Origin: Octopus vulgaris
Taxonomy: Eukaryota
Direction: 5' to 3'
DNA length: 64,000 bases
Assembly: GCA_951406725.2 (NCBI GenBank)
Contig: OX597832.1
Location: 19,406,001-19,470,000 of the forward strand
Positions 1 through 64,000 of the stretch are shown here, piece after piece; within the stretch, counting starts at the first letter, position 1, and each line of letters starts with the position of its first letter. The translations under genes and the position numbers were made by a program. The notes under the pieces are model-generated. The model saw only the letters and a list, made by a program, of their open reading frames with translations. It did no database searches and was not told where the DNA came from.

Positions 1-21
1 CATAAGATAAACATATGCATA

Positions 22-165
<144 letters not shown>

Positions 166-345
166 TAGATAAATGTATTTATGTATCAGTGCATTTATGC
201 AAATATATATATGTATAGTATACATATATCACATATAATTAATTTACATATGCATTAAACACGTACAAATAGACACACTCACATATATATATATATATAA
301 CTATATGCTTATAGTCACGTACAACATATTGACACAGTTATGTTT

Positions 346-421
346 TTTAGACACGTTTCGTAACCATATGTTTGTCTTTTTTCTAACTATAAACAAACGT
401 TTATGCTTTGGTTCTCCAGCC
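346..421 (-). ncRNA. Decayed hammerhead-like motif with extended stem II (Penelope-type)
   Basis: Minus strand reads CTGGAGA-ACC..GTTTGTTT..AAGACAAAC..GGTT-AC-GAAACGTGTC. GAAACG(C/T)GTC is the typical Penelope-associated 3' half. Core A6 is mutated and stem I is not intact. Confidence 0.3.
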
Positions 422-668
422 GTGGCAATACCGACTTTCGACAAGCTTACAGCAGTAACTAATTTCCTGTGATGATTGTAATTGATAATTAAGTTGATAG
501 CTGACTATTATTTCCAGCATGTCAAACTCACTCGAATGGATTTTTCATACATATGCTGTACATATATACATACATACAAAACACACAGAAACATACATGC
601 ACGCACATTCATACACACATACACGGTGAGGTAAATACATACAAACACATACACACACACGCACACAG

Positions 669-717
<49 letters not shown>

Positions 718-1005
718 CGGTGACGTGCATACTTACACACACACAAACACCCACACACACACATACATATATATAAGCCAGTATTTATATATATATATAT
801 ATATATATATTTCATTACAGTGTATGCGTTTGTAGCGAATGTATATATACGAAATTTGACAGTAGATAAATTTACCAATATGTCTACGTGTGTGTATATA
901 TTCAGAGTTGAGTATAAAGCATGTTACACTTAATGAAATAGAGAAGCGGTTGTACACACACGCACGCACAAAATCGCGCACGGACACACATACATAAAGA
1001 TATTC

Positions 1006-1045
<40 letters not shown>

Positions 1046-1494
1046 GTATGTGTGTGTATGTATATATATATATATATATATGTATATATTTATACCTCCA
1101 TATATATGTACATATTTATATATATATGGAAATATACGTATATACACTCCAGCATAGTTAAGTTACTACACTACTCACACAGTAGCTTACAGTCATATAC
1201 ACGAACAGAATCAGACATACACATACACACACACTTGGAACTATGCATGTGTACACACAGACCAACATATAGAAACAAAGCCCGCACACAGTCATTCCAA
1301 CACCTATATACACGCGCAAAGAGAATGAGATAGAAATCAACGATTTTGTCGCTCAGTAAGAAACACAAAGATATGTAGAGACATTGATAGACAGAGAAAC
1401 AGATAGGAAAATTGATTGATGGAGACAGACAGATACACACAAACACAGACACACACATACACACACACACGCACACACACACACACACATATAT

Positions 1495-1960
<466 letters not shown>

Positions 1961-2239
1961 GAGAGACCAGATATAAAGATTCTACTACATTTACACCAAT
2001 CTGCACACACGCATCTCTGCGCGTCACGAACACACCCAAACAGCTGCCTGGGCGCATAGACCTATCAGGAGAACTGCAAAATCCAATGCAGTTCCCTTAT
2101 TGGCATACACAAAACTGCACACACACACGCGTATTTTCGATGCATTGTGTAAATAATTCCAGAAACAAGAAGCGCGTATATATGTACATAAATGCATTCT
2201 TTTATACGCACTTCATGTATACACACACACACACACACA

Positions 2240-2285
<46 letters not shown>

Positions 2286-2846
2286 TGTATATATGTATAT
2301 GTATGTATGTATATGTACATGTATGTACATATATAGTCGATACATAATGTACGTGCATATAAATATATATTAATTTGTATGTAATTTCAAAATATATATA
2401 CACACACAAATATCACATATGAAATAATTTGCACGCATATATACAAATATATATATATGTATAAACTCAGATATACATACGTATGTTAGCATACCTACAT
2501 GCTTATGTATATATGTAAGTGTATATATTATATGTATATGCTTTTAAATTTATATATTTACACATGTATATATGTGTATATTTATACGCATATATATGTA
2601 TATAAATATATATGTATATATATGTAATATATATATATGTGCATATATTTGTATATATGTATGTCTATGTGTATGTATATATATATATATATATGTGTAT
2701 ATACATGTATATATATTTTTTCTATGCATATATGTATGTGTATGCATATATATATGTATGCGTATATATATATATGTATATATACATATATGTATATATA
2801 TATGTATGTATGTATATATATACATATATATATATATACATATATG

Positions 2847-2888
<42 letters not shown>

Positions 2889-3364
2889 GTGTGTGTATAT
2901 ATATCTGTGTGTGAGTATGAATATAAATGTATGCGTTAATGTATGTATGTATAAATATATATTTATGTTTATTGGTATCTATGTATATTTATAAGTATAC
3001 ATATATAAACATACATAGACACATATATACATATATATGTGTGTGTTTTAATGTATACGTTGGCTTGCATGTACACGGATATATGCATCTGTGTATATGT
3101 GTATATATGATATATGTTCATGTCTACGTCTAACGTATCACTGTGTTCTTTGAATATTTTAATCTTTAATAAAATTAACATCACATTCTAATGGATTAGA
3201 TATTATTGAAGCTGGTGCGTTTTTTTGTAAAATTATAGGATGAAAGTGAATCTATACATTTGCATTATAGGCCGTATATGTATCTAATACATATATATTT
3301 CAAGAAATTCACACATGCACACATACACTAGCGCTCATACAGCACACACAGCATCCACGCATTC

Positions 3365-3402
<38 letters not shown>

Positions 3403-3450
3403 GCAGACATTTATATAGATATATGCTCTTATATATATATATATATATAT

Positions 3451-3677
3451 ACTTTATTAAAAAGCAGAAAAATTTCAACAAAGATTGCTTGTTACTCAGA
3501 GTTTCACGTTTCCGTTCGTTGGATAGTTTTATTTAGAAAACTGTCCGACGAAACGGGAATGTGAAATTCTGAGTAACAGTTTTTGTTATTTTTTGATGCT
3601 TTTTAATAAAGTATATTACTCTTGTATTCGAGTAATATGTTCCCCACCTTGTTCCGCATTTATGTACTTACTCTGGT
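3451..3677 (+). mobile_element. Fold-back mini-element carrying two divergent hammerhead-like motifs, inserted in (TA)n
   Basis: Arms ~3452-3530 and ~3537-3611 are imperfect inverted repeats; the right arm continues into a unique tail to 3677. Homologous to 31583-31763 and 55877-56067. Confidence 0.8.
3537..3583 (+). ncRNA. Type I minimal hammerhead-like ribozyme (U4C core)
   Basis: AAAACTGT-CCGACGA-AACGGGAATGT-GAAA-TTCTGAG-TA-ACAGTTTT. Perfect 8-bp stem I (AAAACTGT/ACAGTTTT), short stem II, GUA cleavage triplet. Confidence 0.65.
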
Positions 3678-3873
3678 ATATATATATATATGTTTAGTGT
3701 TTTGAATATATATATATATATATGGAAATATTTATATATCCACCAGGTACAATCATATATACAATCATACATATTTTTACATTTGCACATATATATGAAT
3801 GTCGTTTTGAATCGGAGTATATATACTATTATTATGATATATATCATACATATATATGCGTATATATATATCT

Positions 3874-3950
<77 letters not shown>

Positions 3951-3962
3951 TATATATATATA

Positions 3963-4134
3963 CTCCTTTAGTCTTTTATTTGCTTCAGTCGTTTGACTGC
4001 GGCCATTCTGGAGTACGCCTTTTTTCGAGCAAATCGCCCCCGGGGCTTATTCTTTGCAAGGCTAGCACTCATTCTATCGGTCACTTTTACTGAATCGCTA
4101 GGTTGCAGGAACTTAAAGACAACAGCATCAGTTG
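3963..4134 (-). mobile_element. SINE family A, 3' half
   Basis: Matches the 3' part of the full copies (ggcggtgctccagcatggccgcagtcaaatgactgaaac tail). Confidence 0.8.
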
Positions 4135-4136
4135 AA

Positions 4137-4168
<32 letters not shown>

Positions 4169-4934
4169 AATATATATATATATATACATATAGCTTGATG
4201 ATCACTCTTTAACCTTTGTACCTATTATTATAATAGTCCTAGTTAGTATACCACGATGAACCTGATCTTTGATCAAATTATTCGACATTTGACCGCTCAA
4301 AATATTTAATAAATCTTTTTGAATTTATTTTAATATGACGTTAAAAAATTTCCTATATATTTTAACTACCGTGTTTTGAATTGACCACTTTCAGAATTTC
4401 ACATAAATTTTAAATTTATTAGTTTAAGATGTTAAAATAGTATTTATTTTTCTATTTGTTTATTATATTTAGCAAATCCTGCGACCACTTACATCGCAAT
4501 TTGTAGTGACATTACGCCTTTTGGTATTATGAATCCTACGAGACATTTTATATTTAATACTTCCTTATTTTGAAGTATTTTAAAAATCTTATTATATATT
4601 TAAAAAGATTCAAGCGTGAATCGAAATTGATTCTTCCTAGTGAACTTACCCCGGGACTATTTCAAGTGCTAACTATTTACCTTAAATGATTGATCATCTG
4701 ACAGCCGAAATAGTATCCAAACCAAATTACTTTCAAATAATTTTATGCAGTTTTAAAGAAAAGAAATCGTTGAATAACTTGTATGTACGCTGTATATACA
4801 TACATACATACATACATACATGCATACATACATCCTGTACATATATATATATATATATGCATGTATATATACATATAGGTGTAGGTATGTAGATATATGT
4901 ATGTATGCATATGTTTTATTTATTAAATTGTTAT

Positions 4935-5009
<75 letters not shown>

Positions 5010-5323
5010 GTATAAAAATTATATATAAAAAAAACATAAGAACGTGAAATACACAAAGAGACGAACACAAAAACGGACGGGTCGTTCGAAGCCTTTAATC
5101 TTCAGTCAGAAACCGGATCATCATAGCAAATTTCGGCTGATATATATATGATTTTAAAATAGGATTAAATCTTTATAAGAATTTAGCAAGTAGTTAGCGT
5201 GAACAACCTCATAAGGGAAAAAAATGTATTAATTATTGCCTTTAAACTATGTGTTTTTTATGGTAGTTTTTACCTTTAAGTGTCCCACCTAGCGTGAGGC
5301 ATTTAAGTACAGTAATGCCCTTA

Positions 5324-5436
<113 letters not shown>

Positions 5437-5715
5437 CATATACCGTAACTTCAAGAATTCTTTAGATTCATAGAGAGATAGATAGAGAGTGAGAGAGAGA
5501 GCGATACGTTTTTACATATGTATGTCTATATACATACACACACATACATATATATGTATATATACAAATATATATATATATATATGTACATATGCATACA
5601 CATGCATATACACTTATATATACATATCCATAAATAGGCAACTGCAAGTATATTTTGTAATATACCTACCTGTATATTTACATATACGCATATACACACA
5701 CACGCACACACCCAT

Positions 5716-5788
<73 letters not shown>

Positions 5789-5949
5789 TTTATGTATATG
5801 CTTGTATACGTATAATATGTAATTTAATATATGGGGTATTTAGTATTATAATGCCTATCACCCTGGTTTTACCTGGTGATAAACTGAAGCTAATACCTCA
5901 TGTACTGTGTAGCTTAGAAAAACAGAAATGCAAATACAAATACAAATTT

Positions 5950-5990
<41 letters not shown>

Positions 5991-6332
5991 AGAGTGTGTT
6001 TGTGTGTGTGTGTACATGTGTGTGTATTTGTGTATGCAATATTTCATTCACCAATTGTATTACGGGAACTTATCTTAACAACGTTAGATCTTGTACACTA
6101 CGGTGCTAATGATAATGTTACTGATTTTTGTTTGCTACTCTCTCTAAGGTTAGCAATTAAATACTCTTTTTTCTAGTGCTTCAGTGTCGCTCCAAAAGTG
6201 AAACATACTTTAAATATACTTTCTATATGTTTAATAAGAAAGTGCTAGCCAAACTCTGGAGCGCCGTGTCATTCACAATATATTTCTGCCTAACTCTACC
6301 TCGCGGGACGCGATATAAATCTATCTATATAC

Positions 6333-6385
<53 letters not shown>

Positions 6386-6946
6386 TGCATGCATACACTC
6401 GTATGTATACATGTTTGTGTGTATGTATATATGTTTAAAACTGGCCCCAGTTTAATTCAACTGAAGCCCGTTTACTTAAGATATTTTGACTGAACACTAT
6501 TGCTGCAGAAAGTTAAATATTTGTGGTGCTACAACACCAAAGCTTTCCTCCCGTGACTATCGCATCTTATATTCAGAAAATGTGTTTACTATTACTATAT
6601 CCGATTTACCTGTTCTTGCCAAAATTACTCATGTTTTGCTATTGATGTTGTTGTTGTGTTTAATATCAGATCAATGTGATTCAGTAGTTCTTTGATTAAA
6701 CTTATTCGAGATGAGACAATCACTTATATTTTAATTTATTTATTGAAAGACCGCAATTGTGCAATCGCGGTTTCGATCCCACCGTGTGGTATTTTAGGTA
6801 CACTACTTTATCAAACTCTAGGTTCCTCCTTCGGTTATGTTAAAAGCGGGTAGACGGTATCACTGTAGAAGACTATCGGGTAGATTGTACACGTAATTCA
6901 AACGTAGAACCATGTCACATGTGGCGACATTCGGAATTTGATATTA

Positions 6947-7450
6947 TAGATTGGTATTTAGTCACGGTGCTTTACGTTCTGAGTTCAAATCCCGCTGAGG
7001 ATAACTTTGCCTTCCATCCTTCCAGGGTTGATAAAACGCATTATATGAAAGGTATACTTTTATGCCGTATGTTCACTTACACACTAATTCAGAGAGCAGT
7101 TGATCAACAACTCACATCGTCGAATCCGACGGAGATCCATTATACTAAGTATTTTATCCCAATTTGTCCTACCTCATCTATAAAATGTTAACGACTGTGG
7201 TTTTGAGGTAGATTTGGTTGCTATTTCTAGCATGTCAAATTCCTTGGTGGCTGTAGGTCTCCTACACTGTCTCGAGGAATCAATCAGTGTTAATATCGAT
7301 TTCTAGCACAAGATACCGTTAGATGGGGGAAGAATGGTGTTGATTAAATCGATTTTCGCGTTTTATCAACCCTGGAAGGATGAAAGGCAAAGTTGTCCTC
7401 AGCGGGATTTGAACTCAGAACGTAAAGCACCGTGACTAAATACCAATCTA
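6947..7450. repeat. 93-bp inverted duplication of a Meta-type SINE fragment (6947-7039 / 7358-7450)
   Basis: Arms are reverse complements with only two differences and share private mutations relative to other copies in the window. Confidence 0.9.
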
Positions 7451-7538
7451 CAGTATCGATTATTTCTGATATTGATTTCTAACATTCATAGATTTTATTT
7501 CTGGCTAGATAAATGCGACTTGCGTGAGTGAATTTGTA

Positions 7539-7559
<21 letters not shown>

Positions 7560-7570
<11 letters not shown>

Positions 7571-7622
7571 CGTGTGACCATCTATGTATTTTATGTATGT
7601 GTGTGTATTTATCTCTCTCTCT

Positions 7623-7687
<65 letters not shown>

Positions 7688-7951
7688 ATGAGTCCATTTC
7701 TCTACGTATGTTATGTGTGTGCATTTATATCTCTCTCTATATATGTGTGTGTGTATTTATCAGTGTGTGTATGTATAGAGATTCTCAGACGCATTTTTGT
7801 GTGTGTGTGTCCATCTTTCTATGTATGCTATGTATGTGTATGCATTTATCTCTCTCAATATATATGGGTGTGACTGTGTGCATGTGTGTGTGTGAGTTTC
7901 TCCATCTCCCTATATATGTTATGTATATGTGTGTATTTATCTCTCTCTATT

Positions 7952-7986
<35 letters not shown>

Positions 7987-8035
7987 TTATCAGTGTGTGT
8001 ATGTTTAGTGATTCTCAGACGCATCTGTGCGTGTG
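7560..8035. repeat. Degenerate minisatellite of (TC)/(TA)/(TG) cassettes
   Basis: Recurrent ccat..ctatgtatgttatgt..tttatctctct units; tttatcagtgtgtgtatgt..gattctcagacgcat occurs twice. Confidence 0.7.
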
Positions 8036-8363
8036 TGTATGCACATGTTTATATATATGCGTGTTTACATATTCATAGAGACTGAGGAAATATTTAATTA
8101 CACACCCACATATACGTGTGTATATAAGCATTATATGTGAATGTATACATACGTATTTTATATCACTTTATATTATATTATTCCCATGTACCTAACTGTT
8201 ATTATCTTTCATCGCACCTGTACGGGTGACATACGCAAAATCACAACATGCCAACCTTTAACGGAATTTGAACTCAGAATCTAAAATTACGACGGTGAAC
8301 AACGCAAGCTATTTCGTCGAATGCTCTACTCATTCTTACAATTCAACACCCGAATTAGTCTCA

Positions 8364-8921
8364 ATATTAGCAGTATTTAGCGTTATTTAATCTGTCTTTA
8401 TGCTCTGAGTTCAAATTCCGCCGAGGTCGAATTTGCATTTCATCCTTTCGCGGTCGATAAATTAAGTACCAGTTATGTACTGGTGTTTAGCTAATCGACT
8501 ATCCCCACTTCCCCCAAAATTTCGGGCCTTGTGCCTAGAGTAGAAAAGAATATTAGCACTATTTAGCAGTATTTCATCTGTCTTTATGTTCCGACTTCAA
8601 ATTCCACCGAGATCGAATTTGCATTTCATCCTTTCGGGGTCGATAAATTAAGTACCAGCTGCATACTGGAATCGAACTAATCGACTGCCCCTCTTTCTTA
8701 TGCCTAGAGTAGAGAAGAATATTAGCAGTATTTAGCGGTATTTCTTCTGTCTTTACGTTCCTAGTTCAAATTCCGCCGAGGTCGATTTTGCTTTTCATCA
8801 TTTCGGGGTCGATGAATTAAGTACCAGTTGCGTACTGGTATCGAGCTAATCGACTGCCCCCCACTTTCCCCAAAAATTTCAGGCCTTGTGCCAAGGAGTA
8901 GAAGAAAATATTAGCAGTATT
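8364..8921 (+). mobile_element. Three tandem headless Meta-type SINE units separated by the target motif aatattagca(g/c)tatt
   Basis: Each unit has ttcaaattcc(g/a)ccgag.tcga.tttgc.tttcatc.tttc..ggtcgat.aattaagtaccag; the 14-bp spacer occurs four times. Confidence 0.85.
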
Positions 8922-9431
8922 CCAACAGCAGGAATAATATTTGGAATGTAATACAAAACCTTCTTCATTTGCTTTGTCAAACGGCATTTTTTGTTGACAA
9001 ATTAGGTGTCGGTAACTCTAGACAAGTGCGTGCGCCGCTATCAACACACAATTAACTACACTGGTGGTAGTGGTGCTGAGGTTACAGTTGGTGTTGTTGT
9101 TGTTGTTACTGTTCTGGCAGTGTTGGATTGTGTTTGGGTTAACCACGATCAAAAGCATTCTATCCGGCTGCGGTCATCAAATATCTTCAAGTTACCTTTT
9201 TTTTTTTTTTTTTTAGTGTTTTATATTTTGATATTGTTGTCTTCTATATTCTTACAGTCACTGGATTGCAGCCATGCTGGAGCACCGCCTTCAAGGATGT
9301 TTTGTCTAACATATCGACCCCGAGAATTTATTTTTCTCTTTTAAGACTTGTAACCTTGTTAATTTATTCTGTCAGTATCTTCTGACGAACCGCTAATTTA
9401 CGGGATTCGAGGTACAAACTTGCATTATCAC

Positions 9432-9518
<87 letters not shown>

Positions 9519-9521
<3 letters not shown>

Positions 9522-9830
9522 CGCTGGTGGTGCGGCTGTGTGGTAAGTAGCTTGCTTACCAACAACATGGTTCCGAGTTCAGTGCCACTGCGCGGCACCT
9601 TAGACAAGTGTCGGGCAGACCAAGGCCATCGTATATATATATATTTGCTTGTCTGTGTTTGATCACCCCCACCCTCGCTTGACAACCGATGCTGGTGTGT
9701 TTACGTCCCCGTAACTTAACAGTTCGGCCAAAGTAGTAGGCTTACAATGAATAAGTTCTTGGGTCGATTTGCTCGACTAAAAGTGGTGCTCCAGTATGGC
9801 TACAGATTGAAACAGATGCAAGAAAAAAAG
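9519..9830 (+). mobile_element. SINE family A (tRNA-like head, CORE-like cttgggcaagtg centre, internal microsatellite, RTE-like tail), internally deleted
   Basis: Head tgcggctgtgtggtaag..ggttccgagttcagtgcc with Pol III A/B-like boxes; tail shared with other copies. Confidence 0.85.
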
Positions 9831-11006
9831 TATATATATATATTTGCCGGGCTTTTAAAAGTTTCCGTTTACCACTCCACCCACAATGCTTTCGTCGGCC
9901 CTGGGTCATAGAAAACACTTTTCCAAGTGACCAAGCAGTGGGATTGAAACTAGATCCGCATAGCTGGGGAGTTAACTTCTGGCCATATAGCGAAGTATAT
10001 TTTATATATAGTATATAACATCTTTGTCTTGCTCGGTGTGAACTGAGGACTATTTAGGTACTATTTCTAGCAGAGGTCGGGTGGCTACTGCACAAGGTGG
10101 AGAAATCACTCTTCTTGGTAGATTATATTTGCTGTGACATTTTAAGTCGAACCGATTTAGTTTTAAATATCAATTTTTTTTATCCCCCTTCACGTACAAG
10201 CGACAGACAAGCATCTCCGGGTTTATATATAAACCATCGTCTGAAAATCGCATTTACTTCGAACATGAGTAGAAAGGTCTCGAGCAACAACAACAATAAC
10301 AATAACAACAGCAAGACATCAATCTGTCTGCCTTGAGACCAACAATACGAAATATTCGGTGATGACCCAACGATGCATTAGGGGGGATACGGGTCATCGC
10401 ATGTCCATTATTTATTCCCAATTTGTAGATAACAGTGTCCAGTCTTTCCGAGACTGGACACGGTTACGATTCTAGGTCGCAAGGTGGAGAGACAAATGTG
10501 GTTAATATTTCACTACACTAACATAACCACTAGAATAATGTTATTACTTCAGCTTTTCAACGACGGAGGATTACACACTGGCAAACCGGTTTCCATACCG
10601 TGGAGTAAACAAATCCCGTCACACACACACACACAGACACACACACACACACACACACAAACACACAAACACAAACACACACACTTTGATGTAAATTTAC
10701 AAATATATATATATATATCAGATATATGAGATAGATATATATATAAATGTACATACGCACATATGTCGTAAGTGTGTGTATGTGTGTGTATGTATGTGTG
10801 TGTGTGAGGGTGTGTATGTGTGAGTGTGTGTGTGTGTACGTGCGAGTTGGTGTTCTTGTTAATCCAGAAACTTCATAAAACGCATTCAAGCTGTGAGTGA
10901 ACATTCTACCTTCGTAAGACCATTGTTGAAAATGTCCTTCATTTACACATCCTTACAATACATACCTACATAAATTCATACTTACACACGCGCTGTGTGT
11001 GTGTAT

Positions 11007-11058
<52 letters not shown>

Positions 11059-11435
11059 CTACACACATATATGTTTATATATATATATATATATATGTAT
11101 GTGTATATATATGCATATATTTAAGTATGCATATATATACATACTTTCATATCTATATATTTATAAGCATACATATATACGTCTATGCCCATATATACAT
11201 ATATACAGATACACGCGCACACATAAACATATGTACGTGTGTATACAATTCAATATACGCATTAATGCATGTATATACACAGACCTATATGTATTTATAT
11301 ATATATGTGTGTGTGTGTATCTATGTATGTTTGTGTGCACGCGTCTTTATATACATATTTTTATATAAATGTATATATATATATACATATGCATATTTAT
11401 ATACATAGGAATAGTATAAATACATTTACACCTGC

Positions 11436-11473
<38 letters not shown>

Positions 11474-11531
11474 GTACTCAAGTCTGTCTATCTCCCTCTC
11501 TATGTATCTATCTTGCTACACTCACACACGA

Positions 11532-11587
<56 letters not shown>

Positions 11588-12044
11588 CTGCGTGTGTATG
11601 TGTGCATACACAGAAACATACACTCACACGTAGAAGCATATACATGTATTTGCTAGTGCGTATATACTTGTGTCTAGCCAAGCGTTTACGAATTTCGATT
11701 TGTAGCCACAAAATCTCAGGTTCGATCTGAATATGAGGCATACTGAGTAAACGCCTATTATCTCAGATCGATGCATTTCTTGAGGAAGAAATAACGTCGA
11801 CGGAAACTACACAGAAGCCCATCGCGTCTCTTATATATGCGATTGAAAATATGCCGTATCTAATTGATACCGAATAACATTAAAGGTGCACGTGCCCGGA
11901 AAATGGTCAGCTGGTTACTGTACTAGTCAGGAGCAGGTCACTTCGTTAATATAATTACTGAGTCCCCTCGACCTACGAAGAGTTTCCAACACACCACCGT
12001 CTTACATGAATATACCTCTATATATACATATACATATGTGTCTC

Positions 12045-12535
12045 CACGACCAACATTTGATAACCGGTGTTACTGTGTTCATGTCCCACGTAACTTAGCG
12101 CTCCATCAAAAGTATTTGATAGCAAAATACCAGACTTCGAAAAATAAGATAATTATCGGGGTTGTTTCATTGGACTAACATTTTTTCCAAGTCGGTGCCC
12201 CAGCTTGGCCCCATGCTTCCCGACTACATGGTTCCAGGTTCAGTCCCACTACGTGGAACGTTGGGCAAGATTCTTCCACTATAGCCTCGAGTCGACCAAA
12301 GGTGGAAACTGAAAGAAGCCCGTATTATATATCTGTGAGTGTGTGTTTAAGCCTGGGTTTCTTCCACCTCCACCCAACGTTGATGTGTTTACGTCCCCGT
12401 AACCATAGCGGTTCGGCAAAGGAGAACGATAAAATAAGTACTAGGCTTAGAAAGAACAAATTCTGCGGTCGATTGACTCTTTTAAGGCGGTGCTCCAGCA
12501 TGGCCGAAGTCAAATAACTGAAACAAGTAAAATAA
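12045..12535 (+). mobile_element. SINE family A fragments (decayed 3' half followed by a near-full copy)
   Basis: catggttccaggttcagtcccactacgtgg..gggcaag..ggcggtgctccagcatggcc..gaaacaagtaaaa. Confidence 0.8.
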
Positions 12536-12590
12536 TAAAAGAATATATAATAATAATAATATATACATGTATGTATGTGTGTGTGTGTAC

Positions 12591-12621
<31 letters not shown>

Positions 12622-12693
12622 TGCGTGTATATATATATATATATGTATACATATATAAATATCTATATGTATATATATACATATATACCGATG

Positions 12694-12741
<48 letters not shown>

Positions 12742-12749
12742 TACAGATG

Positions 12750-12781
<32 letters not shown>

Positions 12782-12808
12782 CATATATATAGGTGTTTAT
12801 ATGTATAT

Positions 12809-12840
<32 letters not shown>

Positions 12841-12847
12841 GTGTATA

Positions 12848-12904
<57 letters not shown>

Positions 12905-13226
12905 AGTACACAGACACACAGACACACACGGACACATATATATATAAGCTTATATATGCATATATTTATATATGGGTAGTGACATACATCATCAACATCA
13001 TGAAAAAGGCGATATACATAACTATGCGTGTGTGTTTTGCGTGTGTGTCTGTGAGTCACATCGCATCAAAGTCCACCTAAGATATGTACAGCTGTATTAC
13101 TTTTACATATGAGGTGTAATGTAACGCAACTACATGTCGCGTTTTGCATGGAGTGATATAGCGGCACATTCATGTGTCTGGGTGTGTGTGCACGCACGGG
13201 CGTATGTTCGTATGTAGTGTTTTCAA

Positions 13227-13271
<45 letters not shown>

Positions 13272-13292
13272 TACTGATGCAGACACATACCC

Positions 13293-13336
<44 letters not shown>

Positions 13337-13424
13337 ATCTTTATTTAATACCTGTAAGTTACATCACACGTGTTTACATATATACACACGCACAAAGATA
13401 TTTCGCTGGATGTATAGCTAGCTA

Positions 13425-13465
13425 GATAGATAGAGAGGTAGATATTTAGATAGATAGACAGATAG

Positions 13466-13496
<31 letters not shown>

Positions 13497-13530
13497 GGTA
13501 GACAAACAGACAGGCAAATACATAGATACG

Positions 13531-13586
<56 letters not shown>

Positions 13587-13587
13587 G

Positions 13588-13658
<71 letters not shown>

Positions 13659-13659
13659 G

Positions 13660-13724
<65 letters not shown>

Positions 13725-13725
13725 A
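13425..13725. repeat. (GATA)n microsatellite
   Basis: Direct reading. Confidence 0.95.
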
Positions 13726-14862
13726 CCTGAAATATAGGTGGAGGGATTCGGAAAAAAATTTATGGAGAAGAAAAGTTAGGAAAATTACATATTACTACAT
13801 GGATTAAATTCGCGACGATGACGACGACTGTGATGATGATGATGATGATGATGGCGGGGATGCTGCATGTGGAATAGTTCCATGCTGTTGTTGTTGTTAT
13901 TGAGCTTTAAATCAGCTTTGAACGAGCATTCTAATCGCGACCATTCCAAATTCTTTGTTTTGTTTTTCTATCTAATAAAACTTCTTCGCATTGAACTGAA
14001 GACATAATCTTCAGTGACCTTTCCAAAAGTTTGATTTTGCGAGAGATTACGCTTCTATTTCTAGCAGGTTTAATCCTTACCTAGCTACACCGTGTGGATT
14101 ATCTTGCTGCTGGTTATAATGGTGTTTGCTGATGGCTGCAGCGGTGGTGGCTTTATCGTGGTGTTGATGATAGCGTTACTGCAGCTATGTGCTGAGGTAT
14201 AACGGCTTTATGCTGCCGGCATAATGGTATTAGTGTTTAGTGTTATTGCAGTGTTATCGTAGGTTTAGTGATATCACAATGTTATAGCATTAGTGCTATC
14301 GTAACTTACAGTTATCGTGGTATTATCGTAGTTTTCGTGTTATCATAGTATTAAGTGTTATCATTGGTGTTGTTTTTTTTTTTTTTGAAGTGTTATTGGA
14401 GAATTTTAATGTTACGACGTCGATATAGTACATCTATGATAATGCTATGATGTCATAATTCTGTTACAGATATAATGTCATATAGTATTTATTATATATT
14501 GTTATATTGAGATTACTGTGGGATTGTCACAGTGTCGTTATAATGATATTTCGGTGGTTTTGTGGCGGTGTTACAGTGGTGTCGTTATACGGTATTATAG
14601 CAGTGTTAAAGTAGTGTATTTATGGAGTTACATCAATGTTATACTGGTGTTAATGCAGTGGTCTTACAATGATATTATAGTCGTATTGTAGTAGTGTTGT
14701 TACAGTGGTCCTGTTATACATCATAGGGAGTTTAATATAGTGTTATGTTGATGATACTGTGATGTTCTTGTAGTGGTGTTAGAGTGGTATATAACGACAT
14801 TATAATGGCAGTGTAGTGTTGCATATTACACGGTATTATGCATATTAATTTGTGTTAGATCT

Positions 14863-15085
14863 AAGGTGGTGAGCTGGCTGAAGTGTTAGCAAGCCGGGTG
14901 AAAAATTTATCAGCATTTTGACTGTCTTTACATTATGAGTTCCAATTCCACCGAAGTCTACATCACATTCCATCATGTGGGGGGATTATTAAGATAAAAA
15001 ATATATCAGCTGAGCACTAGAGACCGATGTAGTTGGCTATCCGCAACATCTGAAACTGCTGGCCTTGTGCCAAAAGTTCAAACCC
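14863..15085 (+). mobile_element. Meta-type SINE, diverged
   Basis: Head aaggtggtgagctggctgaagtgttagc; tail ggccttgtgccaaaa. Confidence 0.7.
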
Positions 15086-15709
15086 ATTAGTACTAAATTT
15101 ATTAGTTACAGCAGAGTAATACTAGTATGACCCATTTCAGTGTCATAGCGGCAATATAGCTTTAATATCGTAGTGATAGAGTTACAATAGTGTCAGTTTA
15201 GTGTTATCCTGATTTTATAGCTGTGTTATTATAATTCATTTCTATCATATCATAGTTGCCTCATAAAAATGTTATAACGCTGTTATATTAGTGTTGTCAT
15301 AGAGATATTATAATGGTATTGTTGTGATGTCATAAGTAGTGACATTAAACTAATATCATAGTTGTGGTATTAAAGTGATAGAGATATTATGATGGTGCTA
15401 TGGCATTCTAGTATTCTCCGACTGGTTTAATAACGATATTGTTGTAGATTCATAGGGATATGATGGTTATAGTATTGTTATACAAGGGGTGTTATATAGG
15501 AGGTGTTATATGGTATTCTAATAATGTTGTAGTATTGTCATACTAGTATTCTAAGAGTGCTATTTTTGTGGTATCATAGTGGTGTTCTAGAAGTAGCTGA
15601 ACTGTATTACAATGGTATTATAGCAGTGTTATACAGGCATTCTGGGAGTGCTATTTTAGAGGTGCCGGGTTTTTGTTGTAAAGTTGTCATGAAGGTATTT
15701 ATTACACTG

Positions 15710-15995
15710 TACGTGGTTAGGGTATTGGGCTTACGGTCGTAAGTTCAATTCCCGGCGATGCGTCATATCCTTGAGCAAGATCCTTTATTTCACGTTGCTC
15801 CAGTCCACTCTGCTCGCAATAATGAATAGTACCCGTTTTTCAAAGGGCCAGCCATGCAACATTTCTTGTCATACTGAATCTCCCTGAGAACTACATTAAG
15901 AGTACACGTGTTTGTGGAGTGCGCAGCCACTTGCACGTTAATTTCACAGACAGGATGGTCACCTGGAACGCTCGTCGTCGTATGCAACGGGGTGT
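15710..15995 (+). mobile_element. tRNA-derived SINE family C (tccttgagcaag..tttatttcacgttgctccagt core)
   Basis: A/B-box-like head gtggttagggtatt..gttcaattcc; core shared with 56701-57040. Confidence 0.75.
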
Positions 15996-16825
15996 CGGTT
16001 TTAGTAGTGCCATGCAGGTATTTTAGGAGTGTTATTCTAGTGTTGTTGTTATGATCTTATAGTGCCGTTTTACGGTTTAATAATCATAGTGTGGTGCTAA
16101 GGCGGAGAATTAGCAAAATGGTCATAGAATCGGCTAGAATGAGTGCTTCCTGGTTTTCATTGCAGCCCTCTTCTCTTTGAGTTCAAACCTCGCCGAAGTC
16201 AACACCATTTACGTTCTTGTGGGATGAATATCCCCAAGTTCAAAACAAGAATGAATTTTTCTCCCTTTTCCCCTTCATACGCCAATCCTTCTTCCCCCTC
16301 AATTAATCGCGTCCTCCCGCTTTCTCTCTTTCGCTTTAAGTTCCTCTCTGTCATTTACCTGTATTTAAAGATTCATCATCGTTTTTCACATTGCATCATT
16401 CTCATTCTGACTGAGAACTCAGTTAAGTGCACGAAATACTTATCAACGGAATACTCAGCGACTTAGTAGCTACTTCAAAAATTTGATGATTTAACTGATG
16501 GAACAACTGAGCTGTATCACTGAGACCGATACAGAATCCAACACGAGAGTGCTTTTAATAATAGAGAACATTTTCTGTGTCTGTGTGTGTGGGTGATAAT
16601 GTGTGTGTGTGTGCACACGTTTGAGAGAATAGGTGCGTCTTTCTCAATCTCTCCCTCTCTCTCTCCCTCACTCTCTCACACACAGTCCCCAGCTACACAC
16701 ACACATACATGCACAAACAAATATATATATTTTTAAAAAAGGGTGGAAAATTTGGTACATTTTTAATTCCACGTTACACATGTTTCATTGCTAGATAGGA
16801 ATTACAAAGTTATATATACATATAT

Positions 16826-16990
16826 ACGACAGGCTTCTTTCAGTTTCCGTCTACCAAATCCATTCACAAGGCTTTGATCGGCCCGGGGCTATAGCAGAAG
16901 ACACTTGCCCAAGGTGCCACGCAATGGGACTGAATCCGGAACCATGTGGTTGGTAAGCAAGATTCTTACCACACAGTCACTCCTGTGCCT
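16826..16990 (-). mobile_element. SINE family A, 5' half
   Basis: Reverse complement of the family A head and centre. Confidence 0.85.
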
Positions 16991-17835
16991 ATATATATAT
17001 ATTTACTTATATATTTGCATCGATATATTTATGCATCACTCTTTTTCTTTCACTCTCTCCCTTTCTGTTCATATATATGAAGGTGCGCGGCATCCATGTT
17101 GTCGGTGTCGTGTAAACAAAGGTTAACTTTTTAGAGGCATATCTACAATCGAAGGGCTCCACCCGTAACCATCCCATCGTTTTCGTATCTGGGTAGGACC
17201 ATATTTTCCAACGCGTCCTATATATTTAATACCGTACAGTGCGATCAGTGAGAGATTTGGTTGCTATTTCTAGCCAGCCGAGCAAACTACGTGGAGGATC
17301 CCATTATTGGCTCCTTGAGGTTGGTGAGCGCCATGTGATGGCAGCAGTGTCGATGGGAGTAAATGCCATGGCTGCGACGGCGGTAGTGGCAGTGGTGGTG
17401 GTGGGGAGTGGCAGTGGTGGTGGTGGTAGTGGTGGTGGTAGTGATGGAAATGGCGGTTAATGTTGTGATTGACAACGTCTTTAGTTAATGAAGCTGCGAA
17501 TGACGGCGGGAGGGTTGCGCGTTTGCGTGTGTCTGTGAGTGTACGAGTATGTGTGTGCGTGCCTGTATGTGTGTGTGTGTGTCTGTCTCTCTATGTATGA
17601 GTGAGCTTGCGGTCGTGTGCGTGAGTGCGTTGCATGTGAGCACACGTGCATATCTGTATGCGTGTTGTGTGTGCAGGAAATAGCGTATTCTCAAGTATGA
17701 TTCTGCATCCATTCATGTATGTGTGCACGTATGTGCTTGTGCGTGTGTGTGTGTGTGTGTGTGTCTGCGCGCGCGCATCAATGTGCACCTTCAATGCATG
17801 CGGGTGCATGTGTTTGGGGTTTAGGAAAGGGGTCA

Positions 17836-18180
17836 GTGAAAGAGAAGAAGAAGAAGAAGAAGAAGGAGAAGAAGACGAAAAGATGAAAAAGAAGACGAAA
17901 AAGAAGAAGAAGAAGAAGAAGAAGAAGAAGAAGAAGAAGAAGAAGCGAGGACGAAAACGACGAAGAAGAATAAAAAGATGAAGAAGAAGAAAATGGAGGG
18001 AAAAGGAGGAGAAGGAAAAGGGGACAAAGGATAAGAATAAGAACGAAGAGGAGGTAGAGAAGAAGAAGACAGAGAAGGAGGAGGAGATGATGAGGATGAT
18101 GATAAAATGGAGGACGATGACGAGGAGGACGAGGAAAAGAAAATGATGATGAAGGAGAAGGAAAAGGAGAGGAAAGAAGT

Positions 18181-18215
<35 letters not shown>
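17836..18215. repeat. Polypurine (GAA)n/(GAG/GAT)n/(GA)n tract
   Basis: Direct reading; produces poly-E/K/S/F pseudo-ORFs. Confidence 0.9.
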
Positions 18216-18217
<2 letters not shown>

Positions 18218-18394
18218 GGGTTGTTTGGAGTTGTGGCTGTGTCTGTTGTGATATAGAATCGTGTCACGACTGGTGGGCTTGGAAAGCGGAGCAGCCAGGG
18301 TCAAAGGGGCGAGTGGATGGTTGCGGCCGGGAAACGGCGAGAACGCGGGTGGTGAGGCAAGCAGGCAGCCAGGGGATGCGTTTGTGTGTGTGTG

Positions 18395-18787
18395 TGTGGA
18401 AGAGTCTGCGTGTTTGTGTCTGTGTAGGTAAGTGTGTGTGTGTGAAAGAGTGTGTATGGAAGAGTGTGCATGCTTCTGTCAGTGGATACAGGGTGCTCGC
18501 GTGTGTGTGCCCGTGTGTGTGTGTGGATATGCGTGTACATGTGAGTGTGTTTGTGTGTGTGAGTGTGCGAATGGAAGAGTCTGTATACTTCTGTCAGTGG
18601 ATACAGAGTGCTTATGTGTGTGGGGGTCTGCGTGTACATGTGTGTGTGTGCGTGTGTGTGTGTGTTTAGGTATGCGTGTACATGTGAGTGAGTGTGAGTG
18701 TGCGCATGGAGGAGTATGTATGCTTCTATCAGTGTAAACAGGGTGTTTACGTGTGTGTATGTGTGTGTGTGTTGGGGGGTCTGCGTG

Positions 18788-18825
<38 letters not shown>

Positions 18826-19275
18826 CGTGCATGGAACAATCTGAATGTATGTGTCTGTGTAGGTAAGTGTGTATGCATGTGTGTGAGTGCGTATGGAGGT
18901 GTCTGCAAGTTCATGTCAGTGGTAGAGGGTGCTTATATGTGTGTGTGTGTGTGCGCGCGAACATGGAAGAGTCTCTGGATACAGGGTGCTTATGTGTGTG
19001 CGAGCGCGTATGGAAGTGTCTGCATGCTTGTATCAGTAGCTAAATGCCGCATGTGTGTGTGTGTGTGTGTGGAGGGGGATATGTGTGTACGTTTGTGTGT
19101 GTGTTTGTGTGTGTATGCAAGGGCGCATTGAAGATTCTGCATGTATGTGTCAATGGGCGGAGAGCGCTTGTATTTGCATGTGTGGGTATGTGATTGTGCG
19201 CGCGCACGTGTGTGTGCGTTTTCGAGCGCGCACAGAAGAGTCTGTATGTTTGTGTCAGTGCATAGAGGGTGCTTG
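18395..19275. repeat. Minisatellite with core atggaagagtctgcatgcttctgtcagtggatacagggtgct spaced by (GT)n
   Basis: Core recurs near 18397, 18456, 18571, 18706, 18831, 18893, 18963, 19009 and 19233. Confidence 0.85.
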
Positions 19276-20211
19276 TGTGTGTGTGTGAGTGTGTATGTGT
19301 GTGTGTGTGTAGTATGTTTGTGCTACATACATGTATACTCGAAAGTACGTGTGTGCTCCATGTGTGCGTGTGTGTGTACGCTCATATATGCGTGTGTTGA
19401 TGTGTGCGTTTATGTGGATGTATGCGTGTGTGCCCATGTATGAGTGTGCGTGTGCATGATCGTATATGCGTGCGTGGTGGTGGTGGTTTGTGCGTGTGTA
19501 TTCGCATGTGCGTATATTTTACAGTGTGCGTGTGTGCACGCTCGTATCCTTGCGTTTGTGTTAGGAATTTTGTTTACACGTGTGCGTGTGTGCATACTTA
19601 CTTTGATCTATATGCACTTTTGTGTGTGTGTGCATTTGCATGTGCTTGTTGAGTATATGTGCATGCATGTGTGTGTGCGTGTGTGTGTGTGTATAACTTC
19701 CTAGTTGTTTGTGAATGTGAATATATTAAGGTGCATATGTGTGTTTAAATATTCCCCTGTATGTGTGTTCGCGCGTGTGAAGTGCTTTTCTGTTTGTGTG
19801 TGTATGTGAACGTGCCATTGTGTATGTGAAAAGTGCCATAGTGTGTATGTGCGTGTGTATGTGAATGTGTCGCTGTGTATGTCTGTGTATGTGCGAGAAT
19901 TTTACCCTATGTGTGTGTGAATGTTTCGCTGTATGTATGTGTGTGCGTGTGTGCGTGACTCAATGTGTGTGCGTGTATGTGAGAGTTATGTGTGTGTATG
20001 TGAATGTGCCATTGTGTGTGTTTGAGTGTGCCATTTTGTGTGTGCGTGTGTGTGTATGTGTATTGACTTAGTTATGTTAGTGTCTGCGTGGGAGTGTACT
20101 TATGTCCGTGCGTGCTGTTTTTTTATGTGTGTGCGTGTGTGTGATGCAAATACGTGTGTCAGTGTATTAATAAACTATTGCGTGACCGCCTGTACATATA
20201 TTACATGTGTT

Positions 20212-20259
<48 letters not shown>

Positions 20260-20699
20260 TGTGGACGTGTCAGGGTTAACGTCCGCTCGTCTTTGCATGT
20301 GACAGCATGCTTTCGTTTTTATGTATGTACGTATGTATATATGTATATATGTATGATGTGTGTATTCGAGTGCCTTTATGGTTGTTTAAAGGTACTCTGT
20401 TGGCAATGGCTGTACTCGAATGTTGAGGACGATTGTATTAATGGTGGAAGCGAATGAGTAAGTAGTAGTGATGTTGGTGACGATAGGGATAATGGCGATG
20501 GTAGTTTTAGAATTACAGACACAGTCGAGTCTTATCGGTAAAGGCAGTTCAGATGACACTAGTGACATTGTCAGCAGATGTAGGTTGTTATTTGTTGGTT
20601 ACCTTTTACTTGAGGTCCGGGCCTACATTTATCAGAGAATTTGGTAGACGAAAACAAGGTGGATGTGTGTCAGGTGTGTGCGCGTGCGCGTTCTTGGTA

Positions 20700-20873
20700 C
20701 CGTTAATGCCGACACATTTTTCATCTCTCTGCCTTTTTATTCTCTCATCCTTTTCTGTCAAAGAGCGTAAGCTCGAAACGTCAAACACTTTTCCTGTTTT
20801 CTTGAGCGTCAGACTAATATGCCTGTTGTTCCTTCCCCTGTCTCTGTCTTTTGTTTTCTGTACATTTGAACCT

Positions 20874-20875
<2 letters not shown>
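20700..20875 (+). mobile_element. Hammerhead-bearing mini-element family B (Penelope pLTR-like)
   Basis: CTGTCAA-A-GAGC-GTAA-GCTC-GAAACGTC at 20755-20782; 3' end abuts (TA)n. Confidence 0.7.
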
Positions 20876-20917
<42 letters not shown>

Positions 20918-22055
20918 TTCAGATGAATATGGTACTTAAGTTGAAGCACCAGATTTTAGTACGGTATTGTCCTTACAATTTCAGAGTAAGATGATTAAAT
21001 TCTGTGTCTTCGTGAAGGTGAAGATTACTCTGCATTTTAAATTGATGTAATGATTGCAGTGTTCAATTAAATGGAGTTGCATGAAACGATCGTACTGCAT
21101 TACCTCTGGATATCCTTGTTGCTTCTTTTGATTTATATATATTGTTTTACTTGGGGATCGGATGGTAATTTTCTTTTTTACCAATTGAACAAATGCACTA
21201 TTTATTCGATCTTCACTTTTGTTTTATTTGTATAATTTTTAGTTTAAAAGTCTGTCAAAAAGCTTGTCGTTATACATTCTGCGACTTCATCAGTGACTGT
21301 CTGTCTCACTTCTCCTCTTATCCTGCTTATTCCATTTTGTCCTTCCATTGTGTGTGTGTGCATGTGTTTGTATATGCGTGTGCGCATGTAATTGAGTTTG
21401 TTCCACACCATCGTTTGATAAACCGGTATTAGTTCCTTTATTCACCCGTAACTTAGCGGCTTAGGGAAAGGACCGATAGAATAAGTACGAGACATTGAGG
21501 TATTCAGTGCTAGGATCGATTTATTCGACTTCAAAATGGCGTCCTCTAGCATGGTCGCAACCTAATTACTAAAACGAGTAAATGATACGATTTTATTAAT
21601 ACTTTAATGACGAAACGAAGTATATACATTGAGGAAGATTTGGCTGCTATTTCGTGAAGGTTGAGAAGTAAAACTCGTAGCCTTGTTGCCGCTGAGTTTG
21701 TTGTTGCTATTGACAATGATGTTTCGACCCAGATTACATCTCATTGGCCAGACCAAGTATCAAAGACATCCGTACCGTGGCAATCCTGTTTTATTCTTAT
21801 ATCCAGAGAAGCCATGAGCATATATTGCTTAATGTGTCTAATTCTTTGTCTCCTTTTTAGGAAGATTTAGTTGCTGTTTCTAGCAATTCAAGTGACCACG
21901 TAGATATACCTTTATAAACTAAATGCGGTGCTAGTGGTAGGACCAGTGCAGTTGAAACTACTTCGACAATGGCGTAGTGTCAAGAAGATGATAAAGTTTT
22001 AGAACAAGGTCGGCAATATTTGTATGGATAGCTAGGTGGCTGGCTGGATGCTTGG

Positions 22056-22090
<35 letters not shown>

Positions 22091-22093
22091 TGT

Positions 22094-22164
<71 letters not shown>

Positions 22165-23058
22165 ATTTTGTTGTTGTGGCAGAGGTGGTGGTGATGATGA
22201 TGGTAACTAAAATGATGGCGATTGTGCTGATGTTGATGGTGATGATGTTTGATGGTTACACGCAGGTACACCCCAGATAATCAAACAAGAATATGATTTA
22301 AGATGTTCCACATGACCATCCTGCCTTGTATAATCTAAAAAGAAACAAAACAGTCTACTTTTACATTGCATTTTAGATTTAGGATTATCAAAATTGCGTG
22401 CGTCATAAGTCCATTCAGAGGACTCGTTAAAATACATGAGTACATTCATAAATCCATTAAGAGGACTTGTTTAGCCGTTTTATGTATCTAGTTGAGAAGC
22501 CTAAAACGACAAAGAAGCCTAAAATTGACAAAGAAAAATCTACGACCAAGAACTTCCCAACCGTGGCAAACGTACTTGCAGAACACCTAGGACACCATTA
22601 AGAAAGGCGTTCATGTTTTTAAACGGTATGTCATGATTTGAGAAAGATTTCGTTTTTAGTTCCAGCGAGGAAAAAACTCGTAAGTGCTTAACGCAGGGCG
22701 ATACTGTTGCTTTTATAAAAATACTAATGGTGAAAAGACAAACGTCATTAGATGTTAGAATTAAGGTGAAGATTTTGGCAATAGAATTTGTGATAATGAT
22801 TAGGTGACATCCACTGCGGGTGGCAAGTTCAAGGAACAATATACATATATGTATACATATATGTATATACATATTTATACATACATATATAATATACATA
22901 CGTATATATACACACACATATATATATATGCATACATGTACATACATGAACATATATATATATATACACATATATATCTATGCATATATATATATGCACA
23001 TATATATGCATATATATACATATATATACATATATATATATACTATATATGTATATAT

Positions 23059-23265
23059 CGCCATGTTGATTCGTTAGCTACTGCACGCATTTTTTTTCTC
23101 TCCTTCTTTCTGTGTTTTTCTCTCTCTGTGTATCTTTCTGTTGAAGAGCGTAGGCTCGAAACGTTAAAGACTTGTTTTATTTATATTTCCTGAGCGCCAT
23201 ACTAATACATTGTTCGTTTGTTTTCCACCTGCCTTCGTCTTTTGTTTATTTTCATAAAGCTTCCC
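23059..23265 (+). mobile_element. Hammerhead-bearing mini-element family B
   Basis: TCTTT-CTGTTGA-A-GAGC-GTAG-GCTC-GAAA-CG-TT-AAAGA at 23133-23170; stem I TCTTT/AAAGA; TA-rich repeats on both sides. Confidence 0.8.
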
Positions 23266-23862
23266 ATATATGTACATATATACATACAAATATATATGCA
23301 TATATATATACACATATATATCCACATATATACACACACATATATAGACTCATATTTACATATATATACACACACATACAAATATGCATATATGCATTTA
23401 CATATATAAAGCTAATGTGTGTATCAATATGCGTGTGTATGTGTGTGTGAAGTGTGTGCGCGTATACAATTACACACACTAGCTTAAACATTCACACACA
23501 AGCATAATGCTGCTTATATTTTGTATATTTATTTCATCTTTGGCGTTGTGGTTAATGTGTTTTTTTTTTGTTATATCGGCACTTTTTAAAGAGCATTAAA
23601 ACATACCTACATACATGCACACACGTACACATATAATTACACACACACACACAGACACAGACACAGACACACACACACACAGACATATTTATATATATAT
23701 AGACACATACGCATATATACACATACCTACATGGCAATGTGAAAGCAAAGGAGTTTCTTGCATATACATCCTCTATCTGACATAACACAGAAATCAAAGC
23801 ATTAGGCCTTGTTAAATATCAAAAAACAAATATTTATTTAATTCTCTCTCTTTCTCTCTTAA

Positions 23863-23904
<42 letters not shown>

Positions 23905-24308
23905 TTCCTTCCCGAATAGATAAACAACACACACATATATCCATATCTACGTATGTACATATGCATATTCATATATGTGTAAAGTACACAGATCGCTAAT
24001 GGTTTCCACAATGTTTATTCCATTTGTTCGATCAAGTGAACTACTTGAAAATTGTATTATAAGGGTAAGTAGTTGATGATACAACAATCGTGTGTACCCT
24101 TAATGAAATCTTCAGGTAGAATCGCTGTCATAACATCTGTGGCACTATGTGTCAGAGCGTTGACCCTTTGAAACAAAAGTGCAGTCCACGCTCTTTCTGT
24201 CTACTCTTCTCTCCTTACAAGACTCGAGGCAACACACTAGCTTAAACATTCACACACATATATATATATACGTGTGTGTGTGTATATATATATATATGTA
24301 TATATATG

Positions 24309-24339
<31 letters not shown>

Positions 24340-24354
24340 GTATATATATATAAG

Positions 24355-24387
<33 letters not shown>

Positions 24388-24461
24388 GTATAAATATATA
24401 TTTATATATATATGTATATATATATATGTATATATATATATATACATATATATTTATACAT

Positions 24462-24522
<61 letters not shown>

Positions 24523-24930
24523 TACATAAATATACATATATATCTGAACAACAGATGGTTGGTCTTTAAATTATAGTGATGGTTGGACATTGGTCAGTTC
24601 CATTACGGTGGTTTGTCTTTTAAATATATTAGTAAGTACACTAATGTAACAAATTTATGGGCATGTACGATTCTTTTTCTAGACCTATTGGCGAATCCAG
24701 TTATACTAAAGTACTAGTTTTACTTCATTTTATTTTCTTATTATTCATACACCCTGGTAACCCTAAAGAAAGATTAACCCACCAATTATTTTTCTACGTT
24801 ATTCATTTGCTCATCAACTTGAAGCTTTACTCTGCAAAATGGTATGATTCTAATTCATTGAGACTTCTGTCCTCATCTCGAGGCCCTGTTCTTTCCTCTT
24901 TCCTCTTCTCTTTTCTTTTATTTATTTGTC

Positions 24931-25050
24931 TTCATTCTGATGAAGTTCCATGTACCAGATCGGATGTGCCATACAATATGACGAATATTATTCTCATCAA
25001 TTTCTTTGGCCGTGCTGACTGGCATAGGCTGCAGAAACGGCTGTTAGTAA
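24931..25050 (+). ncRNA. Hammerhead-like motif with canonical core and ~90-nt stem II
   Basis: CTGATGA at 24937 and GAAAC-GGCT-GTT at 25034. The intervening sequence pairs imperfectly end to end (ccatg..ccag/ctgg.cat.gg; gcca/tggc). Confidence 0.5.
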
Positions 25051-25314
25051 TGTTAAATTTTGTATTAAAAGAATAATAACCGATGGTAGTCAATTTGTTT
25101 CTCGATCAAAACTTTTTACTATTTTCTGCTTAATTTATACATACACACACAGACACAGACACACAGACACACACACAGACACACAAACATACATATATAT
25201 ATATATATATATATATGCATAAACACACATATATATGTGTATGCATAGATACATAAAAAATTTCAATGACCGTTGAAAAACCGATTATAGCAGTGACTCG
25301 ATCAATTCCTAACG

Positions 25315-25352
25315 ATTTCTGAAGAAGGAATTTTTATTGTCCGAAATATTAT
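25315..25352 (+). ncRNA. Minimal hammerhead-like motif
   Basis: CTGAAGA-A-GGA..TCC-GAAA-TA-TT in a short island between TA/CA repeats; stem I weak. Confidence 0.4.
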
Positions 25353-25467
25353 TATTATATCAGACTGTGGATGATTGAATTATAACAGTTATTGTAGTAC
25401 ACTCTACATTGTTGTGCCATTCAAAACACGTTAAATTTCATACATACACACACACACACATATGCCA

Positions 25468-25878
25468 CTTCTTTTTATTCTTTACTTGTTTCCATCATTT
25501 GATAGCGGCCATAGTGGAGCACCGTCTGTAGTCGAATAAATCTATCCCATGACTTATTCTTTGTAAGCCTAGTACTTATTCTATTGGTAAACACACTAAC
25601 ATCGGTTGTCAAGCGATGAGGGACAAACATAGACACACAAACACACACGCACACACATACTTGCATACATATATACATATAAATATATACATGCATACGT
25701 ATACATATATATACAATGGGCTTCTTTCAGTTTCCATCTACCAAATCCACTCTTAAGGATTTGGTCAGGCCTAGCTTATAATAGAATACACTTTCCCAAG
25801 TTGCCACGCAGTTTGGCTGAACGCGGAACCATGTGGTTGGGAAGCAATCTTCTTAACAAACGACCACTCCTGCGCCTA
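25468..25878 (-). mobile_element. SINE family A, near full length
   Basis: Head (ggcgcaggagtgg) abuts (TA)n; tail gaaacaagtaaagaataaaag. Confidence 0.85.
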
Positions 25879-25895
25879 TATATACATATATATAT

Positions 25896-26051
<156 letters not shown>

Positions 26052-26052
26052 C

Positions 26053-26213
<161 letters not shown>

Positions 26214-26653
26214 TTATATATATATATATATACACATTCATATATGGGTACAGGACGTCACCAATGGTGCAAATAACTTGAAATACGTAAACAACAAAAC
26301 ATAAGTGTATGCAAGGCAAGTAAGCTACTCCTCATTCCGAGCATTCCACGACAATATGAGTGTGCAAAGACAGTTGCTCCAATAAATTGTAAAATAAAAT
26401 TTGCGATTTATATGAGGTTAAGGTTAGGAACAAAAATATGTCAGCGAACGAAAACAAACATGAGCGAGAGGCAAATAGTGAATGCTGGGCCAAACAAAAT
26501 TTTTTTGAAAAGAGAAAACACAGAATAGAGAGAGTAAAACACGTTCGCCCTTTTGAACGTCCGTGCAGGAAAAGAAAGATGGTCATGTTGGGAAAAGAAA
26601 GATGGATGGTGGTCACGTGTGAGCAATAAATACATATATATAAATTATTCATT

Positions 26654-26710
<57 letters not shown>

Positions 26711-26779
26711 TTTTTTTTATTTATTTATATACATATACATATAGATATATACATTTATACATATATATACATATATTTG

Positions 26780-26811
<32 letters not shown>

Positions 26812-26956
26812 TTTGTATATATATATACATAGATATATGTATATATACATATATATATATATGTATATATATATACATACACTTTATATATATATATATA
26901 CATACATATACATATATTTGTATATATATCTGTATATACACACATTTTTATATTTA

Positions 26957-27026
<70 letters not shown>

Positions 27027-27138
27027 ACAATTATGAACTGTTCCATTATACTTTTTATATATTTATATAGCATGGACTCTATTGAATGTATGAAACAATT
27101 ATGAACTGTTCCATTATACTCTTTATTATAAAAAAAAT

Positions 27139-27183
27139 GTTTTTGATAAGGTTCGTTATTTCAAGAACCGAAACATGTAAAAT
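27139..27183 (+). ncRNA. Minimal type I hammerhead-like ribozyme with U3-A8 core
   Basis: GTTT-TTGATAA-GGTTC-gttatttcaa-GAACC-GAAA-CATG-TA-AAAT. Perfect 5-bp stem II, palindromic ACATGT stem III, GUA triplet; lies in a ~200-bp island flanked by (TA)n. Confidence 0.6.
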
Positions 27184-27225
27184 TAAAATTTATCTAATAT
27201 AGTGGCATTTTCAAACTTCTTTTTT

Positions 27226-27345
<120 letters not shown>

Positions 27346-28346
27346 GCGTATATACACTAGTCAACAGAAATGGCGACTCTTAGACTTAAACTTCTCTATA
27401 TATAATGATTATGTGATCATCAAACAACGCTTTCTCATTTAGGCACAATGGTAACGATTTGCCGAGAGGAGCGAGTCGAACGAATTAACCCTACTTTTTA
27501 ACTGGTGCTTTATTGTTATCGATTTTCGAATATTCACTGGGAGGTTTGACCACAGTCGGATTTGAACTCTGAAGATATCGAACCGTTACAACTATAACTA
27601 ATTAATGATAAAGATTGTATTCGTTGGAAAAGGAAAACAAAGAGCAAAATTTATTCGCCATTAACACCATCACCACCACTCCGACCCACACTATCATCAT
27701 CATCATCATTCCAACCACCACCACCACCATCATCGCAGAGAGTCATAATTTATAATTCTGCATGCTATCATTTTAAACTCAAAGGAAATACCGATAGTTA
27801 TTTTCCATTAAAATTATTGTTCTAGTAGCTTTTAAGTACGCCAGCTCCGCCGGAAAAATGCTTCTGATGAAAGAAGCTTTATTCAAGATAACCCCACTTT
27901 TTTTTTATTTGTTTATTGATAGTTATTAGACCCAAATTATACTATAAACTGTATTGACTAATTTTTAGGGCAATTTCGTTGCTATTTCTCGCATAAACAG
28001 TAACCACGTTTAGCATAAGGTCGGTTACGATGCATCGTATATATTATAAAGTGTGTTGCTGTGTTGACTACATATATAGTTTTTCAGACTTATGGTATAT
28101 TGAACTACGCTGTACTACGTACAATTACGTGATTTTTTTATAAGATGAGATGGTGCTATTTGGGGAAGCTTGTGAAATATTTCTTACGAATAATCCAACC
28201 ACGTACACATATACATATATATTAGAAGAAATGAGGTACTCAGAAATCTGGATGGATTATATTTACAGATATTTATTAGTATGTTACATGTTTTTGTATA
28301 TCATATATCACATCTTAGCGCTTTCGTCCACTGTAGTGGAATTGGC

Positions 28347-28423
<77 letters not shown>

Positions 28424-28432
28424 CCTATATAC

Positions 28433-28690
28433 ATATTGTTGCTATTATGCAGAAGTGTCGAAATTCCAAAACGTTGCTTTTTAAGAAAATGAAAAAAGAA
28501 TTCCACCATTCCATAGCAAAACCGTCCTACTACACTGACAATTTCTGATATATTGGTACCTGAAACAGCTTGAGATACGATACTTTGACCAAAAGAACCG
28601 GCTATTGCAAGCAAAAATAAATACTGAATAAAAAAAAACGCATGTGGCTAAAATTGGACATACCACAGTTTAACATTATAGCAACGATAT
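28433..28690. mobile_element. MITE with ~17-bp TIRs inserted in TA repeats
   Basis: Ends atattgttgctattatg / cattatagcaacgatat; internal homology to 56230-56623. Confidence 0.75.
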
Positions 28691-29201
28691 ACATACTTAG
28701 ACATATACAAATGTATATACATAGACACACACAGATATATATTTTTCATTCTGGCTTAATTTAGAAGATTACATTCATTTTTATGTTCACCTGTAATACC
28801 TCGTATGTTTGTCCATATTGTTTGTACTACCCAAATCTTAAACTCATAAAAACATCTATTGCTTTGTCCTTGTCCTAGATTTTTATGAAGTCTCCCGCGA
28901 TTATTACTTGAACACTCCTATGTTTCCCATTGACACGAAACCATAACGAATAAGCATAACACGACTGTTGGGGAATTTCCTTGTCTGCTTTTATTTTATT
29001 TTTTTTTTTTGGTGCATTTTCCATTTATAGGTAAAAATAGCAGAAATGAAAATGAAAGAAGAAGAAACGTACAAGTAGACAACTTTCGTGTTTACAACTG
29101 ATAAACAAACATTCAAAAGGGATTGGACAAAACGGTACCACACGCGAAAAAGAATCGCCACAGAGTAAACTAGGTTGGACAAAGAAAAGGGAGACAAGGG
29201 G

Positions 29202-29236
29202 ACTGACGTTTTGCGGGACTCGTTCATCAAAATACA
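29202..29236 (-). ncRNA. Decayed minimal hammerhead-like motif
   Basis: Minus strand TTGATGA-ACGAGTCCCG-CAAAAC-GTC-AGT, explainable as CTGATGA..GAAACGTC with two transitions. Confidence 0.35.
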
Positions 29237-29333
29237 GTAAGAAATAAGTAGGGTAGAAGAAAATAAAAAAAGAGTATAAATTCTATCTGTTGAAAGCACA
29301 TGCGTATCGTTTCACCATATTGTGTAATATATA

Positions 29334-29389
<56 letters not shown>

Positions 29390-29980
29390 TATATACATAC
29401 ATATATACATTATGTATATGTATATATATATACATATGCATGGGTATCTATCTACGAATGTACGTGTGTATAATCGTAGTTGCTTAGTCCTCCCCGGAAA
29501 TCTTTTTCTCCTCCCGGTTGCATAACGCCAACCCTTATCGATTGAATGCTCTGACTTCCGTTCTTGCAAAAAAGCAACCCTGAGTTTTCTCAGCTATGAA
29601 AGTTGAAACACTTAAGACAGAAGTTTTCAAACGGTGTGCCATAAAATCCTGAAGTTTTTTGCACACATTAGGTTAGGGTCTCATGAGGTTTCCGCAGGAG
29701 CATATATTTTTCTTCAATGAAGAACAAACAATGGTCACTCGTACATTAAGCATTGAGATAGCAAGACGTGTCAAATAAACTTTACAAACCATTTTCCCAG
29801 CCGGTCTACACGACGGTCAAGATATTACGAAGTCTTGGCCTAACGCCAGCTTTATCTAGTTATTGTGGTGTAGCTTATTTATTGCTCGGCCAAAACATTT
29901 AAATCTCACCCCGCTTCTAAAATCTGTAATGTTATCTCTCATGTAAAGATCTTTTCTTATGGAACTATTTCTACTGTCTC

Positions 29981-30042
<62 letters not shown>

Positions 30043-30984
30043 GATTTACAAACACAAACGCGTACAAAGACTCATATGAAAATGAGTGCATGATAGGTGC
30101 GTCTCATACCAGCTATTACATATCACCAAGCGACACATTAGATGGGAGTAAAGTAGATTTTAAATGCGTAAGACACATTTATTTCTTTTAAAGTGCTGCA
30201 TACAAAATCATTAACATTACTAAAATTATAACTAAGACGACCAAAAAGTAAAGGCTATAGTTATGTGGGAAATTTACGGTGTCAGTGACAATGAACCTAT
30301 AGAGAATTACCTACCATCAGCAGTTAAACATATATGTATTCCTAGTTTTGATACAGAAGGCTGGACCACTCCATAGGTGTACATGCACATATATACGTCT
30401 TTCAACTATCTTTCTATCTCTCTTTACGCATACACACAGGAACTCTCAAACACACACATTCTCGTACATTATATAAGTCAAATATTTCAGTGACCAAACT
30501 TAAACATTCTAAAGCTTGCAGCAAAAAGTAGATCTTCAGTTCGAATTACATTACATTTTCTCTCCTTATAGAAAAGTTAAAGTAACTTTACCACAGAATA
30601 CAACAGCAAATTGTGCGTACATCTCGTATTCAAAATCTCAAATTCAACAGTTTGCGTAATAGTTCAATCATTGAATATGTGCATGAATAAACTTGATACA
30701 CTTTACTCTGGCGCTTGTGTGGCTGTGTGGAAAGAATGGTTCTCTGTTCGTTTAGTTATACCGCGTAGCAGCTTAGATAAGTGCCTTCTACTATGTAGCC
30801 TAAGGCTAGCCAAAACCTCCTCAGTGGATTTGGTAGATGGAAACTCGAAGAAGGTCGCCGTATTATAATATATGTATATATTTATTATAATGTGATATAT
30901 ATATATATATATATATACATACGTAGGTATATATATATATATATGTATGTGTGTGTATGTATATATATATATATATGCATATAT

Positions 30985-31062
<78 letters not shown>

Positions 31063-31275
31063 TATATATCAATAATAATAAAGGGTAAACTTATACAAAA
31101 ATTCTATAATTATGAGCATAATTATAATTAGGGTTCGACAAAATTTGCTTCACCACGTACCGAAATTTAGAAATATCAGTTAAAATACTAATCTACTACC
31201 ATAAGATATCTCCCAAATAGCAATACTCAACAGCTCACACAGTAACGCCTTAGCTTATATATATATATATATATA

Positions 31276-31573
31276 GGCTGTGCCTTAGGGTGGGTGGTGA
31301 AGTGAGTGGTTTGGTGTGAAAGCGGGGTTAAGACGGGGTTGTGTCATTTCTCCTTCGCAGTTTAATTTATATATGGATGGTGCGGTGAGAGAGGTAAATG
31401 CTAGAACTTTTGGTAGGGGAGCCCGAATGGTGGTAGAAAATGGAGAGAAATGATAGGTGAGTCGGTTCTTCTTTGCTGGTGATACAGCAATGTTGGTGGT
31501 TTCAGAAGAGCAACTGATGAGACTAGTAGTAGAGTTTCGAAGGGTGTGTGAGAGGAGGAAGCTCAAAGTGAAT
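31276..31573 (+). pseudogene. RTE-clade LINE reverse-transcriptase fragment
   Basis: Translates EWFGVKAGLRRGCVISPSQFNLYMDGAVREVNAR..VSRFFFAGDTAML..EEQLMRLVVEFRRVCERRKLKVN. These are decayed GLRQGC.LSP and F/YADD motifs; in-frame stops present. Confidence 0.9.
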
Positions 31574-31582
31574 AATATATAT

Positions 31583-31763
31583 AAAGCTGCAAAATTTCAC
31601 ATTCCTGTTCGTCGGACATTTACAAGTCTCCGACGAACGGGAGCATGAAACTCTAAGTAACAATTCTGTTATAATTTAGCAGCGTTAATAAAATATACAC
31701 GACTCTACCTTTGGTATTCGTGTACTGTTTTTCGACTTTACTTTGCACTTGTGCTCACCTCTG
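31583..31763 (+). mobile_element. Fold-back twin-hammerhead mini-element (copy 2)
   Basis: tttcacattcctgttcgtcgga is inverted against CCGACGA-ACGGGAGCAT-GAAAC-TCTAA-GTA (31630-31659); tail homologous to 3610-3677. Confidence 0.7.
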
Positions 31764-31794
31764 TGTGTATATATGTGTGTGCGTGTGTGTATAT

Positions 31795-31870
<76 letters not shown>

Positions 31871-32058
31871 ATATATATAGCGAGAAGTTGAGGTTATAAG
31901 AGATAATGGTGTCATTGAGACCCAAATGTGTCAGGTAATGCTGAATAAGTGCTATAGACAGACCATAGTTAAGTTCCAGATTGGGTAATATTTCCTCCAC
32001 CTCACTCTGTATTTGTATCACATCGAAACTAACCATGACTTAATTATTCCTCTCACAC

Positions 32059-32112
32059 CGTATCCGATGAAGGGATATCATTAATTAATATCCTAGAAAC
32101 AGCTGTAAGACC
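32059..32112 (+). ncRNA. Minimal hammerhead-like motif (U4C core, ACAGCTGT stem III)
   Basis: CCGATGA-AGGGATAT..ATATCCTA-GAAAC-AGCT-GTA; stem I decayed. Confidence 0.55.
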
Positions 32113-32190
32113 TTCTATCTATAAATGCTATAATATCTATACAGCCTTGGTTTTTTTATTTCATTACGCAAAAAATTCTTATATATATAA

Positions 32191-32478
<288 letters not shown>

Positions 32479-33004
32479 GAAAGGGTGAGCCGCGGCACAT
32501 AAGCAGTTAAGTTCGTAGTTAGGTATGTAGGTTGCTATATATCAATCTGTAAGTAGATTGGTGTATGTAGGCAGGTTTATACACAAGGGTGTTGATGGGA
32601 ATCCAAAGTTTCGACAACATATTTTCAACAATTTCAGTCCGTTCAATATTATCATCAACACCTTTACGCCGTCTAGCTAAACTTGGCTCATGATTGCCCA
32701 TCCTCTTATTAATTTATTTATTATTTTTATAAAGAACCGGTTAGAGGAGACAGCAAACAAGAAAATGGAGGTATAAAAAAACCTGCTCTACCAGGTAAAG
32801 TATCCGGTATAATTTCGTTGTTAATCATAGTAACACTCCTCACTCCACGCCTAATTCTTACTGCATTAACTTCCTACGCGACTGCCGACGCACCCCTGCC
32901 ACACTGGTGATTCCACGAGATTACACAGAGTGTCTAACAGCAACCAGTGGTAAGTTTTCGAGGCTTTTATTTTTTTATTCTTGTTTATTTATCTATTTAT
33001 TTAC

Positions 33005-33097
<93 letters not shown>

Positions 33098-33150
33098 TAT
33101 TATTATTTGGTGTGGGGGTGAGGAATATAATAAATGAGTGTGAATGCATA

Positions 33151-33196
<46 letters not shown>

Positions 33197-33382
33197 ATAT
33201 ATATGAATAAATATATGTATACATATATATACGTATACATATACTTATACGCATATATGTATGTACACGCACATACAAGTGTGTGTGTATAAAAATGTAT
33301 ATATGTATACGTACATAAATATACATGCATCCATATATGTATATAAACATATATGCATACATATATATACATATCTACAAAC

Positions 33383-33415
<33 letters not shown>

Positions 33416-33514
33416 TATATACATATATAGAAACATATATATGCATACATACAAGCTTATATTTATACATATATACAAACATATATATATATATACATAT
33501 ATACAAGCATATAT

Positions 33515-33563
<49 letters not shown>

Positions 33564-33640
33564 TACATATATATGTATACATGTGTGTCTACATACTAAT
33601 ATATATACAGAGATATATATATATATACATATACATATAT

Positions 33641-33679
<39 letters not shown>

Positions 33680-34309
33680 CGTATGCATTACACGCATACA
33701 GTTCGGAACACGCGCGTACACATGCATTCACGCACATACAGTCCTATACAGCCGTGTTTCTCCCTTAATTTCGCGTGTGTGACTCTGAGTGTGGACATCA
33801 TTTTTGCTCCTGCTTTCCGTCATTGAAATGATGCCACGAAAGGGGAACCACAATTGAAAGCTCTTTGATGATTGCAAACGCACGCACACAAACAAATAAA
33901 CACGCGCGCGCACATACATACGCACCTATATATACAAGCGCTTACCCTTACACACAGACGCACAGACACCGAAGACGAATATCAGCACCGTTGCAGTCAA
34001 CAAAATGCTGCTCACAAATTGCTTGGCAAATCAATGTTGTACTTTAGACAGGTTTTGCTTGACACTTTATGAAAGGAAACAAACCATAGTATTCGAACTC
34101 AGAATCTCGTGGTTGCTGAATGAGAGTCCATATAACCATATATAATTTCAAGCACTGAAGATCGAACCAGGCATGCATATATCAGCGTTTGTGTTTTCAT
34201 ATATATATATATATATATATATATTTATTTATTTATATACATATGAATGTGTGTGTTTGTATGTATGTATGTGTCTGTGCATATGTATATATATGTAAGT
34301 ATATATATA

Positions 34310-34360
<51 letters not shown>

Positions 34361-34412
34361 CACACATACATAAATATATATATACATATACATGAATATA
34401 TATTTGCTCACG

Positions 34413-34466
<54 letters not shown>

Positions 34467-34894
34467 TACATACGTACATACATACATACATACATGTATG
34501 CATATATACATACATACATACATAAATGCATACACACATATATATGGCACATTTAACTATTCCGCCGTAGATTGATAAAATGACGAGCAACCTTAATCGA
34601 TTATCGAACCTTGTTGCTTTCTCCTCAGACTTGTCTTCCATACTTACATAAGAGTGAGTGATCAAAAGGATGTTGCACTCGTCGTATTTAGTAAATTGTT
34701 ATTAATTATATACTTAATAACAATCTGATTTAGCTCCTCATGATTTATAGGATTCATGGACAGATAAGACGCGTCTGTCCCAGCAGATGCAGTTTGGCAG
34801 GTTTGAAACAATTGCTAGATGAGTTCCAGCGGTTTTAGACCATTGGTCAAGACATGTGACGTTTGTTAACACTATCAAAGCTTTCTGTAGAATT

Positions 34895-35097
34895 GGGAGA
34901 GTTTACGATAAGAACAAAAGACGAAGACGGTTGGTGTACAAAACAAACAGATGTATGAGTATAACGCTCAGGAATAGAAAAAGTATTTTACGTTTCGAGC
35001 CTACGCTCTTCTACAGAAAGAGACACAGAAAAAAAAAAACAAGGAGAGAAACAATGAGAGAAAAAATGTGTGTAGTGGCGAACGATCTATCATTGCG
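34895..35097 (-). mobile_element. Hammerhead-bearing family B terminal repeat
   Basis: Minus strand CTTT-CTGTAGA-A-GAGC-GTAG-GCTC-GAAACGTA-AAA at 34986-35020. Confidence 0.8.
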
Positions 35098-35830
35098 ACT
35101 GCCAGACAGAAGGGTCACACAGGAGAGCGAAGAAGTAAGGGAGATAAAGTAAAGATGACCCCGTGCGTGTGAAAGGGAGATGGTGGTCTGGACGTGTATG
35201 TGTATATCTGTGTCGGTGTGAAAATGTGGGGATCGGAATTTTTCAATACTGGTGTGTGGGTGGTGTGTTGTGATGTGTAATGTTGTATGGTGTAGTGTGG
35301 TGTGGTGTGATGTTGTTGGGAGGTGGGGGAGGCGGGAATGGGGAAAGCACGGGTGGGGTGTGGGTTCGTCTAAATTTATTTTTAGGCCCACGTGTTCGGA
35401 CGGGATGCTGGCGCCAGGATGCTCATAATTTTGTTCCTTGTACTCAGATGCCATCCCAAAACTCCCACTCTGATACGATGGGCGTATTCTAGGCGCCTCC
35501 AAAATGTGAGTCACATGAATCAGACTCAATTTGCTGATAAAGGCACACACAAACTGACACACATACCGGCTGTAACATATATATCTGATAGGCGTGGGAT
35601 AAGGTTTATTACTATGCCCCCAAAGTGGGAACGGCTCATGCAGTGCTTACTACTCGCTGCAAGGCCGGTTTGAAGGCCAACGTATTTGCATATTGGGAAA
35701 CGTTTGCTATTACAATTCAGAAAACTATTCGTTACGAAGTTAAAACAATAATTCAAGGATAGGCTTTCTTAACAGTCTTTCATGACGTAAATCATGTCCA
35801 CATTACACGGTTCGGCACATTTTTGCATTA
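35098..35830 (-). pseudogene. Possible decayed Penelope-like ORF end upstream of the family B repeat
   Basis: Fragments CNSKRFPICKY and KEQNY..P..GLKIN loosely resemble the Cys linker and C-terminus of Penelope GIY-YIG domains; same strand as the repeat. Confidence 0.35.
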
Positions 35831-36062
35831 AATGGTCAAGGAAGAAACTGTAGACATAACTTTCAAATGTGATGAACTCAAATATCTCTTAGAAATAACC
35901 CAAAAAAACCCACCAACCACCGTAAAAGTTGGACTCGATAACCCGATAATCGACAGCTATACGCGTCATAAAATAAATTCAATACAGAGCCAATTGTGGT
36001 TGAAATCTAATATACATTTATTTATCTATATGTCTATCTATCTATCTATCTATCTATCTATA

Positions 36063-36109
<47 letters not shown>

Positions 36110-36261
36110 ATATATAGATATATATATATATATATGTATATACGTATGTATATACATACATACGTATATACATATAAGTGTGTATGTGTGTGTGTGAGAG
36201 AGAGAGAGAGGACATGTAAGTATGATATATACACATACACACACACATATACATATATAAA

Positions 36262-36607
36262 ATTTTATTCTTTTACTTGTTTCAGCCATTTGACTGTGGC
36301 CATGCTGGAGCACCGCCTTTAGTCGTAGAAATTGAACCCAGGACTTATTATTTGTAAGCCAAGTACCTACTCTATCTGTCTCCTTTGCCGACCCGCTAGG
36401 TTTCGGAGACGTAAACACACCAACATCGGTTGTCAAGACACACACACTCATAAATATTATTGACACGCTTCTTTCAGTTTCCGTCTAACAAATCGACCCA
36501 AGAAGCTTTGTTCGGTCCGAGACTATAGTAGAAGGCACTTACACAAGATTCCCTGCAGTAGAACTGGATCCCAAAGCCATGTGATTGGCAAGCAAGCATC
36601 TTACTAC
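36262..36607 (-). mobile_element. SINE family A
   Basis: Reverse complement of the family consensus. Confidence 0.85.
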
Positions 36608-36667
36608 ACACACACACACACACACACAGAGTTTAGCACACACTCACTCACATACATACGCACAATC

Positions 36668-36897
36668 AGAAAAAAAATTTGAATTCCTTGAATGACGTAA
36701 AAATATACCTAAATGAATTCTTTGCCATGAAACCACCCCAATTCTGAGAAGAGGGTATTTTCAAGTTAAAGGAAAGATGGAGACGCATTGTGCAACAAAA
36801 TGGTTCATATTTGGTTGATTAAAAATGTAATGGCAAATATTCATTGACCTTTTTCTTTCCTTTAAAAATCGGCTCGAACTTTCCGGACAACTCAATA
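36668..36897 (+). mobile_element. Mariner transposon 3' fragment (transposase C-terminus plus 3' TIR)
   Basis: NSLNDVKIYLNEFFAMKPPQF*EEGIFKLKERWRRIVQQNGSYLVD*, then a TIR-like end aaaaatcggctcgaactttccggacaactcaaTA. Confidence 0.88.
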
Positions 36898-36931
36898 GAT
36901 AGTTAGATAGAAAGATGCAAAAAGAAAATCC

Positions 36932-37845
36932 GGATTATTTAGTGATGGTGGGTAACAAACATACCTGTAAATGCACAACGGGACATCTTTAGAAAATGTC
37001 TAATTTGTACTTTTAAAAATGTAGACCCATACACAGTCCTTCACTTGCAAGTTTATTATTGTAAATTTATTAGACATCACATGAAACGTAATCACAAATA
37101 TACTCCAAACTTCCTTCATCTAAATGAAAAACCAGCATGCATTAAAATAGACTGCTGCCTCCCTCCCACAGATTTTGAGCCAAAATTGGTAATATTAATC
37201 TGCTGACCTTAAATCTCTAATAAAATATCATTGATGAGGCGGCACATTATTACAGCTACAGTGATGGTACAAGCAGATTGAAAAATATGATTATTTATGC
37301 ACATGACGAGTAAGAATTCGTTTCCAATGTTAAGGACAAGACACATAACACCAACTTTACACCTCTTTTCATTTTCTTAAACCCTTCTTATAATGGAATC
37401 TTCCAATACAATCTATCCAAAGGCAATCATAGCTTTAATTTCAACACAAAAATTATTACTGTGGAACTGATTTCTTATGTAAAATTACGAAAGCATATTC
37501 ATTTAATCAATCATGCAACAGATCTGCAACAACATATGAAACAGATGTAAACGCTACTTAAATGTACACTAGTTTGACATATGGTAGGTTTAAACAACGT
37601 TATTTCAACCACATATAATTCTTCTGAATCATGGTAAAGAAGGCACTTAACATCGTTTATTTAAAATACCATGATACTGATTTTGAGCTCAATAATGGTG
37701 TAGAGCATAGACCCATTAGAAAACATACAATTTACGCTCTGCTAAGAAGAATGTCACCGAATAGCATCAATAATTTTTGTAAATTATCTGCTTACAAGAT
37801 AAGAAATCTTTACTAAGTGTTACCATTTAGATAAGTATATGCCAA
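36932..37845 (+). pseudogene. Decayed Penelope-like RT plus GIY-YIG endonuclease
   Basis: Ordered motif remnants: GLFSDGG (~GLYRDDG, 36932), VNLLDIT (37061), NIIDEAAHYY (37224), YTSLTYGRFKQRYFNH (~YIG..FK.RY.NH, 37565) and EIFTKCYHLDKY (37803). Many stops and frameshifts. Confidence 0.75.
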
Positions 37846-37869
37846 AAATTTCATAAGGTACAACCGCAC

Positions 37870-38400
37870 CGAATTGAGCATCATAGCGTTGAATTATCAT
37901 ATAATCCATCTGTGTTGATCTCACCACATTATACTTATATTTCATGCTACCATATTATATTTTTTTCACAGTAGCACAAAATTATTTTAGCATTCGTCTA
38001 TAGATATTCTGACATTCAAGAACTTCACGATTTTTCTTCATTGTTCTGAATAAACAATGCCTTCAGAAACAATGGCTCCTTTAAATATTCTCTGTTGTTG
38101 ATTTTGTCATTTCAATAATATTGCTGTATACATTTATTGATTTGAATATTTGACAAGCCAATGAAAAAGATCTAGCACACTTAGGATGTTTTTTTTAATA
38201 GGTGACACACCTCAAACATTATAATGTCAATGTACCAAGGAGGGAAATTTGAATACTCTCAACAACTCCATACTGCACGTGTACAATTCTCTTGGAAGAT
38301 CTTACTAGATTTGTATTGTTCATAGGTTGATTGGTTCATTAACTGTGATATAAATACTATACAGTATGCTGATTTAATTTTTACATTGATTATACCAATG
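37870..38400 (-). pseudogene. Possible Helitron PIF1-helicase remnant
   Basis: Frameshifted peptides DLPRELYTCS, ILSVLDLF..GLSN and NIIE appear in the order of the LPGE..S, LLRNLD..GLCNG and NVIE motifs; very degenerate. Confidence 0.3.
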
Positions 38401-38667
38401 TATATATTCCCACTAACATACGCATGAACACATATCGAACAGTGGCAATAAGTATCAATACCATATTGATGGATGTAAAGTCAACTCGTCTTTTGTCATG
38501 AAAAACTTAAGAAAGCCTAGCTCTGAATTCCTTGTTCGTGGGGCAACCACACTACCATCGTTTTCTGGGATGTTGGTGCTCGTCTCAATCTTGGATAAAA
38601 CCACACACATACACACACACATACACACACACATATAAATATAAATACATATATATATATATATATA

Positions 38668-38840
38668 GGGAGAGTTTACGAAAAAAAACAAAAGACGAAG
38701 ACAGGTGGTGTACAAAACAAACTGATGTATTAGTATGACGCTCAGGAATTGAAAAAGTATTTTACGTTTCGAGCCTACGCTCTTCTACAGAAAGGGACAC
38801 AGAAAAAACAAGGAGAGAAAAAATGTGTGTAGTGGCTAAC
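38668..38840 (-). mobile_element. Hammerhead-bearing mini-element family B
   Basis: CTGTAGA-A-GAGCGTAGGCTC-GAAACGTA at 38760-38794; TA repeats at both ends. Confidence 0.8.
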
Positions 38841-39307
38841 ATATATACATACGTTTGTATTAAAGGAGTTTCTTTACTGAGATTTTCATAGACATAGATA
38901 TGGACAAGATACACGCTAAATTTCGTTTCATGTATTTCTGTTAACCAAAAAGTGCAAATAGTTTCGTTAATGTTATCAATCGTATCTGCCAAAGTTTTGA
39001 AATAATGCGTCATTTTCTATCATTAATAAAACTGTCGCCATTTTGACGACCATGGGTATAATAGTTATAAATAATACATCGACAGACATTAAGCATTACA
39101 CAAGGCAATTACTTGGACATTGTTATACCATGACATATATATAATACCATCATCAACAACGTCATCAGTTTCATCATCATCACAATCTACATCACCTCTA
39201 TAAACACCATCACGATCACCATCGAGTGTGTGTCAGTGCGTATGTGTGTAGGTAGCTATACATGTATGAGCTTATACAAACACACACCCTACGCGAATAT
39301 GTATCAT

Positions 39308-39392
<85 letters not shown>

Positions 39393-39394
39393 TT

Positions 39395-39670
39395 CTTTTA
39401 TTCCTTTACGTGTTTCAGTCATTTGACTGCGGTCATGCTGGAGCACCACAGTTAGTCGAATAAGTCGACATCATGACTCATTCTTTGTAAGCCTAGTCTT
39501 ATTCTATGGGTCACTTTTTGCCGAACCGCTGGTTGACGGGGAAGTAAACACACCAACATCGATTGTCAAGCGATGGTGGTGCTGGTGGTAGTGGTGGTGG
39601 GGACATACACCGACACAAACAATAAACACATATATATATGCATACATACATGCATATATACATACATACA

Positions 39671-39719
<49 letters not shown>

Positions 39720-39870
39720 CGGGCTGAACCTTTGAAATACATGCACTACTCATCATTGCCAGCAACGTGAAATAAAGTGTCTTGCTGAAGGACACAACGC
39801 GTCGCCGGGTATTTGAACTCATGACCTTACAATCGTGAGTCGAATGCCCTAACCACTAAGCTACGCGCTA
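39395..39870 (-). mobile_element. SINE family A 3' half plus family C head
   Basis: 39395-39610 is the family A tail. 39715-39870 reads tagcgcgtagcttagtggttagggcattcg..ccttcagcaagacactttatttcacgttgc on the minus strand. Confidence 0.75.
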
Positions 39871-39880
39871 TATATATATA

Positions 39881-40003
39881 GAAGAAAATTCCCCCAAATG
39901 GACAGGTGGTGAAGAAAACAAACATATATATTAGTTTAGCACTCGGGAAGTGAAAAAGTCTTTAACGTTTCGAGCCTACGCTCTTCCACAGAAAGGAACA
40001 CAG
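39881..40003 (-). mobile_element. Hammerhead-bearing family B repeat
   Basis: CTTT-CTGTGGA-A-GAGCGTAGGCTC-GAAACG-TT-AAAG at 39958-39995; 3' end in (TA)n. Confidence 0.75.
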
Positions 40004-40843
40004 ACTACCGTAAATAAATAGTGAAGGGATTTGGAATCCGAGCAAGTACTTATTAGCACTCTCGTATAAACCAGATCTCGGTAACTAGATCGAATGGTAG
40101 GAAAGGTACAGAATTGCTTAAGATAAACAAGTAGTCTATACTTCATTCTATAGGTAAATTCTGAAGTCCCGTCATTGGGTTTCAAACAGCATACAGGCTT
40201 AGTAAGTGTTCTAGTATCCGTCGGTGTAGTGTTCATGTGATTTTAGTTGATTCAGATTTAAAAGCCTTTGCAGAAACTTATTCATACAAAAAAAAAAATA
40301 ATAATAAATAAAATACATCCCTATGCAGCCTTGTTCAAGATTCTACCAATGCTGCTGGTGGAAACAAACTGAGGGTTCAAATATTAAATAGTTATTTGAG
40401 TGGGCTTCTTAACGTATATTTTAGACGAGATATCATAAAACCTCAACGTACATGACAGTAATGTTTGCGATGAAATGCGATATAACTATGATTATCTAAT
40501 ACTTTAGTCCTCAGAACGCTTAATCAACCTGTTTAGGTAAAAACCCGCAAGAAAGCTGCATAAAAATGACTGCCTTGGATAAATAGGTACTGCAACGGTT
40601 TTGAATGTGAACCTACTAAATGCACATAAACGTCACATCAAACGACACTAGAACACTTATCCAACAGTAACACGTGTCTGGTTGAAAAAAAAAAAACGAT
40701 GAAAATAATACTTTAATAAATAAATATTGATGATGTACAATTCTCTATTCTTCTTTATGTTTTTTTTTATTTACGCACATGTACACAAACATCAATACAT
40801 ACACGCACACACATTGACACATAGATACTTACACACACATATG

Positions 40844-40886
<43 letters not shown>

Positions 40887-40936
40887 AATTCTCCATTCTT
40901 CTTTATGATGTTTTGATTACACAAACAAACATTATA

Positions 40937-40992
<56 letters not shown>

Positions 40993-41019
40993 CGTATATA
41001 TATATATGTATGTATGTAC

Positions 41020-41084
<65 letters not shown>

Positions 41085-41108
41085 ATTCATATGTATGTAT
41101 ATATATTC

Positions 41109-41151
<43 letters not shown>

Positions 41152-41443
41152 GTATTTACCAGTTTACATATGACACATAATCAATGCCATAGTTAACTGT
41201 TCATAAATACGTTGTTGGAATTGTAATAATTTCTATAGGATATAGATGTACGAACTTCTATAATGATAATCAATTATTTATACGAGGCATGTCTTGTATT
41301 TAAAGTAGACTATGTATTGCTCCTACCCTCTTCTGTTGATGTATGTATGTATGTATGTATATATGTATGTATGCAGGTATGAACATCTGTGTATGTAGGT
41401 ATGAATATATGTTCTTGTGAATGCGTAAATACAAATATGTACA

Positions 41444-41504
<61 letters not shown>

Positions 41505-41588
41505 CTATCTATATAACTATTTATATACAGGGAGCTTAATATAAATATGTATAGATAAATCTGTGTAATTATATTGAAATATGTATAT

Positions 41589-41764
41589 GGGCGCAGGCGT
41601 GGCTGTGTAGTAAGAATGTGGCATCCCAACGAAATGGTTTCGGATTCAGTCCCGATTCGTGGCACCTTTGGCAAGTGTTTTCTACTATAGCCTCGGACTG
41701 ACTAAAGCCTTGTGAGGGGATTGAAGTAGGCGGAAACTGAAAGAAGCTCGTCATGTATGTGTGA

Positions 41765-41849
<85 letters not shown>

Positions 41850-41870
41850 TATATATATATATTATTTACA

Positions 41871-41901
<31 letters not shown>

Positions 41902-42140
41902 GTATATATTTTTGTGTGTGCATGTTTATGTCCGCATCTTCCCTCCCCACTCGCTACCATCGCTTGACAACCATTGTTGGTGTGCTAACGTCCCTATAAC
42001 TTAGCGATTTGGCAGAAGGGACTGATACAATAAGTAGCAGGCTTACAAAGAATAAGTCCCGGGCGTCGATTTCTTCGCCCAAAAGCCGGGGTTCCAGCAA
42101 GGCCAAAGTCAAATGACTGAAACAAGTAAAAAAAAAAAAG
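41589..42140 (+). mobile_element. SINE family A with expanded internal (TA)n
   Basis: Head ggcgcaggcgtggctgtgtagtaag through tail gtcaaatgactgaaacaagtaaaa. Confidence 0.85.
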
Positions 42141-42409
42141 AATATACGTTTGTGGAGGCACCTGGCTTAGGAATAAGTGTGTTGTAATCTGACATTAAGA
42201 CTGTCATTTCGATTGCTCAACCGGAACCTGTGTTCAGGTGCAAAACACTGCATCTAGTAATGCTCCAGTCAACCCAGCAACAGACCGGTGTCTCGTCCAG
42301 ACTAGAAGTATATGCACCGCAGAATCCGGGAATCTGATCTTCTTAGCCAATGATGTAATCGACCATGCCCACTCCCCCAGAATTTTCAAGGCATCGTGCC
42401 TAGGGTAGA

Positions 42410-42477
<68 letters not shown>

Positions 42478-42496
42478 TTATTATTATAATTATTAT

Positions 42497-42685
42497 TCTA
42501 TATTTGACTTTTGCTTTACATTTGTACAAGTTTGCTCCAAGTCTCACCCAGAGACCTGAAGAGACAACAAGCTGGAAGTTCATGTTGGTGTTATGCCTAG
42601 GGTGCCATATATTTGGTTTTCTACATAGTGTTGTACTAGTGAATGTCTAAAAAACCATGCGAAAATTACGTTAGTTTTAAAACTT
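42497..42685 (-). mobile_element. Probable 5'-truncated (TAA)n-targeting non-LTR element 3' UTR (Dong/R4-like)
   Basis: Unique 190-bp island with (ATT)n on both sides, ending ..gtctctgggtgagacttggagc..aaatatag(aat)n on the minus strand. Clade assignment is inferred from the target only. Confidence 0.4.
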
Positions 42686-42686
42686 G

Positions 42687-42764
<78 letters not shown>

Positions 42765-43059
42765 TTTATTGTTATTATTATTACTGTTGTTGTTGTTGTT
42801 ATTATTATTATTATCATTATTATTATTTCACTTAGCTTTAGCAAGACTAATTACCTAGTGTTATCACTCAATATCCATATGATTCAGAAAAAAAAAGTGC
42901 CAATCGAGTATAGAACGGTAATAAGAAATTAATATGGCCAGGGAATACGAAAGTATGTCATGAACGTTATGACATTATTTCATACTCCCTTATCATTTTA
43001 ATGTCTTATATATAGAGATCGATAGATAGATAGAGAGAGAGAAAGATGTCTGTGTGTGC

Positions 43060-43260
43060 GCTTGCAGAAACGTTAGTACGCCGGGCGAAATGCGTAGCCG
43101 TATTTCGTCTGTCGTTACGTTCCGAGCTCAAATTCCGCCGAGGTCGACTTTGCCTTTCATCCTTTCGGGGTCGATTAATTAGGTACCAGTTACGCACTGG
43201 GGTCGATGTAATCGACTTAATCCCTTTGTCTGTCCTTGTTTGTCCCTCTGTGGGTAGTAA
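43060..43260 (+). mobile_element. Meta-type SINE
   Basis: gcagaaacgttagtacgccgggcgaaatg..gaggtcgactttgcctttcatcctttcggggtcgat. Confidence 0.88.
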
Positions 43261-43261
43261 T

Positions 43262-43316
<55 letters not shown>

Positions 43317-43777
43317 ATACACATACATATATACACCAATTTTCTCTTGTATCATTGGCAAGGAATAGTTAATTTTTTTTCTTGTTATTTTCCTCTATCA
43401 GAAGAATATAACGTATTGCTCTCCACTCTCCTTCTTCGTACAAATCTAATTATTTATTATTCAATGTGTAGCATCGAGTGAAATTTCAAATTTCAGCGAC
43501 AAGGAATTCGCCATTTTCCGTGTTTTTTTTTTCTTTTATAATTTTTTGTCTTGCTATACCCATCGTCCGTTGACGAGACGCAACAGGCTCATGGCCAATT
43601 AGAGAATTTCCGCCGACGTTAAGTTTTGGAGAGGGATGTGTGCATAGTTGTAAGTAAATAGCTATAACAGAAAATGAAATAGCATTGTGTTAAAAGATAA
43701 CTTCTACTACCTTCGGGCTAGACACGTTTAGCAAAACTACACACACACAAACACATGTATACATACATATACATATT

Positions 43778-43990
43778 GTATGTAGATTGGTATTTATATT
43801 TATATACATACATATATATATTATATATATGCACGTATACTATGTAGATACGTATTTATATTTATATACATACATATATATATTATATATATGCACATAT
43901 ACTATGTAGATACGTATTTATATTTATATACATATATACATACATATATATATATATACATATACTCTGTAGATACCTATGTATATTTAC
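43778..43990. repeat. ~58-bp tandem repeat, 3-4 copies
   Basis: Repeated tatgtagatacgtatttatatttatatacata units. Confidence 0.8.
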
Positions 43991-44046
43991 ATACATTACA
44001 CATATATATATAATATACATATATGTATATAAATATGATATGTACA

Positions 44047-44120
<74 letters not shown>

Positions 44121-44371
44121 TTAATATGTTATATCTATTTGTGTGTGTGTATATATATATATTTATACGTGTATATGTGTGTGTGTGTATGTGTGTACTT
44201 CAGTCTTTTGTCTAGCGACGTTCTAATTCGTCTGTTTGTCCCTCTGCCTAATCTCACTACTTAACTCATCTATCTAGGTTGCTATCTCCATAACAACTAA
44301 CAGAGTTGTTTACCTATTTTATAACATGTCAATTTCTTTATCTCTCTCTCTCTCTTTCTATCTTACTCACT

Positions 44372-44423
<52 letters not shown>

Positions 44424-44554
44424 GTCCGTCTCTCTGTCTGTCTGTCTCTACCTCATAATATTCTCTCTTACGAAATTATGTTTCGGAGTGTGTTGTCTGT
44501 TTAATGCAATTATGTATATGTATGAATGTATGTGTGTATATATATATATACATA

Positions 44555-44716
44555 TTTTCGAAACGCGGAGCAGATGAAACAGGGACAACTGAAGACGGGG
44601 AATATTCCTTGTGTATCTGTTTTTTCGTTGTTTGAAAAACAAAATTGTTTCCATGTTTTTGTTTTTATATTTTCGTTTCTCATTGTGTTCAACGTTTTTT
44701 CTTTGATGTCCTGTAC

Positions 44717-44720
<4 letters not shown>
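44555..44720 (+). mobile_element. Short TA-embedded element with GAAAC...CTGAAGA (permuted hammerhead-like order)
   Basis: ttttcGAAACgcggagca..caaCTGAAGAcggggaata; ends gtcctgtacc like 26247 on the minus strand; (TA)n on both sides. Confidence 0.5.
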
Positions 44721-44801
<81 letters not shown>

Positions 44802-44849
44802 GTTTGTGTGTGTGTGTATGTGTATGTGTGTGTGTGTATGTATATACTC

Positions 44850-45110
44850 GTACCGAACCGCTAAGTTACGGGGACATAAACACACCAGCATCGGTTATCA
44901 AGCGATGTTAGAGGGACAAACATACACACACATATACATATATACAACGGGCTTGCTTCAGTTTCCGTCTTCCAAATATCCGCTCACAAGGCTATGGTCG
45001 GCCCGAGGCTATAGTAGAAGACACTTGTCCAAGGTGCCAAGCAGTGTGACTGAACTTAGAACCATGTGGTTGGTAAGCAAGCTACCTACCACAGAGCCTC
45101 TCCTACGCCT
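44850..45110 (-). mobile_element. SINE family A, 3'-truncated
   Basis: Reverse complement of head and centre. Confidence 0.85.
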
Positions 45111-45127
45111 ACATATGATAAATTTAC

Positions 45128-45173
<46 letters not shown>

Positions 45174-45265
45174 ATACATACATATATATATATACATACA
45201 TACATGCATTTATTACCTGACATGTATATAGGTACATACATACATACATACACACATATATATAC

Positions 45266-45317
<52 letters not shown>

Positions 45318-45750
45318 GTATATATATACATATCCATCCACCAAGAAACATGCACGCGTGTGCACTCGTATATACAAGCGCACGTACACACACTCACATA
45401 TAATCATAAAACATATTTGTTAATTTGTTTTCCTCAAACTGTTTGCAATCCTATATCAGTTATATTTAAGTAGGCTAAAACGGATTTAGATGAGGTTAAA
45501 GGAGATGATCTGTACATAACCAACAAATTGATATAATCTAACACAACAAAAAAATAAATGAAAATATAAAATAAGACAAAAAATAAACAAAATAGATATA
45601 TAAAGAGCAATGAAACAAACACATAACATCCAGAATCGTTTAAATAACAATTATAATAAAAAAATAAATAAGAGAAACAATTTATGAAAAGAAAATAATG
45701 CATAAAAGACTAGAAATAAACGAAAACTGATTGACGAAAGAAACAAGAAT

Positions 45751-46241
<491 letters not shown>

Positions 46242-46966
46242 TAGAATATGATATAAAACTTTTTTTCTTGTATGTGTGTGTGTGTTTTGTGTAAGTATGA
46301 AGTGAAATTTAAAGATCAAATGAGAGAAAGAGTGAGAGGTGGGTACAGAGAGAAAGTGAGAGGGTAAAGAGAGTGAGAATTAAATATTATTAAGCAAAAA
46401 AGAGCTAATAAAATTATAGCTAATATATATATGCTTTATAAAAAAAATAAATACGGAAAATTGGGCAATTACATGCATAACAATCAACAATTTGTGAGGC
46501 TGCTTTTGTTTCTGTTGTTTTTTTTTTTTTTGATATCCTAAATTTTGTATTTTAGTTAAAAATAAATTGTAAAAATGAAACCAAAAACAATTGTTAAAAA
46601 GAAAAAAAACAATTAAGAAGAAATGTAAAAATATAACAACAACAACAACAACAACAACAACAATAAGGAAATTAAATATGATTAGGTGATTAGAGTAATA
46701 TTTATTAAGGCATTTAATCTCCTATATAGAAATACAAACAAACAGACACATAGCGTGCAACAGTTATTGTTTGTGCGTAGGTGGGTAGGTGTATATATAT
46801 ATATTCACACACACACGTATATATTTATATGTATACTGTGCTTATATATGAATATTATATATAATGTATGTATTTGTGACTGCGTGAGTGTATAATCTAT
46901 ACACATTCTATTTGGTATATATATATACATATACACCTTATAAACATTAGGTACGCATATCATAGG

Positions 46967-47043
<77 letters not shown>

Positions 47044-47264
47044 TATATTATATGTATGTATTATGTGTGTGTGTGTATTTATATGTGCATGTTAGTACGT
47101 ATGTAAGTGCATGCATATAGTAGGGTTGTTAAGAAATTGCTAGCGTAAGAAGCAATATATGCTGTAATTAATTGCTAAGTTTGTGTGTGTATGTGTGTGT
47201 GTGTCTGTTTGTGTGTGTGTGTGTGTTATTATCTTATCATAATCATAATTATTCCTTTCTTCTC

Positions 47265-47678
47265 TATGCATAAGGTCCCGAAATTTTTGGGGGAGGGCAA
47301 CCTGTAGATTAGATCGACCCAGTACGTAACTGATACTTATCATATCGACTCCGAAAGGATGAAAAGCAAAGTCGACCTCGGTGGAATGTTAACTCAGAAC
47401 GTAAAGACAGACGAAATACTGCTAAGCATTTCGCCCGGCGTGCTAACGTTTCTCATTTCTTTATTGCCCACATGGGGTTAAACATAGAGGGGACAAACAA
47501 GGACAGACAAAGGGATTAAGTCAATAACATCAAACCCGGTGCATAACTGGTACTTATTTAATCGACCCCGAAAGGATGAAAGGCAAAGTCGACCTCGGCG
47601 GAATTTGAACTCAGAACGTAACGGCAGACGAAATACAGTAAGCCCAGTGTGCTAACGTTTCTGCCAGCTCGCCACCTT
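47265..47678 (-). mobile_element. Two tandem Meta-type SINE copies with different tails
   Basis: Two aaagtcgacctcgg cores; the head ctgccagctcgccacctt lies at the right end. Confidence 0.85.
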
Positions 47679-47821
47679 CAAAATCATTTTTTGTTATTGA
47701 GACGTGGTACAGCTGATGTATCCAGTTTAATTATGCATCTCACAGTACCACAATCCGTAGTGTAGTCTACGAACCATTATTTTGTGTTCTTTTAGTCCAT
47801 TTTTCAAAAATATTTTGCAAT

Positions 47822-48228
47822 GGAGTGGCTGTGTGGTAAGTAGCTTGTTTACCAACCACATGGTTCCGGGTTCAGTCCCACTGCGTGGCATCTTGGGCAA
47901 GTGTCTTCTGCTATAGCCGCGGGCCGACCAATGCCTTGTGAGTGGATTTGGTAGACGGAAACTGAAAGAAGCCCGTCGTATATATGTATATATATGTATG
48001 TGTGTGTGTGTTTGTGTGTCTGTGTTTGTCCCCCTAGCATTGCTTGACAAACGATGCTGGTGTGTTTACGTTCCCGTCACCTAGCGGTTCGGCAAAAGAG
48101 ACCGATAGAATAAGTACTGGGCTTACAAAGAATAAGTCCCGGGGTCGATTTTCTCGACTAAAGGCGGTGCTCCAGCATGTCCGCAGTCAAATGACTGAAA
48201 CAAGTAAAAGAGTAAAAGAGTAAAGAGT
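47822..48228 (+). mobile_element. SINE family A, young near-full copy
   Basis: Complete centre and (gtaaaaga)n tail. Confidence 0.92.
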
Positions 48229-48710
48229 AATGCATTTTTTAAAGCTATCCGTACATTATATCGAGGACTTAACGAATAATTCTTGTTAAGGTAAATGAAG
48301 AATCTTTCTATATTATGCATTGCAACTACTCCCAGAATAAAGTTTAGTTTTCCCGTATTTGCCTCACGTTTTTCGTTAGTTTCTTAGTCCCCACTAATAT
48401 ATGACAAGTTCAGGGCGTTATTAACTTCTTTTCCGAATGTGGTTGGATACAGTTGTATGTGCACACCAATACCAAGGTTCGTCCTTGGACGTCTTTATTG
48501 TATGTTCATGCTTTTACAATCATCCTTATTATTTGCTTTGTTTATTAGTTAAACTTCTTGATTTGCCCAAGTGATACAAATTGAAGAGATTTTGAGGCTG
48601 ATCCTTGCCCGATGAAGTGCAAAAGCCAATCAGAGATCGTCTTTCAGTAGATATAAAATAATACTATATAATAGTTCAGTAGATATAAAATAGGACTATA
48701 TAATAGGTAC

Positions 48711-48855
48711 AGGAGTGGCTGCGTGGTAAGTAGCTTACTTCCCAACCACATGGTTCCACTGCGTGGCACCTTGGGCAAGTGTCTTCTACTATAGCCTCGG
48801 GCCGACCAAAGCCTTGTGAATGGATTTGGTAGACGGAAACTGAAAGAAGCCCGTC

Positions 48856-48923
<68 letters not shown>

Positions 48924-49108
48924 TTGTGAGTCTGTGTTTGTCCCTCCAGCATCGCTTGACAACCGATGTTGGTGTGTTTACGGCAAAAGAGACCGATAGA
49001 ATAAGTACTAGGCTAAGAAAGAATAAGTCCCTGGGTCGATTTGCTCGACTAAAAGCGGAGCTCCAGCATGGCCGCTGTCAAATGACTGATACAAGTAAAA
49101 GAGTAAAG
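48711..49108 (+). mobile_element. SINE family A
   Basis: Head ggtacaggagtggctgcgtggtaag, internal (TA)n(TG)n and tail. Confidence 0.9.
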
Positions 49109-49687
49109 ACAATATATATTGTTTTACATACTAATAAAGTTATTTCAGGCACTTTGTCCTTTATTTTTTACACACACCTATCATTTTCACTCACGACATG
49201 AAAGACATTCTAGTCATTTTGGCTACAGACACCAAAACACGACGTGTCTCAAAAGGGTTAAATATGAGCACCTCTGTGGCAGTGGGCATGGTGAAGCTAA
49301 CCACAAAGTTTGTGGGAATAAAAACTTCCTCTCTCAAAATTATTGAAGTCACATTCACACATATACAAAATAAAGAATTAAGATCACAAAAAATGAATAG
49401 AAAAAGTGACAATGAAATAAACTTAGTTATAAATACGGACATTTACAAGTTGACAACCACGGAAAAATACAAAAAGAAAATGGCGATAAAACATTTCAAT
49501 GACAATAACAAACGAACAACGAACAGATATGCGACCCATTCTTTGCTAGTCAAATAAATGAAATAATAGGTAGCGGTCAACTCCAGACAAAAAGAAAAGC
49601 GTGCCTCGAAAGAGAGTTCTTCCTTACAAAAAAAAAAAAAAAAAAAAAAAAACTTTGCCTAGTAAATGGTATTGTACACTACCATAA

Positions 49688-50447
49688 GGCGGCGAGCTGG
49701 TAGAATCGTCAGCACGCCGGGTGAAGTGCGTAGCCGTATTTCGTCTGCCGCTACGTTCTGAGTTGAAATTCCGTCGAGGTCGACTTTGCCTTTCATCCTT
49801 TCGGGGTCGATAAATTAGGTACCAGTTACGCACTGGAGTCGATGTAATCGACTTAATCAGTTTTTTCTCTCTGTGCTTAGCCCCTTGTGGGTAGTAAAGA
49901 AATAGGTATTTCGTCTGCCGTTACGTTCTGAGTTCAAATTTCGCCGAGGTCGACTTTGCTTTTAATCATTTCGGGGTCGATAAATTAGGTACCAGTTACG
50001 CACTGGGGTCGATGTAATCGACTTAATCAGTTTGTCTGTCCTTGTTTGTCCTCTCTGTGCTTAGCCCCTTGTGGGTAGTAAAGAAATAGGTATTTCGTCT
50101 GCCGCTACGTTCTGAGTTCAAATTCCGCCGAGGTCGACTTTGCCTTTAATCCTTTCGGCATCGATAAATTAGGCACCAATTACGTACTGGGGTCGATGTA
50201 ATCGACTTAATCAGTTTGTCTGTCCTTGTTTGTCCCATCTGTGTTTAGCCCCTTGAGAGTAGAAATAGGTATTTCATCTGCCGCTACGTTCTGAGTTCAA
50301 ATTCCGCCGAGGTCGACTTTGCGTTTCATCCTTTCGGAATCGATTAAATAAGTACCAGTTACGGACTGGGGTCGATATAATCGACTTAATCAGTTTGTCC
50401 TTGTTTGTCCTCTCTGTGTTTAGCCCCTTGTGGGTAGTAAAGAAATA
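49688..50447 (+). mobile_element. Meta-type SINE plus three tandem headless ~185-bp repeats, flanked by a 17-bp TSD
   Basis: TSD ggtattgta(c/a)actacca at 49668-49684 and 50448-50464; internal junctions aaataggtatttc. Confidence 0.92.
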
Positions 50448-50549
50448 GGTATTGTAAACTACCAGAGAGGATTTCCCTACGCCCCCGAAAGAAGAGTTGA
50501 GGAAACCTTGATTAACGAGTACAGAAAATATGTGCTTTGTCGTTTCCTG

Positions 50550-51530
50550 CACAACTTGTTATTTTGTATTTAGAAATTTTACAGCGGGTTCAACTGTCTA
50601 GCACGGACAAGGTATATTGGTGCGAAAATCCGTCTCAGCTGCTGGAATAGTGGAAGTTAAATCCGGCTCTACAAAGTGTTAGTCCTCATGAACGGATAGT
50701 ATTTTTCTGAAAGCTTTAATGTTTGTAGTATGCCAAGTGTATTCGTTCCTCTCTCACCAGAATCTATAGAAAATGTCAACAAACTGAAAATTATCAGTTC
50801 TAGAACTGCTAATTAGACAGTAAGGTAATCTATAGCGATCACGATAAAGTATTTTATCTATAGTGATCTGGAAAAATTTGGTGTTGGTGTATAATGTAGA
50901 CGTCGCCGGAGCCGTACAAAACTGTGCAAGCCCAGAGAAATGGATCTAAAATGAAGACTGTCAAGCAGAGATACGATCCGATCTATATCTAAATGACTGT
51001 CCTAGATCATTTGGGTTAAATTTAAAGTGTTCGAAGGATTTAAACTAGGTGTCTGTGCGTTCGGTTTCTCTCCGGTCTTCTGGGGCCTGTGACAAATGCA
51101 GAAAATCTAAGACTGGTGTGATTATTGTTTGAGAAGCAGGTTGTCCCACCCCTCTTCTAGTTTATGTAGCTGCATCCTGGATCAAGCGTACATCAATATT
51201 CGGTGTCTTGTATGTGGAATGCTGCCTGGTAAACATTGTGATCTACAAGCCGATAAATGCAATCAGTGGAACGTTCACACAAGAATACTATAAAGAGAAG
51301 TAACGAAAGTTAGCTTGAATGATATCGAAGAGAATTTAGCCTTCACAAACCCAGCGAAGTCTTTCATTTCAGCGTCTGTCTTGAATCTTCAGAAGCAGAA
51401 GGCCATGTTTGCATAGGTAAGAAAAGGAAATCTCTTACATCGGTGTAGACCTCGAAGAAAACATAAAAAATTCCTAGCCACATCAGAGTTAGGGAACACG
51501 TCTAGATGAAGCAGTTGTATCGGATGGCGA
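50550..51530 (-). pseudogene. Possible DIRS-type retrotransposon RNase H remnant
   Basis: FKTDAEMKDFAG (~TDAS..GWG, 51350-51385) and SYIN*KRGGT (~AYINKQGGT, 51142-51171) lie ~70 codons apart, as expected; heavily decayed. Confidence 0.45.
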
Positions 51531-51869
51531 TAAAATTCGTAATGTAATCCAATAGGCTACTGAGTAAATCAATATCCTGCTGTGTGTAAGCTGTATGCAA
51601 ATTAACACTGTATTCATGCATAAATAATTTTTCGTTTTCCGTCGTTTTTTTTTTTACTGCGTTTCTATCTTTACACTAATCTCTTCAAGCCTTGTGCCAC
51701 TAGGTCAATGAACAACCCCTGGTGCCTTCTTTGTAATATTCTATGTAATTTACGCAAATTCTTTTTTCTGTGAGAAAAATCAATTCCAGATTTCTAGTAT
51801 GTGACTGCTGTTTTATTTAACGATTACGAATTGGCGACCAACAAATATTCGAACGATATATATATCGTT

Positions 51870-52069
51870 TAAAACTAAACTGGATCTATTCTTGTCGGGA
51901 GTCCCAGATGAACCTACCTCATGACAGGAGACGCAGATGCGGGCAGCAACATCGAACTCCCTTGTTGATTAAGTGCCACGTATCAGAGGTTGCTTCACAT
52001 ATTAGTGTAGCTCATTCAGCGGTGGTGCCCCAGCATGACCGCGGCCTTCGGGCTAAAACATTTTAAAGG

Positions 52070-52070
<1 letters not shown>
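51870..52070 (+). mobile_element. Retroposon 3' end sharing the family A tail
   Basis: ggtggtgccccagcatgaccgcggcc..aaacat resembles ggcggtgctccagcatggccgcag, but the upstream body differs. Confidence 0.5.
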
Positions 52071-52117
<47 letters not shown>

Positions 52118-52176
52118 TATTATATTATATACACAAATGTATATATATATATGTACGCACATATATGCACACACAG

Positions 52177-52215
<39 letters not shown>

Positions 52216-53189
52216 AACATATGTGGGCTGGGTGTACTTACACGCATATACATACATACACGAAATGAACACTAAAGTTGACTTCAGTTAAATGGCCACT
52301 GTGGAGAGCCGATGATCTAACGACTCTGATAATCCATCCCCTTTCAGGCTAATTGCCTAAGAGTATTTTATTTCACCTTCCTATATTCTGAGTCCCAGGG
52401 ACGACCTAGCCTTTCAACTTATCGAGATCGATAAAACAATTACCAAGCATAGTCGTATGTATATTTTTTTCTATTTAACTTCACTACGCCTCAAAAACTT
52501 CTCTGGCTCTCAGCCAATGTGGCGATTTGGCTGATGTTGTCATTATTCCTGAAACAAAATAATCGAAATATTGATTTTTTTTTTTTTGTCCAAGTCAGAC
52601 CTTATTAAGAAGAGATAGGTTTAAAAATCATATTTGCCACCGGTGACCCTCTCGTCGTATTTTGAAACTTGTCATAGTGTATCAAGATCTACCATTAATT
52701 AGTGCCGAGTACGTATGTTAAAGATAGTATGTGTAATGATTTAAAGGAGATTTACAATTTACATAATATTGATATCCTAGATATCTTTTCATTGCTCCGT
52801 ATCATCATCATCAGCAGCAGCAGAAGTAGTAGTAGTAGCAGCAGGAAATGTTGTTGATATTTAGTCCCAATCTGTCTCAATCATATATGTCTACGATCAA
52901 AGACAATCCAGTCATGAACATCACGTCTTCTTTCCCTACCTCATAATCAAAGACAGCCTAGTTATTACCTTTCTGCTTTTTCATTTGAATAAAATACAAT
53001 ACGGTTTCTAGTACAACACTATTCGTAACGACCTTCTTCATTTAACAGTAAATGGTGCCTTTCAGATAGGTTTGAGTATTATGTCTAGCAGTGTCGAGCG
53101 CCCACTACATAATATAGAGTTACTCTAATATATTCTCGAAAACAGGAATAAACCCGAATATATTTTACTCTTATTGTTGTACCTTTAAT

Positions 53190-53860
53190 TAGCACCCCGG
53201 GCGAAATGCTTAGCGGTATTTCGTCCGCCGTTACGTTCTGAGTTCAAATTGTCAATAATGTACCAGACAATTGCTAGCCATACACTTAACCTGAAGCTAT
53301 TGTATTATTATATGTTCATCAAGGCGGCGAAACGCTTCGTGGTATTTCGCCTATCTCCATGTTCCGAGTTCAAATGCCGCCGGAGTCGACTTTACTGTTC
53401 AGGGTCGATAAATTAAGTACCAGTTATGCACTGGGATCGATGTAATCTACAAATCCCCTCCCCTAAAATTTCAGGCCTTGTGCATATAATAGAAAGTATT
53501 ATTAACCCTTCATCATTCTTCCGTCTCTTTACGTCCTGTGTTCAAATTCCGCTGAGGTTCACTCTGCCTTTCAGATTTTTGGTGTCGATAAAATAAGCAC
53601 CATTCGTGCACAGGCGACGATGTAATCAAATCACCCCTCCAAAATTAGATAGAATTCTTATACATTTATCAGAAAGAATTATTATACATTTATCATTCTT
53701 CCACCTTTTATTTCCAAAGTTCTAATTCTAACGACATTGGCTTCGCCTTTTCTTTCTCTCAGAATCGTTAAAATAAGTACTTGTTGAGCAACGAAGTCAA
53801 TGTAACACACTTACCACTTCCTCTTAAATTGCTGGCATTGAGCCAAAATAGGAAACCATT
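53190..53860 (+). mobile_element. Cluster of progressively decayed Meta-type SINE units
   Basis: Several ttcaaatt..gtcgataaa..aagtac cores. Confidence 0.75.
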
Positions 53861-54402
53861 ATCATACCTTTATCAGCAAACCATAGACATCATCTTATTT
53901 GCCGAAATAACGATGGTGTCGGTAAAATGATTACTGCGTTGAACAACAGTGTCGCTAAAATGATTACTGCGTTGAACAACAGCGTCGCATATGAGTAGAC
54001 GTTAAAAATATCGTTTTTTAGCCCCATGAAATATATTCAACAACTACAATAATAATATCAACTACATGGTGTTTTCGTAATATATGCGACATATGATGAG
54101 AAAAAGGTAAGCTTTCATACTGTCTTTCTTGACGATCAAGTAGAGTTAAATTTTCCAACGTCAGGTAATTTTAAGAGAGTATTTTTTTTATATTATTTAT
54201 AATATTTTTGTATTATTTATAGCGCTTTTTATATTATTTATAGTATTTTTTATTGATGGTTCAATGAGTTTTATTAAAGACATTTAAATTTTAATTGCTA
54301 CGCCTAGAAGTCGAATTCATGCTAGTTTTTCCTTTCATTCGCGTGTGTGTGAGCGTATGTGTATATGCACGTTCATGTGTAAATATAATATATTCGTGTG
54401 TG

Positions 54403-54458
<56 letters not shown>

Positions 54459-54540
54459 TTGTGTGTATGTGTATATATAAATATGTGTGTTGTTTTGTGT
54501 GTGGATATATACATATATTCTTTCGTGTGTATAAATTTAT

Positions 54541-54577
<37 letters not shown>

Positions 54578-55289
54578 TCTTTTGTTGTTTAACACTCCAT
54601 GTGTCGAGAGATCTAATCTAATAGGCAGTGGTATAAGTCTCTTTGAAGAGGTTAATCAACCAAGGAGTAAAAAGTTAGCATGTGGATTCATTAATCATCT
54701 CAGTTAAACAGCAGGATATTTGCATAATTACCCACTCTTTCAGGTTCTTGTTTATTTATTTATTTATATAGGAATTTTATATATGTCTATATATTTATTT
54801 ATTTATTTATTTATTTTATATTCTGATTATTGATCAACAGTCTCGTAGATTGCTGGCGTCCAACCGGTCAATCACTCGTTCACTGCATCAAAGAGAGTGA
54901 GAGTATAAAGGGAGTATATACAGCTCGTTGCAGAATAAATATCACAAAGGACTTGTATTTGAACAGTGTTTCTTTTGATGCACGTACACATACTATGTGT
55001 GTGTGTGTTTCTGTGTATGTTTGTGTGTGTGTGTGTGGCGTAAAAGTAAAGTAGTTATGTTGGGTAGTACGAGGTGCTTTGGTTGATCCTGCTACGACGA
55101 GGCCCCTAGGTTAAATATCATTTGTTATAAAATCGGGTCGACCCACACATGTGAATAATGTAAGGTACACAGCAACTATATAGAAAGCCGTTGGATCGAT
55201 TTTATCAGGACTTCTAATGTTACCGCTCTGTCCCACCGTCATATGAGTGCGTATGTATGTATGAGGGCAAGAAAACACTTACACATATT

Positions 55290-55565
55290 GTGGAAGTCGG
55301 GTGGCCAGTGCTTATGGAATTGTACTCACAATCAAGTGATCACGGGTTCCATTCCTGTACCAAGCGTTGTGTTGCGCACTTGCGCAAAACACTAAATTTC
55401 AAGTTGCTCCAGGCCACTCGGCTGCAAGTGTGTAACCCTCCCATTAGAAGAAATATTGGTCTGCTCTCCTTGCCAGTGGGAAGCCGTCATTCGAAAACTA
55501 AAACTGATGTAAAGAGCATTGTGACTAGCGATGTATAACAGCAGCCGATAGTCTAATAGGTCAAA
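55290..55565 (+). mobile_element. Diverged SINE with a family C-like head and the tail of 58534-58842
   Basis: ..aaaacactaaatttcaagttgctccag.. followed by gtcattcgaa..gcattgtgactagcgatgt. Confidence 0.55.
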
Positions 55566-55876
55566 TCCATACTTGACGAGTTCGAGTGTATTCGGGCGTG
55601 AGGAGACTTTCAGCTGCAGAAACGGTCCTAGTACAAAATTTTCCTTTGAAACATGTGTGAAAATGCATAATGTTCGGTGAGTGAAGTCACAGGTGCATAG
55701 GACGGGTGGGTGAGTCACTGTCAGCTACGAACATCGCAACTATTATTCAAAACGTCCATTAAAGAGGAAATTATTATTATTATTAAAATGACACAGCGGG
55801 TATTTTTGCTGATGGTCGTAAAACTTGCTCAACATAATATACTTACATACTATATATATATATATATATATATATA

Positions 55877-56061
55877 CCGGAGTAAACACATGAATGTGAA
55901 ACAAGGTGGAAAAAAGAGTACTCAAATACCAGTGGTAGAGTAATATGCTTTATTTAAAGCAGCAGAAAATTCAACAAAACGTGTTACTCTGAGTTTCCCT
56001 TTGCGGCAACGGGAAACTCAGAGTAACAGGTTTTGTTGAATTTTCTGCTGCTTTAAATAAA

Positions 56062-56067
<6 letters not shown>
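55877..56067 (-). mobile_element. Fold-back hammerhead mini-element (copy 3, youngest)
   Basis: Near-perfect ~60-bp-arm palindrome at 55943-56067; each arm retains GAAAC-TCAGA-GTA-AC; tail at 55877-55942; (TA)n on both sides. Confidence 0.85.
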
Positions 56068-56114
<47 letters not shown>

Positions 56115-56178
56115 TATATATCGTTGCTATGATGTTAAACTGTCGTATGTCAAAATTTAAACAAATACGTTGTTTTAA

Positions 56179-56226
<48 letters not shown>

Positions 56227-56229
56227 TAT

Positions 56230-56623
56230 ATATCGTTGCTATTATGTTAAACTGTCGTATGTCAAAATTTAAACAAATACGTTTTTTTAATATTTAGTTT
56301 TGCATTCAACAACCGGTTCTGTTGGTCAAACTATCGTATCTCCAGCTGCTTCGGATGCCAAGATATGAAAATTGTCAAAATGCAGTACAAAGGTTTAGCA
56401 TTTTTTCAAAATGGTACTATGTCCTACATTCGACAGTTTTGATAAAATATTTCTGACTGAAAATATTATGCATGCATGACGTTGCCATTTTATGCACCCA
56501 ATATTCTTAATATGAAACTGTTGCTAACGTAAAAAATGAAATATAATGGTGAAACTATTTTTTCTTTTTCTGAAAAAAGCGACGTTTCGGAGCTTCGAAT
56601 CTTTTGCATAATAACAACAACAT
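56230..56623. mobile_element. MITE of the same family as 28433-28690, with a duplicated left end at ~56118-56180
   Basis: TIRs atatcgttgctattatg / cataataacaacaacat in (TA)n. Confidence 0.75.
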
Positions 56624-56700
56624 ATATATATATATATATTTGTGTGTGTGTGTGTGTGCGTGTGTATATATATATATATATATATATATTGTCGCTATGT

Positions 56701-57040
56701 GAAGGCACATGGCTCAGTGGTTAGAATGTCGAGCTTACCATCGTGAGGTTTTGAGCTCGAATCCCGGACCGGGTTGCGTGTTGTGTTCTTGAGCAAGACA
56801 CTTTTATTTCACGTTGCTCCAGTTCACCCAGCTATAGAAATGAGTTGCGAGGTCGCAGGTGCCAAGCTGTATCGGTCTCTTTGCCTTTCCCTTGGATAAC
56901 ACTGGTGGCGTGGAGAGGGGAGGCTGGTGTGCATGGGCGACTGCTGGCCTTCCATAAACAACCTTGCTTGGACTTGTGCCTGGGAGGGTAACTTTCTAGG
57001 TGCAAACCCAATGGTTAATGTCGTGACCGAAGGGGGTCTC
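56701..57040 (+). mobile_element. tRNA-derived SINE family C, full length
   Basis: A box tggctcagtgg, B-like ctcgaatcc, core cttgagcaagacac..ttgctccagt; decayed TSD atattgtcgcta/ataatgtcacta. Confidence 0.85.
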
Positions 57041-58357
57041 AGATAATGTCACTAGGCAACCTTAATTCTCCTCTTCCTGAGTTCACCACACTCTCCACCT
57101 TTTAACTTTCTGGGACATTCTCACTAATCACTCACACCCCTCTATTACTCCTTTTCCTAACGCTGTTTGTTAATGTCTTCGTTAAAATCATTTGCCAACA
57201 ATAAATTTGTACCTTCCATCATATTTAATTTTCTCAATACCTCACCTATATTCTCAATTGTATCTCTAAATCTCCCTCTCTCAGCTGTGTAACTTACAAG
57301 GTAACCTGGCCAAAACCTGGAGTCAGATAACAGAAAAATTCACTCTGTTTTTTTCTGTAATTCGTTTAGCGTTATAAAGGGCATTCGGGTGTAGAAAGCT
57401 GGCTAAAAGTGAAGCATTGGATCGAAACAGTTTCTACCGTCGCTTTGGAAACTGTTGAACAATCCGCCCCAAGGCAGCATGGAAAACGGGGTATGAAATA
57501 ACGATGATAATGAGAAGGACGAAGAGAACCAGCGGGTTGTAATTGGAACATCTTTAATCAGCGCTATGTAACTGAAGCAATGCTGACTTGGTGTGAAAGA
57601 AAAATAACAACAACAAAAGCAACTTCTAATAATTTTCCTTGAAATATGAATGTAAGGTTGGAAAATCAGTGTAGTGAAAAATCGCAAATTGCCAAGTCTT
57701 TTCGTTTTCTTGTTTTATTTATATATATATATTTTTTTTTTTACGCTGCTGCGAGTTTGGATGTAAAATGTCAAATTTCTTATACAACTGGACCATCAAA
57801 CCATAGCATTCATACGTTTCCATTATGGACAGATGAGTGATTTTCTTCTTTCAAAATTACTTCATTTTACGGTAGAATCACTTAAATTTAGGAGGAGCTG
57901 TCGTGTGACATATCGCTTATTCCTAAACAATGTAAGTAAATATTTGAATTTACAAAACTATTCGACTCAATAAAATTTGTTTAACAAAATATAAAAATGT
58001 ATTTCGTGTTTCTTTTTTTATTTTAAAAAATATAGAAAAAAAAGAAGAGGCTTACGTAATGCACCGTGATAAGAACTGTCACTATATTAACTTTTATTTC
58101 AATTTTTTTTCCCTTTTGAATAGAAAATTGCGAAGCGGTAAGCAACGTATTTAGTAATTAGGCTGTGTATTTAAGAAGGCATTGTACCCATTTATTTATT
58201 TATTTATTCATAGTGTTGTTGCTAAAATTGCACTAGTTAAACCATAAACCCACACGAAATTATTACAGTAGATATACATCAAGATACTTATAGATAAACT
58301 GAATGAAACCCGGGCTAATAAAAATTTTCCAAAAGGGTGTATAAGCGTGTGTCACTG

Positions 58358-58430
<73 letters not shown>

Positions 58431-58431
58431 T

Positions 58432-58462
<31 letters not shown>

Positions 58463-58533
58463 CTGTGTGTACGCACACATATATTTATGTATCCATACTT
58501 ATATATGTTTATATGTATACATGTATACATGTG

Positions 58534-58842
58534 TGGAGGCGCAATGGCCCAGTGGTTAGGGCAGCTGGTTCGCGGTTGTAGGATCGCGGTTTCGATTCCC
58601 AGACCGAGCGTTGTGAGTGTTTATTGAACGAAAACACCTAAAGCTCCACGAGGCTCCGGCAGGGAATGTTGGCGATCCCTGCTGTACTCTTTCGCCACAA
58701 ATTTCTCTCTCTTTCTTCTGTTGGCCTGCTCATTTAGCCAGCGGGGTGGCGTCATTTGAAGGTTAAAACAATGTGAAACGCATTGTAACCAGCGATGTGT
58801 AGCAACATCTGATAGCCTGGTCGGTCACGGGGATCACGGTGA
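58534..58842 (+). mobile_element. tRNA-derived SINE family D (possibly octopus OR-type)
   Basis: A box tggcccagtgg and B box gtttcgattcc followed by a non-tRNA body; TSD-like tatacatgtgt. Confidence 0.8.
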
Positions 58843-59434
58843 CGTATACATGTGTATACATGTATGTATCTACATGTACATACACCCATATAAATCTCTC
58901 TCTCTCTCCCTCTCTCTCTATCACACACACACATATACACAGACATATATAACTGAAACGATATATCAATGTATATCAAACGATATATCAAATTTTTTAA
59001 ATATAAAATATCTTTAATGTACAACATAGTGTCGATTATCAAAAAGCAAACGTATAAAACGATTAAACTTATATACTGACTATATAAGACAACAATGGCT
59101 TCCTCCTGTGTTATTGCAAAACTAGAATGATTATTTTTGCAACTGAAAATTTACTGGAGAATAGCTGAGTCACACAGGTCACCAAAAGCAGTTATTTTTT
59201 TATGGTTTATTAAAAAATAGAAATATTAAATTTCTAAATATCTCAATGATCTGCACGTTTAACATGTTAAGGAATTGATGCCACTCGAGTTCCTGTCGGA
59301 TCCGACACGGAATACCCCTTTTTTTTTTTTTGAGGACTTAGAGGATGGTGTGTCGGAGACCCCTCAGAGTTGTTTTTTTTTTAATTTTAAATTTGGTGAA
59401 CAGTGAATAAACTTCACTGAAAAAGAAAGAAAAA

Positions 59435-59493
<59 letters not shown>

Positions 59494-59499
59494 TGAAGT

Positions 59500-59748
59500 C
59501 TAGAAAAATATCTTCAGCTAGCAGGCCATGCTAATCTAGACTCATGACGGGAAAGACCTAGAAACACGCATGTCTCTAGATGTAGGCCTAGCTGTTGGGG
59601 GTGTTTGTCTCCCCTTCGTAAATATATAAGGACACAGGAAATGTATCATGGCCGACAGGAAGCGTCGATGCTTCCTAGGGCAAAATATCGGTGGTGTAAT
59701 TGCCTTTACGGGACTGTCACGTTAAGGTGACAGTATAAAACCACTCTA
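59500..59748 (-). repeat. Hairpin-rich dispersed repeat; second copy inverted at 63752-63867
   Basis: ~120 bp shared: atagagtggtt.tatactgtca.cttaacgtgac..aattaca.caccg..gccctaggaagcatcga.cgcttcctgtcggc. Confidence 0.75.
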
Positions 59749-60103
59749 TTAAAAAAGTTATTTTCCCTAAAAATAACTCATGTTCTCTCTCATACTACAA
59801 TATCATGTGAAGTGATGAGTTGGATTGCTTTGCAAGACAATGAAGACGGGAGTTACTAACCTTTTCTGAATGTGATGATGCAGCTTCACCTGAGATTCAC
59901 GATTCTTTTTTTTCCTGGATTAAAACAAGAAATTAGATTTAAGGATGCAGAAATGTAAATTCGTTCAAGTATCTAGCAGTAGCACTGTATCATTGAATAT
60001 CATTTCATTGACTTGTTGCAATTTTTTTAAAAATTAATCCCATAGAGTAACCTGTAGCGCTATAAAAAGCGCATTGCAGTAGCAACAGCTACGTACTACG
60101 AAC

Positions 60104-60489
60104 AGTTTCAATCATTTGACTGCGGCCATGCTAGAGCACCGCCTTTAGTCGAGCAAATCGACCCCGGGACTTATTCTTAGTAAGCCCAGTACTTATTCTA
60201 TCGGGTTCTTTTGCCGAACCGCTAAGTGACGGGGACATAAACACACCAGCATCGGTTGTCAAGCAATGCTAGGGGGACAAACACAGACACACAAACATAC
60301 ACACACACATATACATACATATATACGACGGGCTTCTTTCAGTTTCCGTCTACCAAATCCACTCACAAGGCTTTGGTCGGCTCGAGGCTATAGTAGAAGA
60401 CACTTGCCCAAGGTGCCATGCAGTGGGACTAAACCCGGAACCATGTGGTTGGTAAGCAAGCTACTTACCACACAGCCACTCCTGCGCCT
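60104..60489 (-). mobile_element. SINE family A, young copy flanked by ~92-bp direct repeats
   Basis: Direct repeats at 60007-60099 and 60490-60580. Confidence 0.92.
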
Positions 60490-60949
60490 ATTGACTTGTT
60501 GAAATTTTTTTTCATTCATCCCAGAATGTAACCTGTAGCGCTATAAAAAGCGCATTGCAGTAGCAACAGCAACGTACTACAAATGTTAATAGAGATAATC
60601 TTGAATTTCCTTAGACAAAGTTTCTCTGAAAAAGAATAAGAGTAACATTTATATATAAATATTGTAATACTGGATTCCATCTGAAATTAAATATTGGTTT
60701 CAAGTTTTAGCATAAAGCCAGAAATTTCGGAGAAGCGGGTACGCCCATTACATCGACCCCTCTGCTCAACTAGTTGGTACCCCGAATGAACGAAAGGCAA
60801 AGTCAACCCCGGCAGAATTTTAACTCAAACCGTAAAGACGGACGAAATGCCGCTATGCTTACCAGAGTGTGCGAAGTGGCAATCTTGTAGGTGCACACAT
60901 GGTATAACTACAGGAAAACACTCTCTAGGTCATTTATATTAATTAAATT

Positions 60950-61157
60950 CTACTCTAGGCACAAAGCCTGAAATTTGGGGGGAGGGGGGCAGTCGATTAG
61001 GTCGACCTCAGTACGCAACTGGTACTTAATTTATCAACCCTGAAAAGATGAAAGGCAAAGTCGACCTCGGCGGAATTTGAACTCAGAACGTAAAGACAGA
61101 CGGAATACTGCAAAGCATTTCGCCCGGCGTGCTAACGTTTCTGCCACCTCGCCGCCT
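60950..61157 (-). mobile_element. Meta-type SINE, full length (a decayed copy lies at 60700-60860)
   Basis: Head ggcggcgaggtggcagaaacgttagc to tail ggctttgtgcctagagtagaa. Confidence 0.9.
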
Positions 61158-61668
61158 ACTGGGTCATACACATATATTTGGCTAACAAACTCAGTACCTG
61201 TCATGCTACTTCTCCGAAACATTTGACGACTACTACTACTACTACTACTACTGCTACTACTACTACTAAGCCATATATACGGCTAATTGTTATATTATTT
61301 AGTTTTTCACATCGCTATTAATCTAGCAAAAACGAGAACCTGCTAATATGTTATTTTATATTTCGTATATCAATATTGATTTTTGGTATAACAAATAGAC
61401 ATCACATATGATCAGATCAGTCCGTATAATCACATTGTACTTTATTATATCGATCCCAAAGAAATACAGACAAAATCTATCGCGACGGAATTTGAACACA
61501 GAACACAAATGCAAAATGCTCCTAACTAAAAGCCACAAGACATTTTGATCGTTGCTCTACCGATTATGCCAATAAAATTCACAATTTTTTTTCGCTTTAT
61601 TTCATCCAGTGGTAATACGAATCAGTTTGTTCATAGAATGTACCAGTAGTATCTTTTTTTAATTTTAT

Positions 61669-61738
<70 letters not shown>

Positions 61739-62011
61739 TATTTTTTTTTTTTTTGGAAATCCCTCATTGAATCCTATTGTTGTGGAGTGAAACTTGTTGT
61801 AAACAGTGAGACTGCTTGTTACTCCAACGCTGTTTGAAAACCAGGATTGGCTTGTTTAAGTCCTTATAACTTAGCAACTTAGCAGTTCGGCAATAAGACC
61901 GATAGAATAAGTTCCGGGGTCGGTTTGCTTGACTAAACCTGTCAATGCAGTGCCACAGCATGGCTACAGTCCAACAGTGCAACGCAGCCAGCATCGAGAG
62001 AAAGGTGTGTT

Positions 62012-62100
<89 letters not shown>

Positions 62101-62634
62101 ATAGTCGGCCTTAGTAGTTAACTGGTATTTATCAACCACGGCAAGATGGAAGGTACAGTTGAACAGGACGAGATTAGAACACAGAAAGATGGAACAAATA
62201 GCGAAAGGCATTCAGTTAGACGTTCTAATGACTCAGCCAATTCCACGCTTGTTACCAATCCATTATCCTGTTAAATTATTAATCAACATTTTATAGAATA
62301 TTCATGATGGGAGTTCAATGCCCGCTTGAGTTAATTGTGCTTCTCAGTTCAAGCGTATCAATAAAACAAAGTAACCGACATATCAAGAAATCAATTCAAT
62401 CGATTACATAAACAGTCAATCTCCAAACGTAAGTACCAGTAATACTACACTGGAATGAAATTCGATCGATCGATGAATTGGTAGAGCGTCGAGCAAAATG
62501 AGTTTGTGGTTTTAGATACGTCCCTTAAACATTCAACACGTAACTCCCGTCGGATTCGATTTTGCATTTTATTTTTCCTGGAACAGAGACGATACGACCA
62601 TTACGAAGAATAATTTGGATTGGGATTCAATGTT

Positions 62635-62912
62635 ACCTCGGGCCAACCAAAGCCTCGTGAGTGGATTTGGTAGACGGAAACTGAAAGAAGCCCGTCGTAC
62701 ATATGTGTTTTTGCGTCTGAGTTTGTCCCCCACTCCAGCAACGCTTGACAACCGATGGTGGTGTGTTTACATCCACGTAACTAGCTGTTCGGCAAAAGAG
62801 ACCGATAGAACAAATACTAGGCTTACAAAGAATAATTCCTGGGGTCGATTTGCTCAACTAAAGGTGTTGCCCCAGCATGGCCGCAGTCAGATGACTGAAA
62901 CAAGTAAAAGAA
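62635..62912 (+). mobile_element. SINE family A, 5'-truncated (partial duplicate at 63000-63105)
   Basis: cctcgggccaaccaaagcc..gaaacaagtaaaagaata. Confidence 0.85.
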
Positions 62913-62930
62913 TATATATGTGTGTGTGTA

Positions 62931-62970
<40 letters not shown>

Positions 62971-63226
62971 GTATATATGGCGGGTGGAGGTTATCGTGCT
63001 TTACATCCACGTAACTAGCTGTTCGGCAAATAAAACGGATAGAAAAAGGACTTTGACTAAACCCTTCAAGGCGATGCACCAGCATGGCCACAGCCTAATG
63101 ACTTTAAGGAGTAAATTGTAAAAGGTAAGTAAAAAAGAAAATAATGTTGATACTTAGAACAAAAACAGCAATCGGTACAAATATGGAGGTCTTATGATAA
63201 TAACCTCCTTGGTCGACATCATCAGT

Positions 63227-63257
<31 letters not shown>

Positions 63258-63269
63258 ACACGATCAGTA

Positions 63270-63660
63270 GCAGCAGCATGAAACTTTTGGCTGGTTGGTG
63301 TTTCGGTCGAAAATCCTATAATCAAAGGCATCACAGCTATCACAAAAAATATTCTTTTTAATTAATTTTTTAACATTAGTATATCTAAGAGTACAACATG
63401 CAACATATAGTTCCCTCATTTCTGTTTTACTTGTGTGTTTTACAAAATATAAAACATAATCAAAAAAATGGCGGTAGATTTTGATTTGAGAGAGTTTCGA
63501 TCGTTGGTTTTTGCCAGTAGATGTACCAAAAAAATGTTGCACTTTCGTTAGCCATTAATTCGTGAATGTTTCAATACCGTCCTGTGAAGACGAATGGTAT
63601 AGATTCAGTGGTTTTCGAAGATTAAGAACAGAGGAAATTCCTGCATCTGCAGCCTCATCA
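63270..63660 (-). pseudogene. Possible piggyBac-like transposase C-terminal remnant
   Basis: WLTKVQHFF and C..(N)IFCDSCDAF loosely resemble the KW.KK.FF and Cys-rich terminal motifs. Confidence 0.2.
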
Positions 63661-64000
63661 ATGACTAAAGAAAAAAAATACATAGATAACAAAATAAAAT
63701 GAAATATTAAATTTCTAAATGTTTCAAAGAGACATGAGCGGTGGCGGAGCGATAGAGTGGTTGTATACTGTCAACTTAACGTGACGTATGGGAATTACAT
63801 CACCGCTGTTTAGCCCTAGGAAGCATCGAACGCTTCCTGTCGGCTTTGACACATTTTCTGTGTCCTTTCAAAAAATAAAATGAAAATAAACAAATGCAGC
63901 ATAAACAAGAGCAACAATAACACAAACAAAAATAAAAGATAAGAGAGCAGTAAAAACAAGCAACGACATGAGCAGTGAGAAGGTATTTTAGTATAGAACA

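What the first reader, a model, noticed from the sequence alone, without database searches (positions are those of the whole stretch)
3451..3677. Fold-back twin-hammerhead element family (3451, 31583, 55877)
Seen: three copies of one element, each an inverted repeat whose arms are hammerhead sequences pointing away from the centre. The reconstructed motif is CTGT-CCGACGA-ACG-GGAA-CGT-GAAAC-TCTGA-GTA-ACAG. One arm extends into a unique ~65-75-bp tail. The inversion point differs per copy: upstream of stem I at 3530, near stem I at 31620, and inside stem II at 56003. In copies 1 and 3 the short arm stops at the same place (..AATAAAG) where (TA)n begins. Inference: this may be a reproducible snap-back or twin-priming insertion product, as inverted terminal repeats are known in Penelope. 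Transcription in either direction yields one sense ribozyme plus its own antisense, making a fold switch between a self-cleaving RNA and a ~60-80-bp hairpin (potential ADAR or Dicer substrate).
Basis: partly seen in the sequence, partly recalled or inferred. Interest (0 to 1): 0.72.

Follow-up and report, generated by a model that had tools for sequence, protein, structure and literature searches.

The report
Head-to-head stubs of Penelope retrotransposon
The three hairpins are very short mirror-image insertions of the end piece of an abundant Penelope-like jumping gene, likely written by two copying starts on one RNA; only one of their six arms keeps a whole ribozyme core, so they are unlikely to be RNA switches.

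Summary
The three inverted repeats are real, but they are not a separate element family. They are extreme 5'-truncated, head-to-head insertions of the pseudo-LTR end (minimal type I hammerhead plus 71-nt tail) of a Hydra-clade Penelope-like retrotransposon with thousands of copies and intact 711-aa ORFs in this genome. Inverted pLTRs with a one-sided tail and opposite-strand hammerhead pairs are in print (PMC3846280, PMC8557442, PMC4209133). Outer ends fall at +37 or +108 from the cut site; every classifiable pair joins one of each (28 of 28 old, 32 of 32 young). The tail-less arm reaches further inward in 12 of 32 pairs, which argues against single-strand snap-back. Inner ends pile at -42 to -47, not at the ribozyme cut (30% versus 6% step). 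Likely mechanism (inferred): both target strands prime copying of one uncut RNA, and the cDNAs join by microhomology. The switch idea fails: 1 of 6 arms keeps the core, the hairpin is 61 kcal/mol more stable, and cores decay neutrally. The scan reached this reading earlier on other DNA.

The parts
3452..3538 (-). Copy 1 short arm: pLTR end from -45 to +37 relative to the hammerhead cut site; ribozyme broken (G5 to A, stem I mismatched)
3537..3676 (+). Copy 1 long arm: pLTR end from -37 to +108; shares AA (3537-3538) with the short arm at the joint
3537..3583 (+). Only complete minimal type I hammerhead in the three copies: stem I 3537-3544/3576-3583, core 3545-3551 (U4C), stem II 3553-3562, GAAA 3563-3566, predicted cut after A3575
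   Evidence: sequence; fold energy of the isolated motif -0.6 kcal/mol; activity untested
3612..3676 (+). Copy 1 tail (65 nt here, 71 nt in the family) between the two outer end sites; runs on into the 5' UTR in intact elements
31583..31621 (-). Copy 2 short arm, internally deleted (stem III and cut site missing)
31629..31763 (+). Copy 2 long arm from about -30 to +107; 5' strand of stem I lost at the joint; about 7 nt of filler at 31622-31628
55877..56004 (-). Copy 3 long arm from -19 to +108 (young subfamily); no CUGANGA
56004..56062 (+). Copy 3 short arm from -21 to +37, 61 of 64 identical to young natural copy L163; no CUGANGA; 1-bp overlap at 56004
3430..3451 (.). (TA)n target tract left of copy 1; TA tracts also flank its right end and both ends of copy 3

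Best explanation
The three hairpins are short head-to-head insertions of the end piece of a Hydra-clade Penelope-like retrotransposon, each likely made when the two DNA ends of a cut in a (TA)n tract primed copying of one uncut element RNA at two start sites and the two copies likely joined at their inner ends by a few matching bases. Shown: the pLTR end (hammerhead plus tail) belongs to an element with one RT/endonuclease ORF; outer ends sit at +37 or +108; pairs are always one of each; arm lengths are concordant; joints mostly carry 1-6 shared bases. Inferred: +37 and +108 are RT start sites, as measured in vitro for the anole element PAc. When both starts lie in the 5' pLTR, copying runs off near the RNA's 5' end (predicted at about A-46, in an initiator-like CCATTCT; initiator consensus recalled), which gives 80-150-nt arms. 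Starts in a downstream pLTR give kilobase arms. The ribozyme is carried along as a passenger, does not set the breakpoints and decays neutrally afterwards.
For: Identity: overlapping copies lead from the hammerhead unit through a 1.3-kb UTR to a decayed ORF. Single loci hold ORF plus this pLTR: L139 has a direct 5' pLTR remnant, ORF and 3' pLTR; L142 has short inverted arm, endonuclease and long arm. A young sister subfamily has intact ORFs (P0001), a 3359-bp tandem unit and ends 76-82% identical to window copy 1. One long plus one short end: 28 of 28 classifiable adjacent old pairs (43 adjacent pairs among 90 anchors; 15 had a decayed end; P 4e-9) and 32 of 32 classifiable young pairs (34 found in 64 loci). 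Further-reaching arm is the short-ended one in 12, the tailed one in 7, tied in 13. Six of 34 joints are perfect centres on the self-complementary word CTAG, and two hand-picked pairs centre on other 6-bp palindromes; a loop-less centre needs two strands. Arm lengths: 34 short pairs (one of them arguably mixed) and 15 long pairs (partner's outer end not seen in 3) against about 21 mixed expected for independent arms, P 6e-11. Inner ends: 32 of 64 at -42 to -47, 2 of 64 beyond. Genome-wide exact counts drop 30% from -45 to -50 (2335 to 1631) and 6% across the ribozyme cut (4716 to 4422). PAc cuts and extends both strands, starts RT at two internal sites that bound the tail, and does not need its hammerhead (PMC11167929).
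Against: No RNA 5' end was observed. All 19 of 19 pLTRs that run on into an ORF extend past -46 (to -54 up to more than -1500), so full-length copies do not run off at the predicted start; they need a read-through or circular template, which is an extra assumption. Some short pairs pass the edge (4 hand-picked pairs reach -56 to -96). Unpaired ends are common: 44 of 90 old anchors and 12 of 61 young insertions show no inverted partner in the range fetched. Variants shared by both arms (10 shared, 6 one-sided in 25 pairs; only 2 private) do not separate one RNA from two RNAs of one source locus or from later conversion. Asymmetric deletion at the centre of a perfect palindrome (recalled phenomenon) could also make either arm the longer one. 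Pfam found no family in P0001 at E 0.001; its domains are read from motifs.
Confidence: 0.7

Rival explanations
1. Snap-back: one cDNA starts at +108, folds on itself (or self-primes on an antisense template, as proposed in PMC3846280) and is copied outward to +37, where it is joined to the target; later central deletions vary the joint.
For: Concordant arm lengths and shared variants follow naturally; palindromes at inverted junctions were read as self-priming in PMC3846280.
Against: The tail-less arm reaches further inward in 12 of 32 young pairs, by 644 bp in L316 and in window copy 1. Mirror-image joints occur with either arm longer (L309/L322, L308/L323). Tail-less ends also occur alone (22 of 44 old solos). 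At tail-less ends the element's C+38 is replaced by target T in 53 of 57 cases, as expected of a primed start.
Confidence: 0.17
2. Two separate RNPs (or the two RNAs of a dimer) each prime one strand; same outcome, but two RNA molecules.
For: PAc is predicted to be a dimer (PMC11167929); intermolecular joints fit; shared variants can come from one source locus.
Against: Independent RNAs would not by themselves give 60 of 60 long-plus-short pairs or the near absence of short/long mixed pairs.
Confidence: 0.08
3. A non-autonomous palindromic mini-element (MITE or retrozyme-like master) that is copied as a unit.
For: Six of 34 young short pairs share the same CTAG centre; outer ends are fixed.
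Against: The two ends differ (+37 versus +108), most joints are unique, and there is a continuum from 200-bp hairpins to kilobase pairs holding ORF parts.
Confidence: 0.03
4. A selected RNA switch between self-cleavage and a long hairpin.
For: Copy 1 plus arm keeps a full core, and the hairpin is strong.
Against: One of 6 window arms and 16 of 35 old copies keep the core; lethal and harmless CpG changes are equally frequent (13 versus 14 of 66, P 1.0); the energy gap is 61 kcal/mol; the antisense arm is always made first; single minimal PLE hammerheads showed no cleavage in vitro (PMC4209133).
Confidence: 0.02

Closest known systems
Endonuclease-positive Penelope-like insertions with inverted pLTR and one-sided tail (A. 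vaga Pen2a, PMC3846280; Fig. 2 legend of PMC8557442)
   Same: Inverted 5'-truncated copy next to the element, tail at one end only, palindromes or overlaps at the inverted junction, partial tandems.
   Different: Tail is 71 nt rather than 30-40; most insertions sampled are reduced to the two pLTR ends; the long/short pairing is counted here.
Hydra clade of PLEs (PMC8557442 section 11, files S1 and S2), including Hydra-2_aMil and Hydra-1_Obim
   Same: RWK, DKT, CxCX5C linker, no CCHH, CxxC and CxH near the C-terminus, (TA)n targets. The hammerhead has the same stem I core and stem III as Hydra-2_aMil (ctgt...actc N gagt a acag). Penelope-13_HM is listed with an inverted copy at its 5' end.
   Different: Hydra-1_Obim has another hammerhead sequence, is 2507 bp and has no pLTR recorded; this family's unit is 3.36 kb. 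The old subfamily has a U4C core.
Dual minimal hammerheads on opposite strands 100-700 bp apart in Schistosoma mansoni (PMC4209133)
   Same: Minimal type I hammerheads with palindromic helix III from truncated PLEs, in opposite orientation.
   Different: Here the motifs are usually less than 100 bp apart and the link to the ORF is shown locus by locus.
PAc (Poseidon, Anolis) in vitro system (PMC11167929)
   Same: Two internal RT start sites bound the tail; both strands cut and extended; AT-rich targets; hammerhead not needed.
   Different: Different clade; here the hammerhead lies about 176 nt upstream of the first ATG rather than overlapping it; inverted products were not described in the parts I read.
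L1 twin priming (recalled, no call)
   Same: Two primers from the two target strands, joined by microhomology.
   Different: In L1 the two cDNAs cover different parts of the RNA; here the same 3' segment is present twice.

Membership tests
EN+ Penelope-like element | Single ORF with RT and C-terminal GIY-YIG endonuclease | tested here: met
   P0001, 711 aa, has MGAYDG and YRDD motifs and a GVVY..YTG..R..H module; it resembles Hydra proteins seen in the supplement by eye; Atlas neighbours carry GIY-YIG or RVT_1 in part of their members. Pfam itself gave no family at E 0.001. Old-subfamily ORF fragments are 43-75% identical to it.
EN+ Penelope-like element | pLTRs from partial tandems | tested here: met
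   Tandem unit of 3359 bp in L163; 19 pLTRs run on into an ORF.
EN+ Penelope-like element | Inverted 5'-truncated copy at the 5' end | tested here: met
   46 of 90 old anchors; 49 of 61 young insertions, or 49 of 64 with three solos seen by chance.
EN+ Penelope-like element | Tail at one end only (30-40 bp in print) | tested here: met
   One-sided in 60 of 60 classifiable pairs; length 71 nt, longer than in print.
EN+ Penelope-like element | Target-site duplication | tested here: inconclusive
   Flanks are (TA)n on both sides, so a duplication cannot be read.
Hydra clade | RWK motif and DKT in place of DKG | tested here: met
   RLRWKA and SDKTRN in P0001; DKTR also in old copy L135.
Hydra clade | CxCX5C linker; CCHH absent; CxxC and CxH around the conserved E and N | tested here: met
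   CNCKNESSC, no cysteine pair inside the GIY-YIG core, CRLC before E, CRH after N (definition).
Hydra clade | Insertion in (TA)n and canonical hammerhead | tested here: met
   TA tracts flank nearly all of 45 insertions listed. The young core is CTGATGA; the old majority is CCGACGA.
Hydra clade | Generally shorter than 3 kb | tested here: not met
   Unit 3359 bp because of a 1.2-kb UTR; the paper gives this as a tendency, not a rule.
Hydra clade | RT groups with Hydra elements in a tree | not tested
   Reference proteins were seen only as paper text; no tree was built.
Active minimal type I hammerhead | Intact core and three stems in each arm | tested here: not met
   1 of 6 window arms; 16 of 35 old copies keep the core.
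Active minimal type I hammerhead | Self-cleavage | not testable with these tools
   Needs a bench assay; U4C lowers activity in vitro (PMC3088659).
MITE | Fixed symmetric terminal inverted repeats and fixed length | tested here: not met
   The two ends differ; joints and lengths vary.
Non-LTR retrozyme | Head-to-tail tandem units, each with a hammerhead | tested here: not met
   Window copies are head-to-head; definition from 10.64898/2026.07.22.740005. One short direct doublet was seen among 90 anchors (L229).
L1-type twin priming | 3' end present once; inverted part does not overlap it (recalled) | tested here: not met
   Both arms carry the same segment up to +37.

The most novel reading that the evidence does not exclude
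Thousands of these stubs are a fossil record of the unsolved Penelope insertion reaction: one uncut RNA is copied twice, from +37 and +108, by the two cut target strands; the copies stop at the capped 5' end near -46 and anneal to each other, while full-length tandem copies come from a different (read-through or ribozyme-circularised) template. The young, intact Hydra-clade family supplies a protein and exact coordinates to test this.
Probability: 0.55. Interest if true: 0.6.

Novelty: new member of a known kind. Interest (0 to 1): 0.33.

Why it matters
As a sequence feature it is ordinary: leftovers of a known transposon class with a known shape. Its value is mechanistic. PMC8557442 names the origin of tandem/inverted PLE structures as an open question, and the counts here (strict long-plus-short pairing, either arm longer, a step at -46 and none at the ribozyme cut) favour a two-start model and give exact predictions. 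The family also adds an apparently active Hydra-clade element with thousands of short DNA palindromes to this genome. The same reading has already come up in this scan in other genomes, so this locus is a further case in another clade rather than a first sighting.

Tried and rejected
Rfam scan: the 150 best of 379 matches shown were microsatellite-driven, nearly all miRNA families, with no hammerhead family; 229 were not shown, so this says nothing either way. The repeat finder was swamped by microsatellites. The GIY-YIG fragment in L028 was a false lead: it is a 200-bp nested piece of another PLE family inside a long inverted arm, and that family's 4271-bp unit does not match the window element. 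Sequencing runs: no RNA holder listed on record; only contigs from runs guessed to be RNA, which cover the pLTR and show two opposite-strand joints but cannot show a start, strand or level, so they were not used. Empty-site search to ask whether TA tracts predate insertion: 1 informative case of 45 (a TA tract already present in a SINE-like repeat), inconclusive. Lower non-CpG divergence in the core (12 of 269) than downstream (306 of 2373) was not taken as selection on copies: the core is A-rich, and the downstream figure includes differences between source elements and alignments that run into flanks. Pfam on 70 of 182 window ORFs found no family, so host gene context is unknown. Test of run-off at -46 in full-length copies failed (0 of 19) and is counted against the simple model. 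Literature searches for a published two-start model found the structure but not that model; subscription papers are not covered. Supplements of PMC11167929 and of the bioRxiv preprint were not read.

Full report
Observation. The three inverted repeats are present and related. Positions below are counted from the predicted hammerhead cut site (A17 = 0). Copy 1 joins a minus arm (-45 to +37) to a plus arm (-37 to +108) through a shared AA. Copy 2 joins a deleted minus arm to a plus arm from about -30 to +107. Copy 3 joins a minus arm (-19 to +108) to a plus arm (-21 to +37) (and the sequence). The motif is a minimal type I hammerhead with a near-palindromic stem III. Only the copy 1 plus arm keeps all of it.

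Family. The genome has 2.8 Gb in 227 contigs; a cephalopod is my untested guess from size and repeat load. An exact 19-mer of the older subfamily occurs 2219 times and a 25-mer of a younger one 4291 times, both with 0 control matches. Walking upstream through overlapping copies gave a 1.3-kb microsatellite-rich UTR and then a decayed ORF. Single loci carry ORF and this end together (L139, L141, L142). A protein search found a young sister subfamily with many open 727-codon frames; its ORF is P0001, 711 aa, its unit is 3359 bp and its ends match window copy 1 at 76-82%. Copy 3 is 61 of 64 identical to it in the plus arm. An earlier lead, a GIY-YIG piece in L028, proved to be a nested fragment of another family.

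Clade. P0001 has the motifs that PMC8557442 gives for the Hydra clade (section 11 read): RWK, DKT, CxCX5C, no CCHH, CxxC and CxH. Its hammerhead resembles that of Hydra-2_aMil and differs from that of Hydra-1_Obim (supplement part 2). Pfam gave no family for it and no tree was built, so membership rests on motifs, target and hammerhead.

Outer ends. In 90 old-subfamily anchors taken in chromosome order from one contig, ends cluster at +37 and +108. Forty-six have an upstream inverted partner (43 within 200 bp) and 44 have none in the 1.5 kb (30 loci) or 4 kb (60 loci) fetched. Of the 43 adjacent pairs, 28 could be classed and all 28 are long plus short; 15 had a decayed end. In 64 young loci (70 fetched, 6 duplicates dropped) there are 34 short pairs: 32 long plus short, 2 with a damaged end, none long/long or short/short. 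Forty-nine of 61 young insertions are inverted pairs; this tally includes one pair seen by chance, leaves out three solos seen by chance, and pairs have two chances to be listed.

Inner ends. In the young short pairs 32 of 64 arms start at -42 to -47 and 2 of 64 beyond (pairs were admitted if both arms started inside -110). In the old set the rate of stopping is 0.43-0.58 per 10 nt between -30 and -49 and 0.05 or less beyond -60. Genome-wide, exact matches fall 30% between -45 and -50 and 6% across the ribozyme cut. A at -46 lies in an initiator-like CCATTCT (consensus recalled). Joints show shared bases in 25, blunt ends in 5 and inserts in 4 of 34; six are perfect centres on CTAG. The short-ended arm reaches further inward in 12 pairs, the tailed arm in 7, and 13 tie. 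Arms are both short or both long far more often than independent arms would be.

Mechanism (inferred). PMC11167929 (parts 1 and 2 of 4 read) shows for the anole element that both strands are cut and extended, that RT starts at two internal sites bounding the tail, and that hammerhead mutants still insert. The simplest reading here is that the two target ends prime at +37 and +108 on one uncut RNA, the copies end near its 5' end when the 5' pLTR is used, and they anneal and fill in. Snap-back of one cDNA cannot give a longer tail-less arm or a loop-less centre unless later deletions are added. Against the model: 19 of 19 ORF-bearing pLTRs run past -46, four hand-picked short pairs pass the edge, solos are common, shared variants are uninformative, and no RNA end was seen.

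Ribozyme and switch. In 35 old copies chosen by their UTR or ORF (35 of 38 aligned), 16 keep the core; G-to-A at G5/G8 (13 of 66; G8 essential per PMC11167929, G5 recalled) equals C-to-T at the same CpGs (14 of 66). The copy 1 hairpin is 61 kcal/mol below any fold that keeps the hammerhead, and in both directions the antisense arm is made first. PMC4209133 (parts 1 and 2 of 4 read) found no cleavage by a single minimal motif, and PMC3088659 (passages) notes that U4C lowers activity. Editing or dicing of the hairpins remains possible as a side effect and is untested.

What is known. Inverted pLTRs with a one-sided tail and palindromic junctions are described in PMC3846280 (passages) and PMC8557442 (passages), and opposite-strand pairs of minimal hammerheads from truncated PLEs in PMC4209133. 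10.64898/2026.07.22.740005 (part 1 of 5 read) defines tandem retrozymes, which these are not. My searches did not find the two-start model in print. I had reached the reading before that look-up; followed it.

Verdict. Real feature, new family of a known kind, switch not supported; moderate interest for the mechanism it helps to test.

Noticed in passing
L061 (G000:C1:27840001-27850000) and L063-L074: A second young PLE family with a 4271-bp tandem unit has two overlapping frames: a 430-aa ORF1 and a 775-codon RT plus GIY-YIG frame whose first Met is at codon 140, overlapping by about 94 nt, the same in most copies fetched. Possibly a programmed frameshift; PMC8557442 Fig. 1 legend mentions frameshifted ORF1 in some PLE types.
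   Followed up: partly
L061 minus strand 9665, 5394, 1123; window 3545-3551: Two unrelated PLE families here carry a U4C hammerhead core (CCGAAGA in the intact 4271-bp family, CCGACGA in the old Hydra subfamily). Searches that require CUGANGA would miss them.
   Followed up: partly
window 31340-31580 and 31880-31950: Copy 2 interrupts a decayed reading frame that looks like a LINE reverse transcriptase of RTE type (label recalled; frame continues on the other side). The left flank has only a short TA run, so part of the right-hand tract may have grown after insertion.
   Followed up: partly
window 56112-56290: About 70 bp just right of copy 3 are duplicated in tandem with a TA tract between the copies.
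   Followed up: no
L009, L010, L018, L019 (G000:C10:95.25-95.53 Mb): The same solo long-ended insertion recurs four times with the same flanks, so it predates a local gene or segment duplication; L010 shows an exon-like stretch ending in a splice donor about 85 bp upstream.
   Followed up: no
L028 oriented 770-970: A 200-bp GIY-YIG fragment of another PLE family and a SINE-like repeat are nested in the inverted arm of this family's insertion.
   Followed up: yes
L304, L314, L334 joints: Three young joints hold 13-17-nt inserts, partly copied from nearby element sequence, as in end joining with templated insertions (pathway recalled).
   Followed up: no
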